The notes beneath the pieces are model-generated. The model was given only the letters and a program-made list of their open reading frames with translations, searched no databases and was not told the DNA's origin. A DNA stretch of 64,000 bases, from assembly GCA_963843575.1 (NCBI GenBank), contig CAWJKZ010000010.1:288001-352000 (forward strand), in the 5' to 3' direction. Within the stretch, counting starts at the first letter, position 1. Every line of letters begins with the position of its first letter. The stretch is from an uncultured Acidobacteriota bacterium. Lineage in GTDB: Bacteria > Acidobacteriota > UBA6911. Positions 1 through 64,000 of this stretch are shown here, piece by piece. Made by a program: the position numbers and the translations under genes.

Positions 1-8
1 CCACCGGC

Positions 9-1267
9 TCAGCGCGCGCTCAGCCCGGCGAGCGCGTCGACCATCGCCACGATGTTCGCCACGGGGGTGCCCGCCTGAATGTTGTGGATCGCGTTGAAGA
101 CGAAGCCACCACCCGGGGCAGAAGGTCTCGCAGCGGCGCACCACCTGCTCGCGCACCTCGTCCGGGGTGCCGAAGGGGAGCACCCGCTGCGTGTCGACGC
201 CGCCCCCCCAGAACACGATGCGGTCGCCGTAGGCGCGCTTCAGCTGCCCCGCGTCCATCCCGGCGGCGGAGCACTGGACCGGGTTGAGGATGTCGAAGCC
301 CGCCTCGATGAACGACGGGATGAACTTCTCGACGGCACCGCAGGAGTGCTTCAGCGTCTTCCACCGCGGTATGCGCGTGGACCCAGTCGTTGACCTCCCG
401 GTAGACCGGCAGCCAGAGTTCGCGGAAAGTCCCCACGGAACAGAACGACGACGTCTGGGTCCCGAAATCGGTGCCGCAGATCATGACGACGTCGACCAGA
501 TCCCCGACGCGCGCCGCGATGCGCTCGAGGTTGGCCAGCGCGATCCGGCACTGCCCTTCGAAGACCTGCGCCACGTAGTCGCGCCGCGTGCGCAGCGAGA
601 TGTACCACTCGGTGACGTCGCGTATCCCCTTCGGGTGCGGCAGCCCCACGCCCGGGACATGGGCGATGTCGCCGAAAGCCGTGCCGCCGAAACTCGCGAC
701 CACGGCGCGCCCGGTGGATGCGGCCTTCCGGGCCTCCGCTTCCAGGTAGTCGAGTTCTTCGTCCGGGATGGGCCCGAATTCCTCGAGGTTGTCGGCCGGG
801 TCCAGCCGCTCCTCGTCGATCGGCTCCTGGCGGATAATCGCGTCGAAGAAATGTCCCCCTTGGGGCATGCGCGCGCTCGGCGGGGCCGACCGGTCCCCGC
901 CCGGGTGCAGCAGCGTGTCCCCGTTGCGGTCGGTCGTGGTGTTGAAATCCCCCGGGACGAGGATCTCCAGCCCGTCGTACATGCGCCACGGCTTCCAGCG
1001 CTCGTTGGGGAAACCGAACCGGTTTCTGCGCCGGAACACGCCCTCGACGTCGATCCCCATCGCCGTCTTGAGATCGTCTTCGATCTCGCCCAGCATCTGG
1101 CCGCAGTCGATGGCCTTGACGGGCCTCCGCTCAAGGCCGTAGTAATCCCGGAGCCCCGCCACACAGCTGACGTGAATGCCGCTAACCGTGGTCCCGCCAA
1201 AATCCACTGGGACGCGGTCGGGCGCGCGGTGCGCGAGCGCGCGCAAAACCCGTTCTCTGCCGCTCAT
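9..1267 (-). CDS. Uroporphyrinogen decarboxylase/MtaA-CmuA-like family protein (frameshifted near 365 and 115, probably sequencing errors)
   Basis: N-term MSGRERVLRALAHRAPDRVPVDFGG, internal TDFGTQ; C-term GGGFVFNAIHNIQAGTPVANIVAM in a shifted frame ends at TGA 9-11. Confidence 0.8.
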
Positions 1268-1495
1268 GGTCTGCCTCCCAGGATGCGCTATTGTACCAGC
1301 GATCCTGCGGCTGTCCACTTCGTATCGTTTCTTTAGCTGCTCTTTTTTCTTTCTATTTACTTCTAATTGCGCTTTTTACTCACCCTGTGGTACAAGTGGG
1401 CTGCAAACAGGGTCGCCACAAGAACGCGATGAAGCTGATCCCCGGGGCCGGGGTTCATTTCTAGGGCCCACTACCTTTTGTCAACGGAGGCACCA

Positions 1496-2338
1496 ATGAA
1501 AAACAAGCGGACACTGATAGTGATCTCGCTGCTCCTCGTCTGGCTGCCCATGCTCCTGTGGGGACAGTCCAGGCGGCAGCCGACCAACCCCGAAGACATC
1601 AAGACCTGGAAAGGCAAGACCGTGATGTTCGTCGGCCCGCACGAGGACGACGACCTTTCGGCGGCCGGGACGATGGCCATCCTGAGGAAAAACGGCAACA
1701 CCGTCTACATCGTCCTGTACACCAGCGGCAACAAGGGATCCCGCGACCCCGACATGACGGCCGAGCGGATGGCCCAGATCCGCAGGCAGGAGGACCTCGC
1801 GGCCAACAAGGTCATCGGCATCCCGCCCGAGAACATCTTCATGCTCGGCTACGACGACGGCATGCTGGAATACGTGCCGCAGAAGGAGATCGTGGAGAAG
1901 GCGTGCTGGTTCATCCGCAAGTACCGCCCCGATGCCCTGTTCAGCATGGACCCGGGGGACAAGTGGGTGAAGTGGTACAAGACCGACCACCGCGCCTCCG
2001 CGCTGCTGACGGCCGACGGCGCCCGCGCCGCCGCCTACCACCTCTACTTCCCGCATCACCGGATCAACGAGGGGCTGCAGCCGTTCACCGTGACCGACTG
2101 GTTCTTCTACAGCACCCACGAACCGAACTACAAGGTGGACATCACGGAGGTCGCGGAGCTGAAGGGTGAGGCGACCTGCCAGCACACGAGCCAGATGGGC
2201 AAGGGCAACCTCAAATACACCGGACCCACCATGGACCCGGAGGACTGCGCGCGGATCAAGGCGCGGGCGACCAGGAAGGACGCCGACGGCAAGGTGTACG
2301 AACAGTTCCGCCGCCTGCAGGAGTCCCTGTCGTTCTAA
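1496..2338 (+). CDS. PIG-L/LmbE family deacetylase with signal peptide
   Basis: GPHEDD, TSGNKG, R..E and DHR motifs; GGAGG RBS; hydrophobic N-terminus. Confidence 0.85.
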   Translation: MKNKRTLIVISLLLVWLPMLLWGQSRRQPTNPEDIKTWKGKTVMFVGPHEDDDLSAAGTMAILRKNGNTVYIVLYTSGNKGSRDPDMTAERMAQIRRQEDLAANKVIGIPPENIFMLGYDDGMLEYVPQKEIVEKACWFIRKYRPDALFSMDPGDKWVKWYKTDHRASALLTADGARAAAYHLYFPHHRINEGLQPFTVTDWFFYSTHEPNYKVDITEVAELKGEATCQHTSQMGKGNLKYTGPTMDPEDCARIKARATRKDADGKVYEQFRRLQESLSF

Positions 2339-2510
2339 GTCCGGGCCGACGAGGATGTCCAACGATCGGTTCTGGAGTGCGGCGGCTTGACGGCTTGACG
2401 CCGCTTTGGTGGCGGCGCCTCGGCGCCACCGCAATTCGGCGTGGCGCCGAGGCGCCGGGCATTCCGGCCATAAGACGCAAGTGAAAGCGGCGCCGAGGCG
2501 CCGCACTCCA
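2339..2510. repeat. Composite REP/MITE-like palindromic element, copy 1
   Basis: TGGAGTGCGGCG (2373) ... CGCCGCACTCCA (2510) inverted ends, internal GGCGCCGAGGCGCC; preceded by degenerate GTCCGGGC..GAGGATGTCCAACG arm. Confidence 0.8.
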
Positions 2511-2516
2511 AAATGA

Positions 2517-2550
2517 AACGGGCGCAGGCACCTCGGTGCCTGCGCCCGTT
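2517..2550 (-). terminator. Intrinsic terminator after headless TonB receptor copy
   Basis: AACGGGCGCAGGCACC-TC-GGTGCCTGCGCCCGTT hairpin followed on the - strand by TCATTTT. Confidence 0.75.
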
Positions 2551-2574
2551 GCGCAACACGGTCGAAACCGCGTT

Positions 2575-4718
2575 TTAGAAACTGAAGCGCAGCCCGAAAC
2601 GGAAGGTCCGCTGGTCGGCCTTGGCGCTGCTGATGGACATGAAATTCCCGTACGCCTTGACCGACCCGTCGCTATTGAAGGTCATGTCCGAAGCGGTGGC
2701 CGACGGGTTGTTGAAGTGCGGCGTGTTGGTGATGTTGAATCCTTCGGCCCGGAACTGCAGTTCCTTGCCCTCGGATATCCTGAAAGCCCGGAAGATTCCC
2801 ATGTCGGCGTTGATCATTCCGGGACCTTCCAGCCGGCCGGCCCCAAAGTTGCCGAAACGGACCGTCGTGATCGGCCTGAAGGCTAGCGGGTCGTAAAACT
2901 GAGTGCCCAGGCCGATGTTGCCGAGCTTCTGGATTTCGGGCAGCACCTGGTCGGGAGACTGGCTGCTGCCCGGGGTGTTCAGCGAGGAGCCGCTCGTCCC
3001 CACGCCGAAATAGGTGCCGCTCACGGCACTGAAGACGCCGTTGACCTGCCAACCGCCGAGCACCTTTCCGGCAATGCTGGATTTCATCCAGCGGCGGCCG
3101 GGTCCCCAGGGCAATTCGTAGATCCAGGCGGTGCGGAAGTTGTGCTTGCGGTTGAAAGCGCTCAAGGTCCGGTTGAGGTAGAACATCTCGGGGATGCCGA
3201 ACGGAGAGCTGCCGGATTCGAGGGATTTCGACCAGGTGTAGACCGTCTTCAGCATCAGGCCCGCGGTGAACCTGCGCTCCAGACTGGTCTGGAGGGAATG
3301 GTAGTTGGATTGAACCCAGGGCTGCAGGATGGTGGTCCGACCGACCGGCCCCACTTCTGGTAGAGAGGCCGGGCGGTGTTCCCGCCTCCGATGACGGTCA
3401 CATTGTTAATCGGCCAGCCTCCGCTGCTGACAATGTTGATGCTGGCCGTGCCGATGTATCCGACACTCCCGACGAGGTTGAACGGAAGCGGGCGCTCGTA
3501 GGTCAGGTTCCAGGACTGGATATAGCCCCTCCTGAAAAGGCCCTTGGGTAAGGAGCCGGTGCTGATGGTGCCCGGGATGTCAAGAACGCCCTTGGTGATG
3601 TCGGGCGTGGCGATGGGAGGGATGCCGTCGAGAATCGGCCAGACGGGGGTCCAGCTGTTGGCCCCCTGGTACGACGGCTGGATGACGGCAGGATAAGGGG
3701 GAACGCATCGGCCGGCCCAGGTTGTACGGGTCGAAGGTGATCCCGTAGCCGGTGCGGAGGACCCCGTGCTTGCCGAGCCGGTAGGCGATCCCCACGCGCG
3801 GCGCAAAGAGCTTCTTGCTGACGGTGGTGTCCGCATTCCAATCCACACCGCCGTAGCCACCGATCAACATCTTGTTGGTATCGGGGTCGTAGCGCTCGAT
3901 GCCGTGAAATCCCCGGTCCATGATCGGGTAGTACTCCCAGCGCAAACCGAGGTTGAGCGTGAGGTTGCTGCTGACCTGCCAACGGTCGCGGAAGTAAAAC
4001 GCGATCTGCCACTCGCGCGTCGACATCGGGTCGTAGAACTGGAGCGACTTCTGCACCTGCTGCGGCAGGCCGAGGAGGAAATCGGCAAAGCCGTTGAAGC
4101 GGTTGGAAGAAGGGCCGCCGTTGAGCGCGGTCGCACCGCCGTTGAAGGTGAAGTTCCCCGGGGTCCGTTGTTCGATTCCGGCTGCCAGTGGTTCATGCCG
4201 AAGCGACTGACGTCGGGTCCGAAGCGGATGTCGTGCTTCCCCTTGCTCCAGCTGGCGTTGGCCGAATAGGTGTACGTGTAGTCCCACCGGTCGACCGGCA
4301 CCCAGGTGTCGGTCATCCCCATCGACGCGTAGCCGCTAATGCTGAAAAACGGCATACCGCTCTGGCGCGGGTCGGGACCGTTGGTGCCGGGAATCTTCAA
4401 AACGTCCAATCCGAAGTTGACCCCGTAGTTCGGCTGCCGGACATGGTTGACGTACCGGGTGATTCCGATGGTGCCGTCGACGAGGAACCTGGGGGTCAGG
4501 GCGTAGTAGCCGCCGAGGGTGCCTACGTGCACACGGACGGTGCCCTTGCCCGCACCGCTGTCCGGAGTCAGCGCTGATCCGCCAGCTTCCCCGAACGCGT
4601 ATTGGGATTCCACGAGCGAGTTCATGAGGCTGTACTTGAACCAGATCGTGTTCTTCGGAGAGCGGACCCAATCGAACTTGAAGTCGTACATGTCCCGGTT
4701 GAACATCCGGGGTGCGGA
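2575..4718 (-). pseudogene. 5'-truncated diverged paralog (barrel portion) of the upstream TonB-dependent receptor
   Basis: Homology starts abruptly at SAPRMFNRDMYDFK (about residue 400 of the full gene) and runs to ...FRFGLRFSF stop; no signal peptide or plug; a few frameshifts. Confidence 0.85.
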
Positions 4719-4737
4719 GGCTCTCTTGCGGCTATCA

Positions 4738-4884
4738 TGGAAGTCGCGGCGGCTCGACTGGCTCGACACCGCTTTGTACGCGTCCCACGGCCGGAAAGCC
4801 CAGCGCCTCGGCAACTTCGCCGTGCTCTGGCGCCGAGGCGCCAACGACAAAGCGACGTCGAGCCAGTCGAGCCGCCGCACTCCA
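4738..4884. repeat. REP-like palindromic element, copy 2
   Basis: GCGGCGGCTCGACTGGCTCGACACCGCTTTG ... CAAAGCGACGTCGAGCCAGTCGAGCCGCCGCACTCCA. Confidence 0.8.
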
Positions 4885-4890
4885 AAATGA

Positions 4891-4924
4891 AACGGGCGCA
4901 GGCACCGCAGTGCCTGCGCCCGTT
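4891..4924 (-). terminator. Intrinsic terminator after full TonB receptor
   Basis: AACGGGCGCAGGCAC-CGCA-GTGCCTGCGCCCGTT, near-identical to 2517-2550. Confidence 0.75.
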
Positions 4925-4947
4925 GTACGACTGGTGGAAACCGCGCT

Positions 4948-7900
4948 CTAGAAGCTGAACCGCAGACCGAAACGGAAGGTCCGCTGGTCGGCGCGGGCGC
5001 CGGTGATCGACATGAAGTTGCCCGACGACTTGATGCTGCCGTCGGCGTTCAACGTCATGTCCGAAGCGCTCGCCGACGGGTTGTTGAAGTGCGGCGTGTT
5101 GGTGAGGTTGAACGACTCGGCGCGGAACTGCAGTTCCTTACCCTCGGTGATCCGGAAGGCCCGGAAGATACCGAAATCCAGGTTCACCATACCGGGACCG
5201 TACAGGGTGTTCCGCCCGGAATTGCCGAACCGGACGGCCGTCACCGGCCGGAAGGCGTTGGGATCGAAGAAGGGCACGCCTACCCCGATGTTCCCCAGTT
5301 TCTCGACGTTCTCCAGCACCTGGTCGGCCACCTGGTTGCTGCCCGCGGCGTTGAGCGAACTGCCGCTGGTGCCCACGGTGAACGGCGTACCGGAAACGGC
5401 GCTGAAGATGCCGTTGATCTGCCAGCCGCCGATGATGGCGCTGGCCAACCCGCCCTTGGCCCACCTGCGGCCCGGGCCCCACGGCATCTCATAGATGAAG
5501 GCCGTGCGGAAGTTGTGTCTGCCGGTCGAAACCGCTCGACGCCCGGTTGCGGTCCATGTACTCCGGCAACGCGAAGTAGAAGGTGTAGTCGGTCGAGTTG
5601 TTGTCGATCGAGTGCGACCAGGTGTAGACGGTCTTGAGCATCAGGCCCGCGGTGAACCTCCGTTCGAGGCTGGTCTGCAGCGAGTGGTAGATCGGATCCA
5701 GCCCAGGGCTGCAGCAGGTCGGTGGATGCCGTCCGGCCGAACTTCTGGTTCAGCGGCCGCCCGGCCTGGCCGGTGCCCGGCAGGGAGTTGTTCATCGGCC
5801 AGTACGGGCCGCTGACGATGTCGATGGCCTTCGTCCCGACGTAGCCGGCGCTGCCCACGAGGCTAAATGGCAGCGGGCGCTCGTAAGTCAGGTTCCACGA
5901 CTGCACGTAGCCCCTCTGGAACTGTCCCGGGGCCAAGGTGCGTGTGCTGATTTTGCCCGGTATCGGGATCGCTCCCTGGGTGATGTCCGGCGGTGTCGAT
6001 CACGGGGATGCCGTTCAGGATCGGACCATACGGCATGTAAGATGGTCGGCCCGTTGGCCGAGAACTGGATCACGGCCGGGTAGGGCGAACGCATCGGCCG
6101 GCCCAGGTTGTAGGGATCGTAGGTGATCCCGTACCCGGCCCGGATGACGCCGCCGGTGCCGAGCCGGTAGGCCAGCCCGAAGCGCGGCGCGAACAGCCTC
6201 TTGCTGACGGTCGTGTCGGCGTTCCAGTCGACGCCGCCGTACCCGCCGATCAGCATCATGTTGGTGTCGGGGTCATACCGCTCGATGCCGTGGAAGCCAC
6301 GGTCCATGAGCGGGTAGTACTCCCAGCGCAGCCCGAGGCTCAACGTCAGGTTGCTGCGTCACCTGCCACCGGTCGCGGAAATAGAACGCGATCTGCCACT
6401 CGCGCGTCGACATCGGGTCGTAGAACTGCAGCGACTTCTCGATGGTCTGCGGCAGACCGAGCAGGAAGTCGGCCATGCCGTTGAACCGGTTCGAGGACGG
6501 GCCGCCGTTCAGCGCCGTCGCGCCGCCGTTGAACGTGAAGGTGCCGCGCGGGCCGTTGCCCGACTCCGGCTGCCAGTGGTTCATCCCGTACCGGCTGATG
6601 TCCGGGCCGAAGCGGATGTCGTGCTTGCCCTTGCTCCAGCTCGCGTTGGCCGTGTACGTGTACGTGTAGTCGTGACGGTCGACCGGCACCCACGTGTCGG
6701 TCATCCCGAGCGCGCTGTAGCCGCTGATGCTGAAGTACGGCTTGCCGCTCTGCCGCGGGTCCGGGCCGTTCGTCCCGGGAATGTGCAGCACGTCGAGGCC
6801 GAAGTTGACCCCGAAATCGGGCTGGCGCACCGAGTTGACGTAGCGCGTCATGCCGATCGTGCCGTCGAGGAGGAACCGCGGCGTGACCGCGTAGTAGCCG
6901 CCGATCGTCCCCACGTGCACCCGCACCGTGCCTTTGCCGGCACCGCCGTCAGGCGACAGTGCCGATCCGCCCGCTTCCCCGAAGGAGTACTGCGACTGCA
7001 CCAGCGAGTTCATCAGGCTGTACTTGAACCAGATCGTGTTCTTCGGCGAACGCACCCAGTCCCCTTTGAAGTCGTACATGTCCCGGTTGAAGACCCGGGG
7101 GGCCGACGTGTAGAAGTTCTGGGTGAACCCGTCGAGGTTGGGCAGCGGCTGCAGCGCGAGCATCTGCTTCGCCACGCTGCTGATCCGGCTGTCAGGGATA
7201 ATGTTGCCCGCAAACTGGGTTCGGTTCTTCCCAAGGGAATCGCCCGTCGTCGGGTCGTAGATCTTCGTACCCGTGGCGCTGAAATCCCCGCTGCGCATCG
7301 CCTGGGTCGCCACCGTGTAATAGGACGAGTAGTTCTGGCGGTCCCTCATCCCGTCGTAGTTGGCGAAGAAGAACAGCTTGTCCTTGATGATCGGCCCGCC
7401 CACGTTGCCGCCGTACATGCTCAGCAGGTACTTCGGCGCCTGGCTCGTCTGCGGCGTGAAGAAGTTCTTCGCGTCGAACACGTTGTTGCGGTGATACAGG
7501 AACCCGACGCCGTGGATCTCGTTGGTCCCCGACTTGGTCTGCACCGTGATCGCCGCGCCCCCCGCCAAACCCTGCTCCGCGTCGAAGCTGTTGGTCGAGA
7601 TGTTGACCGTCTGAATCGATTCCTGCGGCGCCACGTACGCCGCGTGGTGCGGCAGCCACGGCATGATGTTCAACGCCCCGTCCAGCCGCGTGTTGTTGTT
7701 GAAGCGCCCCACCCCGTTGATGTTGGTCGTCAGCGACCGCGCCGGCGTGTCCACGCTCGCATTCTGGAAATTCGACGGCGTCGAACCCGGCACGAGGTCG
7801 ATGAGGCTCTGGTAGTTGCGATAATTGCCCAGCGGCAGGTTCGTGACCTCCTTGGTGGACAGTTCCTTGTGCACGTCCGCCTTGTCGGTCTGCAGCACCG

Positions 7901-8303
7901 TCGCCTCCGCCGACACCGTCACCATCTCGGTGCGCGAGCCGACTTCCAGCGCCACGTCCGTCCGCGTGATGTTGTTGACCGTGACCTCGATGTTCTCCTT
8001 GACGTACTCCTTGAAACCCTGCAGAGACACCTTGAGGGTGTAGACCCCGGGCTGCAGGTTCGTGAACGTGTACGCCCCAGAGGCATTCGAGACCGTTTCG
8101 TGTGTCTGGTTGGTGTTCTTGTTGGTGACCGTGATCCCCGCCCCGGGAATAACCGCCTTGGACGGGTCTGTGATGTTGCCCACCATGGTGCCGTACAGCA
8201 CCTGCGCCCATGCCGGCTCCGGCTGGACGCAAGTCGCGACCACCCCAAGGCAACCGAGACAAAGAAGCGCAAAACCTATCTTCCTTTGAAACTCTCTTGC
8301 CAT
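4948..8303 (-). CDS. TonB-dependent receptor, Oar-like with carboxypeptidase-regulatory N-domain (several frameshifts)
   Basis: Signal peptide ...AWAQVLYGTMVGNITDPSKAVIPGA, plug TKSGTNEIHG, LGLRWEYY, APRFGLAY, C-terminal FRFGLRFSF; pieces in ORFs 6273-8327, 5888-6343, 5280-5936, 4948-5487. Confidence 0.9.
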
Positions 8304-8522
8304 CTTCCATCCTCCTGGCAGGATCAATAGCCTAAGGTAAAACCGCGCTAGACTAGCACAGGTCAGAAAGGAAACTAAAGCAAAGAAACATTATTTGACA
8401 CCATTAATTTTGCTAATAGGGGCAACATCGAGCTCTTTTCGCCCTGCGGAGACTTGCTTTAGTTTTCTTTTTTAAACGTTGGATTGGCGCCGGCAACAAG
8501 GGAGGCGGCGCAGGCGGGTCAA

Positions 8523-8722
8523 AAACCGCGCCCTGAAAGCTGAACCGCAGACCGAAACGGCAGGTCCGCTGGTCGGCGCGGGCGCCGGTGATCGACATGA
8601 AGTTTCCCGACGACTTGATGCTGCCGTGCGTACAACGCCATGTCCGAAGCGCTCCGCCGACGGGTTGTTGAAGTGCGGCGCGTTGGTGAGGTTGAACGAC
8701 TCGGCGCGGAACTGCAGTTCCT
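8523..8722 (-). pseudogene. ~200 bp remnant of the TonB receptor 3' end
   Basis: Aligns to about 4938-5138 with about 8 substitutions and 2 small indels; stop TAG changed to CAG. Confidence 0.85.
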
Positions 8723-8772
8723 GCGCCGGTCAACCGGCGCGTCGACACCGGTTTTGGCCCCTTCGCCTGAAC

Positions 8773-8815
8773 AAAAAAGCCGGGGAAGACACTGGGTGGA
8801 GTGTCTTCCCCGGCT
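8773..8815 (-). terminator. Intrinsic terminator after DUF1080 gene
   Basis: AGCCGGGGAAGACACT...AGTGTCTTCCCCGGCT stem with T-run on the - strand. Confidence 0.85.
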
Positions 8816-8843
8816 GCCGATGCCGCTTCGGCCACTGACCGCT

Positions 8844-9812
8844 TTAGATGAGCGGTGTGAGCCGGATTTTGCGGAACTGCACCCTGCCGTGGTCGCCCTG
8901 GATCATGATCGGGCCCGGGGCGCCCTCGTTCGCGTCCAGCGCGCCGCCGGTGATCCCGGGGACTTCCGCGTTTTCCATGATCTTGGTGCCGTTCATGATC
9001 ACGGTGACGCGGTTGGCGACGAGGGTGATTTCGTAAGTCTGCCATTCGCCGGCGGGCTTGCAGGCATTCACCGGCGGTATCACGTAGCCGTACAGCGCCC
9101 CCTGGCTGTGCACGTTGAGCTCCTTCTGACCGAAGCCGTCCGCCACCTGGATCTCGTAGCGCCCGCGCAGGTAGATGCCGCTGTTACTCTTCTCGGCCAC
9201 GTTGAACTCGACCTCGAGCTTGAAGTCGGTGAATTTCTTCTCGCTGTAGATGTTGTTCGCGCCCTTGTCCTGGTTCTGGAGGATGCCGTCCTGGACGGAC
9301 CAGCCGAGGGCGCGGTTGGGGACCTGGCCGATCCACCCGGAGACGTCCTTGCCGTTGAACAGGTCCACCGGGGTTCCGGGCTTGCGCCTGGGCGGGTTGG
9401 CCGGCCACTTGGGCACGGGCACACCCGTCCAGGACCGGGAGCCGTCCTTGCCGCCGAGCGCGGCGGTTCCCTCGAGCTTGCCCCCCTTGGCGGTGGCTTT
9501 CCAGATCGCCTTGGTCTGATCGGGGGGACGTCCCTGCGGGTAGGCAAAGGTCAGCTCGCCATTGGCGACGCTGATCTCGGGCAGATCGAACTGCGCCCCG
9601 CCGCCGTTGTTGAAGCGTCCTTTGAGCGCGGAACCGTCGCGGGTGACTTCGAGCCAGCAGAAGCGGGCCCGTCCCCCCTCGGGCGCCGGGACCGAGATAT
9701 CCCACCGGCCCAGGAAGGGGTCGGCCCCGTCGGGAACCGCCGCGGTGCCGGACGGGAGGCAGAGCGCGGCAAGGCACAGCGCAGCAAACATCAACGTCGT
9801 CAATGATCGCAT
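8844..9812 (-). CDS. DUF1080 (3-keto-glycoside hydrolase/hydratase-like) exported protein
   Basis: LFNGKDVSGW, FTDFKLEVEF, NSGIYLRG, GEWQTYEI, GPIMIQGDHG..FRKI; signal peptide. Confidence 0.9.
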   Translation of the reverse strand: MRSLTTLMFAALCLAALCLPSGTAAVPDGADPFLGRWDISVPAPEGGRARFCWLEVTRDGSALKGRFNNGGGAQFDLPEISVANGELTFAYPQGRPPDQTKAIWKATAKGGKLEGTAALGGKDGSRSWTGVPVPKWPANPPRRKPGTPVDLFNGKDVSGWIGQVPNRALGWSVQDGILQNQDKGANNIYSEKKFTDFKLEVEFNVAEKSNSGIYLRGRYEIQVADGFGQKELNVHSQGALYGYVIPPVNACKPAGEWQTYEITLVANRVTVIMNGTKIMENAEVPGITGGALDANEGAPGPIMIQGDHGRVQFRKIRLTPLI

Positions 9813-9886
9813 AAGTGCTCCTCTGTTGTGTGGGGTCCGGAGCGGGCCCGCGGGGATGTAGCGCGTTCCCACGGGCCCGCCGGCGC

Positions 9887-11293
9887 CTAGGTCGCGGGAA
9901 CCGCCGCCACGTCGTAGGGTTTCGCCGTCTTGTATTTTCCCTTCGTGAAGTCGGGGAACTGCACCGGGACACTCCCGCCGCCGACCGACTTTTCGGTGAG
10001 GGGCGAGATGGCGCTGCTGGTGACGGAGTCGTACACATCCCAGTCGGTCATCTTGTTGGCACGCAGGGCGGCGATGAGCCGGTCCCAGTTGACGGGCGTC
10101 GTCGTCGAGCCGCCGCCGTGGCCGCGCAGGGCCACCTTGCGCTGCAGCGGCTTGTATTGCTTCAGGTACGGGTGCGCGAATTCCTCGAAGTACTTGTCGG
10201 CCGCTTCCCACATGTGCTCGGTCGCGGTGCGCCCCTCGAGGTAGATCATGCCGCCCCGACCCCGCCGCATTCCTTCCGGACGTGCGGCCGGTTCCTGGCC
10301 GGGGGCGGGCGCCGGCGGCGGCAGGCTGGCGCCGGTTTGGTAGACGCCCTTGGTTCCCTGCATACGGAAGAACTCGCGCGGGTGGGGCGTATTGGTGTCG
10401 TGGTTGAGGGTGACGACCTTGCCCTGTTCCGTGTGCAGCAGCGTGACGTTGACGTCCCCCGAGGCGAACTTCGTCTTCGCGAACGGGTGCTGCTCACCGA
10501 ACTTGAGGGCCGCGTACTTCTGCAGCATCACCCCCTTGGTGCTCATCGAGACGAGGTAGTCAAAACGGTCGCCGTGGTTGATGTCGGCCAGCCGCATGAT
10601 GCGCGCCATCGGGTGATCCGGATAGAGGTTGCCGTTGCGGTTGAGCGAGTGCATCAGGCGCCACGGCTCCTCGAGCGGGTTGAACTTCACCATGCGCAGG
10701 TCGTGCACGTACCCTCCCTCGAGGTGCAGCACGTCGCCGAAGACCCCCTGGCGCACCATGTTCATGAGGGTGAGGTCGCCGAAGCCCTCGAGCCCGATGG
10801 TCGCCCACTTCCCGGTCTTCTCGTGCATCTCGACCAGCTGCCACGCCTCTTCCACCGTGACGACGATCGGCACCTCGCTCACACAGTTCTTGCCGTTTTT
10901 CATCGCAGCGAGCGCGACCGGGGCATGGAATTCCCACGGGGTGCAGCAGATCACGCAGTCGAGCTGCTCCTTCTCGCACAGCGTCTGGAACGCGGTCCGG
11001 CTCTCGCCGTAGGTGCGCGGGGACGGACGGCCCGATTCCTCGACCCACCGTTTCGCCTTGAACAGCGCGTTGTCGTCGATGTCGCAGACCGCGACGACAT
11101 CCACCCCCTCCATGCCCAGCGCGCAGTCGAGGTGGTACGAACCGCGCCCGCCGATCCCGACAAAACCAAGTTTGACGGCCTTGCCGGACTGCGCGGCGGC
11201 CTGACCCGCCATCCCGTAGCCCGCCATCGCCATCCCGGCCAAAGAAGCAGATGAGATTTTCAGGAAATCCCTGCGGTCGAAATTATCGCCCAT
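9887..11293 (-). CDS. GH109-type NAD-dependent glycosidase (Gfo/Idh/MocA fold), Tat-exported
   Basis: RRDFLK Tat motif, GIGGRG, EVP, GGYVHDLR, NGNLYPDH, GHGG. Confidence 0.85.
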   Translation of the reverse strand: MGDNFDRRDFLKISSASLAGMAMAGYGMAGQAAAQSGKAVKLGFVGIGGRGSYHLDCALGMEGVDVVAVCDIDDNALFKAKRWVEESGRPSPRTYGESRTAFQTLCEKEQLDCVICCTPWEFHAPVALAAMKNGKNCVSEVPIVVTVEEAWQLVEMHEKTGKWATIGLEGFGDLTLMNMVRQGVFGDVLHLEGGYVHDLRMVKFNPLEEPWRLMHSLNRNGNLYPDHPMARIMRLADINHGDRFDYLVSMSTKGVMLQKYAALKFGEQHPFAKTKFASGDVNVTLLHTEQGKVVTLNHDTNTPHPREFFRMQGTKGVYQTGASLPPPAPAPGQEPAARPEGMRRGRGGMIYLEGRTATEHMWEAADKYFEEFAHPYLKQYKPLQRKVALRGHGGGSTTTPVNWDRLIAALRANKMTDWDVYDSVTSSAISPLTEKSVGGGSVPVQFPDFTKGKYKTAKPYDVAAVPAT

Positions 11294-11543
11294 GTTCGTT
11301 TCTCCTTAATTTCCGACGGTGCGGGTCGGACGCCAAGCCTGATGTCATGTGTTCCCTTAATAGCACAGAGGCTCGGCAAAAGAAAACAAAAACAAGAATT
11401 GTAAATCCAGCGGGAGCGGGCCGCCGCGGCCCCTCTTTTCCAGTATCCTGGCCCGGTTCTTCCCTCCGTCGGCAGGACCGTGTCTCCGCCGCCACCGTAT
11501 ATTCGGTTTTCTTTTGATCCTTTTCTTTTTAGTATAGGGCGGC

Positions 11544-13736
11544 ATGAACCCCCCACACGCCGCGCTCGCCCTCATCCTGGCGCTTTCGCCCGCCGCGTTC
11601 CCGCAGGAGGAGCAGCGCCCCGAGCTGCGGGCGGTCCGGGTGCCCGACGGGGCGGTGCGGCTCGACGGGCGTCTGGACGAGGGGGAGTGGAGTCTCGCCG
11701 AACCCGCCACCGGCTTCGTGCAGTCGGTGCCCGACACGCGCAAACCTTCCTCCGAGAAGACCGAGGTGCGGGTGCTCTACGATTCGGAGCGGCTGTACTT
11801 CGGCGCCTGGTGCTTCGTCCGGGAGCCGGAAACAGTCCGGTATTACGAGTACTTCCGCGATTTCGGGGTCTACAACACCGACACGTTCGAGATCGCTCTC
11901 GACACCTTCCACGACCGGCGGAACTGTTTCGCCTTCGCGACCAACCCGCTCGGCGCGATGCTCGACCTCGAGTATTCCAACAACGGCGGCTCGTCCAACC
12001 GCAACTGGGATGCGGTCTGGGAGGTCCGCAGCGCGATCCGGGATGACGGCTACTTCCTGGAGGTGGCCATCCCGTTCAAGTCCCTGCGCTATCCGCAGCG
12101 CGACGGCGCGCAGGTCTGGGGCGTCAATTTTCAGAGGCGGATCCGGCACAGGAACGAGCAGTCGTTCTGGTCCTTCGTCCCTCGTCCGTTCAGCGTGCCG
12201 CGGATTTCGTTCGCGGGGAACCTGTCGGGCCTGGCGGACCTCCCCCGGACCCGCAACTTGAAGCTGACCCCGTACGGACGGACCGGTTTCACGGCGACGC
12301 CTCCGGCAGGTGACGGGGGCAAGACGACGGAGTTCGATCACGCCGCGGGCCTCGACCTCAAGTACGGCATCGCCAATGCCCTGACGCTCGACGTCACCCT
12401 GAACCCCGACTTCTCCAACGTCGGCGCCGACGTGCAGCAGGTCAACCTGACGCGCTTCGATCTGTTCTTCCCGGAGCGCCGCCCCTTCTTCCTGGAAAAC
12501 GCGACGATGTTCGAGATTCGCCGCACGCGCCGCGGCAACGGCATCGCGGGGGCCTACGGCAGCAATGCCACCCTGGACCTCATCCCCTTCTTCAGCCGCA
12601 CGGTCGGGCTCGCCTCAAACGGCACCCCGTTGCCGGTGTGGGGCGGCGCGCGCCTGACGGGGCGGCTGCAGGGAGGGTTCGACTTCGGCGTGCTCAACAT
12701 CCACACGCGCGAAAACAGCGCCGGCCCGGGGGAGGATTTCACCGTGGTGCGGGCGCGCAAGAAATTTCTGACCAACTCCGACGCCGGCTTCATCCTGACC
12801 GACCGCCAGGAGCGTGGGTCCAACCGGTACAGCCGCCTGCTTGGTACCGACCTGCACTTCCAGTTCGCCCGCTACCTCGACCTGTCCGGGCTCGTCATGA
12901 CGACCCTCGATTCGGACAGGAAGGACCGGCACCTCGCCTTCTCGGCGGCGGCGAGCTGGCGCAGCTCGTTCTGGGACTGGGATCTCGGCTTTCTCGACAT
13001 CCAGGACAATTTCAGCCCCGCGATGGGGTTTGTGCCGAGGCGCGGGATCCGCAAGTCGACCGGCGGCTTCTCCGTGCACCCCCGGCTGGACAGATTCGGC
13101 ATCCGCGAGTACGCCCCGTATGTCCGGACCGACTACATCACTGACCAGGGAAACACGCTCGCCACGCGGCTTGTCAGCACGGGTGTCGGGCTCATCTTCC
13201 GCAGCGGCGCCACCCTCGACCTGTCGCGCGACGGTTCGTTCGAGCGGCTTGCGAAGCCGTTTTCCGTCGGAGGCCGCATCGTCGTGCCGACCGGCGATTA
13301 CACCTACCAGAACTGGAAAACGCTCTATACGTCCGACATCAGCCGGCGCGTTTCCGGCAGCCTCGGAGGAGAATGGGGGGACTTTTACGCGGGGACGAAA
13401 CGGACCGGGACGGCAGGGCTCACCCTGCACGCCAACGAGCACCTGACCTCGAGCGTGACCTACTCACACAACCGCGTCGCACAACCGGGGGGACGTTTCG
13501 CCAGCCACCTGGTCGGGCTGCGCCTCGACTATGGTTTCTCACCCCGGATGTTCTTCAACGCCTTCATCCAGTACAACTCGCTGGCGCACCAGTTCAACAC
13601 CAACCTGCGCTTTGACTTGATACACCACCCGCTCAGCAACCTCTATGTGACTTACAGCGACGTGCGCGACACGCTCGACCCCGAGCGGGTCACCCGCATC
13701 CTCGCGATAAAATTCACCCAGATGCTGCAGTTCTAA
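11544..13736 (+). CDS. CBM9-like + DUF5916 outer-membrane protein
   Basis: LDGRLDEGEW, T.VRVLYD, NPDFSNV, FFPERRPFFLE; C-terminal Phe. Confidence 0.85.
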   Translation: MNPPHAALALILALSPAAFPQEEQRPELRAVRVPDGAVRLDGRLDEGEWSLAEPATGFVQSVPDTRKPSSEKTEVRVLYDSERLYFGAWCFVREPETVRYYEYFRDFGVYNTDTFEIALDTFHDRRNCFAFATNPLGAMLDLEYSNNGGSSNRNWDAVWEVRSAIRDDGYFLEVAIPFKSLRYPQRDGAQVWGVNFQRRIRHRNEQSFWSFVPRPFSVPRISFAGNLSGLADLPRTRNLKLTPYGRTGFTATPPAGDGGKTTEFDHAAGLDLKYGIANALTLDVTLNPDFSNVGADVQQVNLTRFDLFFPERRPFFLENATMFEIRRTRRGNGIAGAYGSNATLDLIPFFSRTVGLASNGTPLPVWGGARLTGRLQGGFDFGVLNIHTRENSAGPGEDFTVVRARKKFLTNSDAGFILTDRQERGSNRYSRLLGTDLHFQFARYLDLSGLVMTTLDSDRKDRHLAFSAAASWRSSFWDWDLGFLDIQDNFSPAMGFVPRRGIRKSTGGFSVHPRLDRFGIREYAPYVRTDYITDQGNTLATRLVSTGVGLIFRSGATLDLSRDGSFERLAKPFSVGGRIVVPTGDYTYQNWKTLYTSDISRRVSGSLGGEWGDFYAGTKRTGTAGLTLHANEHLTSSVTYSHNRVAQPGGRFASHLVGLRLDYGFSPRMFFNAFIQYNSLAHQFNTNLRFDLIHHPLSNLYVTYSDVRDTLDPERVTRILAIKFTQMLQF

Positions 13737-13738
13737 TC

Positions 13739-13849
13739 TGGAGTGCGGCGGCTCGACGCCGCAATGTCCCGATTGGGGTGGCGCCGAGGCGCCGAGCACT
13801 TCGGTCGCAGGTGCGTAAGCGGAAAGCGGCGCCGAGGCGCCGCACTTCA
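13739..13849. repeat. REP-like palindromic element, copy 3, between convergent genes
   Basis: TGGAGTGCGGCGGCTCGACGCCGC ... AAAGCGGCGCCGAGGCGCCGCACTTCA. Confidence 0.8.
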
Positions 13850-13852
13850 CAC

Positions 13853-14734
13853 TCACGCAGGGATGCGGAAGGTGCTGCGCACGTAGTCGAGGTTGTCTTT
13901 TGTGTCTTTCACGACGTCGCCCGACGGCGAAGAGGTCTCCAGCACGTACCATCCCCGGTAGCCGGTGTCGTAGTATTCCTGCGCAAGCCGCGGCCAGTCG
14001 AGGAGGTTCTGCTGGCGCATCAGCATCTTCCCGTTCTTGACGTGCGTCTGGTGGATGCGCTTGCCGAGGAGCTTGATCTCCCCGTACGGGTCGTGCACCT
14101 TCGCCTTGACGTTGGCCGGATCGTAGTAGACGGCGACGTAGTCGGAGCCAATGGCGTCGAGCAGCTTCAGGTTGTCTTCGGCGGAGAGCCAGTCCTCGAG
14201 CGAGACGACCACGCCGGCCTTCTCCGCGTAGCGGGCCACTTCCTTCATCATGGCCACGAAGAGGGCGACCTCCTTGGGGTCCTCCATGTGGATGTGGCTG
14301 TTGCCCAGGACCGGCAGCAGGATGTTGTTGGTGCCGATGCTGCTGGCCACATCGACCGCCTCGACCAGCAGGATGGCGGCGGCCGGGTGCGTCGAGAGCG
14401 GCATGCGCAACTTGCCCGGGGAGCCGATCGCGAGCGAGCAGATCTGGATGCCGTTGTCGAGCGCGGCCTTCTTGAACTGCTCCTGGACCTTCGGGCTGCG
14501 CAGGTGCGGGCTGCCGTCCTCGGGGTAGATGATGCTCACCTGGATGCCGTCGAGCCCGATGCTGCGCGCGAGCGCGAACTTCGACAGGTCCCCTCTCTCG
14601 CCAAGGTCCCAGTCGGTCATCCCGACGCGGACCGGCAGACCTTTGTCGTCGGCGGCGGGCGCGGGGCGCGCGCCGGCTGCAGCCACCGCACCCGCGGCGG
14701 CGGTCTTCATGAAATCGCGGCGGTTCACTTCCAT
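13853..14734 (-). CDS. Sugar phosphate isomerase/epimerase (AP endonuclease 2 TIM barrel), Tat-exported
   Basis: RRDFMK Tat motif; LED, YDPAN, THVK, GYRGWYVLE metal motifs. Confidence 0.85.
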   Translation of the reverse strand: MEVNRRDFMKTAAAGAVAAAGARPAPAADDKGLPVRVGMTDWDLGERGDLSKFALARSIGLDGIQVSIIYPEDGSPHLRSPKVQEQFKKAALDNGIQICSLAIGSPGKLRMPLSTHPAAAILLVEAVDVASSIGTNNILLPVLGNSHIHMEDPKEVALFVAMMKEVARYAEKAGVVVSLEDWLSAEDNLKLLDAIGSDYVAVYYDPANVKAKVHDPYGEIKLLGKRIHQTHVKNGKMLMRQQNLLDWPRLAQEYYDTGYRGWYVLETSSPSGDVVKDTKDNLDYVRSTFRIPA

Positions 14735-14811
14735 GTTCCCTCCGGATCGCTGAAAAAAGGGGCCAAGCCCGCAGGACGAGCCTGGCCCCGGCTGTTCGAA
14801 CGGGACTCGGA

Positions 14812-16287
14812 CTAGGACTCCGGAGGCAGGTACACCTTGCGCGGGACCGGCCTGGGGAGCAGTTTTCGGGTTTTCGGGTCGAAGGCCAGCGCCTTGCCCT
14901 GTTTATAGGACTCGACCCCCAACTTGATGGCGGTCATCACCTGGTAACCCCGCATGACGTTGTATACGGGGACCTCGCGGCTCCGCATGCAGTTGAGCCA
15001 GTTGTCGCCCAGGCTGTCGCCCTCCTCGGGTTCGATCACGACTTCGGTCTTGCCGTCGTTGGCGTCCTTGAACTCCTTCAGGAATTCACGCTCGGCCTTG
15101 ATCACGGCCTGCTCGCGGGGGCCGCGGGACCGCTGGGCGGGGGCGCCGGGCCCGGCGGGCGGCGGCGGCGCGGCGGCACGGGCGTCCCCCATCGAATCCA
15201 TCGCCTGGGCCTGGGGCGACACGATCTGGAGCGTGCCCCAGTTGCCGTAGACGCTGATGGGCGCGGACTGCTCGTTCGCCATGCAGGAGATCATGTTGAT
15301 ACAGTAGTCGCCCGGGTACTCGACCATTGTCATGTAGACGTCGGGCACCTCCCGGTTTTTCTGCACGTAGATGCCGCCGGCCCCGACCACCTGGGTGGGG
15401 AAGTCGAAGGCGATCATGGAGGACATGGCGCCGAGGCGGTGGAAGAGCAGGTCGGTGGCGTTGCCGCCCGAGTAATCCCAGAACTTTCTCCAGCGGAAGT
15501 AACGCTCTTTGCTGAAGGGGCGTTTGGGGGCCGATCCGAGCCAGGTCTTCCAATCGAGGTTCTTCGCGCTCACCTCGGCGTTGGGCCACGCCTCGCTGCC
15601 TATGCCGGGGATGGGATAGTCCCACATGCCAGTGTGGGTGTTCCGGTTGTAGCTGATCAGGCCCCAGCAGATCTTGCCCATCTTGCCGGCCTTGATATAG
15701 TCGTTGACCTTCCAGTAGAGGCGCGTCGCGGGCCCGGAACCGCCGACCTGCAGCACGCGCTTGGACTGGTTGACGATGTCGTTGAGTTCGGCGGCTTCCT
15801 CGATCGTGTAGACCATCGGCTTCTCGAGGTAGACATCCTTGCCGGCGGCGCAGGCGTCGCGGGCGATCGGGAAATGCCAGTGGTCGGGCACCGCGACGAC
15901 CACGCCGTCGATGTCGGGCCGGGCCAGGACCTCACGGTAGTCGCTGTAGGTCTTGGGCGCCTTGGTTTTTTCCTGAGCGTTTTTCACCCGCGGTTCCCAG
16001 ACGTCGCAGACGGCCATGAACTCGACATCTTTCTGACGCTCCTTGCGCGTGCCGAACATGCGCAGCAGCGACAGGAACTGCATGCCGTTACCGATAAAGG
16101 CGATGTTGATGCGGTCGTTGGCGCCCAGCACGCGCCCGGAGGCCTTGGCGACGAACTTGCTGCCCTTCTCCTTCGCGGCGGCGGCGCCCAGAAGGGTGGT
16201 TGAAGCCATGGCAGCCGCGGTCTGCCCCAGGAACTGGCGGCGCGTGGGCCGACTGCCGGGATTCTGATCATGGTTTGAATTGCTCAT
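14812..16287 (-). CDS. Gfo/Idh/MocA oxidoreductase, Tat-exported
   Basis: TRRQFL, GANDRINIAFIG, PDHWH, DVYLEKP, WRKFWDYSGG. Confidence 0.9.
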   Translation of the reverse strand: MSNSNHDQNPGSRPTRRQFLGQTAAAMASTTLLGAAAAKEKGSKFVAKASGRVLGANDRINIAFIGNGMQFLSLLRMFGTRKERQKDVEFMAVCDVWEPRVKNAQEKTKAPKTYSDYREVLARPDIDGVVVAVPDHWHFPIARDACAAGKDVYLEKPMVYTIEEAAELNDIVNQSKRVLQVGGSGPATRLYWKVNDYIKAGKMGKICWGLISYNRNTHTGMWDYPIPGIGSEAWPNAEVSAKNLDWKTWLGSAPKRPFSKERYFRWRKFWDYSGGNATDLLFHRLGAMSSMIAFDFPTQVVGAGGIYVQKNREVPDVYMTMVEYPGDYCINMISCMANEQSAPISVYGNWGTLQIVSPQAQAMDSMGDARAAAPPPPAGPGAPAQRSRGPREQAVIKAEREFLKEFKDANDGKTEVVIEPEEGDSLGDNWLNCMRSREVPVYNVMRGYQVMTAIKLGVESYKQGKALAFDPKTRKLLPRPVPRKVYLPPES

Positions 16288-16438
16288 ACGATAGGAAGCT
16301 CCCTTCCAGAAAGGTCGTCGTGCGACACTCGGGGTGGCGCCGGCGACCGGTAACAACAAACGAATGAAAGAAAATAAGGCTCCTCTTCCAGCCGGACGGC
16401 TCGATGCCGCCCGCACCGGATCACCCCTGTGCGCGCCG

Positions 16439-17200
16439 TCAGGCCAGGATCACCTCGATGCCGGCCTCTTTCAGGGCGCGCTGATCCGACTTGCTGAGCC
16501 GGCTGTCGGTGATGACCTGATGCACCTCGGAAACGGGGGCGATCAGCGACAGGCCGCGCCGGCCGAACTTACTCGAGTCGCAGATCACGATGGTGCGCCG
16601 GGCGATCTGCATCATGGTGCGGTTGACGTTGGCCTCGAGCAGGTTCGGCGTGGTCAGGCCGAAGCGCACGTCGAACCCGTCTACCCCGAGGAACAGCACG
16701 TCGGCGCTGAGGCGGCGCAACGACTCCTCGGCCATCGGGCCCACGAGCGAGAACGACCTCTCGCGCAGGATCCCCCCCGTCAGAAGCACCTCGATGGAGG
16801 TGCCGGCGAGTTCGGCCGCGATGTTGACGGCATTGGTGATGACGGTGAGTTGGCGAAACTTGCGCAGGGCCCGGGCCACGGCTGTCACCGTAGTCCCCGA
16901 GTCCATGACGACCGATTCCCCCTCGCGCACCTGGGCGGCGGCCGCCTCCGCGATGCGCTGCTTCTCCGCCCGGTGCAACTTTTCTTTCTCGTGGAGGCTG
17001 GGATCGAGCAGCGCCCCCATCTGCAGCGGCAGCGCGCCGCCGTGGGTGCGGTGGATCAACCCCTGGCTGTGCAGAGACTCGAGGTCTCCGCGGATCGTGA
17101 CGTGGGAGGTTTCAAAGCGGCTTGCCAGGTCCTTGACCAGGACCCGTCCTTCCTGATTGACGATTTCCACGATTGCTCTACGGCGTTCTTCATTAAGCAT
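16439..17200 (-). CDS. DeoR/GlpR (AgaR-like) transcriptional regulator
   Basis: TIRGDL HTH, RTHGGA, DSGTT, TNAVNIA, DSSKFG. Confidence 0.92.
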   Translation of the reverse strand: MLNEERRRAIVEIVNQEGRVLVKDLASRFETSHVTIRGDLESLHSQGLIHRTHGGALPLQMGALLDPSLHEKEKLHRAEKQRIAEAAAAQVREGESVVMDSGTTVTAVARALRKFRQLTVITNAVNIAAELAGTSIEVLLTGGILRERSFSLVGPMAEESLRRLSADVLFLGVDGFDVRFGLTTPNLLEANVNRTMMQIARRTIVICDSSKFGRRGLSLIAPVSEVHQVITDSRLSKSDQRALKEAGIEVILA

Positions 17201-17372
17201 AGGCGCCCTAATAGGAACAACGAGGTTATCAATCCAGGCTGAATTCCCTCCCCTTTTACTATCTTTTCCTTTCCTTGTCTATTCGAAAGCCGTCCGCTTG
17301 CGTTTTGCCGGGCGCCGGGCCCGCCCGCAGGGCCCCGTCGCCGGGGCTGCGGGGCGGGCCCGATGTCCGCGG

Positions 17373-18257
17373 CTAGCTGGACGCGGCGAACAGGTATTTC
17401 TTTAGAAGGTCCCTCCCCTTGGCGATGCCGTCCCGCCCACTCGATTCCACCCCGTACCACCCGCGATAACCGGCGTCGCGGCAGAGCCGGATCAGTTTCG
17501 CGGTCCCCTCCTCGGTCGGCTGGTTGCGGTACGACATGCCGCCGGCCCAGGGGAGCATTTTCTGGACATAATCGAAGTTATCGAAATCGGGGCTCGGCGC
17601 GCGCCAGTCCGGGTAGGAACCGAAGTACAGGTTGTCGACTTCCTTGTACAACGAAACCATCCAGTCGGCGTCGTTGGACATGCCTCCGTGGTTCTCGATC
17701 AGGATGCTGATCTTCGCCGGGACGGCGTATTCGAGCATCATATTGTAGGTTTCGGTGGCCCATTTCAGGGCCTCGTCTTTCGGCGGTGGCGGTTTCAGCG
17801 GCCCGCGGCAATTGGTGCGGATCGCGTGGCAGCCCAGGTACTGCGCGACGTCGATCCATTTCCGGTGGTTCACGACGGTCTGCCTCCGCTCCTCCCTGGA
17901 GGGGGTGCAGGTCTCCCCTTCGCCATCCACCATGATGAGGACCATGGAGACGTTGAGGTCCGCCGCGTTCTTCTTCAGCCGGCGGAGGTATTCGGCCGTG
18001 GGCGATTCGAAGAGCGAGTTGACGAATTCAATCCCGTTGATGTCGAAATCGTTCCGCGCAATCTTGGGGAAGTCGACCGTCTTCCATTTGCCCTGGCGGA
18101 CCTCCTCCACGAGAGCCCACTGTGCGATCGAGATGTCGTCCTTGACCGGCCGGGACCGCGCTTGTGCAGTCCGCGGGGTCACGGAGGCAGAGGCCGCCAG
18201 GCCGGCGCCGAGGGCAAGCGAACTGGCAACAAAACTCCGGCGAGTGAGATTGTCCAT
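17373..18257 (-). CDS. Sugar phosphate isomerase/epimerase TIM barrel, Tat-exported
   Basis: TRRSF Tat motif; IENHGG, GYRGWYGVE. Confidence 0.85.
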   Translation of the reverse strand: MDNLTRRSFVASSLALGAGLAASASVTPRTAQARSRPVKDDISIAQWALVEEVRQGKWKTVDFPKIARNDFDINGIEFVNSLFESPTAEYLRRLKKNAADLNVSMVLIMVDGEGETCTPSREERRQTVVNHRKWIDVAQYLGCHAIRTNCRGPLKPPPPKDEALKWATETYNMMLEYAVPAKISILIENHGGMSNDADWMVSLYKEVDNLYFGSYPDWRAPSPDFDNFDYVQKMLPWAGGMSYRNQPTEEGTAKLIRLCRDAGYRGWYGVESSGRDGIAKGRDLLKKYLFAASS

Positions 18258-18708
18258 GTTCTTTCCTTTCGAATTGCGGTTGTGAGGGCGATGCTACAGT
18301 AGCAGTCGGGGACGTGTCACTCGTTTTCGTTCCGGGTGACTCCGCGCGCAGATGCGGCTAACCGATATATCCAGGGACTCCGGCCGGGCACCCGCGCCCC
18401 TCCGCGGCGCGCCGCGGCAGTCCCGTGAAGCCGCAAGTGTTCAAAACTTTTCGTACTAAAAGGATACCGGACCGAAAAGGAGATGCGTCGCACGCACGAC
18501 GGCGACGGACAGACGCCCCCGCCCCGAGGTCGCCGGCCGAGCGCAGGCGGTTTTGCCGGGGAGCGGGAAAGGGCTATGTCCGCACCTGGGAGCAAGAGGG
18601 GCGCGGGTCGCCGCTGGCTCCGGTGACCCCGGCCACCTTCTGGGCCGACCCAGCCAAACGGGTTGTGGTCTTCCGGCGCTGAGCCGTTCTTTGTACCGAC
18701 GCAGCGGC

Positions 18709-19467
18709 TTACTTCTTCTTGGCCGGTCCGACCTTGAGGAGGGTCTTCCTGTTCGAACCGGGGGCAGTGGCCGCAAAAACCACGGCCTTGTTCAATCCGA
18801 CCTGCTGCCCGATCGCCTTCAAAGCCGACATCACCGTGCGGTCGCCGAGATCGATCGAAACGAGCTGGCTCGCTTCAGGCTCGTCCAGCCGGACCTCGAG
18901 ATCGGCGACCTTTCCCAGTGCATCCATCACAGTCCGGAGAGGAACGCCATCGAAGCGGAAGACGGCCGGCGTCTTTCGTTCGAGCCTCTGCTTGAAATCC
19001 ACGCCGCCGACCCCACCCTTCACTCCTCCTGAGACTCCTCCCACTACACCTCCAGGCACACCGCCGACCACGCCTCCCGGCACCCCGCCCACGACACCTC
19101 CCGTCACGCCTCCAGGCACTCCACCGACCACGCCTCCGCCGCCTGGCATGCGGCCGGCCCCGGCAGGTTCGACTCGCAAGGTGTTCCCGTCAATCATCCA
19201 ACGGCACCCGATGCTTTCGGAGAGCGCGTTGAGAGCCGTGCGCACCGTGACGTTGATGAGCCGCATGGTCACCAGAGGCCGGGTGTCCCCAGACATCGAC
19301 AGTTCGCATCCAAGGGTTCGGGCAATCGAGCCGTACACGTCAGCCGGCGCAGCCGCTGAGACATCGATTGTCGTCCTTCGATCGAGATTTGGCTGCCCAC
19401 AAATTGGCGCGGCGGCGATGACGGCACAAAACCACCATCCGTACAGTGCGGATATCGTTCGTCTCAT
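18709..19467 (-). CDS. Exported protein with two STN-like domains joined by GGV(V/P) repeats
   Basis: Signal peptide; two copies of the pattern PL..V...L......V(T/S)..L...TV..AL.A; Gly-Val linker. Confidence 0.65.
   Translation of the reverse strand: MRRTISALYGWWFCAVIAAAPICGQPNLDRRTTIDVSAAAPADVYGSIARTLGCELSMSGDTRPLVTMRLINVTVRTALNALSESIGCRWMIDGNTLRVEPAGAGRMPGGGGVVGGVPGGVTGGVVGGVPGGVVGGVPGGVVGGVSGGVKGGVGGVDFKQRLERKTPAVFRFDGVPLRTVMDALGKVADLEVRLDEPEASQLVSIDLGDRTVMSALKAIGQQVGLNKAVVFAATAPGSNRKTLLKVGPAKKK
19001..19147 (-). repeat. Coding tetrapeptide repeat (GGVV/GGVP/GGVT)n
   Basis: About 11 GGVx units with synonymous codon variation. Confidence 0.9.
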
Positions 19468-19814
19468 GGTTGGTCTCCTCCGACCAGGATCAGGTTCAAG
19501 CCTGCCGAGGCCCCTTCAGCGGCGGTGTCGGGAGTGACTAACCAGCTGCTCCCATCAGGGCCTTCGAGCACGGCGACCCCACCCACATACTCCAGCTGAA
19601 ACGTCTCCGGTGGCACCGGCGAGATGTTGCGGAAAATGACGAAGCAGGCAAGCAGCAGTGTCGCAGACGCGAGTACGACGGCCATCCTGCGCGACGCCGG
19701 CTTGCGGGACCGCTGAGCGAGCGCTCCCGCGACGACTCGATGGACTGCTTCCGGCTCGGGCTCGTATGCCGCCCGGAGGCCGCGGTCGAGGTCGCTATCT
19801 TCCTGGTGTTTCAT
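19464..19814 (-). CDS. Putative single-TM anti-sigma factor
   Basis: Overlaps ECF sigma 3' end; short cytoplasmic N-term, one TM helix, small periplasmic domain. Confidence 0.6.
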   Translation of the reverse strand: MKHQEDSDLDRGLRAAYEPEPEAVHRVVAGALAQRSRKPASRRMAVVLASATLLLACFVIFRNISPVPPETFQLEYVGGVAVLEGPDGSSWLVTPDTAAEGASAGLNLILVGGDQP

Positions 19815-20295
19815 GTGCGTTCTCCACAAGGGCGTGCAGACGCTGCCTCGCCCTCAGTGTCCTCATTTTGAGCGCCGATTCCGAAATACCGAGGACCCGC
19901 GCGGCTTCGGGCACGCTCAGGCCGCCGACAGCGACAAGCAAGAGGGCTTCCCGGTTGCGGGCGGGCAGGAGTCTGAGGGCATGGGCCAACTCGGCGCGTC
20001 CGGATTTTCTGAGGGCGGCTTCTTCCGGATCGGGGCCGTTGTGGCGTCGACCCGCCAGCAACTCCACCGGGAGCCACAACCGGCGGCGGACGAGCACACG
20101 CGCCGCGCGCCGCCGGGCCACGGCGAACACGAACGCCTGCGGCGAGTCCGGCTGGCCGTAGCGACCCCATCGCTGCACGAGCGCCGCGAGACTCTCCTGG
20201 GCGATTTCTTCCGCGAGCGAGCGGTCCCGTGTCCGCGCCGCGCAGTAGCGGAGCAGCCCGGGGGTCAGGTCACGAACGGCTTCTTCGAGGTCCAC
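19795..20295 (-). CDS. ECF sigma-70 factor
   Basis: AEEIAQE region 2; LPARNREALLL..GLS..EAA.VLG.S...K region 4. Confidence 0.9.
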   Translation of the reverse strand: MDLEEAVRDLTPGLLRYCAARTRDRSLAEEIAQESLAALVQRWGRYGQPDSPQAFVFAVARRRAARVLVRRRLWLPVELLAGRRHNGPDPEEAALRKSGRAELAHALRLLPARNREALLLVAVGGLSVPEAARVLGISESALKMRTLRARQRLHALVENAHETPGR

Positions 20296-20508
20296 GTAAA
20301 TGTAGTACCCCGGCGGGGTTTTCAGTCACAAGTTTATCCACCAGGAACGACTGCCGGTGTCTTCCCCGCCGATCTGTCGATTTTGCCGGACGGCAGCTGC
20401 CTGAGGGCTTCGCAGGCCTCCGCCCCAGGGGCAGCGGCCGCCAGTGCCGGACGATTGAGTCGGGCGGCTTCACGCGAGAGGCTGCGAGCGAGAAATCGCC
20501 TCGGGCCT

Positions 20509-20943
20509 CTACTTGATAAGGGGATTTTCGGTTTTCAACCGAGGGAACCGACTGAAGTCGCGATCTGCCGTCAGCAGCCTCCTGACGCCGTGGTGGAGGC
20601 ACAGAGCCGCAACTCTCGCATCGTGGACGGCCCCTCCAACGAGTGCTGCGTCGCGCAGGAGGCCATCCCAGACTCGCAGGAAACCTTCTGCTTCACTCAG
20701 CAGCACAAGCGTGGGAGACTCAAACCAGTAGCCGATCTGAGTGAGCGCCTCCCCGAGGGGGGTGGGCGGATTATAGATGCGAGGGTGTGTGACGATAGCC
20801 AGAAACTCGTGCACACAGGGCCACGGGATGGCCCAGGGAGAAATCCCTTCGGCCAGGGCCGTCACGGTCCGATCGGCCTTCAGGTGCCAGGGAGAGTCGG
20901 CGCGATGGGCCTAGACGAGGATGTTGGTGTCGACCGCGATCAA
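20509..20943 (-). pseudogene. vapC: VapC PIN-domain toxin with in-frame amber at codon 11
   Basis: TTG-IAVDTNILV*AHRADSPWH...HEF...HDARVAA...TADRDF; TAG at 20911-20913. Confidence 0.85.
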
Positions 20944-20946
20944 CTC

Positions 20947-21186
20947 TCACCCCGTCCGGTAGATCAGGTCCCGCACTTGGTCCCAGTCCCCTTCGGCGAC
21001 GCCGGATTGCAGTCCCTTACCTTTGAATGGGCGACGCTGCAACTTGAAGGGGCGCCCGGTCTGATTCTGGGTGAGGCGCAACCTCAAGGCCTCCTCGACC
21101 ACCTCGCGGAGCGTCTTGTTCTCGAGTCTGGCTTGCCTTTTTGCCTTTTCGAGCAAGTCGTCGGCAATACTGATGGTCGTCTTCAT
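20947..21186 (-). CDS. vapB: VapB-type antitoxin
   Basis: MKTTISIADDLLEKAK...TLREVVEEALR ribbon-helix-helix-like; directly upstream of PIN gene. Confidence 0.85.
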   Translation of the reverse strand: MKTTISIADDLLEKAKRQARLENKTLREVVEEALRLRLTQNQTGRPFKLQRRPFKGKGLQSGVAEGDWDQVRDLIYRTG

Positions 21187-21193
21187 ATGGCTA

Positions 21194-21223
21194 ACCATAC
21201 GCGGCATCGCCGGGCGCTGTCAA
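21194..21223 (-). promoter_or_regulatory. sigma70 promoter of vapBC, probably leaderless
   Basis: TTGACA-18-TATGGT, 7 nt before ATG; near-palindrome TATGGTTAGCCATA overlaps the -10. Confidence 0.7.
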
Positions 21224-21340
21224 CCGCGGCTCAAGCGCAGCGCAAACCCAGCATGGCTCGTATCAGCCCGTGGCGCGGCGCGGGGAGCGGTGCACAGGGT
21301 CGGCGCAACCGCCGCCGGGGCAAGCCAGACCGCGCGGGTT

Positions 21341-22969
21341 TCACGCTTCGCTGGCGAGGGCCGGGGTGACGCGGCGGGCGGCTACATTGGACTCCTGCCA
21401 CCGGTAGCGCATCAGGTTCCGCCCCGGCTGACGGACGTCGTCGAGTAAGCGAATCCGGGCCCACTCCACGACAGCCATGGCCGTCACCGCCGCGGAAGCC
21501 GTGAGCTCCTTAGCAGAACGCCTCCCGAACAGGTTCAGGTATTCGGATTCGAGCCGTTCGGCCAGCTCCGCGGTCACGCGGTTGGCCGCGAGAAGCCTTG
21601 CGGCAGGAAGAAACAGCCGCATCTGCCTCGTCAGCACGAAACTGTCGGCTCGCCGCCTCACGCGCGGGTCGGAGTGCCCCGACGCATACCGGTAACCACG
21701 CAGCATCGTGTCGATGGCGCGCAGCAGCGACGCCCCGTTGCGCCGGTAGTCGCGCTCGAAGGCGGCCTTCAGGAGCCCGCGCGACTCCTCACGGGCAAAC
21801 TCCGGGTGCCGGAACCAGATCTTGTCCTGGCCGTGCTGTTCGGAGTAGGGCACGTTGGTGAGGATCTTGCCCTCCCGGAGATAGGCGTCGTGCAGGGCCG
21901 TCCCCGGCATCGGTCCCAGCTGCATGAACTGCAGGTAGTCCGGCTCCAGTGAGACGGCGAAGTCGATGTCCTCCCAGATGCTCTGCGGGTTGTGGTGTTC
22001 CAGAAAGAGGATTGCCGAAGCCATGACGCTGATGCCGCGGCGCCGGAGCTCGCGCACGACCTCGTGAAAGTCGGTCCCGCGGTTCTTGGCATAGGCGTCG
22101 CGTTTCGATTCGACCCCGATCCAGACGAACTGGACGCCGAGCCGGACGAGGGCGTCGAGGTCGCCCAGACTTTTCAAAGTCTCGGCCGAACTGAAGATGC
22201 CGAAGGTGTAAAGCTTGTCCTCCCGCTCGATCCACTCGAGCAGCTCGAGCGCGCGGTCGCGGCTCTTGAGGAAATTCTCGTCGAGCACGCCAAAATCGGT
22301 CACGCCGTGGCGCTCCTCGTACCGGCGGCAAACCTCGAACATCTCGCGTCCGGTGGAGAGGAACGGCTTGTAGTCGCCGAAGAAATGGGTAGTGCAGCAA
22401 AAGCGGCACTTGTTGGGGCACCCCACGCCGGGCAGGAGCACCCCGGAGGATTGGGGGAGCGGCACTCCCATGAGCTTGCGGTTGAAGGAGCTGTGCAGGA
22501 GCGGGTGTCGCACGGGAACGTCTACTTCCTCTCCGAACAGCCGGCGCAGAAATGCCACGCCCTCGCCCCTGCAGATGTAGTCGTGCGGGACCAATCGCTC
22601 GATGCCGGGCACGCTCACCCCGTGCCCGCCCAGGATGATCTTCGTGCCCGGACATACCTCGCGCACGATCTCGGCCATTTTTTTCGCCTTGGCGACATTC
22701 GGCACGATGAAGCTGATGCCCACGTAGTCGTATCCTTTGCGGATCTCCCTCCTGAATTCGTCGAGGCTGGGGAAGTCGAGTACCGTGGCAGGCACGCGGA
22801 CGTTCTCGGCCATGAGGTATAGGCCGAAACTGTGGTGGTTGAAGCGATAAGAAAAAACCCCCTGCTCGCGCGTGACCTGGTTATGAAAGAGCTCCATCTT
22901 GTTCTCTTTCCTGCCAAACGAATCATCGACGGCAAAGGGCCCGAACACGGATGACAACAGCAATCTCAT
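21341..22969 (-). CDS. B12-binding radical SAM protein
   Basis: YDYVGISF...IILGGHG cobalamin domain; GCPNKCRFC; DENF; IGVES; PMPGT. Confidence 0.9.
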   Translation of the reverse strand: MRLLLSSVFGPFAVDDSFGRKENKMELFHNQVTREQGVFSYRFNHHSFGLYLMAENVRVPATVLDFPSLDEFRREIRKGYDYVGISFIVPNVAKAKKMAEIVREVCPGTKIILGGHGVSVPGIERLVPHDYICRGEGVAFLRRLFGEEVDVPVRHPLLHSSFNRKLMGVPLPQSSGVLLPGVGCPNKCRFCCTTHFFGDYKPFLSTGREMFEVCRRYEERHGVTDFGVLDENFLKSRDRALELLEWIEREDKLYTFGIFSSAETLKSLGDLDALVRLGVQFVWIGVESKRDAYAKNRGTDFHEVVRELRRRGISVMASAILFLEHHNPQSIWEDIDFAVSLEPDYLQFMQLGPMPGTALHDAYLREGKILTNVPYSEQHGQDKIWFRHPEFAREESRGLLKAAFERDYRRNGASLLRAIDTMLRGYRYASGHSDPRVRRRADSFVLTRQMRLFLPAARLLAANRVTAELAERLESEYLNLFGRRSAKELTASAAVTAMAVVEWARIRLLDDVRQPGRNLMRYRWQESNVAARRVTPALASEA

Positions 22970-23138
22970 GAAAACTCCCCAATGGTGAAAAGCGGTCATT
23001 CTAGCCGCTTTCCCGGCTTTGCTTTGTAAACCTATGGTAAAAGCCTGGGATTAAGGGGTGAGGGGCCGAGCCTGGCAATCGGTGCTGGCCATGGCCAGAG
23101 GCTTCTGCCTGACCGACCTGGCGCGACCGACTGCGCCG

Positions 23139-24179
23139 CTATGGCACTGAACTCTTTCTTTCCGACAGAGCGCTGGGCCCCTTCCACGCCGTCGTGCCGA
23201 TGGAACCGGGGGCCGATACGGTGATTTGCCCCTCGGTGAGGCGGACGACGCGCCAGTTTTGGGGATCCACCTGCAGGTTGCCCGTTTGAATCTGCGTGAT
23301 CCGGTGGCCTGCTGGGAAAGGGATGTCCTCTATCACGTTGCGATGCTGGTGCCCGACAAAGAGGGCCGCCACGGAAGGGTTTTCGTTCAGGGTTTTCATG
23401 AGTCCGCGCTGGTAGGCATCGGGGAACGGCCAACCTGCAGGCGGCGCATTGAACCGGATGCCGTCGCCGTTGGTGTCCTGGACCGTAAGCGGGATGTGCA
23501 TGAAGATCAGGTTCGTTTCGCCCTTCCCGTGCACGAGCTGCCAGTTGAGCCAGGCGAGTTGCGCTTTGTCCGCCAGATCGCCCGGGACGTCCGCCTCATA
23601 GGCGTTGTCGAGGAAGATCAGCCGGTAGGTCGTCTTCCCAACCCGGCGGATAAGGCTATACCACGTGCCGTTTTCAAAACCGCGCACGTTTCTGATCCAG
23701 GACGCGCGGGCTTGCTGCGCGTTGTGCTGCCCGGTCATGAACTCGGTCCCTTCGAACCAGTAGCTGCTAAGGTCGTGGTTGCCCACGGCCAGCCAAAGCG
23801 GTATCGGGCTGGATCGGACCGCTTGCGCGAAGGCTTCCACCTTTCCAGAGCGCATGGCTCCGTCGCCCCGCTGAGCTTCATAGAAGTCGAGAAGGTCTCC
23901 GGTGATCACCACCGCATCGGCTTGCGCTTTCGCGGGAACGGAATCGAGGAATCCTCGCAACGTCGCCGGGCCCTTCCCGTAGTGTGTGCGCTTTTCGACG
24001 AAGCGGCTGTCGAGTCCGGCCAGGTCGCACACATGTATGTCCGAGATATGAACCAGGGTCAGCGCCGCGGCACTTTGCGGCTCCTGGCCGGCACCGGCCG
24101 CCGTGGACGGGACAATGCAAGGGGAAAGGATGCTGATCCCGCACAAAAACAGGCTGGCGTTGCGGTTCACTCGCAGCAT
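23139..24179 (-). CDS. Calcineurin-like metallophosphoesterase, exported
   Basis: HISDIH, TGDL, GNHD, MHIP, GHQH. Confidence 0.9.
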   Translation of the reverse strand: MLRVNRNASLFLCGISILSPCIVPSTAAGAGQEPQSAAALTLVHISDIHVCDLAGLDSRFVEKRTHYGKGPATLRGFLDSVPAKAQADAVVITGDLLDFYEAQRGDGAMRSGKVEAFAQAVRSSPIPLWLAVGNHDLSSYWFEGTEFMTGQHNAQQARASWIRNVRGFENGTWYSLIRRVGKTTYRLIFLDNAYEADVPGDLADKAQLAWLNWQLVHGKGETNLIFMHIPLTVQDTNGDGIRFNAPPAGWPFPDAYQRGLMKTLNENPSVAALFVGHQHRNVIEDIPFPAGHRITQIQTGNLQVDPQNWRVVRLTEGQITVSAPGSIGTTAWKGPSALSERKSSVP

Positions 24180-24336
24180 GAGACATCTCCCGTGAATTCG
24201 AGATGGGGCGCCGGCATTATATCCGCCCGCCCCGCTGACAACTGACGCAAAAATCGGCGCCGCACCGTCCTCTCCCGCAAATCTCCGGTTCCGCGAATGT
24301 CCGGCAGATACGGGGGTCTGCTGCACCTCGCCCCCA

Positions 24337-24352
24337 TGGCATGCGTCTTGCT
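24337..24352 (+). promoter_or_regulatory. sigma54 (-24/-12) promoter
   Basis: TGGCAT-GCGTC-TTGCT, 37 nt upstream of OMP start. Confidence 0.7.
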
Positions 24353-24388
24353 GTAAGGATGTCGCGTCAGTCAGGGAGGCGCATCGTC

Positions 24389-24946
24389 ATGAGAGCGAGT
24401 ACGTTTGCAGTCACCATCCTGGCGCTGATGGCCTTGTTCTTCGAGCCGGCAGGTCTTCCGGCCCAGTCGCGCCAGGAGATCAGCCTGGCCGCCGGCGGCG
24501 GGGGGTTCCTGTCGGAAGAAAACGACCACGCGTCACCCGTGTTCAGCTTCGCCTACCGGCTTCATGCCACGGATCACCTTGCGGCGGAGGGGGCCTTGGA
24601 CTTCTTCACCTACACCTTTCCGGTCGGGCCTCCTGATCAGCCATCCGAGTACGCGGACGGCTACTCGGGTGCGGAAATAGCCGTCCTGTACCACTTCCGC
24701 AACGGCCGGCAGGCGCGAAGGTGGATCCCCTTTGCCGCCATCGGCGTGGGGAGGACCACGACCGATTTCACCGAGATCCGCGGCATCACCTACTATCGTC
24801 TTGGCGGGGGAGTTTCATACAACTTCAGCGACCGATTCGGTTTTCGTCTTGAAGTCCGCGATGAGGCGATCAGGGACCTGCCGGGAAGCCCCCGGGCCAC
24901 CGCAAATCTCCCGAGTATCCGATGCGGGCTCGCCTTCCGGTTTTGA
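24389..24946 (+). CDS. Small outer-membrane beta-barrel protein
   Basis: Signal peptide, amphipathic strands, GGGVSYNF, C-terminal FRF. Confidence 0.75.
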   Translation: MRASTFAVTILALMALFFEPAGLPAQSRQEISLAAGGGGFLSEENDHASPVFSFAYRLHATDHLAAEGALDFFTYTFPVGPPDQPSEYADGYSGAEIAVLYHFRNGRQARRWIPFAAIGVGRTTTDFTEIRGITYYRLGGGVSYNFSDRFGFRLEVRDEAIRDLPGSPRATANLPSIRCGLAFRF

Positions 24947-25099
24947 CCTGGCAGGCGATGGCGGATTCTCCGGGAGCTCAGAAGAACTGCGCCGTGGACC
25001 TCTCCCGAGAGCGGCCCATCCCGATTTCTTTGGTGCCTCCGGGCTCCCGGTTCGGCGATAATCCGGATACCGTATGTGATTCCTCATGAGGACAATGCC

Positions 25100-26764
25100 A
25101 TGCCGAAGGGATCCGCACCCCTGATCGCCGCAGCAGCGGCGGCAATCATCGTCGTGTTCAACACTGACACCTTGCCTCAGCAGCAGCGCGCGCTGCTGGT
25201 CAGGATCGAGAGGGAACAGCAGAGTCCGGTGGACCCCAGACTGCTGCCCGCCATCAGGGTCGTACAGCAACTCCAGACCTGCGCGATTGTCGAGATCTCT
25301 GCCGATCTGGCACCGCAGTTGCGTGACGGGGGGATTCACTTCGATATCCTCGACAGCGATCCCGCAGAGAAGCCCTATTATCTCGTCTACCCGCCCAATC
25401 CCGACGAAGATGAACTTCTGACGGGGATGGGCAGCATCCGCCTCATTGAAAAGGGAATCTTCCTCTTCTGGTCCGATTCCGAGGACGTGCGCGAGATACT
25501 GCCCCCGGGTTATCGGATCAAACGGCTCCCTTCTCCTACCGGCCTGGCGCTGGAAATCGGGATTTCACGGTCGGGGCCTCCGGAGCCTCGCGCGCAAGAG
25601 CTGTATGGGGCGCCGCTCCCAGATGCGACGATCGGGCAAATGGTGCAGGAGGTCTCAAAGGACAATCTCACCGGACACATCCTCAACCTGCAGAACTTTG
25701 GCACCCGCTCCGCCTCGTCCGAAGGCTGTGTTTCTGCCGGAACCTACATCTATGACTTCTTGGTCAACCTGGGCCTGCAAACGGAACATGATCCCTTCAA
25801 CTTCGGCTCCGGTCACTCGTCGCAGAACATCGTGGCCACCCTTCCGGGGAAAACGTCTCCTGAGTCCGTCGTAATCGTGTGCGCCCACTATGATTCAACC
25901 AGTGGCCAAGCGGCCACGTTGGCTCCGGGCGCGGACGACAACGCGAGCGGAACCGCGGTGGTACTGGAGTTGGCCAGGGTCCTCCACACTTACTCCTTTG
26001 ATTTCACGGTGACGTTCATCGCTTTCTCCGCGGAGGAGTGGGGCCTGTGGGGCAGCAGGCATTACGCGCAAAAGGCTAAACAGTCAGGCGCAAAGATTCT
26101 CGCGGTGATCAACCTAGACATGATCGCCTACGCCGATTCCGTGCCCGAGGATCTCGACATCGTCGCCAACCCGGCTTCGGAGTGGCTTGCCGACCGGCTG
26201 GTGGCATCGTCCGGCACCTACGCGCCAATGGATTTGTTCAAGAGGATCAATGCTTCCATTACCGCCAGCGACCACTCCCCCTTCTGGGACCAGGGCTACA
26301 GTGCCCTCCTTGCCATTGAAGACGCGCCACCTACAAATCCGCACTATCACAAATTGACCGACACCCTTGACACACTCAATCAGGATTTCCTGGTTGCGTC
26401 GGCGAGGGCCTCGGCGGCGGTTATCGGCGACCTGGCCCAGCCGGAACGCACACCGGCCGCTCCGCCGACGCTGGATGTCCGGAGCCAGTTTCACCGGTCT
26501 CTATTCGCGCGCTTCAAGACTGTCAAGCTGACATGGGAGGCAAGTCGCAACCCAGTCGTCGGATACAACGTATACCGGTCTGTCGCACGACGCGGCGACT
26601 ACCGTCAGATCGCCAGCTCCACGGGTGACCGCCTCTACTATCTGGATCGTTTTCTCGATCCCGACGCTTCCTTTTTCTACGTGGTAACAGCGGTGGACTA
26701 TCTGGGGCGCGAGAGCAATTTTTCGATCGAGGCACACGAGGATGCGGACAACAACACCAGGTAG
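25100..26764 (+). CDS. M28 family metallopeptidase with C-terminal FN3-like domain
   Basis: AHYDS, GADDNASG, AEEWGL, NLDM, SDH, YH; GYNVYRS...YVVTAVD. Confidence 0.9.
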   Translation: MPKGSAPLIAAAAAAIIVVFNTDTLPQQQRALLVRIEREQQSPVDPRLLPAIRVVQQLQTCAIVEISADLAPQLRDGGIHFDILDSDPAEKPYYLVYPPNPDEDELLTGMGSIRLIEKGIFLFWSDSEDVREILPPGYRIKRLPSPTGLALEIGISRSGPPEPRAQELYGAPLPDATIGQMVQEVSKDNLTGHILNLQNFGTRSASSEGCVSAGTYIYDFLVNLGLQTEHDPFNFGSGHSSQNIVATLPGKTSPESVVIVCAHYDSTSGQAATLAPGADDNASGTAVVLELARVLHTYSFDFTVTFIAFSAEEWGLWGSRHYAQKAKQSGAKILAVINLDMIAYADSVPEDLDIVANPASEWLADRLVASSGTYAPMDLFKRINASITASDHSPFWDQGYSALLAIEDAPPTNPHYHKLTDTLDTLNQDFLVASARASAAVIGDLAQPERTPAAPPTLDVRSQFHRSLFARFKTVKLTWEASRNPVVGYNVYRSVARRGDYRQIASSTGDRLYYLDRFLDPDASFFYVVTAVDYLGRESNFSIEAHEDADNNTR

Positions 26765-27377
26765 GTGCAAGTCGATCCGACTCTCGGCTACTGCATTCGT
26801 TCTGATTGCTGCTGGACCGCTGCCGGCCCAGACGCGAGCGGATGTGCCGCGCCTCGCGGTCTCCGCGACAGCCGGATTCGGTCGCTCCCTGAACGGGCAG
26901 TTCCGGGATAATTATGGCGGCGTCCAGATGCCCTTGTCGGTGCAGGTGGATCTCCGGCTGTTCCAACGAATCTCCGTGTTTTCGGCGTTCCGCCGTGTAA
27001 GAACCAAAGGTCAAACGACCATCGAAGAACCCAACTTTGCGGAGGATGCGCTACCGCTCACATTCCGGATGCATTCGGCAAAATTCGGCGGCACCGTTGG
27101 TGGGCAACTCGGCCGAGTCACTCTCCAGGCCGGAGGAGGCGTAAGCGGCAACTGGTACAAGGAAGAAGTCGGTGTCCTAGACCTCTCCCTCAGGGGAAGG
27201 AATGTCGGGCTCCTCGCGCAAGTAGCCGCCAGCTACCCTCTCAACCGGAGGCTGTCGCTGCAGGGGCGATTCGAATTCACGTCGATTCCCTCAAGAACCG
27301 ATCCTGGAACCGGGATAGACATCAACCTGGGGGGGATCGAACTCGCGTGCGGTCTGCTGTTCAAGTTGTTTCCCTGA
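26742..27377 (+). CDS. Small outer-membrane beta-barrel protein
   Basis: Signal peptide and alternating strands; overlaps peptidase stop. Confidence 0.6.
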   Translation: MRTTTPGRCKSIRLSATAFVLIAAGPLPAQTRADVPRLAVSATAGFGRSLNGQFRDNYGGVQMPLSVQVDLRLFQRISVFSAFRRVRTKGQTTIEEPNFAEDALPLTFRMHSAKFGGTVGGQLGRVTLQAGGGVSGNWYKEEVGVLDLSLRGRNVGLLAQVAASYPLNRRLSLQGRFEFTSIPSRTDPGTGIDINLGGIELACGLLFKLFP

Positions 27378-27512
27378 TTGAGACGGGTCCCAGCGCTCAC
27401 CCGCAACAGTCCTGCATCTCAATTTGCATCATCAATGGCGTTCGATTTTTTTGATTTACTCCAAAAGGGAGATTGCAGCCATACTACAAGCATCGATAGG
27501 AGATCCCCAACC

Positions 27513-28337
27513 ATGCGTCGGTTTCTTCCTGCGTCGATGGTTATCCTGCTGTGTGTCCAGGTCACGGTGACCGGCAACGCGCAAAACCAGTTCAGAGTCG
27601 TGCTCATTTCCGGCTGCAACGAATACTTCTCCGACATCTCATTGACAAGTTACAGAGAATACCTTGAAAAAAGCGAAGGGGCGCAGGCCACGCTGCTGAA
27701 AGCGGGCGGTCCTCTCAACTCCAGGGATGAATACTCCGAACTTCCCGGTGTGGAGGCACTCGCCAATGCCGATGTCGCTTTGCTTTTTCTCCGCAGGACG
27801 ACGATTTCCGGAGATGCGCTCGAAAAAATAAAGGAGTACACCGGTTCCGGCAAGGGCGTCGTCGCGCTGCGGACTTCCAGCCACGGCCTTCAAAACTGGC
27901 TGGAATTCGATAAAGAGGTCCTGGGAGGAAATTACAGCGGGCACTACGACGGCAGCCCGGAGACCAGGGGGATGGACGCCCGTCAAACTCGCTATCCGGT
28001 CGGACAACCCACTGGTCCGACACTGGAGGCCCGCATCGTGAAGGGCCAGGAAAGCCATCCCATCCTGGCGGGGATCGCCGATTTCCGGTCCCGGTACAGT
28101 CTGTACAAGACCTCACCCGTAGCGGAGAATGCCCGGGTTTTGATAACCGGCCAGATACCGGATCAAAAGACCGAGCCGCTGGTCTGGATCCGCGATCACA
28201 AGGGAGGCCGTGTGGTGTACATCGGCCTCGGCGGATTGCAGGATTGGGAGAATGCTACATTTCGGCGCCTCGTGACAAACGCGGTTTTCTGGGCGGGCAG
28301 GCGGGGCCCTTCCAACCGATTTCAGTATCAAAACTAA
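27513..28337 (+). CDS. ThuA-like domain protein, exported
   Basis: RTSSH, LGGNYSGH, HPIL, PLVW.R..GGRVVY..LG, LVTNAVFWA. Confidence 0.85.
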   Translation: MRRFLPASMVILLCVQVTVTGNAQNQFRVVLISGCNEYFSDISLTSYREYLEKSEGAQATLLKAGGPLNSRDEYSELPGVEALANADVALLFLRRTTISGDALEKIKEYTGSGKGVVALRTSSHGLQNWLEFDKEVLGGNYSGHYDGSPETRGMDARQTRYPVGQPTGPTLEARIVKGQESHPILAGIADFRSRYSLYKTSPVAENARVLITGQIPDQKTEPLVWIRDHKGGRVVYIGLGGLQDWENATFRRLVTNAVFWAGRRGPSNRFQYQN

Positions 28338-28421
28338 TGCCCTCGGGATTAAACTGATTTCACTTGTCTGATGCGCAGCTGACCTGCACCTTCCGCAGCC
28401 CGATTGGAGGATGGATTCCTC

Positions 28422-28592
28422 ATGATCGGCGAGACCCTCGGGCATTACGAAATCACGGAAAAGCTCGGCGAAGGCGGTATGGGCGACGTCTACAAGGCCC
28501 ACGACACCCACCCCGACCGCTTCGCCGCCATAAAGGTCCTTCCCCCCGAGAAGGTATCGGGCCTTCGTCCTTTCAAGGGCATGGGGAGGTAG
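28422..28592 (+). pseudogene. N-terminal fragment of a Ser/Thr protein kinase
   Basis: [28 protein letters not shown]...AIKVL, then stop. Confidence 0.85.
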
Positions 28593-28596
28593 GTCC

Positions 28597-29127
28597 ATGG
28601 GACTGTGTCGAATGCACCAAGCGGCTTCAGCTTTCCTTTGCCTCGTACTCGTGTCGAGTGAACTGCGTGCTCACGCAGACGTCATTCCCGGAAGATGGGA
28701 CATGGTGGATTTGCAAGCGCCCGGGACCGATCTCACTGTCAAACTCAAGGCAGGGGATCGGATCGAGTGCGTCCTTAACAAGGCAAACCCTGGCGATATC
28801 GTTGTGTGCGATCGGCAGGGCGTCGAACGCAATATCCGCAAAACGGATATCGCGCGGGTGGAAACCGCCGGGCGTGCGACCCGTTCCGGGTGCCGAGGGG
28901 CGCTGATCGGCGCGGTGGCCGGAGCCGCGCCGATGGCTGCTTTGGGCGCCCTCGTGGGTCAAGGTTTTGGAGGAGGTGCGGGCGACACAGCGCAGGGAGC
29001 CGCAATATTGGGCGGGCTGGGCGCCGGGATTGGCGCTCTGGTGGGCTACGCAGTCGGGAGAGCACAGAAAAGCACCGAAACGCTCTATGTTGCCTCTGGC
29101 GGAGGGATCAGCCCCCCTCAGCGATAG
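28597..29127 (+). CDS. Hypothetical exported protein with glycine-zipper membrane segment
   Basis: GALIGAVAG...LGAGIGALVG. Confidence 0.65.
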   Translation: MGLCRMHQAASAFLCLVLVSSELRAHADVIPGRWDMVDLQAPGTDLTVKLKAGDRIECVLNKANPGDIVVCDRQGVERNIRKTDIARVETAGRATRSGCRGALIGAVAGAAPMAALGALVGQGFGGGAGDTAQGAAILGGLGAGIGALVGYAVGRAQKSTETLYVASGGGISPPQR

Positions 29128-29161
29128 GAAAGTGCAGAACACACATTCTCTCTCACCTTCT

Positions 29162-30319
29162 TTATATCCGAGCCATGCCGACTCTCGATTGCCTGAGGCG
29201 CGGCTCCCTCTGCACGTTTGAAAGGAGCGGGTCCCGCTGGAACCAATCCGCCCTCTCGTCTTCGGCCCGCACCGCGCGGTCCAGCCAATCCAGAGATTTG
29301 GTCTCGTCACCCAGGACGGCATAGAACTCGGCGACGTTTGATGCGACCATGATCAGCTCCCCGAATTTGAGCACCTCCAAATCCATTCCCCGCGCCGCGT
29401 CCGCACGCTTTCCTTCCACCGCCAGTTGAAGCGCCCACAGCAGCCGCGCCTGGTAATTCTGCGGCTCCAGGACTCGGGCCCTGGCCAACGCCTCACGCGC
29501 CCCAGCCAAATCGCCTTCAGTCTGGTATGCCATCGCCAAGGAGGCCAGCGCCAACATGTTCTTCGGATCTTGTTCCAGGACCTTCTGCTGCTCCCGAATC
29601 GAGCCCGCCGGGTCTCCCGTTTGCCGCAGGTTGTCGCCAAAGTTGACTCTCGCGGGGAAGAACATAGGGTTGGAATCGAGGAGCGGCTTGAGCAAGGCCT
29701 GGGATTCCGCGTACTCACCGTTCCACGTATGATAGAGCGCGAGAAAATTGGGGCCGTCCTTCTCGTTTGGATCGAGCTCGATAGCTCTCTTGGCCTCCAG
29801 CGCTGTGAGCTCCTTTCGCCCCTGATAGAAGTAGACCAGCGCCAGCGAAGCATGCGCCCGGGCCGATTGGGGATCGTCCTGCAAGGCGCGCCGCAACTCT
29901 TCCTCGGCTTTGTACAGCCAGGAAGTGTCGTTGGATTGACCGGCATCGATGAATAGGGCGTGGGTGAATCCGTACCAGGCCCGGGCGTGGGCGAACCGGG
30001 GATCCAGGTCGAGCGCCTTCTCGAGCATCTGCCTCGCCCGGGGCAGGTCCTGCTGGGTCTCCAAAAACAGCATCGCCCGCTGGAAATATTCGTTGGCTTC
30101 GGAAACCTTCGACGACGACGGGGCATAGCGGTGCTGCCCCTGCCATCGCAGAATTCCCACGAATGTTGCCGCGGCAAGTGTCAGCGCACCAGCGGTCGTC
30201 CACAACCAGCGGCGCCGCCTGATCGGCGGGGATGGCCGGGTTTCGGCTACCCGCGCGGGAGCCTCGATCATCTCGATCGCCGCCCTCACCTCTCCTCCGC
30301 GCTGGTGCCACCACGACAC
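29162..30319 (-). pseudogene. TM + TPR region of a kinase-TPR protein, kinase domain missing
   Basis: Begins with kinase-terminal-like HQRGGEVRAAIE; TM; TPRs (LEKALDLDPRFA, AIELDP); ends near DPLLSNV..EPR. Confidence 0.65.
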
Positions 30320-30453
30320 GATCCGCGAGCTCGACCCGCAGCTTCACACCCATGCCGTGGCCGCGGAACGCGTATTGTTCCCAAATGTTCCTAAATTCGA
30401 TAAAAGTCGAAGTATCGGGGAGCTTGTAAACTGATGGCGCTAAATGATTTAAG

Positions 30454-30529
30454 TGGAGGCGCCGAGCGGATTCGAACCGCTGCATAAAGGTTTTGCAGAC
30501 CTCTCCCTTAGCCACTTGGGTACGGCGCC
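30454..30529 (-). tRNA. tRNA-Cys(GCA)
   Basis: GGCGCCG acceptor stem, CTGCAAA anticodon loop, GGTTCGAATCC, encoded CCA. Confidence 0.97.
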
Positions 30530-30554
30530 TTAAAGGAGGACGGTGGCGAGCAAC

Positions 30555-30583
30555 ATTGTAGTCAACTTGCCGCTGAACCGCAA
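30555..30583 (-). promoter_or_regulatory. sigma70 promoter of tRNA-Cys
   Basis: TTGCGG-17-TACAAT. Confidence 0.65.
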
Positions 30584-30641
30584 GGTGTACGGGTCTTCGG
30601 AGTGTTTTGGGGGCGGGGGCGGGCCGTCCCCGCCCACCTCG

Positions 30642-33407
30642 TCAGTGGATAAGGCGGAGGCCCGGTGGGAGCGCCTCGCCAAACACACGCTGTTCGTCGG
30701 CCTCTCCCAGTTCCGCGACTTCGCGCACCATCCGGACCCACCCCGCAGGTGCGCCCGCGGCCTCGAGGTGCCGCACCACGCGGCCGCGCAGGTCCGGGTC
30801 GACGTCTCGTTCCCGGTCGCCGCTCATGCGTGCGATGAGCGTCGAGGCAAAGGCGGCCGGGACGACGTTTTTCCAATCGAGCCGGAGCAGCTGTTCGAGC
30901 CACTCCGAGGCCACGCCCGCGGGGACGACCGCATGCGTGCTGCCATAAAACGGGACGCGCGCACCGAGCCGGCCGACCGCCCACCAAGTTTCCACCGACT
31001 CGGCCGGCTTCTTCAATCGCTCGAGCAGCCACCCTCCCGCCTCGACCTTGGTGTCAGCTGGGACGCGCTCGAGCGCGCCGGCAAGCCGCACCATGTCTTC
31101 GTAGCCGGCCTTCCGGGGGCCCGGGGCGCGCCTGGAGGCATCCTTAGGCTGCAGCTCAGTTGCGATCTCCTCGAACAGCCGCTGCTGCGCTTGCCGATCC
31201 AGCCCGCCCGCCACCCGGCGCCACAGGGTCCACCACTCCGACCAGGTGCGGGTCTCGCGTGTATGCTGCACACCCTGTTCGTGGATCGACCAGAGCAGTT
31301 GGATGCGCCAGTCGTCAAGCGGGTAGCCGAATCCCGGCCGCAGGCAGTAGCCGGCCAGGCTGAACCAGACTCGCTCGTGATCGGGCGAGCGGCGCCGGCG
31401 GCGCACCCCGTCCCAGAGGGAGCCGAACAGCTCGCGCAGCAACGGCGTTTCCCAGCGATCGCGTTCGCCGAGGACGCCTTCGAGGCTGCGGCGCAGGTTC
31501 TTCGCCTCGCGCAGCTCGACATCGCGCGCCCGCGACCCGTAGACCCGTTCGACGAGGGCTGCGGCCTGATCGAACCCGGGATGCAGCGAGTCCGCAATCG
31601 TCACGGGCGCCTTCGCCCCGCTGCGCAGCTGAAACTCGAAATGCCAGCGCCGAGACGGGTCTGCGTCAGCCACGCACCCGACCTGCAACGTCCCGACCTC
31701 CGTCAGGGCCGCCGCCAGCCGGACCGGCACTTCTTCCGCGCCCGATCGCTCTTCCAGCACCGCGGCGACCGGGGGCAGCGCGGTGTAGCCCCGTTCATCC
31801 ACCTGAACGACGTCCCCGGCCTCCACCGGGCGGTCGCCGGTCGAGGACACCAGGTGGAAACGCACAGGCTGCCCGAGCCTCAGCGAGAAGGCGCGGTCCG
31901 CCAGCAGGATCTCCTTCCCCTCCTCGGCGCCGCGCGGCAGAAGGCAGACGGCCTCCTGCACCCCCGGGGTCTGGGAATCGAGCAGGAGGAAGTAGCTGCG
32001 CGCCGATCCACCTCCGATGCGGATGCCTTGCCCGCGCCGCGCCAGGCCGTAAGCGACGGCGCCGCGCGCGACCGCCAGATCGGGGGTCTCGTTGTCGAGC
32101 AGCGCGACCGGGCCGCCGCGCCAATCCTGGAGCACTTCCACCAGGCGCCGGGCCAGCAGCCTGCCGCGAAAGACGCCGCCGTTGAGTAGCATCGCGTCCG
32201 GGAAGGCCGGGGAATCCTCCGTGCCCAAGGCGTCGCGGCAGGCGTGGGCATGACCCGCGAGGAAAGCCGCCAGGTGACGGGTGACGGAGGGGTCGGCGGC
32301 GTAGGGTAATCCGAACTCGACAATCCCGCCGCGCAGGCTTTGCGGTCTGTCCTCGGACGCCACGCGGGGGAAGAAACCTTCCACCAGCGCCTGCCGGACC
32401 TCCTCCCGCGTCAACACGGCCGAGCGCGCCCCCGCGACGAGGCGTGCCCCGGCACCGAGCACGGTCACGGTGGCGGATTCCGGAGCATCCTCGGGGGCAA
32501 GCAGCCGCTCCTTGGCGCCGCGGCACTGCTGGATGAGCTGGGACAGGTCTGCGGCCCCGAGCTTCGCCCCCGACTTCACGATGCGCGCCTCGGCCAGATG
32601 CGCGAGCGCGAGGTCCATGTTGTCGCCGCCGAGCATGAGGTGGTCGCCGACGCCGATGCGCACCAGTCGCGGTTGGCCTGTGCCCTGTTCGACCTTGATG
32701 AGGGTGAAGTCCGTGGTCCCGCCCCCCACGTCGCACACCAGCAGCAGCCGCACTCCGCCCAGCGCTCGTTCAAGTTCCGCGCCGTGGCGTGCGAGCCAGT
32801 CGTAGCACGCCGCCTGCGGCTCCTCGAGCAGGCGCACGCGGGCGAGGCCCGCCAGGGCCGCGGCCTGGACGGTGAGGGCCCGCGCGGATTCGTCGAAGGA
32901 TGCGGGGACCGTCAGGACGATCTCCTGCTCCTGCAGCGGGTCGGCCGGAAACCTGTGGTTCCACGCCGCACGCAGGTGCGCGAGATAGCTTGCGCTCGCG
33001 TGCAGCGGCGAGATCCGGGCGACATCGCCGGGCGCGCCCCAGGGAAGAATCGGTTCGGTCCGGTCGACGGAGCGGTGTGACAGCCAGCTCTTGGCGCTCG
33101 ATATGAGGCGGCCGGGGACGCGCGAGCCAAACTCGCGCGCCAGTTCCCCGACAACACCGGCGGGCAGGTGCAACGCGAGATCCGGATTCGGCCAGGGGAG
33201 CGCAACGTCGTCCGGGGCCACTTCCCCTTCGCCCGGGTGGTAGCGGAGCGAGGGGAGCAGCGGGCGTCGGCCGACCTCGCCGGGCGCGACCAGCTGCTCG
33301 ATCTCAAACAGCGCGGGCGACGTCTGGCCCGGCCCGTCGATCGCGGCGAAGGCAGCCACCGTGTGGGTGGTGCCCAGATCGATGCCGACCAGGTAGCGCG
33401 CCATCAC
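30642..33407 (-). CDS. Atypical Hsp70-family protein with C-terminal DUF3731-like helical domain
   Basis: GIDLGTT, SAKSWL, TVPASF, EEPQAA, DVGGGTTDF, LGGDNMD; C-term GYCLRPGFG..LDDWR, WWTLWRRVAGGL, GRLGARVPFYG. Confidence 0.9.
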   Translation of the reverse strand: MMARYLVGIDLGTTHTVAAFAAIDGPGQTSPALFEIEQLVAPGEVGRRPLLPSLRYHPGEGEVAPDDVALPWPNPDLALHLPAGVVGELAREFGSRVPGRLISSAKSWLSHRSVDRTEPILPWGAPGDVARISPLHASASYLAHLRAAWNHRFPADPLQEQEIVLTVPASFDESARALTVQAAALAGLARVRLLEEPQAACYDWLARHGAELERALGGVRLLLVCDVGGGTTDFTLIKVEQGTGQPRLVRIGVGDHLMLGGDNMDLALAHLAEARIVKSGAKLGAADLSQLIQQCRGAKERLLAPEDAPESATVTVLGAGARLVAGARSAVLTREEVRQALVEGFFPRVASEDRPQSLRGGIVEFGLPYAADPSVTRHLAAFLAGHAHACRDALGTEDSPAFPDAMLLNGGVFRGRLLARRLVEVLQDWRGGPVALLDNETPDLAVARGAVAYGLARRGQGIRIGGGSARSYFLLLDSQTPGVQEAVCLLPRGAEEGKEILLADRAFSLRLGQPVRFHLVSSTGDRPVEAGDVVQVDERGYTALPPVAAVLEERSGAEEVPVRLAAALTEVGTLQVGCVADADPSRRWHFEFQLRSGAKAPVTIADSLHPGFDQAAALVERVYGSRARDVELREAKNLRRSLEGVLGERDRWETPLLRELFGSLWDGVRRRRRSPDHERVWFSLAGYCLRPGFGYPLDDWRIQLLWSIHEQGVQHTRETRTWSEWWTLWRRVAGGLDRQAQQRLFEEIATELQPKDASRRAPGPRKAGYEDMVRLAGALERVPADTKVEAGGWLLERLKKPAESVETWWAVGRLGARVPFYGSTHAVVPAGVASEWLEQLLRLDWKNVVPAAFASTLIARMSGDRERDVDPDLRGRVVRHLEAAGAPAGWVRMVREVAELGEADEQRVFGEALPPGLRLIH

Positions 33408-33410
33408 GCG

Positions 33411-35247
33411 TCAGCTCTCCGACGAACCGCGCACGTTGAATTCGACCCCCCACCTCTCGGGCCCCTGGCGCGGCGAGGCCTCGAGCTTCAGGGTGCCGAC
33501 CTCGGTCACGCGCGCGTGCAGCGTCACCGGCACGATCTCGCCGGGGCTGCGCCCGTCGGCCGGCAGCTCTGCCTGGATCGCTTCCAGTTCCTCCAGCTCG
33601 CCGGCGCCCCAATCCTCGAGCAGGGTGCCGACCTCGTCGTGCCGGCGCACCGTGGAGCCGAAAAAACGGAAGCGGACGGGCTGGCCGATCACAAGCCCCA
33701 ACTGGCGGCCGGGGAGCGCGGCCTCGGTCCCCTCCTCCATGCCGAACGGGGCGACACAGAGCGCGTGCACCGGGGGCTCGATGCCGGGGACAGCCGGGAC
33801 AGCGCTCTCGACGCCGACATAGTAGGCGCGCGCGGTCCCCCCGCGGATGCGGACCCCGCGACCCCGGCGGACGCAGCCGTAGTAAGCCGCGCCCCGGGCG
33901 ACCGCCAGATCCAGGTCCGCGCCCTGCCAGCATCCGGGCGGGCTCCGCCCCGGCATCCCGCAGCCAAGCGCCGATCACACCGGAGACGCGTTCGACAAGG
34001 GCGCCGGCCTTGAAAACGCCGCCGTTGAACAGCACGGCGGTCGGCCGGATGAAGCCGGTCCCGGCCCCGAACCCTTGCAAGTCGGCGGCCGCCTCCAGCT
34101 GACGCCCCAGGAATCCCGCCAGGTGCCGCGTGATCGCGGGGTCCTGCGCGTAGGGCAGCCCCACCCGGGTCAGGGCGGTTCTCGCCCGCGCCGCGGGCCG
34201 GGCGGAAACCTCGACCATGGGGAAGAAGCCTTCGATCAGGGTCTCGACGACCTCTTTTCGGGTGAGCTCGGTCCGGACGGTCTTGCCGACCAGCCGCGAG
34301 CCGCGGCCCGGCACCGCTATTGGGCAGGACTTCGTCCCGGCGTCGGACAGCAGCGTCTCCTTCGCCGCGCGGCAGCCGTGGGTCAGCGCCTGGAGCTGCC
34401 AGCCGTCCAGCTCCTTCCCTTCCCTGCTCAGCTTGGCCTTCACCACGTGCGCCAGCGCCAGGTCCATGTTGTCGCCGCCCAGGAGGATGTGATCGCCGAC
34501 CGCGATGCGGCGGAGCTCTACGGAGCCGTCGCGATCGGTGACGGCGATCAGGGAGAAATCGGTCGTGCCGCCGCCCACGTCCACCACCAGGACGACGTCG
34601 CCGGGTTTCACCTGCGCGCGCCACGAGTCGCCGCCGGCGTGGATCCAGTGATAGAAGGCGGCCTGCGGCTCCTCGAGCAGCGCCATTCTCTCGCAACCGG
34701 CCTGCGCGGCCGCCTCGGCCGTCAGCTCCCGCGCGGCCGGATCGAACGAGGCCGGGACCGTGAGGATGACGTCCTGCTCGCGCAGCGGGGCGTCCGGGTG
34801 TGCGAGGTCCCAGGCCTCGCGCATGTGGGCCAGGTACCGGACGGATGCCTCGAGGGGCGATACGCGCCTCACCTCGTCGGGAGCGTCGAGGGGCAGGATC
34901 GCGGCGCGGCGGTCCACCCCGGCGTTCGAGAGCCAGCTTTTGGCGCTCGACACGAGCCGGATCGGCGTGGCGGCGCCGCGCGTGCGCGCGAGTTCCCCGA
35001 CCAGGACGTCGGAAGAGGCGTCCCACGGCAGCCCGAGATCCGAGGCCGACATCTCCTCGGGGTGCGGCAGATAGAGGAACGAGGGGAGCAACAGCCGCTC
35101 CTCCACGCTGCCGGGGGCTGTCAATTGGGGTATCGTCATCGTCTCGACCGCGGCCCTGTCCTGCTCGGTCTGGGCAAGATCCGTAAAGGACATCGCACAG
35201 TTGGTGGTACCCAGGTCGATCCCCACGGCGTAACGCGCGTCGGTCAC
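33411..35247 (-). CDS. Atypical Hsp70-family protein (one frameshift near 33925)
   Basis: GTG start overlapping upstream stop; same NBD motifs; C-term continues in ORF 33411-33956 (DLAVARGAAYYG...TEVGTL). Confidence 0.9.
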
Positions 35248-35808
35248 AGTTCTACCTCCGCCGGGGCGAGAATGCGTGTGTCGTGGGTCCGGGAGACCTT
35301 GGGCAACTTCACCTCGGCCGCGCGCCATCCGCGATGGATCAGGCTGCCGGTAAAGGGCGCCCTGCCGACGACGTTGCCGGTCAGCCGGACGGAAGAGGGA
35401 TCGAACCCGTCCTGCAACGTGACCCGGCTTCCTTCGGGCTCGTTTCGCAGCGGCACGATCGAGAAGTGGTCGCGCACCGCCTTGCGGCAGCCTTCGTGCA
35501 CGACGCGCGCCGCAGCCCCGATCTCCGCGTCGGAAAAAGCGGACACGTCCTCCTCGAGGAAATCGATCAGCCGCCCCTCCTGCTGCAGCAGGCCGAGAAG
35601 CTGCAGGGCTGCGTCCGGCGCCGCTGTGGAAAAGCCGGGCGCCGCGCCCGGCGCCGGTTTTGCCTTGCCCGGCGCGACCGGGGCAGGCGCAGGCGGGCGC
35701 AACTGCTTCTCAATAGCCGCGGCGGTCTCGGGCTCCGAAATCGTGCGGAAAAACGCGGCGAACGCCAGCGACAGGCGCTTGAAGAAACGGGAGGCTCGGC
35801 TCGGTCAT
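35244..35808 (-). CDS. DUF2760 family protein (frameshift after codon ~7)
   Basis: AGGAG RBS, MTEPSLP/FFKRLSLAFAAFFR, Pro/Ala linker, LQ.EGRLIDFLEED, IGAAAR.VH, GFDP, HRGW, APAEVEL. Confidence 0.85.
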
Positions 35809-35953
35809 CTCTGCTCCTAGAAAGTGTCGCAGGAATCATAGATGGTCACGCGACTGCCTCCAAGGGGTCTCGGGGGCCTAAGAGATGAATTTCAGGGGTC
35901 ACTCCGAGGCTCGAAGGGCCCTAAGAATCTCGAAGATAGCCCCGAACTCGCAG

Positions 35954-35983
35954 TTGATTCGTAAGCAGGTCTTTTGGTAGAAT
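35954..35983 (+). promoter_or_regulatory. sigma70 promoter of tRNA-Gly
   Basis: TTGATT-18-TAGAAT with extended TG and GC-rich discriminator. Confidence 0.7.
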
Positions 35984-35995
35984 GGCCCGCCAAGA

Positions 35996-36070
<75 letters not shown>

Positions 36071-36348
36071 TTCCAATCTGAACTCCCCAACAGCTTAGCG
36101 AAAGACAAGAACGACAGGCGGACGCGTTTGTAGGGGCCTGCCGGGCGCCTCGCGGCATCGCCCGCAAGTGGCGGTACAGATCCGCGACGGCGTAGGTCAC
36201 TACCGCAAAAAAAGTCAAACGCGGCAGATCTCGTGAAGTTTGGACGGGGATTTTCGCGGTTCCACGCGGATATTGACCTTGTGACAGGCCGCGTGAATCG
36301 GTCGAATCCGTGGAATCCGCGTCCTGTTGTGTTACTCGGTGACCGGCC

Positions 36349-37137
36349 TCACTGAGCCGGCCGGCCCCGGGCCTGCATCAGCGCCCGTCCGGTCGGCAGT
36401 ATCCGGACCGAGTCGATCTCGCGCAGTCTGGCCAGGAGTTTCTCCAGGTATCCGGGGCTTATGGGGCCCCAACCCTCTTCGTCCAACCCGTGGAGGTTGT
36501 AGACCATCCAGCCTTGGGGCTGGGCCAGGAGCTTCTCGACCGTTCCGTCGACATGTTTCTCCGCACTGTCGGGGCCCCAGCCTCCCGTCGTCACCTTGCA
36601 GGTTCCCGGAGCCGGGAGAGGATTGATCATCCCACCGGTCGTGCGAAACGCCATGAACACCGTCGGGAGCCATTCTTCCAGCTCCGGGGAAGACTGGTTG
36701 TAGGGGAAGTTGAATACCGCCCTTTTCGCGTCGAACCCGCGCAATTCCCTCGAAAACACGTCCAGGCACCTGAGGATCAGGTCCTTGGCCTCGGGCAGCG
36801 GAATACTCGCCAGGTGGGCGTGGCGGTAACCGTGAGGCATGATCTCGTGGCCGCGATCCTGGAGCTCGTTCCATAATCCGAAGTCGCCGAACAACTCCTG
36901 TTTCATGTAGTCGTCCCGCACCTCGTTCCCGGGCATGTGTGCCGACGCGATGATGTTGAAACAGGCCGACAGGCTGAACTTCTCGTAGATCCCGGCGATC
37001 CGGGTGAAGGACTTCCTGAACCCGTCGTCGAAGCTCAGGCTCACGATGTGCCGCCTTGCGGCGGCGGGCTGCACCGGGGCCGAAAAACCGGTCAAAGCTG
37101 CCGCCGCCACCGTACCGACGAACTCCCTGCGTCTCAT
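36349..37137 (-). CDS. Polysaccharide deacetylase, Tat-exported
   Basis: RRREF; SLSFDDG; GHEIMPHGYRH; FPY. Confidence 0.85.
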   Translation of the reverse strand: MRRREFVGTVAAAALTGFSAPVQPAAARRHIVSLSFDDGFRKSFTRIAGIYEKFSLSACFNIIASAHMPGNEVRDDYMKQELFGDFGLWNELQDRGHEIMPHGYRHAHLASIPLPEAKDLILRCLDVFSRELRGFDAKRAVFNFPYNQSSPELEEWLPTVFMAFRTTGGMINPLPAPGTCKVTTGGWGPDSAEKHVDGTVEKLLAQPQGWMVYNLHGLDEEGWGPISPGYLEKLLARLREIDSVRILPTGRALMQARGRPAQ

Positions 37138-37329
37138 GGCCGTTCCTTTCTGCGCCCCGGGTCGGGCCCGACCCGGAGCCGTCGTCGTTGTCGAACCGGA
37201 TTGCCGTTTTATATCATTGACAGGCTCGGGCCGTGAGAGTGATCTGAGTCGGATGTTCTGGCCGTGGGCGGCACGGGCGCCGATGAGATTCAGGTAAGAT
37301 AGATAATCTGCATCGAAAGGGGCCGGCCT

Positions 37330-38337
37330 GTGAGAAACGCGCTGAGATACACCGGGGTCGCGGCCGCCGCAACCGCGGCGCTTTGTTCGGTCTATCTCTA
37401 TCGCACGATCCAGCTTGGGCGCGGCGACGCACAACCCGTTCAGATCGAGAATCTGAACCCGCGCGGGGAGATGCTCGGCCCAGAGGGCATGGCGTTTGAC
37501 GCCCAGGGCAACCTGTATGTCGGTGACGCATCGGGAGTCGTGTGGAGATTCGAGCGCGGTGGCCCTCCGGCCGTGTATGCCCACCTGGACCAGCTGCAGC
37601 CCCCGGCGGGGATTCACGCCGGCGGCATGGTGTTCGACGCACAAGGGAACCTGTACGTGGCGACCTTCGGTTTTGCGCGCGGGTCGATTCTGAGGATCGA
37701 CCCGGAGAGGAAGGTGCGCTTCTTCGCCCGGGACATCGGAAGCGCGAATGCGCTCGCCGTCACGTCGGACGGCCGTCACCTCTGGGCTTCCGACGGCAGC
37801 CGGTCGGGACGGGTGTTGCGTTATCCGCTGGGCGGGGGGGACCCGGCTCAGCCGGACCTCGCGGTTCAGGGGTTTCGGTATCCGAATGGGATCGCCCTGG
37901 GGAAAGACGAGGCGGCGCTGTTCGTCGCGGAAACCTATTCGGGCAGCATCGTGCGGGTCGACCTTCACGAAACCGGCGCCGGTTCCCCCGAGAGGATAAT
38001 CGAGATCAAAGGGGCATTCAGCAGGGGCACGCTGGACGGGCTGGCCTTCGACCCGAGGGACCAGGGCCGGCGGTTTCTGTACGTGGCGGAGAACCTGCGG
38101 GGGATGTTCACGGTCGTCGATCTGGCAGCCAGGCCTCCCGGTGTGGTCAGGCGCTACTCCGTGTCGCTGATGGGCGGCCGCCCCTGCCCCGCGTCCACCC
38201 TGATCCGCGACGGCTACCTGTACTTCACCGACCCCTGGGCCTGCTCGCCCCTGAGGCTGCTGGCCGGGTCACCCACGTACCACCGGCACACGTTCCGGTT
38301 CAGGCTCCTCGACCTGTCGACCCTGTACAACCCCTGA
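37330..38337 (+). CDS. SMP-30/gluconolactonase beta-propeller protein
   Basis: GPEGMAFD, YPNGIAL, LFVAET, DGLAFD. Confidence 0.85.
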   Translation: MRNALRYTGVAAAATAALCSVYLYRTIQLGRGDAQPVQIENLNPRGEMLGPEGMAFDAQGNLYVGDASGVVWRFERGGPPAVYAHLDQLQPPAGIHAGGMVFDAQGNLYVATFGFARGSILRIDPERKVRFFARDIGSANALAVTSDGRHLWASDGSRSGRVLRYPLGGGDPAQPDLAVQGFRYPNGIALGKDEAALFVAETYSGSIVRVDLHETGAGSPERIIEIKGAFSRGTLDGLAFDPRDQGRRFLYVAENLRGMFTVVDLAARPPGVVRRYSVSLMGGRPCPASTLIRDGYLYFTDPWACSPLRLLAGSPTYHRHTFRFRLLDLSTLYNP

Positions 38338-38345
38338 GCGGGCTT

Positions 38346-38705
38346 TCAGAAGGCGTCCCGGAGCAGTTCGACGGCCTCAGAGGGCTCCCCCGGGGCGACG
38401 ACCGAGACGATGTCGAAGCGCCACGCGTACCCTCCCAGATCGTACCGCGCGAGGAACTCCCCGGCCGTGCGGCGCAGCTTCTGCTTCTTCTGCCAGTCGA
38501 CAAACTCCCACGGTTCGCCAAACGCGCTCCGGGCGCGGGCCTTCACCTCGACAAACACCAGCACGGCGCCGTCGAACGCGACGATGTCGAGCTCCCCGCC
38601 GCGGCCGCGAAACCGCCGGGCCAGTATGTCGTACCCCAGCCGCATCAGGTAGCGGCAGGCGCACCGCTCGCCCAGGCGCCCAAGACGCAGGTGGGCCGCC
38701 TCCAT
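38346..38705 (-). CDS. yraN: YraN family endonuclease-like protein
   Basis: G..GE..A..YL...GY.IL, GELDIVA, VFVEVKAR, RFD. Confidence 0.92.
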   Translation of the reverse strand: MEAAHLRLGRLGERCACRYLMRLGYDILARRFRGRGGELDIVAFDGAVLVFVEVKARARSAFGEPWEFVDWQKKQKLRRTAGEFLARYDLGGYAWRFDIVSVVAPGEPSEAVELLRDAF

Positions 38706-38830
38706 GAACGGGTAGTTTCGCCGGATCCGGTTAAATTTGCGGGATACTATACAAATAACTTCTCACGGAAGCCGCGGAAAAAAACGGAGGACACGGAAGG
38801 ACTCAGTCTGGAACCCATCGGTGACCAAGG

Positions 38831-40222
38831 TCAGCGGGTCCTTTTCCAGCGGATGCCATCCCTGGTGTCTTCCAGCAGGATGCCCTGGGACGACAGCCAG
38901 TCGCGAATCGCGTCGGCCGCGGCAAAATCGCGCCTGCGGCGCGCCGCCTGCCGTTCCTCGATTTTCCGGAGTATTTCGTCGTCGAGCAGCTTCGGCTCGG
39001 GGGGAAGCACGTCGAAAACGGCGTCGACCTCACGAATGAACGCGAGGGCCAGCGCCGCGTCCCCGGGGGTTACGGCGCCGCGGCCGAGATCCTGGTAGGT
39101 CGTGTGCACGAAATCGAAAACCGCAGCCAGGGCCGCCGACGTATTCAGGTCGTCGTCCATGGCGTCGGTATATCGGAGGCGGGCGACGGCCACTGCGGCG
39201 GCGAAGGCCTCCGACCGCGGAGCCTCGCCCGCGACTTCCTTCATGCGTAGCGTGAAATCCGCAAGCCGCTGGATGGACGCCTGCGCCTGCCGCAGCCCGT
39301 CAGTCGTGAAATTCAGCTGTCTGCGGTAGTTTACCGAAAGCAGCAGATAACGGATCGCCTCCGAGGTGTGCCCCTGGGCGAGAAGGTCCCGCAAGGTGAA
39401 CTGGTTCCCCTTGGACTTCGACATCTTCTCGCCTTCGATCAGGAGAAACTCCGGGTGTACCCAGTAGCGGACGAACGGCCTTCCGGTCGCCCCTTCGCTC
39501 TGGGCAATTTCGTTTTCGTGGTGGGGGAAGACCAGGTCGACCCCGCCGCAGTGTATGTCGAAAGTCTCGCCCAAGTACTTCATGCTCATCGCGGAGCACT
39601 CGATGTGCCAGCCGGGCCGGCCCGGGCCGAGCGCGGTCTCCCAGAAATCCTCACCCTCCTTCGACGCCTTCCATAGCGCAAAATCGCGCGCGTCGTCCTT
39701 CTCGTACTCGTCACTGTCGCCGCGCGCGCCAGGCTGCATCGCCGCAAAATCTTTCTTGCTGAGCTTCCCGTACCCGGGGAAACGGGCGATGCTGAAATAG
39801 ATGGATCCGTCGCGCCGGTAGGTGAAACCCCTCTCTTCCAGTTTCCGGATCAGCTCGACCATCTCGGGGATGTGTTCGGTCGCCCGGGGCATCAGTTCCG
39901 GCTGCTCGAGGCGAAGCGCGCGACTGTCCTCGAGGAAGGCCTCGGTGTACCGGGCCGTGTACTGCGCCAGGGTCACGCCCTGCTGGCGGGCGTTCCTGAT
40001 GGTCTTGTCGTCGACGTCCGTGATGTTCATGACGTGAACGACCCTGAACCCCCGGTACCGCAAATACCTGCGCAGAAGGTCCTGAAACGAAAAAGTGCGG
40101 AAGTTGCCGATGTGGGCATAGTCGTAAACCGTCGGACCGCAGGTGTAGAGCCGTACGACCCCGTCCTCGATCGGGTGAAACTCCTCCTTGGTCCCGGTCA
40201 GCGTGTTGTGCAGCTTGATCAT
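38831..40222 (-). CDS. cysS: Cysteine--tRNA ligase
   Basis: CGPTVY..HIGN, PGWHIEC, FPHHENE, KMSKS. Confidence 0.98.
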   Translation of the reverse strand: MIKLHNTLTGTKEEFHPIEDGVVRLYTCGPTVYDYAHIGNFRTFSFQDLLRRYLRYRGFRVVHVMNITDVDDKTIRNARQQGVTLAQYTARYTEAFLEDSRALRLEQPELMPRATEHIPEMVELIRKLEERGFTYRRDGSIYFSIARFPGYGKLSKKDFAAMQPGARGDSDEYEKDDARDFALWKASKEGEDFWETALGPGRPGWHIECSAMSMKYLGETFDIHCGGVDLVFPHHENEIAQSEGATGRPFVRYWVHPEFLLIEGEKMSKSKGNQFTLRDLLAQGHTSEAIRYLLLSVNYRRQLNFTTDGLRQAQASIQRLADFTLRMKEVAGEAPRSEAFAAAVAVARLRYTDAMDDDLNTSAALAAVFDFVHTTYQDLGRGAVTPGDAALALAFIREVDAVFDVLPPEPKLLDDEILRKIEERQAARRRRDFAAADAIRDWLSSQGILLEDTRDGIRWKRTR

Positions 40223-40321
40223 TGTGTCCCGTGCCGTAAGTGGAGCCCCAGCTTACTTTGGGATCCAGACAGAGTCAAGCCGACGCCAGTCCGCCCGGTG
40301 CCGCGCGCCGGTAGCCGGCCC

Positions 40322-41938
40322 TCAAGATCCGATGCCGTGCCTCTCGAGACGGACGAGAACGAGCTTGCCCTGTCTGCCGATGACGGTGGCCGAGCAACCC
40401 TGACGGCTGCGGAGTTCAGGGAGGCGGATCTCCTCGGTCACCACCAGGATCCGTGGGTACCGTTCGGCGAGGCCGTCCAGCGCCGCCGCATCCGGGAGGT
40501 CTTCGGCGACCCGGTACCCGGTGTAGTAGTGCAGGGTGTGGTGGAAAAACTTGTAGCTGACGATCGGCTCGCCCGGAGCACGGGCGGAGAGCGCTTCACG
40601 GGCTATGTCCCGCGTCGAGTGCCGAGCCGCCATCCCCGGGTAGGCGACGGCCGTCAGGGTTACGATGACCATCATCGACTGCGCGACGACCAGCGCCCCG
40701 GCCGCCGTCCAGCGGGACTTCAGCAGGAACAGAGAGGCGGGGACGACAGGCAGGAACGTGACGGCGCCCAGCAACAGGGCGCCGCCACTGCCCGTGTGAT
40801 AGCCGCGCTGGAGAAGAATCGGGAGCGCGACGCCGACGGCGGCGGAGGTCACCAGCCCGGCCCAGGCGATCGCAGCAGATGTCCGGCGGTTCCGGCTCTC
40901 CGACCCGGACAGTTCAGCCAGCCTGGCGCCCAGGAGCAAGGCGAGCGGCGGAAGCACGGGCAGGATGTAGCCCGGCAGCTTCGATCGGGACAGGGAAAAG
41001 AAAACGAGAGGGACCAGCGTCCACACGACCAGGAAAAACCGCGCAGGATCGCGCTCCGGGAGTGTGCGGATCCGCCGCCAGCCCCCGCCGGCCGGGATGA
41101 GCGCCGCCAGCCACCCTGTCCAGGGGTACACCAGCCCGAGCAACACCGGGGCGTAATAATAGAAGGGCTCGCTGTGGTGGTGCAGCTCACTGACGTACCG
41201 GGCGAGATTGTGGTTGATGAAGAAAAAAGCGACGAAGGCGAAGCCGTTTTCGCGGAAGGCCAGATAGAACCAGGGGCATGCCACCGCGGCGACGATGAGC
41301 GCGCCCGCAAGAGGGTGCAATTGTCGCAGGCGCCAGGCAGGCCTGAAGCACCAGAAGACCGCGACAATCGCCCCCGCGAGGAGCAACGCCACGGGCCCCT
41401 TGGCGAGCACAGCCAACCCGAGAAAAACGTATCCCAAGGCCGCGGTGCCGGTCGAGCCACGGCCGGCGGCACGTGCGGCGAGCAGTGACAGGGCCACGGT
41501 CAGGGTGGCGGTGAAGGGCATGTCGGTCGAGGCGCTCCTGCCGAATGCCGCAAATCCGACGTTCGTAAGCAGGATTGCAGCCCCGGCGAGGCCGGCCAGC
41601 CCCCCCCACAGCATTCTCCCCAGCCCATACAGCGCAAGCGCCGCCAGGAAGGCCATGAGGGTGGAACCCAGCCGCGCCGCGGTCTCCGTGGGCCCAAGCC
41701 AGCGGACCAGGGGAATGGTAATCCAATAATAGAGCGGCGGCTTCTCGAGCCAGGGCCTCCCCTCGAGCACGGGAGTCACCCAGCGGTGCGCCGCGCTCAT
41801 CTCCTGGGCGATCCGGGCATAACGCGGCTCGTCGGCCCCGATCAACGGCAGACTTCCGAGACGGAACAGGAGGGTGGCCGACGAGATGAAGGCCAGCAGC
41901 AGGACGGAGGCGGATGTGCTGTACGCTATTCTGTGCAC
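40322..41938 (-). CDS. ArnT/GT83-GT39-like membrane glycosyltransferase
   Basis: DEPRYA, EKPPLYYW, LAKGP, SKLPGYILP. Confidence 0.88.
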   Translation of the reverse strand: MHRIAYSTSASVLLLAFISSATLLFRLGSLPLIGADEPRYARIAQEMSAAHRWVTPVLEGRPWLEKPPLYYWITIPLVRWLGPTETAARLGSTLMAFLAALALYGLGRMLWGGLAGLAGAAILLTNVGFAAFGRSASTDMPFTATLTVALSLLAARAAGRGSTGTAALGYVFLGLAVLAKGPVALLLAGAIVAVFWCFRPAWRLRQLHPLAGALIVAAVACPWFYLAFRENGFAFVAFFFINHNLARYVSELHHHSEPFYYYAPVLLGLVYPWTGWLAALIPAGGGWRRIRTLPERDPARFFLVVWTLVPLVFFSLSRSKLPGYILPVLPPLALLLGARLAELSGSESRNRRTSAAIAWAGLVTSAAVGVALPILLQRGYHTGSGGALLLGAVTFLPVVPASLFLLKSRWTAAGALVVAQSMMVIVTLTAVAYPGMAARHSTRDIAREALSARAPGEPIVSYKFFHHTLHYYTGYRVAEDLPDAAALDGLAERYPRILVVTEEIRLPELRSRQGCSATVIGRQGKLVLVRLERHGIGS

Positions 41939-41976
41939 GATGGCGGTTCATGTTACAGGCACCCGTCCAAAATGCA

Positions 41977-42001
41977 AAGGGCCCCGGTTGACGGGGCCCT
42001 T
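41977..42001 (-). terminator. groESL terminator
   Basis: AAGGGCCCCG-GTTGA-CGGGGCCCTT with T-rich tail on the - strand. Confidence 0.8.
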
Positions 42002-42032
42002 CGTCGCGGTGCTTTCCCGGTGTGCCCGGGGA

Positions 42033-43658
<1,626 letters not shown>

Positions 43659-43679
43659 TTAGAGCTCCTTAAGTTAAGC

Positions 43680-43991
43680 TTACTTGGTTGCCTTCTTCGC
43701 GGCCGCTTCCATCACAGCCAGGATTTCCTCTTCCCTCATGATCACGTAATCCTGATCGTCGATCTTGATCTCCGTTCCGGCGTACTTCCCGAACAGAACC
43801 CGATCTCCAGGCTGCACATCCATCGCCGAGCGCTTCCCGTCTTCCTGCAGCTTGCCCGGTCCGACCGCCACGATTTCGCCCTCCATCGGCTTCTCTTTCG
43901 CGGTATCGGGGATGATGATGCCACCCTTGACGACTTCTTTTTCCTCGATCCTCTTCACGAGAACACGATCGTGCAAAGGTCTTACTTGCAT
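43680..43991 (-). CDS. groS: Co-chaperonin GroES
   Basis: [21 protein letters not shown]. Confidence 0.99.
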
Positions 43992-44060
43992 GGGATTGAT
44001 CTCCTTTCCTGGTTAGTTCCTCTTGTTCTAAACAACTAAAAAGGAATAACTTACAATTCT

Positions 44061-44087
44061 TTAGCACTCACCTCATGCGAGTGCTAG
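44061..44087. promoter_or_regulatory. CIRCE (HrcA operator)
   Basis: TTAGCACTC-N9-GAGTGCTAG, one mismatch to consensus. Confidence 0.95.
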
Positions 44088-44089
44088 TA

Positions 44090-44117
44090 ATTATAAGATC
44101 GTCTCTCCTTTTGTCAA
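44090..44117 (-). promoter_or_regulatory. sigma70 promoter of groESL
   Basis: TTGACA-16-TATAAT immediately upstream of CIRCE. Confidence 0.9.
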
Positions 44118-44143
44118 CCCACAATGTGAACGATTCCTAGTGC

Positions 44144-44207
44144 GTCCGGGCTGCAGAGGCTGTCCAACGGTTGATTGTGGATTTCGGCGTCGAGCCGCCG
44201 CGCTCCA
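44144..44207. repeat. Partial composite REP/MITE element, copy 4
   Basis: GTCCGGGCTGCAGAGGCTGTCCAACGGTTGATTG ... GTCGAGCCGCCGCGCTCCA. Confidence 0.75.
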
Positions 44208-44225
44208 CATCTCAACTGGTGGATT

Positions 44226-44501
44226 TCAGGTTGACACACCGTTGGGTTCGACGCGTGGGCGTCGACGTGCCGCCCCCGCCCAACGAGCCAGACGTTTTGC
44301 CAGGGTGTTGCGGTGGATGCCGAGACAGTGGGAGGCGCGGATGAGGCTGCGGTCGTTCCGGGCGACCACCTCCGTGATGAAGCATTTCTCGAACTGCTCA
44401 ACGGCCTCGGAAAAGAGGATGCCGCGGTCGATCATCTCGGTGCAGAGCGCTTCCAGGCGGTCTTTGAGCGGCACCTTTTCGCTGCGCGGTGTGTCGCTCA
44501 T
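44226..44501 (-). CDS. Fis-like HTH protein
   Basis: FEK.FI..V...N..S..RAS..LGIHRNTL. Confidence 0.8.
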   Translation of the reverse strand: MSDTPRSEKVPLKDRLEALCTEMIDRGILFSEAVEQFEKCFITEVVARNDRSLIRASHCLGIHRNTLAKRLARWAGAARRRPRVEPNGVST

Positions 44502-45043
44502 GCCGACGGCCTGCTATGGTTCACTCTTTCGAGGATTTTACGGTACTCGTCCTGGAAGCGGTCTTTCAGCTGTTGGGGCACCAGCACGACCGCGGCGCGC
44601 GCACCCGCCAGGAGAAACGGCGCCAGGTACGAGCGCGCCAGCAGCGCGTTGTCGCGCAGCGGGAAGGCCACCATTGCCAGGACCAGGATTGAGGCCACGG
44701 CCCACCCCCGGAGGAAGCCGAACAGGCCGCCCAGCAAGCGGTCGATCCACTCCAGCGACGCCATCTTGACAAACCGGTTCACCAGCAGTGCCACGATGGC
44801 CCCAACGGCCAGGGTGCCGACAAACAGGATCATGAACCCTATCAGGTCGGCGATCGACCGGGTACGGGTCAGTTCGGAAAAGTAGGCGGCCGGAACGCTG
44901 TAGTAGTATGCGGCCAGCACGAAGCCGCCGAGGAGGGCGACCAGGCTGATGACCTCGCGCACGAGTCCCTTGGTCAGCGCAAACCCGGTCGACAGGACGA
45001 TAATCAGGGCGAAAACAAAATCCAGAACAGTCCATTGGCTCAT
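44498..45043 (-). CDS. cvpA: CvpA family membrane protein
   Basis: GLVREVISL, DRLLGGLFGFLRG. Confidence 0.9.
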   Translation of the reverse strand: MSQWTVLDFVFALIIVLSTGFALTKGLVREVISLVALLGGFVLAAYYYSVPAAYFSELTRTRSIADLIGFMILFVGTLAVGAIVALLVNRFVKMASLEWIDRLLGGLFGFLRGWAVASILVLAMVAFPLRDNALLARSYLAPFLLAGARAAVVLVPQQLKDRFQDEYRKILERVNHSRPSA

Positions 45044-45054
45044 GAGGGTGAGTC

Positions 45055-45083
45055 ATTCTACGCCGGGCGAAAGTGCCATGCAA
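45055..45083 (-). promoter_or_regulatory. sigma70 promoter of cvpA-fis-like pair
   Basis: TTGCAT-17-TAGAAT, 11 nt before ATG. Confidence 0.65.
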
Positions 45084-45344
45084 GCGCTCTCACGGGCTGC
45101 AACGGGCGGCACGTTTGCGCGGGCCACGCTCCACCGGACTGGCTTTGCGGGCGCGACAAAGGTCGCGGGGCACGGCGGTGCGGCCGCTCAACTGGTCCGG
45201 GCCGGCTTTGCTGCCGCGGATGTTGATGTGAGGGAGGTGCGTGGCCAGAAGCGGCGCACAGGGGCAAGGGCTCCGTCCGTCGGGAGCCACCCATGCGTGT
45301 GGCGCCGTTTCCCACGGAGCCTGATACCACGAAGAAACCCCGCT

Positions 45345-46247
45345 TCAAACCAGCGGCGAGCCGGTCAGCAACCGGTAGGCTTCCAGATACTTCTCCGTGG
45401 TCCCGCGCACGACGTTCTCGGGGAGCTCGGGCCCGGGGGGCCGTTTGTCGAAGTGAATGCTTTCCAGGTAATCGCGCACGTACTGCTTGTCGAACGAGGG
45501 CTGCGGCCTCCCCGGCCTGTAGCTCGATCTCCTCCAGAAGCGGGAGGAATCGGGCGTGAGCAGTTCGTCGCAGAGCAGGATTTCTCCTTTGTGGAGGCCG
45601 AACTCGAACTTCACGTCGGCGATGATGATGCCCCGGGGGAGGGCGTACTCGGCCGCGCGGCGGTAGATTTTCAGCGTCAGATCCCTGAGGGCGGCGGCGT
45701 GCCCGGCACCGATCATCCGCTCCATTTCTTCGAACGGGATGTTGAGGTCGTGGCCGGATTCGGCTTTCGTGGCCGGCGTGAAGATCGGCTCAGGCAGCTG
45801 GTCGCACTCGCGCAGCCCGGGAGGCATGGTCATGCCGCACACGGTGCCCGACTCCTTGTACTCCTTCCAACCCGAGCCGGCTAGGTAGCCGCGCGCGACA
45901 CATTCGACGGGGAACATGTCGGCCTTGAGCAGGAGCATGCTGCGCAGGTCCAGTTCGGCGCGGTAGCGCTCGAGCTCCGCGGGAAACTGGTCGACGTCGG
46001 CGCAGACGACGTGGTTGGGAACGACGTCCGACATCATCCCGAACCAGAAGCGGGAGAGCTGGGTGAGGACGGCGCCCTTCCAGGGTATCGGGGTCGGCAG
46101 CACCACGTCGAACGCGGAGATGCGGTCGGTGGCGATCATCAGGAGATGGTCGCCGTACTCGTACACGTCCCGGACTTTGCCGCGGCGAAACAGCTTCAGA
46201 TCCGGGATCTCGGTCTGTACGACGATGCTGGGTTGGGGCTGGGTCAT
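45345..46247 (-). CDS. purC: SAICAR synthase
   Basis: [39 protein letters not shown]. Confidence 0.97.
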
Positions 46248-46282
46248 GGATCCCTCGCTGGTATCGGGTTCGGCTGCGGGCG

Positions 46283-49200
46283 CTAGGACGCCAGCGCCTG
46301 ACGGCGGAAGTCGACGCCTACGATCTTGGAGACGCCCGGCTCCTCCATCGTCACGCCGTAGAGCGTCTGCGCGATTTCCATCGTGCGTTTGTTGTGGGTG
46401 ATCACGATGAACTGCGTGTCTTTGCTCAGCTCCGACCAGGAGCTCGGTGAAGCGGGTCACGTTGGCGTCGTCCAGGGGCGCGTCCACTTCGTCCAGCACG
46501 CAGAAGGGGCTCGGCCGGTAGCGGAAGATCGCGATCAGCAGCGCGAGGGCCGTGAGCGCCTTCTCGCCGCCCGGACAGCAGCAGCACGTTCTGCAGCCTT
46601 TTGCCGGGGGGCTGCGCGATGATGTCGATGCCGCTCTCGAGCACGTCTCCGTCGTCCATCAGCCGGAGATCGCACTGGCCGCCGCTTGAACAGGATCTGG
46701 AACACCTCGCATGAAGTTTTCCCGGATGTGCTTGAAGGCGTCCTGGAACTGCTCGACCGACCGGCGGTTGATTTCGGCGATGGCCTTCTGGGTGTCGGCG
46801 ATCGACTGCTCGATGTCGGTGCGCTGCTTGTTCAGGAACTGGTAGCGCTCGTCGAGTTCCTGGTACTCTTCGAGTGCCCGCATGTTGATCGCGCCGAAGT
46901 TCTCGATCCTGTTCGCGCAGCTGGTCGTAGGCGGCGCGAGACCTCCGGGTAGTCCCGCGCCACTCCGGCGTCCTGGATCTGTGCCGCGATCTCGCTCAGC
47001 GGGACGTGGAACTCTTCCGCGCAGCCGCGTTCCAGGTGTTCGAGATCGGTCTCCAGGCGCGTCTTCTCGATTTCGATCCGTCCCCGGACGTTCAGCGCCT
47101 CCTCGCGGGCGGCGTGCAGGCGGCGCAGCGCCCCGTCCGACTCGGCCAGCGACTCGCGCTCGAGCGTCAGCCCCTTTTGCTTCTGCTCGAGGTCCGACTC
47201 GGCAACCCGCACCGCGCGGCCGAACTCGACGATCCGCGTTTCCGTGTCGCGCCGCTCGAGCTGCAGGTCGGCGCTGCGCGCCAGCGCGGCTTCCTTCTCG
47301 CGGCCGTTTTCGGCCGACCGGCGGCGCACGTCCTCCGCCTCGCCCGCCAGTCGCCGCAGCTCCGACTCCATCCCGGACCGGCGCTCCTGTTTCACGGCGT
47401 GGGCGGCCGTGGCCGCAGCCAGCGAACGGATGAGGGCCGCGTTCTCGGACTTGAGCGAGTCCAGCCGCGCGGCCGCCTCCCGCAGTTCCTCGTTGCCGGA
47501 GCGGGTGCGCACCTCCAGGTCCAGGATTTCCGCCGTCGCGGCCGCCTGCCAGCTTCTCTCGAACTCCGTCCGCTCCGTCGCCAGCTGGGCGAGTTCCGCC
47601 GCGGTGACCTTCTCCAGTCTGATCGATCTTGCCGAGCTCGCTTTCGAGGCGCTCGAGTCTGGTTGCCGATCACGACCCCCTCCAGCTCGAGCTTGCGCGC
47701 CTCGACCGAGAGCGACTTCAACCACTCCGATCACTTCGGACTGCTCGCCCTTGAGCCGCTCCTGTTCTTCGCGGTTGCCCTGGAGCTTCTTGCGCAGCGC
47801 GCCGAGCTTCGACTGCAGGTCGCGCTTTTCCCGCTTCAGCGCGAGGAAGCCGGCCATCGATTTCCGCTCGCCCACCGCCGACAGCGTGCCCCGCGGCGAA
47901 TAGGCCTCTCCCGACACGGTCAGGTAGTTGGCCTGCCGGGTGTGTCTCGGCGACGCGGAAGGCCGTGTCCAGATCGGACACCATCACGGTGCGCGGCATA
48001 GTCCGGCAGGGCGCGCTCAAAGGCGCGCCGGACCTCGTCGCTCATCCGGAGCAGGTCGTCGAGATAGCCGTGGACGCCCTCGCCCTGCACCTGTGCGCGT
48101 TCCGGTGCCCGGCGCGTGGGCGTGTCCGTTGCGCAGGGTCATGAAGGTGCACTTGCCCGCGCCGATGCGCTTCAGGCGCTCGACGCTCTGAACCGCGTCG
48201 TCCAGCCGGTTGACCATAATGTATTGCAGCGGATCGTTGAGATAGTCTTCGACGGCGGCCTCGTAGGCTGGAATCGGTCTCGACGAGATCCGCGAGCGTC
48301 TGAGCCGGGGGGGCCTCCTCGCCCGGGACCACGGTCGAAAGGAACTTCTGCACGCCCTCGGAGTAGTTGCAACGACGCCGCTCGACCTCTTCGAGCGAGG
48401 AGAGGCGGTGCTGCAATCGGCTGTACTCCTCCTGCCGCGCCATCAGCTCGGCGGAGACGGCTTCCAGGTGCGCCCCGACCTGTTTCAGGCGGTCCTCCGA
48501 CTGTGCCTGCTGCTCGAGCACGACGCGTTGCCGCTCCGCCCGGGCCTGCTCCTGGCTGCGGAACCGGTCCAGATCGGCGAAGAGCGAGGCGCGCAGCTGC
48601 GCCTTCGACGCGCGCTCCCCTTCGATCCGGGTCGCCTGAGCGGAGATGCGCTGCAGGTTTTCCTGGCACCTCGCCTGGAGGTTGCGGAGATCGGCGAGCT
48701 GGCCGGCGCCGTTGAGCAGGGCGAGCGCGGAGCCCGTCGATTTCGCGCTCGGCCTCGCTGGATCGCCCCCTGCAGCATCTCCCCCTTCGACTGCTCGGCG
48801 TCGAGCGTCTCCTGCTCGCGGGTCGATTTCCTCCGTTAGCGCGACCACCGCGCCGAGCAGCCGCTGCTGCTCGTGCGCCACCACCCGGGCGCGCTCGTCG
48901 ACCGCCTGCTGCTCCCGTTCGATGTCGCGCAGCGGGCCTCCAGGTGTATGCGCTGGTCTTCCTGGTTCTGCAGCAGGTTGTGGGCGGCCGCGGCCTGCAT
49001 CTTCAGGCTCGCGAGGTCGTCCCGCAGCCTGCCGACGCCTTCCTCGCTCACACGGCAGCTCTCCTGTGCGGCGGCCCGCGACTGTTCGAGCGCGGCCAGT
49101 TCTTCCGCGATGCGGTTCGCCTGCTCCTGCGCCGCTTCAAACCGGGCGCCGCAGTCTCCCAGCCGTTCGCCGAGCGCCCGGCGCTCCAGGCCGAACTTCA

Positions 49201-49903
49201 GCCGCTGCACCGCGCGCAACTCCTCGCGCAGCCGGTTGTATCGGCGCGCCTTGGCGGCCTGCCGCCGCAGCGAGTTCAGCTGCCGCGCCACCTCCCGGAT
49301 GATGTCGTTGACGCGCAGCAGGTTCTGCTGCGCCATCTCGAGCTTCATCTCCGCCGAATAACGGCGGCTCTTGAACAGGGTGATGCGGGCGGCTTCCTCG
49401 ATGAGGGCCCGGCGGTCGGCCGGCTTGGAGCTGAGGATCTGGCCGATGCGCCCCTGCTCGATCAGGGCATAGGAATTCGGGCCCGAGACCGGTCCCTTCG
49501 AACAGCGCCTGGATGTCCTTCAGGCGGCAGCGGCGCCCGTCCAGGTAGTACTCGCTTTCGCCCGAGCGGTAGAGGCGCCGGCCCACGGTGAATCCCTCCG
49601 GGTTCAGGTCGAGCCCCTCGGGCACGTTGAACTGCTCCATCAGCCGCAGGGTGAGGACGACTTCGGCGAGGCTCGTGGCCTTGCGCGCCTGGGTGCCGTT
49701 GAAAATGACGCCTTCCATCTTGTCGGTGCGCAGGCTCTTGGCGCTCTGCTCGCCCGACGACCCAGCTGATCGCGTCCGCGATGTTGCTCTTGCCGCATCC
49801 ATTCGGGCCGACGATGGCCGTGGTCCCCTCGTTAAAGACGACCTGCGGTGCGGTCGCAGAAGGACTTGAACCCCACTAACTCGAGTTTCTGAATCTGGTG
49901 CAT
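46283..49903 (-). CDS. smc: Chromosome segregation protein SMC (many frameshifts, probably sequencing errors)
   Basis: [24 protein letters not shown], hinge, [30 protein letters not shown] across frames. Confidence 0.95.
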
Positions 49904-50009
49904 GGCCTCACAACTCTTGCGTAAAACTGCATTCGAATCGTGCCCGGGCCCCGCCGGGGCCCAAGCGTATGCGCAACGGCACGGGACCGGCGTCAGGCCC
50001 CTCGCCGCC

Positions 50010-50956
50010 TCAGAAAGACGCCCTCCGCTCGCCCGCGCGCCCGGCGGGCAGGTTGAGGCTGAAAAAGGTCGTCACCTGTCGGTCGTAGTTCTTCAGTTCT
50101 TCACCGCTCATCACCCGGACCCGCGATATCGGGAGCGAGATCATCTCTTTGCGCGGCTCCAGGCGCGAGGAAAAGCGCCTCGGTCGTGCGCGCGAGCCCC
50201 TTGCGGTTGGCTCCCTGCACGAACAGGACGCTCCGATCCGCGAGCGAATCCAACGGCAGCGGAGCCCGGAGCGCCGCCGCAGGCGCCATCATGTAGGCGC
50301 GAAAGAACGTGCAGGCAGGCGAATTCGACCAGATGGCTCGCCGTTCCCAAGTCCTCCGCCAGCCGCAGCCGTACAAAATCGCCCACGGTGTCGTACGGCG
50401 AATCGGCCGCGACGGCACGCACCTCGGGCCGACGCGCCGCGGCGTCCAGCGCCGCCCGGGCCCCTACGTCCACGCCCCAGATCCCCAGCCTCGTCGCGTC
50501 GACGTTCGCCCTTGATTTGACAAAGTCGATGGCCGACAGCACGTCTTCGGTCTCCCTCAGGCCCAACCCGCACGATCCCTTCGGAACTGCCCCGCGCCCC
50601 CTCAGGTCGAACGTCAGCACCCCAAAGTTCTTTCGGTGCAGGCTGGCGGCGAGACTCAGAGCATCCGACCGGTTCATGAGGATGCCCGGGACCAGGATGA
50701 CGGCGGGTTCATCCTTGCCACCGGGAATCCACCAGCCCTTCAGCTGCACCCCGTCCCGCAACGACCAGGTCGCATCGGCCGACGGAAGCAGGAAACTGGA
50801 CGGGTTGACCAGTTCCGCAACGGCCCCCGGGTGCGTCAGCCGGTAGACCAGGATTCCGAACGCCAGCAGAAAACCGCAAACCAGCGGGAGGGTCGCCGGC
50901 AGCACCGTCCCGAAAAATCGTCGAACCTGCACATTGACAGGTTTCGGGGTCGACAT
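50010..50956 (-). CDS. Membrane-anchored alpha/beta hydrolase-fold protein (frameshifted 3' end)
   Basis: LKGWWIPG, FDLRGRG, GIWGVDVGA (nucleophile Ser replaced by Asp), ADSPY. Confidence 0.75.
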
Positions 50957-51035
50957 GCACCAACTCCAGCGGTTCCCCGCCCGGAAAGTTTGCGCCGTCA
51001 ATATAGCACAGGCGGGGGACCGGACCAATTGAAAA

Positions 51036-51083
51036 TCCCAACATATGGGCTAAGCGCAGATCCTCCACCACTACATATTGCGT
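51036..51083. promoter_or_regulatory. Tandem NrdR-box-like operators
   Basis: TCCCAACATATGGGCT (51036) and CCACTACATATTGCGT (51068), 32 bp apart. Confidence 0.65.
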
Positions 51084-51110
51084 CTTGAGGCACAATCGAC
51101 AATTTGAGGT

Positions 51111-51698
51111 TCAAACAGAAGAGATAAAGTCATTTAAATCATTGATAGTGTTTATGTTGGCTAGATCTCCATCGCGGAACAGGCGATCGTCCGGGGACAA
51201 CTCCTCCACCTTCAGGCCCGGAGCGGCCAGAAACGAGGACATGGCGTTTCTGCCGGCTTGAAGACAGTGCTCGCTGGCGCGCAGGCAGGGGAGGCGGCGA
51301 TAGGCGGCGCAAAGGGGGTGGAGCCGGCCGTCGCCGCTGCGCGGCACGACGGCGTCACAGGAGGCGGCGCGACGCACCAATTCCCTGATGAGTTCCTGCC
51401 CGACTCCGGGCAAATCGCAGGCGAGAAGGAGCACGAGATCGTCGGGCGCCGCCATCAGGCCCGCGTGCAAGCCGGCAAGCGGACCCCGCCCCGGGTAGAC
51501 GTCGCGCACGATCACGGCGCCGAGTGCCCGGTATGGTTCGGGGTTGTTGGTGGAGATGAAAACGCTGCCGGCAACCCACCTGGCCTTTTCCAGCTGCACG
51601 ACGATCAGAGGGCGTCCTCGGATTTCAAGGAAGGCTTTGTCGCGGCCCATCCGGGAACTCGCGCCCCCCGCCAGGATGACGGCGGAAACAGGTGTCAT
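51111..51698 (-). CDS. mobA: Molybdenum cofactor guanylyltransferase
   Basis: ILAGGASSRMGRDK, GPLAG, ACDLP, HPLCAAY, NIN. Confidence 0.92.
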   Translation of the reverse strand: MTPVSAVILAGGASSRMGRDKAFLEIRGRPLIVVQLEKARWVAGSVFISTNNPEPYRALGAVIVRDVYPGRGPLAGLHAGLMAAPDDLVLLLACDLPGVGQELIRELVRRAASCDAVVPRSGDGRLHPLCAAYRRLPCLRASEHCLQAGRNAMSSFLAAPGLKVEELSPDDRLFRDGDLANINTINDLNDFISSV

Positions 51699-51810
51699 TG
51701 CCAATACGATAGGCCGGCGGCCCCCGGAAGACAACCATGTGAAGCTGCGGCGTTCGAGCTCTCGGAGACTTGGAGGCGGCTGAACAGCTCAACCTCGAAG
51801 CCTCAGCGTC

Positions 51811-51839
51811 TTGACCGGCCCGGGCGCGGATCCTATAAT
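51811..51839 (+). promoter_or_regulatory. sigma70 promoter
   Basis: TTGACC-17-TATAAT. Confidence 0.8.
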
Positions 51840-51898
51840 TAAAGTTTGTCTTACGACCGGAACTCCGCCCGGCGAATCCCGCGAGAAAGGTTCACCGC

Positions 51899-53792
51899 AT
51901 GACAAGACGAAGCGTCCCTGCAGCGGTCTTTGCGCTGCTCTGCCTATCCACCTATTCCTGGTCCCGTGTCGAGTTCTTCAAGCTCGAGGATCTGAAGCCC
52001 GGGATGAAGGGGATCGGGAAGACTTGTTATCAGGGGAGTAAGCCGGAAGAGTTCCAGGTGGAAATCCTAGGTGTCATGAAGGGGATCAGTCCCGGGGCAA
52101 ATGCGGTGCTGGCGAGGTTTTCCGGCGGGCCGATCGGCAACACCGGCGTTTTTGAGGGGATGAGCGGCAGCCCCGTCTTCATCGACGGAAAGCTCCTGGG
52201 CGCGGTGGCCTTCTCGTTTGCCTTCTCCAAGGAGGCCGTCGGCGGCATAACCCCGATCGCGCAGATGATCGACGCGTTCACCGAAAGCGACCAATCCGGG
52301 CAGTCGGGGCCGCGGATCATCCTGAAGCGGAGTTCGCTGTGGGACTATCAGCTGAGACTCAGGAACGGGGCGGCTCACTTTCCGATGGGCCTGCCCGAGT
52401 TTCCTGGACAGGACGGGGCCTTCACTTATCCCGAAGCTCCTGAAACCGGAGCAGTCCAACAGTCTGCCGCGTTCATGTCCGACAGTCACGCGCTGAGGCC
52501 GATCGCCACGCCGCTGAACCTGAGCGGCTTCTCCGCGGAGGCCATTCGTACCTTCGGCCCGCAATTCAGGGTGCTGGGGTTGAGCGTCCTGCAGGGGACG
52601 GGGAGTTCCGGCTTCCAGGCCCCGGGGGCAAAACTCGCGCCCGTGTCGGACGACGCGCCGGTCGAGCCGGGATCGAATATCGTCGTTCCGCTGGTCAGGG
52701 GCGACATGGACGCGTCGGCGGGCGGCACCGTCACATATATCGACGGCGACAAGCTCTACGCATTCGGGCACATGCTCTTCAACCTGGGCAACACCGAGCT
52801 GCCGATGCACAAGGGGCGGGCCATCACGGTCTTCCCCAGCCTGCAGAGTTCGTTCAAGATCCTGGAGACCACCGATCCTATCGGCACCTTCCGGCAGGAC
52901 CGCGGCTCGGGCATCTATGGCGTCCTGGGGCAGAAGACCAAGATGATCCCGATGCACGTTAGCATGACGACGAGCCGCGGGATCCGCAAGACGCTCAACT
53001 ACGAGGTGGCGCGGGACCGCTTCCTGACGCCTTTTCTGGTGAACCTCACGGTTTTCAACAGCATCATTTCGACCGAGCGCGCGCTGGGCGTGTCGACACT
53101 GGAGGTCAAGGGGAAGATACGGATAAAGGGCGAACAGCCTGTGGAGATCAACAACCGGTTTTCCTCCGACAGCAACTCGCCCGTGTTCGCCTCCCTCTCG
53201 GTCGCGCTTCCGGTCAACTTCCTCTTGGCCTCCGGTTACAAGAACCTCGAGTTCGAGCAGATCGACCTCGAGATCTCGGCGGTGGAGGACGACCGCGCGG
53301 CGCTGCTGGACGCCCTCCGGTTGGACCGTTCCGAGATGAAGGCGGGGGACGGCGCTCAGTCTCGACGTGTCCTACAAAAAGAGCGACGGCGAGGTGGTCG
53401 AAGACACCTACCCCGTGAAGATACCGTCCGACATCACGCCCGGCCCCTTGTCCCTGCTGGTGGCCGACGGGACGACGCTGATGGCAATCGATGCCCGCGA
53501 ACAGGGGGACGATCTGATCCCGCGCGATTTGTCGCAGCTGATCAAGTTCATCAACAACATACGCAAGAACGACCGCCTCTACCTTCGCATGTACCGGCGG
53601 GAACCGGGTGCGGTGGTCAAGGGGGAGGGATTGCCCGGTCTGCCCCCTTCGGTGCTGTCGATCCTGAACTCCGAGCGTAATACAGGCGGGATGAGCCCCA
53701 TCCACACCTCGGCCTTTGTCGAGTATGAACTCCCTGCGGCGGACTACATCGTCTCCGGCATGAAGACCTTGAATCTCTTGGTCAAGCCCTGA
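51899..53792 (+). CDS. SpoIVB peptidase S55 domain protein (frameshift near 53350)
   Basis: GMKGIGKT, GMSGSPVFIDGKLLGAV, GTVTY..AFGH; C-term in ORF 53367-53792. Confidence 0.88.
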
Positions 53793-53889
53793 CACAAGCT
53801 CCGGGAAGACAATCACAACACTCCGCCCCCGCCGCCGCCGCGGGGGAGTGCGGCCCGAATCGTTTACAATCAAGCACACAGGTGACTGC

Positions 53890-56115
53890 ATGCGCTACCG
53901 AGTCCTTCTCTTCACCGCGGCGGTATTTGCGCTCTCGCTGACGGTTTCGGCCGTGACACCTCAGTTCTGGGAGAATTTCACGCAGGAGGAACTGCTGAAG
54001 GGAACGCTCACCCGCGTCTCGCTCAACTGGGACGGGAAGCTGTTCCTGGCGCCCGCCTACGACCTCGTCTACGACACCAGCCAACCCTACGTTTTTTCCA
54101 TGGTGCGCGACAAGGCCGGAAATCTCTACGTCGGGACGGGACACGAGGGGAGGGTCTACAAGATTGACCCGCAGGGGAACGGCACGGTCTATTTCCAATC
54201 GAAAGAGCTCGACGTGTTCGCACTGGCGCTGGATCCCTCCGACGTGCTTTACGCCGGGACCTCGCCCGACGGGAAGGTGTACAAGGTCACGGGCCCGGAC
54301 CAGTCGTCGGAGTTCTGCGACCCCGACGACAAGTACATCTGGTCGATGTTGTTCGACGATTCCGGCAACCTTTACGTCGGCACAGGGGTACGCGGGATCG
54401 TGCTGAAGGTCGACCGCAGCGGCAAGAAGTCGACTTTCTACGACAGCGACGACAACCACATCGTGTCCCTGACCCGCCTCGGCGACGGCAGCCTGCTCGC
54501 CGGGACGTCGCCGGGCGGCCTCGTGCTCGAAATCAAACCGCAGGGCAAGGCGTTCACCCTGCTCGATAGCCCGATGGAGGAGATCCGGGCGCTCGCGGTC
54601 GACCGGTTCGGCACGATTTTCGCGCTCGCGTCGAGCGCCAAGGGCCTGACGGCGTCGACGCCGTCCAAGCCCGAGACCCCGATAGAAACCGTCGGCGGCG
54701 CCCTCCCGATCGTTACTATCCAGGCGCTTTCGGCCATGGCCGACAAATCGAAAGACGCCAAGGGGAGCGTCACGGCGCCGGGGGGAGAAAAAGATTCGGC
54801 TGGGGCGAAGTCGTCGATCTACGCGTTGTCCAAGGACGGTAGCGTCGAGACGATATACGCTTCCAGGGACAGCATGCTCTTCGACATCCTGGCTCGCAAC
54901 GACGGGTCCCTGGTCGTGGCGACGGGGAGCAAGGGCCGCCTGCTGTCCATCGATTCCGCTAAACAGGTCAGCGTGATCACGGACTCACCCGAAGAGCAGA
55001 TCACGCGCCTCGTCGCTGCCGCCGATACCCTGTGGGTAGCGGGGAGCAACCAGGGAAGAGTCTACCGGCTGCAGGCGCAGCGCGCCCAAACGGGCACGTT
55101 TGAATCCAGGGCCATGGACGCCAAGGCGGTCGCGACCTGGGGCAAGATCTCCTGGCGCGCCGGCGCCGGTTCCGGCGGAGCCGTTGAGATATCCACACGC
55201 AGCGGCAACACCGACAAACCCAATAGCTCCTGGAGTGACTGGAGCGCCCCCTACACCGCGGCGGCTGGTCAGGATATCGTCAGCCCGAAAGCGCGCTATC
55301 TGCAGTGGCGCGCAAGCTTCAAGCGCGGTTCGACGCCCGCTGCCTACGACGCGCTCGAGCGGGTGCAGATCGCCTATCTCCAACAGAACCTCAGGCCGCA
55401 GGTCGTCAGCATCACACCGCTCCCATACGGGGTGGCGCTGCAAAAAACCCCTTCACTGCAGACCGGAACCTTGAACCTCTCCCCCTCCTCGACCGAATCC
55501 GCCTCGCTCAACGCTCCCAGGGAGCGTGGCAAGGAGCGGCAGCCGCTCTCCCCGCGGCAGGTGCTGCAGCCGGGAGCCCAGTCGTTTACCTGGAAAGCCA
55601 GTGACGACAACGAGGACGATCTGGTCTACTCCCTCTATTTCCGCGGCGACGGCGAGACGGACTGGAAGCTGCTCGAAAAGCGGATCACCGACACGTTCTA
55701 CACCCTCGACGGCGCGGCGCTTCCCGACGGGGTGTACACGCTCAAGGTCGTGGCCAGCGACGCGGAGTCCAACCCATACGGGAAATTCCTGATCGGAGAA
55801 CTCATCTCGAAGCCCTTCGTCATCAGCAACTCGACCCCGCTCGTCGAGGTGTCCGGAAACAAGGTCCAGGGTAAACGGGTGGAGGCGCAGTTCCGTTCGC
55901 GTGTCGCCACCGGGAGGATCGCAACTGCGGAGTTCTCCGTCGACGGCGGCGAGTGGTTTCTGGTATTCCCCACGGACGGGATCGCGGATTCCGCCCAGGA
56001 GGATTTCCAGATCCAGACGGCGGAGCTTGCCCCGGGCGAGCACATCATAGGCGTGCGCTCCAGCGACGCCAACGGGAACACCGGGACGGCGAAGATAGTC
56101 GTCAAGATCCCATGA
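53890..56115 (+). CDS. Exported beta-propeller + FN3/Ig-like hypothetical protein
   Basis: Repeats of LY(V/A)GT..G.VYK; TRSGNT..P..WS.WS; SPKARYLQWR; DGVYTLKVVASD. Confidence 0.75.
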   Translation: MRYRVLLFTAAVFALSLTVSAVTPQFWENFTQEELLKGTLTRVSLNWDGKLFLAPAYDLVYDTSQPYVFSMVRDKAGNLYVGTGHEGRVYKIDPQGNGTVYFQSKELDVFALALDPSDVLYAGTSPDGKVYKVTGPDQSSEFCDPDDKYIWSMLFDDSGNLYVGTGVRGIVLKVDRSGKKSTFYDSDDNHIVSLTRLGDGSLLAGTSPGGLVLEIKPQGKAFTLLDSPMEEIRALAVDRFGTIFALASSAKGLTASTPSKPETPIETVGGALPIVTIQALSAMADKSKDAKGSVTAPGGEKDSAGAKSSIYALSKDGSVETIYASRDSMLFDILARNDGSLVVATGSKGRLLSIDSAKQVSVITDSPEEQITRLVAAADTLWVAGSNQGRVYRLQAQRAQTGTFESRAMDAKAVATWGKISWRAGAGSGGAVEISTRSGNTDKPNSSWSDWSAPYTAAAGQDIVSPKARYLQWRASFKRGSTPAAYDALERVQIAYLQQNLRPQVVSITPLPYGVALQKTPSLQTGTLNLSPSSTESASLNAPRERGKERQPLSPRQVLQPGAQSFTWKASDDNEDDLVYSLYFRGDGETDWKLLEKRITDTFYTLDGAALPDGVYTLKVVASDAESNPYGKFLIGELISKPFVISNSTPLVEVSGNKVQGKRVEAQFRSRVATGRIATAEFSVDGGEWFLVFPTDGIADSAQEDFQIQTAELAPGEHIIGVRSSDANGNTGTAKIVVKIP

Positions 56116-56141
56116 GGACGTTCCCGTAAACACCCAAGTGG

Positions 56142-56358
56142 GTCCGGGCTTCAGAGGCTGTCCAACGGTTGACGTTCAATCCGGACGAACTCGGCGCCGC
56201 TTTCACTCGTCCTACGGCGGGAATGCTCGGCGCCACGCCGAATTGCGACATGCGACCCTGCGATCTCGGCCTTTGGTGGCGCCGAGGCGCCGCCACCAAA
56301 GCGGCGTCGAGCCGCCGCACTTCACAATCAACCGTTGGACAGCCTCTGAAGCCGGGAC
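56142..56358. mobile_element. MITE-like element with 31-bp terminal inverted repeats enclosing REP sequence, copy 5
   Basis: GTCCGGGCTTCAGAGGCTGTCCAACGGTTGA ... TCAACCGTTGGACAGCCTCTGAAGCCGGGAC (30/31 match). Confidence 0.75.
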
Positions 56359-57077
56359 GCCCGCAGGACGCGGACTTCGGCCGCGGTAAGTTCACGCATC
56401 TGCCCGACCTGCAGCCCGGCGAGCGTGATCGGCCCGATGCCCGTCCGGACGAGCTTCCGCACAGAGAAGCCGACTGCTTCCATCATGCGCCTCACCTCCC
56501 TGTTCTTTCCTTCGCAGAGAACCACTTCGAGCACGCTGCTGCGCCCGCGATCCTCGACGCGGCGCACGCTCCGCGGCAGCGCCGCGTCTCCCCGCTTCAT
56601 GCGGACGCCCGCTTGCAGGCGGCTCAGCGTTTCGTCGCCGATTATTCCATTAAGCTTGACCAGGTAGGTCTTGGGCACCTGCGACGCCGGGCTGGTGACG
56701 AGGTTCGCGAACCCGGTGTCGTTGGTCAGCAGCAGCAGGCCCGACGTGTCCTTGTCCAGGCGCCCCACGGGTGAAACCCACCGGTGGCGCGAGCCCAGGC
56801 AGTCGTACACGGTCCTTCGCCCTTCGGGGTCCCCGTGGCTCGTGATCACCCCCTTGGGCTTGTACAGGACCAGGTAGACGCTCCGGACCCTGCGCAGCTT
56901 GTCGCCGTCCAGGTGGATCACGTCTTTTCCGGGCGTAACCCAGAAGCCCGGGTCACGCACCACGCGGCCGTTGACCTTCAGGCGGCCGGCCGCGATGGCC
57001 TGCTGCGCCTCGGTTCGGGAGGCGATGCCGAACGTCGAGAGCACGCGGTCGAGGGTCATGACGGTCTTGCGTCGCAT
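56328..57077 (-). CDS. RsuA/RluB family pseudouridine synthase
   Basis: S4 domain, YKPKG, VGRLDKDTSGLLLLTND, EGKNREVRRM. Confidence 0.93.
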   Translation of the reverse strand: MRRKTVMTLDRVLSTFGIASRTEAQQAIAAGRLKVNGRVVRDPGFWVTPGKDVIHLDGDKLRRVRSVYLVLYKPKGVITSHGDPEGRRTVYDCLGSRHRWVSPVGRLDKDTSGLLLLTNDTGFANLVTSPASQVPKTYLVKLNGIIGDETLSRLQAGVRMKRGDAALPRSVRRVEDRGRSSVLEVVLCEGKNREVRRMMEAVGFSVRKLVRTGIGPITLAGLQVGQMRELTAAEVRVLRASRLQRLSNG

Positions 57078-57231
57078 GCACTACATTTACCACATACTGC
57101 GCGACGCGGGACGGGAGCCATGGATGCAATGGCGCTGCTGGTATCCGAGGAATCCGGGGAAAGGACTGTTTGCACTCGGAGGAATCTGCGGAAGGGCTCG
57201 CGGCTTTACTGCAGAAAAGGACAGCGCGTTT

Positions 57232-57268
57232 CGGGGTCAGGTCCTGACCATTGCAGGACCTGACCCCG
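57232..57268. repeat. Perfect 15-bp hairpin (REP-like/terminator)
   Basis: CGGGGTCAGGTCCTG-ACCATTG-CAGGACCTGACCCCG just after TonB receptor stop. Confidence 0.75.
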
Positions 57269-57275
57269 CGTGTGG

Positions 57276-60110
57276 CTAGAACTGGAATCGGAGGGCGAGC
57301 TGCACCTGGCGCTCGCGGTACAACGTGCCGCCAGCCTCGGTGACCGTCCCAAACGTGCTGTTGTAGTTCAGGACTGTCCCGCTCAGCGTGTAGAGCGTTG
57401 TGTTGAGACCGGTGATCTGGGTTCGGTTGAAAATATTGAAGGCTTCGACGAAAAACTCCACGTTCATTCGTTCCCGGATATAAACGCGGCGCGACAGCCG
57501 CATGTCCAGGTTGACGACCCTCGGGCCCGAGAAGGCGTTACGCTCGGTCAGCGGGAAGCGGTTGGCGCCGCCGGACCGGTTGAGGCTGCCCGCCCCGGTG
57601 CCGGTGCCGACGGTGGAGTTGCCGCTGAAGCTCCCCGAAACGAATCCGTTGTACGGGATGCCGGTCCAGAACTGCAGGATCGGCGACAGGGTCCAGCCGT
57701 CGAGCGCGGCCTTGAGGGTCGTGTTGTCGACCTTGACCCGCGGGGAGTAGACGGCGTTGGCCACGAACTTGTGGCGCCGGTCGAAATTCGAACGGCCGTT
57801 CTCACCCTTGATGTCGAAGGCGTTGTAAGGGACGTTGTTCGTGGTGAAGGTCTGGGACGTCTGACCGGTGTCCTCGGCCTTGGCGAGCGTGTAGCTGAGC
57901 CCGAACTGCAGCCCGCTCGAGAAGCGTCGGTCCGCTTGCAGCACGAGGCCGTGATAGGTCGAGTTGACGATGCTCTCGATGGAGGTCAGCTGGCTGAAGG
58001 AGGTGTTCGGGCGCGTCGCCGAGAAAACCGGGATGCTCACGGACTGGCCGTTATAGGGCCCGCCGACGACCGTGAAGGTCTGGTTCATGGTCGGAGCGTA
58101 GAGGTTCCGATCGATAAAGGTTGGCAGCCTGCGGCCGAGGCTCAGCAGATAGGAGACCGACACGGTCGTGTTTGCCACGATCTCCCGCTGGAAGCTAAGA
58201 TCCGCCTGGTGGATCAAGGGGTTCTTGAAGTCCGGCGAGAAGAACTGGATGGCCCCGGTGCCGGCCGGCGCCGAGGAGAGCACGTTCGGGAAAATCGGGG
58301 CCGACGAGGAAGTCGGCGCGACGCTGACCTGGAACTGGCCGCCGGTGGCGCCCGTGTTAACCAGCGCGTTGTAGATCGTAGAATTGATAATGCGTCCGAA
58401 GTAGATCCCGTAGCCGCCGCGCAGCGAAGTCTTCGCGTCACCCGTGAGGTCAAGCGAGAATCCGGCGCGAGGGCCGAAATTCGTTTTGTTGTCGGGCAGC
58501 TGCGAGGTCGCCCGGTCGAGCGTGAGGTTCAGGTTGGGGATCACGGTCGCGGTCGGGTAGGGGTTCTGCGCCTCCGGCATGCTCTCGTATTCGTACCGGA
58601 GTCCGAGATTGACCATCAGGCGCGGCCGCACGCGCCAGTCGTACTGGGCAAACAGATTGTAGTCGTTGGTCGCCAGTTTGGCGCCCAGCGGGCCAAATCC
58701 CTGGAGGAAGTTGCTCGTGTAGCACTTGCCGCGGAAACGCGACGTGTTGTTGACGCAGTTCACGGTCGAGGGGAGCCCGACCTTCCAGTTGGTGTAGTCG
58801 ATGATGAAATCGTTGATGTTGCTGTAGGTGAAGGCGCCGCTCTCATAGCGCAGGTTGCTCAGATCGTTGGTGACGTGGTTGATGTCGAACCCGAACTTGA
58901 GGACGTTGCCGCCGATGTTCCAGCTCACGTTGTCGGTGTACTGGTAGCGGCGCTCGTCCGGGTACTTCGCGCGTTCCAGGAAGTCGGGCTTGCCGAAGTT
59001 GAAGCCGTTGGTCAGCTGGACGAGGGGAGCGGTCCCGTTGACGGCGGTTCTCGGCTCGCCGGTCGCGGGCGGCTGGCTCTGCTGGTATTCGAAGTCGCGC
59101 GCGATCTGGACGCGGAACTCGTTGACCAGCCTTGGGCTGATGGTCGAGACGAGGCGCGCGGTGCCCCAGTCGATCTTCACGAAGTCGTTGCCGAAGCTGT
59201 GATTCCCGTAGGTGTTGGTCGCCTGCGTCTGGATGCCGGCAGGCGATTCCCAGCGCAATCGGTTGTAGTTGATCGTGAAGAGGTGGTTCGAGTTGATCTG
59301 CCAGTCGATCTTGGGCAGGATCAGACGCTGGTCGCCGCGGCGCGGCACGGTGCCGGACAGCGAGTTAAGGAAGCCGACGGCATCGCTGATATTCTGATCG
59401 GTCAGGCCCCTGGAGGCGGCCTGGAGCGCGGTCTTGTTCACCGTGTTGAGGTAGTCGGGGTTCGTGAAGATGCCCAGGCCGGGGAAATTTCGCTTCTGCT
59501 GGTCGTAGCTGAAAAAGAAGAAGACCTTGTCCTTGACGATCGGACCGCCGACGGCGCCGCCAAACTGGTGTCGAACGTCGTCGGGCTTGATCCCGACCCG
59601 CGTTGCCACGCCGTCCTTGAGCACCGACTGGAAGGCGAGGGGGTTGCGCGCACCCCAGCTGTTGTTGCGCTGATAGTAAAAGAGGTCACCGTGCACCTCG
59701 TTGGTGCCGCTCTTGGTGACCGCGTTGGTGACGCCGCCCGCCGCTCGCCCGTACTCAGCGGAGTAGTTCGAGGTGTTGACCTGGAACTCCCGGATGGCGG
59801 ACTGGCTGATCGAATAGCTGATGCGCGTCCGGCCGCGTTCCTCGGAGAAGAACGCCTGGTTGTTGTCGCCGCCGTCCACCGTGTTGTTGTTGAGCAGCCC
59901 CGAAATGCCCCGGAAGCTGATCAGACCGAAGCTGCCGTCCGGCACGGAACCGGCCGCGAGAATCGCGAAATTCGACCAGCGCCGGCCGTTGATCGGCAGT
60001 TCGTTGATCGCGGTCTGGTTGATGTTGGAGGAAAAATCAGGCGTCTCGGTGTTGACGGTCGAAGCGACCGAACTGATCTCGACGACCGCCGCAGAATCGG
60101 GGGTCCCGAG
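57276..60110 (-). pseudogene. Oar-like TonB-dependent receptor lacking signal peptide and N-terminal domain
   Basis: Open frame starts after TGA at 60111-60113 with VVEISSV...INELPINGRRWSNF; plug TKSGTN; ends QLALRFQF. Confidence 0.75.
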
Positions 60111-60273
60111 TCAAGAAATCGCTGCAGCCCGCGATGCAGTTGCGGCGCCGAAATCCAAGGCCGGAACCACAAGACCCTCCACTGGGGGATATAGCCCATG
60201 ACGGGGCTTACCCCCGCACCATCCGGGGCGGAATGACGCGACATGTTCGGGCGAACGGTTCTATGATGAGATG

Positions 60274-60306
60274 CGGTTAGCAGGCGGAGGCGCCTGCTAA
60301 CCTTTT
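60274..60306 (+). terminator. Hairpin with T-run
   Basis: GGTTAGCAGGCG-GAGG-CGCCTGCTAACC then CTTTT. Confidence 0.55.
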
Positions 60307-60394
60307 GCGGTACCCGGGATTTTCCCGGGCAACCGGTACGATCCCGAAATTTTCCTTAATGTAACGCCTGTTTATGCGGTAATTTCGTCGCGCA

Positions 60395-60410
60395 TGGCGC
60401 GACGGTTGCA
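60395..60410 (+). promoter_or_regulatory. sigma54 (-24/-12) promoter
   Basis: TGGCGC-GACGG-TTGCA upstream of the cytochrome gene. Confidence 0.7.
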
Positions 60411-60544
60411 TGGTGTTGCTGTTTGCCCTGCCCGCGCTGCGAACTCGTCCGTCTCAGGGTCCGGGATCCGGGAGAATCTGGGGCGCCGCGCCGTGCGAGT
60501 TCGCTGGTAGTCGGGCGAGGCAGGAAGCCACAAAAAGGAAAAGC

Positions 60545-62738
60545 ATGAACCGCGCGTTTGCCAACCGAGCAGCAAAGGTGCTGTCGCATCGACCTGTGAG
60601 AACCGGCCTCAGGCTCCTGTTCGCGCTCTCTGTGGCCGCGTTGGTGCCGGCCGCAGCCCAGGCGCAGAAGGCCGAGGAGTGCCTCGCCTGCCACGGCGAC
60701 CGGACGCTCACGATGCAGAAGGGTGGACGGATCGTGTCGCTTTTCGTGGACAAGGCCCGGCTGCAGCAGTCCTCTCACGCATCGGTGGATTGTGTCGACT
60801 GCCACCAGGGGATCAAAGCCTCCGAGGTGCCCCACGCCAGGGTCGTGCCTTCGGTCGATTGCCAGCCCTGCCACGACATCGGCGGCTTCGAAAAGAGCGT
60901 GCACGGGAAATCGCAGTCCGTCCCGTCCGGCAGGAATCAGCGACCCGTCGTGGCCGCCGCGTGCAAGGAGTGCCACGGCACCCACGACGTGCTGTCGCCG
61001 AAGGACCCGAAATCCCGCACCAACCCGGCGCACATCACGAACACGTGCGGGAAGTGCCACGCGGACGAAGACACCCGTTTTTCCGGCTCCGCTCACGGGA
61101 TTGCACTCAAGCAGGGGGTCAAAGGCGCGCCGAGCTGCATCGACTGCCACGGCGAACACAACGTGGAACCGGTGCTGTCGAAGGAATCCCCCGTCTACAA
61201 GACGCGCGAAGCCAAGGTCTGCCTCAACTGCCACCTGAACAACCCCGACGTGCGCGGTCGTGTCGGTCCTTCGGCGGGATTTATCGAGGCCTACGAATCG
61301 AGCGTGCACGGCGTGGCGCTGGCGTCCGGAAACGAGAAGGCGGCGACCTGCAGCGACTGTCATGGCGCGCACGACATGAGGAAGTCGAGCGACACGGCTT
61401 CGAAAGTAAACAAGTGGAAAATCCCGGGGACCTGCGGTCAGTGCCACAGTGACATCGCGGGCGTGTACAGCAGCAGCATTCACGGGACGGCCCTGCAGCG
61501 GGGCAACAACGACGCACCGTCGTGTACCGACTGCCACGGCGAGCATCAGATCTTCTCCCCGAAAGACCCGCGCTCGCGCGTGGCGCCCAAAAACGTCTCG
61601 GCCCAGGTTTGCGCCACCTGCCACAACTCGGTCCAGCTCAGCGCGAAATACGGCATCCCGAACGAGCGGTTCCGCACCTTCGCCGACAGCTATCACGGGC
61701 TGGCTTCCCGCGGCGGTTCCGTCGAGGTCGCCAACTGCGCCAGCTGCCACGGCGTGCACAATATCAAGCCTTCGACGGATCCCAGCTCGACCATCAGCAA
61801 AGCCAACCTGGCCAACACCTGCGGACAGTGCCACCCGGGCGCGAGCGAGAACTTCACCAAGGGTGCGGTGCACGTCGTTCTCGCCAAGGAGAGCGACGCA
61901 ATCCTCTACTGGATCCGGACCTTTTACATCGGGCTGATCGTCGTGACGATCGGCGGCATGATCCTGCACAACGTCTTCGATTTCGTGAAGAAATCGAAGC
62001 AGCACATCGCCGTGCGCGCCGGCCTCCTCCCCCAACCCCGCCACGGCGGCGCCCAGTTCGTCCGGATGACGCTCAACGAGCGCCTGCAGCACGCCACCAT
62101 GTTCAGCAGCTTCATCGTGCTGGTCATCACCGGCTTTATGCTGAGATACCCCGATTCGTGGTGGGTCATCCCGATCCGGCAGATTGAGCGAGAAGGCGTT
62201 CGAGGTGCGCAGTCTTGCCCACAGGACGGCCGGTCTCGCGATGGTGGCAGTCAGCCTGTACCACCTCTGTTACCTGGCCATATCCCCGCGGGGACGGCAA
62301 TTGGTGCGCGACCTGTTCCCGAACTGGAAGGACGGACGGGACGTACTGCAAGTGATCCTGTTCAACCTGGGCCTGGCGAAGTCTCGACCCCTCTTCCACC
62401 GCTTCGCATACATGGAAAAGGCCGAGTACTGGTCACTGGTCTGGGGCGTCGTCGTCATGGCCGGCACCGGTTTCATCATGTGGTTCGACAACTTCTTCAT
62501 CAACCTCTTCACCAAGCTCGGCTGGGACATCGCACGGACCATCCACTTTTATGAAGCGGTGCTCGCGACGCTGGCCATCATCGTGTGGCACTTCTACTTC
62601 GTGATCTTTAGCCCTTCCGTCTACCCCATGAGCACGGCGTGGCTCACCGGAAAGATCACCGAGGAGGAAATGGAGGAGGAGCACCCGCTGGAACTCGAAG
62701 AGATCCGGTCGCGGGAGGAGGAGGAGCAGGAGGGGTAG
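60545..62738 (+). CDS. Multiheme cytochrome c (13 CxxCH) fused to cytochrome b (CbcL-like); frameshift near 62185
   Basis: 13 CxxCH counted; then TM helices with ERLQH, AHR, EKAEYW, IHFYEA, VWHFY. Confidence 0.9.
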
Positions 62739-62752
62739 CACGCCGCTAGCGG

Positions 62753-62996
62753 GTCCGGGCTTCAGCCCGGACGTCTTTTGATCTGATCTATTTGGCGACG
62801 GCCGCACGTTACAGCGACCGCAAACAGCGTCCGGACGAAAGAGGCTGTCCAACGGTTGATTGAGGAGTGCGGCGGCTCGGCGCCACCAAAGGCCGAGGTC
62901 GCAGGGTCGCAGCCGCAATTCGGCAGGGCGCCGAGGCGCCGGGTATTTCGGGCGCAGGACACAACTGGAAAGCGGCGCCGAGGCTGCCGCACTCCA
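62753..62996. repeat. Composite REP/MITE element, copy 6
   Basis: GTCCGGGCTTCAGCCCGGAC palindrome, AGAGGCTGTCCAACGGTTGATTG arm, GGAGTGCGGCGGC ... GCCGCACTCCA. Confidence 0.8.
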
Positions 62997-62998
62997 CA

Positions 62999-63781
62999 TT
63001 AGTCGTAGACGGAAATCTTGCTGAAGGTCATGACCAGGTGGGCGTCGACCGCACGGCCGTTCAGGCTGGCGGGGCGGTACCGGGCCGTCTGGATCATGCT
63101 GTTGAACTCCGACAGCAGGGTGCTGTCGGCCGGGTACTCGAGCACGTCCTGGATTTTCGCCGCGCCGCTGCGGTCCACGACGGCCACTACCGAGAAGGTG
63201 TCATCGTGGCCAGCGCGTGAAGCCGTCTGCCCGAAATTCAGCAGGTAAAGGTCGTTGATCCGGGGCTCGCTTGGGCTGATCGGTCTCCGCTGCGCTTCGA
63301 CGGGCATGAGCCCGAGGTTTTTCAGGACGCCCCAGCCCAGCTGCTGCCGCACATTCGGAGGGGGCCCGCCCCGGTCGTGCGACGAGGGGCCCAGCTGCAG
63401 GTAGAGCGGGCTCATCGCCGCCGTCGAAATCAGCAGGAAAAGCACGCAAGTGGCGACCGTCCCGGCAATCCGCGTCAGGAACCACATGCTCTCGGTCGTC
63501 TTGATCTTCGACCAACGATACTCCCACTCTTCGCGCAGCCACACACGCCAGCTGTCCTGCCGGGCGTTCTCCAGACGGAGCTGCACGAGGTGTCGCAGAT
63601 AAGGGGGTGCCGGCACACTCCCCAAGGCACTCAGCTTCTCTCTCAGCAGGAGCAATCGGTCGAGTTGGCGCCGACAGGACGCGCACACGTTCAGGTGATC
63701 CGCCACCTGAACGGCCCTTTCCGTGTCGAGCATCTCATCGAGATAGGACGAGAGCTCGAGTAAGGCTTGTCTGCATTTCAT
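62999..63781 (-). CDS. zf-HC2 anti-sigma factor with TM and TonB-C-like periplasmic domain
   Basis: MKC...LSSYLD...HLNVCASC; TM; VVDRSG...YRPASLNGRAV. Confidence 0.8.
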   Translation of the reverse strand: MKCRQALLELSSYLDEMLDTERAVQVADHLNVCASCRRQLDRLLLLREKLSALGSVPAPPYLRHLVQLRLENARQDSWRVWLREEWEYRWSKIKTTESMWFLTRIAGTVATCVLFLLISTAAMSPLYLQLGPSSHDRGGPPPNVRQQLGWGVLKNLGLMPVEAQRRPISPSEPRINDLYLLNFGQTASRAGHDDTFSVVAVVDRSGAAKIQDVLEYPADSTLLSEFNSMIQTARYRPASLNGRAVDAHLVMTFSKISVYD

Positions 63782-63812
63782 TGCTCCCCCTCCAAACGAC
63801 ATCCGGACACGG

Positions 63813-64000
63813 TCAGCCGAGCGTCCCGTTCAGCCGCCTCTTCAGTTCCTCGCGCCCGCGGGCTATGCGCGACTTCACCGTACCAAGGGATACGTGCATC
63901 GATTCGGCAATCTCCTCGTAGGACAATCCCTCGATGTCCCTCATCACTACGGCGATCCGTTGCTGAACCGGCAGCTTCAACAGCGACTGCTCGATCTGCG
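63813..64000 (-). CDS. ECF sigma factor (C-terminal part, runs off window)
   Basis: LPVQQRIAVVMRDIEGLSYEEIA...GTVKSRIARGREEL. Confidence 0.92.
   Translation of the reverse strand, partial: QIEQSLLKLPVQQRIAVVMRDIEGLSYEEIAESMHVSLGTVKSRIARGREELKRRLNGTLG

Follow-up and report, generated by a model that had tools for sequence, protein, structure and literature searches.

A three-gene cassette between two tRNA genes

The 64,000-nt stretch analysed here (the window) contains three co-oriented genes on the minus strand at positions 30642-35808, at the coordinates given in the first-pass annotation. By their Pfam families they encode DUF2760, a diverged member of the Hsp70 family (H1) and a second Hsp70 that carries a fused DUF3731 (H2), and the cassette is flanked by a tRNA gene on each side (Table 1). 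In the window the cassette is followed by a TPR gene; in one related locus (L027) a gene for a Ser/Thr kinase lies immediately after it.

Table 1. Features of the cassette and its flanks, in window coordinates.
Feature	Position	Strand	Basis
DUF2760 gene	35244..35808	-	PF10816 E 6.3e-55, 184.8 bits vs cut-off 25
H1, lid-less Hsp70-like ATPase	33411..35247	-	PF00012 E 4.7e-18, aa 1-442
H2, intact 921-aa Hsp70-like ATPase with C-terminal DUF3731	30642..33407	-	PF00012 E 5.9e-14, PF12531 E 1.6e-102
H2 nucleotide-binding domain, about aa 1-460	32028..33407	-	model secondary structure, invariant catalytic residues
H2 beta domain, about aa 470-592, SBD-beta-like	31632..32000	-	all-beta in model
H2 predicted armadillo/HEAT-like solenoid, aa 612-921, DUF3731	30645..31574	-	structure model, VIA-align
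tRNA-Gly(GCC), upstream flank of cassette	35996..36070	+	ARAGORN
tRNA-Cys(GCA), 113 nt downstream of H2 stop codon	30454..30529	-	ARAGORN; same arrangement in the same-genus genome G001

The junctions were read directly from the sequence. DUF2760 and H1 are joined by a GTGA stop/start overlap (CTGTGACC), and H1 and H2 are separated by a 3-nt gap (TGA-CGC-GTG), which together with the Pfam assignments upholds the earlier description of a tight three-gene operon. All three genes were present in identical order in 22 of 30 cassette-type loci. The DUF2760/H1 junction was a 4-nt overlap in 8 and a 1-nt overlap in 3 of 18 related loci, as judged from crude ORF calls.

The DUF2760 and H1 genes each contain a single-base frameshift that had been overlooked in the first-pass annotation. 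When aligned to the same-genus genome G001, the sequence shows one extra base near 35784 in the DUF2760 frame and another at 33921 in the H1 frame, so that as deposited only H2 has an uninterrupted frame. If read through from the GTG start at 35247, H1 would be about 611 aa long, and the part beyond the break (33414-33920) is 42-74% identical to intact orthologues. The ATG at 35808 is preceded by AGGAG 5 nt upstream (35818-35814), yet it does not share the reading frame of the DUF2760 ORF.

Both frameshifts are most likely long-read assembly errors since both dnaK copies in the genome are likewise frame-broken, outer-membrane protein genes within the window are split, the out-of-frame ATG has a good Shine-Dalgarno sequence in front of it, and the G001 copy is broken at other positions (47 indel events elsewhere in the same 5.3 kb) but reads through at both of the window break sites. 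We therefore assume that the organism itself has an intact cassette. The opposite reading, that both frameshifts are real and mark the cassette here as a pseudogene relic in decay, could draw on the interruption of two genes, on the foreign origin of the cassette in this lineage and its dispensability elsewhere, and on the reads examined, in which neither site was clearly covered. We consider it very unlikely, as the frames are open apart from the two single-base events and as the same damage is seen in dnaK and the outer-membrane protein genes and, at other sites, in the congener.

Domain architecture of the encoded proteins

The motifs quoted in the first-pass annotation (GIDLGTT, SAKSWL, EEPQAA, DVGGGTTDF, LGGDNMD, AVARGA, G[VI]RI[RG]GG and TEVGTL) were all found in the translations, and the majority are invariant across the family alignments. 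Invariant residues in the H1 orthologue alignment (n=19) include D11, G13, T14, K103, E192-E193, D223 and G225-T228, and the corresponding set in 64 H2 sequences comprises D10, G12, T13, K106, E195-E196, D226 and G228-T231, so that the proposed retention of ATPase motifs holds for both proteins. With DnaK they share an actin-like nucleotide-binding domain, in which every phosphate-binding and catalytic motif is retained, and behind it a beta sandwich that resembles SBD-beta. An AlphaFold2 model of H2 (pLDDT 89.9, pTM 0.90) superposes on domain-docked DnaK and BiP with TMt values of 0.71-0.73. In Foldseek searches the two were matched across both the nucleotide-binding and the beta domain (6zmd_A, TMt 0.73, rmsd 5.1), and the beta domain lies inside structural alignments of about 620 columns, in agreement with the suggestion, based on TEVGTL, of a remote SBD-beta-like domain.

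The cassette proteins are nonetheless far from canonical DnaK, with scores of 60.3 and 52.2 bits against a cut-off of 822.55 for the DnaK equivalog. The hydrophobic VLLLD-type linker of DnaK is replaced by G-[VI]-R-I-x-G-G, as had been noted, and this motif is conserved in the family alignments; in H2 it reads G-I-R-I-G-G-G and precedes the beta domain. The helical lid of DnaK is missing from both. H1 ends directly after the beta domain, whereas H2 continues with about 310 helical residues, confirming from the translations and the H2 model that one paralog is lid-less and that the other carries a helical domain of roughly 300 aa.

The helical region of H2 contains the DUF3731 match (PF12531, aa 674-919) and was modelled alone with a pLDDT of 94.7. 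In VIA-align the model fell among the solenoids of armadillo proteins, importins and catenins, with Z scores of 14.2-10.4, of which those below about 13 can, according to the warning of the tool, reflect a common arrangement for helical repeats, and Foldseek with this region gave no match at E <= 1e-3. As modelled, DUF3731 is a basic armadillo/HEAT-like solenoid of a generic fold. The region is rich in arginine (13.5%) and tryptophan (4.8%) and has a net charge of +3 (family median +7), compared to -9 for the nucleotide-binding domain and -5 for the beta domain of H2. Its tail, FGExLPxGLxL, is conserved (L in 64/64, P in 64/64 and G in 63/64 sequences).

DUF2760 begins with an amphipathic helix, continues through a Pro/Ala-rich linker into a conserved C-terminal domain and ends in AEVEL. 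Its first 18-mer has a hydrophobic moment of 0.66, the maximum for the protein; no transmembrane segment was predicted in the DUF2760 of the window, and a few gammaproteobacterial loci encode DUF2760 proteins with N-termini resembling transmembrane helices. Taken together, the hydrophobic moment and these N-termini suggest that the protein associates with the membrane. Long forms of DUF2760 number 32, compared to at least 7973 stand-alone homologues, and in the four fusions identified (two to kinases, one to TPR repeats and one to an antiporter fragment) DUF2760 occupies the C-terminal position each time. The AEVEL end is conserved in 58, 58, 59, 59 and 55 of 59 sequences, residue by residue. 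With an anchor that varies at the N-terminus, a C-terminal domain that stays constant and an end that hardly changes, DUF2760 appears to be built like an adaptor. Since it has no relative of known function, and none detectable among solved structures, the term adaptor is here an argument from architecture.

Distribution and horizontal acquisition

DUF2760 and DUF3731 co-occur strictly. In a survey of the phylum, PF12531 and PF10816 were both present in the same 4 of 201 genomes, on the same contig and about 4.5 kb apart. Four loci had no DUF2760 match (three with H2 alone, one with H1 and H2), and in all four genomes DUF2760 was located elsewhere; four others had no H2 (three with DUF2760 and H1, one with H1 cut at the contig end), and in all four DUF3731 was located elsewhere, so that the missing part was retained in 8 of 8 genomes with split cassettes. 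The trees of H1 and H2 were congruent. The genes are thus found together rather than independently, and the co-occurrence, the completeness of the split cassettes and the congruent trees indicate that they are co-inherited, as expected for the self-contained module that had been proposed.

The cassette in this lineage was gained horizontally as a unit and placed between two tRNA genes. The window copy groups with proteobacterial versions in the trees, and monophyly of the cassettes of the phylum was rejected (p-AU 5e-8, for a group named after seeing the tree). The GC content of the cassette is 0.68-0.73, compared to 0.58-0.65 in the neighbouring stretches. A relative (G006) has tRNA-Gly and tRNA-Cys 120 bp apart with nothing between them. 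Within the family of the window genome, DUF3731 was present in 6 of 51 genomes.

These features could point to an anti-phage or conflict system, which had been put forward as plausible, in which the ATPase pair senses infection and DUF3731 or DUF2760 is the effector. The horizontal movement, the insertion site, the deviating GC content, the rejected monophyly and the patchy presence in family and phylum are all consistent with such a role, as are weak PADLOC matches to PDC-M61B (E 1.8e-6 and 1.5e-3, about 95 residues) and one locus (L022) with PDC-S26 and PDC-M05B neighbours. However, a search with 5027 PADLOC models gave a full-length match to none, and specific candidate-defence genes adjoined only 1 of 19 related loci and 0 of the 10 neighbouring ORFs in the window, contrary to the enrichment expected in defence islands. 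Neither Pfam nor structure comparison revealed any effector domain in the cassette, such as a nuclease, protease, TIR or pore domain. Furthermore, DUF3731 was present in 99 of 101 sampled genomes of the genus Vibrio, 97 of them with a single copy and 2 with the copy split in two, which is unlike defence genes, and the published knockout of a Myxococcus counterpart, described below, has stress and sporulation phenotypes. A defence role is accordingly highly improbable.

A proposed specialised Hsp70 machine outside the heat-shock system

The first-pass annotation had described the cassette as neither adjoined by a J-domain gene nor heat-shock regulated, and both points were borne out. The single CIRCE-like site in the window, at 44061-44087 (1 mismatch, 0 expected by chance), is located upstream of groES (43680-43994) and groEL, and the window scan found none upstream of the cassette. 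No J-domain or GrpE gene adjoins the cassette in the window, and none was found among the 96 flanking ORFs of 19 related loci. Outside the cassette, the genome encodes 2 DnaK, 5 J-domain proteins and 2 GrpE; the J-domain genes are all on other contigs, while one grpE is on contig C13 and the other on the contig of the cassette at a distance of about 180 kb. Judging from this gene neighbourhood, H1 and H2 may operate independently of J-domain proteins, although with canonical DnaK, DnaJ and GrpE encoded in the genome they could also cooperate with these.

Counterparts of the cassette are found in Myxococcus xanthus, where MXAN_5321 (DUF2760), MXAN_5322 (Hsp70) and the 925-aa Hsp70 MXAN_5323 lie side by side (PMC8265645, Data Set S2). 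MXAN_5323 probably carries DUF3731, given its length, its annotation and the DUF2760 neighbour. The domain families, gene order and sizes (about 190, 610 and 920 aa) are the same, the junctions are likewise overlapping or nearly abutting, and the window copy scores far above both Pfam cut-offs. Nothing essential differs, other than that the window copy has two frame breaks and resides in a genome that is probably from the Acidobacteriota, where the cassette is rare. The changes upon heat shock were small, with FPKM values going from about 70 to 81, 70 to 116 and 60 to 40 for MXAN_5321 to MXAN_5323 (PMC8265645, Data Set S2). In that study, deletion of MXAN_5323 gave viable cells with normal motility, predation and fruiting, no effect of heat, cold or osmotic stress, and mild phenotypes in the form of reduced sporulation and poorer survival in H2O2 (PMC8265645). 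Because these phenotypes were common to the deletions of three unrelated non-canonical Hsp70 genes, they single out no particular client.

An alternative is that H1 and H2 are co-chaperones of canonical DnaK that dock onto its nucleotide-binding domain in an Hsp110-like manner and enhance nucleotide exchange or disaggregation, with DUF2760 merely placing them. The genome has the DnaK, J-domain and GrpE proteins that they would serve. Hsp110 is brought to mind by the presence of two paralogs that may cooperate and by the layout of H2, which is long and ends in a helical extension. The extension of Hsp110 is a three-helix-bundle lid and not a solenoid, and the homology to the Hsp110 pair is limited to the shared Hsp70 nucleotide-binding domain. 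HspBP1 (1xqr_A), an armadillo-type exchange factor of the HspBP1/Fes1/Sil1 kind, was among the structural neighbours of DUF3731 (Z 11.6, rmsd 5.4, 221 residues aligned), but at rank 33 in a crowd of generic armadillo proteins, and the likeness is no better than to dozens of unrelated ones. A 2026 review proposes the same role for bacterial 'DnaK derivates' in general, in a passage that presents it as an untested idea (PMC13580251). Against this, H1, H2 and DUF2760 co-occur far more strictly than such a role requires, both Hsp70s have kept the beta substrate-binding-like domain, and dnaK, dnaJ and grpE are unlinked to the cassette in the 19 loci. Overexpression of MXAN_5323 did not permit deletion of the essential dnaK, which it could not replace, and had almost no effect on growth and the behaviours assayed (PMC8265645). 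We consider this role unlikely.

The Hsp70 pair could also be a regulatory switch that holds or releases a signalling protein at the membrane, similar to regulatory Hsp70s such as M. xanthus StkA and yeast Ssz1. This would be in line with the rare fusions of DUF2760 to Ser/Thr kinases (P0288, P0289) or TPR repeats (P0292) and with the kinase and TPR genes that follow the cassette in L027 and the window, although such fusions are only 3 of the 32 long forms and the flanking genes are otherwise unrelated over 19 loci. In Vibrio cholerae, the operon VC1373-1375, a putative counterpart in which VC1374 is a 'DnaK-related protein', is listed as repressed in biofilms (PMC9201469), and the quorum-sensing regulator HapR binds and activates the VC1375 promoter in vivo and in vitro (PMC10328515). 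StkA is a non-heat-shock Hsp70 able to act as a regulator, but it belongs to a different module, being 540 aa in size and encoded with SCP2-like and PhaE-like operon partners in the published description (PMC4319316). Overall, a switch of this type appears distinctly unlikely. Like the cassette Hsp70s, HscC and HscA of E. coli and StkA are described as non-essential paralogs outside the heat-shock response, whose lids are shortened or altered and which serve dedicated functions (PMC13580251; PMC4319316), whereas all three lack a DUF2760 partner, a tandem second Hsp70 and DUF3731; the scores of the cassette proteins against HscA were 77.7 to 81 bits (cut-off 708.55).

Our preferred reading, to which we assign a rough probability of 0.45, is that the cassette encodes a specialised, self-contained machine of the Hsp70 type that works on the inner face of the cytoplasmic membrane or close to it, and neither a heat-shock nor a defence system. 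DUF2760 would act as an adaptor or co-factor. The N-terminal module that positions it would vary from an amphipathic helix in this protein to a true transmembrane helix in the gammaproteobacterial versions, with a kinase, TPR or transporter fragment in rare cases. Beyond the presumably flexible Pro/Ala linker, the C-terminal domain with its free AEVEL end may recruit or regulate the Hsp70s, the translationally coupled H1 being the likely first target. The H1-H2 heterodimer and the exchange-factor role put forward in the first-pass annotation, the latter presumably for DUF2760, are hypothetical. H1 and H2 are both predicted to be active ATPases with beta substrate-binding domains and no helical lid, and since the linker motif replaces the hydrophobic linker of DnaK, allostery driven by J-domains has probably been rewired. 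The basic solenoid of H2 would stand in for the lid and could provide the docking site for a dedicated client, for an anionic surface or for the nucleotide-binding domain of the partner, such contacts among the three proteins being conjectural, like the roles of the two conserved tails.

The gene trio was rightly described as a recognised neighbourhood with no demonstrated function: it is a widespread, catalogued Pfam cassette, the family has no assigned mechanism, and no papers on DUF2760 or DUF3731 were found in a limited literature collection. What is added here is the strict co-occurrence, the distribution and the horizontal gain of the cassette, together with the putative adaptor build of DUF2760 and the predicted solenoid fold of DUF3731. 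The physiological role would be an accessory one, in the proteostasis of particular clients during stationary phase, development or oxidative stress.

Gene layout and frame breaks

Direct reading of the minus strand bore out the junctions described in the first-pass annotation: a GTGA stop/start overlap joins the DUF2760 gene to the first Hsp70-like gene (H1), and TGA-CGC-GTG separates H1 from the second (H2), which ends in DUF3731. All of the Hsp70 motifs quoted there were present in the translations. Frame breaks in two of the three genes, DUF2760 and H1, had been overlooked. A good AGGAG stands 5 nt upstream of the ATG at 35808, yet this ATG and the DUF2760 ORF are one base out of register, and H1 shifts frame at 33921. 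Comparison of the window with a genome of the same genus (G001, 86% identity) gave one extra base at each break, and G001 is continuous across both sites (MTEPSLPFF... and ...ARMLEGADLDLAV...).

We read both frameshifts as probable assembly errors, because G001 differs by 47 indel events at other positions within the same 5.3 kb, both dnaK genes of the window's own genome are broken and the outer-membrane genes of the window are in pieces. The dnaK of the grpE-dnaK-dnaJ copy is split over two frames, and in the other dnaK the profile positions 45-82 lie in a different frame and the C-terminus is apparently out of frame. The sequencing runs shared at most 0.16 of words, and those aligned (X1-X4) yielded no clear contig or indel rows across 33921 or 35784; no RNA run containing the window's sequence was among those found.

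Scanning of 30300-36300 identified no sigma-70-like promoter on the minus strand and no canonical terminator, the sole promoter-like site belonging to tRNA-Gly. Directly 3' of the H2 stop is a GC-rich hairpin (GGGCGGGG-ACGG-CCCGCCCC) that lacks a T tract, with tRNA-Cys next after it; the hairpin could serve as a non-canonical terminator or as a processing site. Elsewhere in the window, a gene for a cytochrome b561-like membrane subunit comes after, and in an overlapping frame with, one for a multihaem cytochrome c with c7, c3 and paired CXXCH motifs; this may be a further frame break or a true overlap.

Table. Positions of the cassette genes and of other features in the window and in compared genomes
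Feature	Position	Strand	Evidence or remark
Two TonB-like outer-membrane barrel genes	window 2578-8390		pieces correspond to consecutive parts of a single Pfam profile
TPR-repeat gene	window 29165-30343	minus	directly downstream of tRNA-Cys, same strand as cassette
tRNA-Cys	window 30454-30529		5.5 kb from tRNA-Gly, cassette between
GC-rich hairpin	window 30530-30641	minus	
H2, 921 aa	window 30645-33407	minus	PF00012, E 5.9e-14; PF12531 DUF3731, E 1.6e-102, aa 674-919
H1, last 169 codons, other frame	window 33414-33920	minus	translation
H1, first 442 codons	window 33922-35247	minus	start GTG 35247; PF00012 HSP70, E 4.7e-18
DUF2760 ORF	window 35247-35804	minus	PF10816, E 6.3e-55
tRNA-Gly	window 35996-36070		
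groES-groEL operon	window 42036-44087	minus	CIRCE operator
Cytochrome c and b561-like genes	window 60383-62735	plus	
Frame-broken dnaK, window's genome	C13:589757-591543		many single-base indels in assembly
Frame-broken dnaK, window's genome	C14:191907-193571		many single-base indels in assembly
tRNA-Gly/tRNA-Cys, genome G006	C1:837528-837823		120 bp apart, one strand, downstream of cysS
tRNA-Gly/tRNA-Cys, genome G005	C69:42420-46610		about 4 kb apart
tRNA-Gly/tRNA-Cys, genome G008	C6:267306-276487		about 9 kb apart
Ser/Thr kinase with PD40 repeats	L027:6581-9274		directly follows cassette in an Acidobacteriota MAG

Domain architecture of the three proteins

The nucleotide-binding domains (NBDs) place both paralogs in the Hsp70 superfamily, with PF00012 scores of 65.2 bits for H1 and 51.6 bits for H2 at a cut-off of 20.6. 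Neither is a canonical family member: on the NCBIfam models both fall far short of each curated family, and the N-terminal part of H1 and H2 reached only 60.3 and 52.2 bits on the DnaK equivalog (TIGR02350, 822.55) and 77.7 and 81 bits on that for HscA (TIGR01991, 708.55). Alignments of 64 H2 and 19 H1 sequences showed no variation in the phosphate-binding loops or in the catalytic Lys, Glu and Asp, and with these residues in place both paralogs should hydrolyse ATP.

Canonical DnaK has a hydrophobic interdomain linker of the VLLLD type and an alpha-helical lid, both of which are missing from H1 and H2. As had been claimed, the linker is replaced: the organism's own DnaK has LLLLDVTP, H1 has GVRIRGG and H2 has GIRIGGG. 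The R and I are each conserved in 19 of 19 H1 sequences and the I in 59 of 64 H2 sequences; R-I-x-G-G is almost fixed in the former and I-x-x-G largely fixed in the latter.

In the AlphaFold2 model of H2 (pLDDT 89.9, pTM 0.90) the NBD extends to about residue 460 and is followed by a beta domain at 470-591, a disordered stretch at 593-605 and a helical domain at 612-910. Using Foldseek, the model matched DnaK with an E-value of 2e-23, and its NBD and beta domain could be aligned, in about 620 columns, to DnaK and BiP with truncated lids; among the matches are the domain-docked compact structures 6zmd_A (TMt 0.73, rmsd 5.1) and 7kzu (TMt 0.71, rmsd 5.6). The SBD-beta-like domain proposed to follow the NBD was recovered for H2 by superposition of the model, and for H1 by sequence similarity to H2 and to orthologues. 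The proposed absence of a helical lid from H1 also held, the protein ending about 10 residues past the last beta strand region, while in H2 the lid is replaced by the disordered stretch and then by an armadillo-like solenoid.

This C-terminal region of H2 matches DUF3731 (PF12531) over the complete profile (positions 1-248 of 248; 343.1 bits, cut-off 25), and full-length relatives are about 870-1000 aa long with the domain at the C-terminal end. When modelled alone (pLDDT 94.7), it had no Foldseek match in the PDB at E <= 1e-3, while VIA-align retrieved armadillo/HEAT solenoids with Z scores from 14.2 to 10.4, HspBP1 being at rank 33 (Z 11.6). The predicted structure is thus that of a generic alpha-solenoid without a specific relative, and the likeness to HspBP1 is generic as well. 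The domain is rich in Arg and Trp and has a net charge of +3 in the window (family median +7, range 0 to +15), unlike the NBD and beta domain of H2, which are net negative. H2 ends in a conserved FGExLPxGLxL terminus, in which the L and P are present in 64 of 64 sequences and the G in 63 of 64.

The third protein belongs to DUF2760 (PF10816; 184.8 bits, cut-off 25, profile positions 2-124 of 124). A conserved N-terminal segment (PSFxxRxxLAFxxFF) is joined by a variable linker rich in Pro and Ala to a conserved domain of about 120 residues, and the C-terminal residues A-E-V-E-L are kept in 58, 58, 59, 59 and 55 of 59 sequences. In the window's protein the hydrophobic moment peaks in the first 18-mer (0.66, median 0.28), and the protein has no predicted transmembrane segment; gammaproteobacterial members have an N-terminal stretch resembling a true transmembrane helix. 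Among 32 longer relatives DUF2760 was always the C-terminal domain, and the domains preceding it were Ser/Thr kinases (2; the metagenomic proteins P0288 and P0289), TPR repeats (1) and an antiporter fragment (1). The TPR fusion is P0292, a Polyangiaceae protein. A search of PDB sequences with the DUF2760 profile yielded nothing (best E 2.2), and the protein atlas held neither a model nor a usable match. We infer from this layout that DUF2760 is built as an adaptor, with a variable placing module and a constant module that carries a free conserved tail.

One DUF2760-Hsp70 fusion, P0287, was rejected as Rosetta-stone evidence; its DUF2760 part is without the last 12 profile positions, as if a frameshift at the overlapping junction had joined the two genes artificially.

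Distribution and history of the cassette

Both families are widespread, with at least 1624 cluster representatives for DUF3731 among 1.84 billion (E <= 1e-3) and at least 7973 homologues for DUF2760, and the cassette occurs in at least 9 phyla by record title. The titles of 30 cassette-type loci name Pseudomonadota, Acidobacteriota, Planctomycetota, Verrucomicrobiota, Rokubacteria, Bdellovibrionota, Desulfobacteraceae and Chlamydiae. All three genes were present in the same order in 22 of these loci; three contained H2 alone, three DUF2760 and H1 only, one H1 and H2 with no DUF2760 match, and in one H1 was cut at the contig end with no H2 after it. The missing family was found elsewhere in all 8 genomes with incomplete loci. 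Within the window's phylum, PF12531 and PF10816 occurred in the identical 4 of 201 genomes (a sample that counts the unpublished G028 as a non-match), on the same contig and about 4.5 kb apart. The three-gene neighbourhood put forward in the first-pass annotation is thereby confirmed for its order in the window and for its co-occurrence across genomes.

As had been stated, no J-domain gene is adjacent to the cassette. Neither its neighbours in the window nor the 96 ORFs that flank it in 19 loci include a J-domain or GrpE gene; these 96 ORFs are unrelated housekeeping and metabolic genes. The link to dnaJ/grpE and the CIRCE control of canonical DnaK are thus both missing from the cassette. The only CIRCE in the window is at groESL and, as claimed, none is upstream of the cassette. 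This operator (TTAGCACTC-N9-GAGTGCTAG, 1 mismatch) lies about 70 nt upstream of groES, which implies heat-shock control of the HrcA type in this genome.

In the family of the host, the cassette is present in 6 of 51 genomes and 3 of 11 genera, and among 31 relatives searched the same-genus genome was the only one with a match at the DNA level. Its GC content is 0.68-0.73 vs 0.58-0.65 in neighbouring stretches. In the window and in G001 it is flanked by tRNA-Gly and tRNA-Cys, which lie next to each other in G006 and similarly close in three further genomes (G019, G020, G021), and which are several kb apart in G005 and G008. The pair has the look of a variable site of insertion. Insertion between tandem tRNAs is by itself too simple an account and was rejected, since the window's tRNA-Gly is inverted with respect to both cysS and tRNA-Cys; the two tRNAs are on opposite strands here and on one strand in G006, which means that the insertion came with a local rearrangement. 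The cassettes of G245 and G229, two further genomes of the family, have no tRNA for about 5-8 kb in either direction.

We inferred quick maximum-likelihood trees of H2 and H1 with 22 rows each. The window copy clustered with those of G245 and G229, and this cluster adjoined 11 Pseudomonadota rows (SH-aLRT 100 and 99), while G203, from the same phylum as the window, clustered in both trees with a MAG titled Acidobacteriota. Constraining the five phylum members to one group, which was named after the tree had been seen, cost 127.8 log-likelihood units (p-AU 5e-8). The scatter of the phylum members and the rejection of the constraint argue that the cassette travels horizontally as a unit. In the genus to which the Vibrio locus L021 belongs, DUF3731 was found in 99 of 101 sampled genomes, as a single copy in 97 and in two pieces in 2. 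The cassette is thus core in one genus, in contrast to its horizontal spread elsewhere.

Candidate functions

The best-supported reading is that the cassette is a self-contained accessory Hsp70 machine. In this machine DUF2760 would be an adaptor that positions or regulates, probably at the membrane, two Hsp70s, both active, without a lid and with a rewired linker; the basic solenoid that takes the place of the lid in H2 would offer a docking surface. Such a machine may act in stress or stationary-phase physiology.

A name search of one literature collection found no paper mentioning 'DUF2760' or 'DUF3731'. In Myxococcus xanthus, Data Set S2 of Pan et al. 2021 (PMC8265645) lists MXAN_5321 as a 'DUF2760 domain-containing protein' beside the adjacent Hsp70-family genes MXAN_5322 and MXAN_5323. 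The last of these, a 925-aa Hsp70 that probably carries DUF3731, was deleted in that study, and the mutant is described as viable with normal motility, predation and fruiting, and with lower sporulation and lower survival after H2O2; neither heat, cold nor osmotic stress revealed a defect (PMC8265645). The expression data there show little change in the FPKM of MXAN_5321-5323 with heat (PMC8265645). StkA of M. xanthus was rejected as the published knockout of the cassette; it belongs to a different module.

One alternative is that H1 and H2 are co-chaperones of DnaK. A 2026 review calls the bacterial DnaK derivatives unexplored 'dark matter' and, where it discusses them, proposes as an untested idea Hsp110-like NBD-NBD contacts with DnaK (PMC13580251). 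E. coli dnaK was not complemented by MXAN_5323 in the assay described (PMC8265645). We consider a co-chaperone role improbable. A regulatory switch is a quite unlikely alternative. In V. cholerae, the operon VC1373-1375, with VC1374 as a 'DnaK-related protein', is tabled among genes repressed in biofilms (PMC9201469), and HapR is described as binding upstream of VC1375 and activating the promoter in vivo and in vitro (PMC10328515). Judging by its name and the genus-wide presence of DUF3731, this operon may be the same cassette.

The first-pass annotation had also suggested an anti-phage or conflict role, which was not supported. Partial matches to PDC-M61B of PADLOC (E 1.8e-6 and 1.5e-3) cover about 95 of 588 profile positions, and one related locus (L022) has specific candidate-defence neighbours. 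The defence reading is nevertheless weak, because there was no full-length match in PADLOC-DB 2.0, with none at all for DUF2760 and the C part of H1, because among 106 flanking ORFs such neighbours were limited to that 1 of 19 related loci and to 0 of 10 ORFs of the window, and because the cassette is core in one genus. The remaining neighbour matches were generic helicase, kinase, AAA and sigma domains.

Hsp70 function is, to our knowledge, thought to be universally dependent on J-domain proteins and exchange factors. A bolder reading of the cassette, which we regard as doubtful when taken as a whole, is that DUF2760 represents a new class of Hsp70 co-factor replacing the J-domain protein. 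In this it would resemble J-proteins: a variable targeting module, which can be an amphipathic helix, a transmembrane helix, a kinase or TPR, would be coupled to a constant module that engages Hsp70. The constant module of DUF2760 comprises about 120 residues of unrelated fold and has a free AEVEL tail that is almost invariant. DUF2760 would recruit and activate the lid-less Hsp70 pair with its G-[VI]-R-I-x-G-G linker, and the conserved tails of DUF2760 and H2 (LPxGLxL) might serve as tethered pseudo-substrates, linking the three proteins into a chain at the membrane.

For the window itself the practical message is smaller: its copy is a real, horizontally acquired member of a catalogued cassette, one further such copy, in an error-rich assembly. 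What is new for the family is the co-occurrence of the genes even when unlinked, the adaptor-like DUF2760 with its invariant tail, the basic armadillo domain and the contrast between core and horizontal inheritance, which make the system directly testable by ordinary biochemistry in laboratory species carrying the cassette. A widespread Hsp70 cassette that is always without linked J or GrpE genes (19 loci) and always with a small partner bears on the dependence of Hsp70 on J-proteins.
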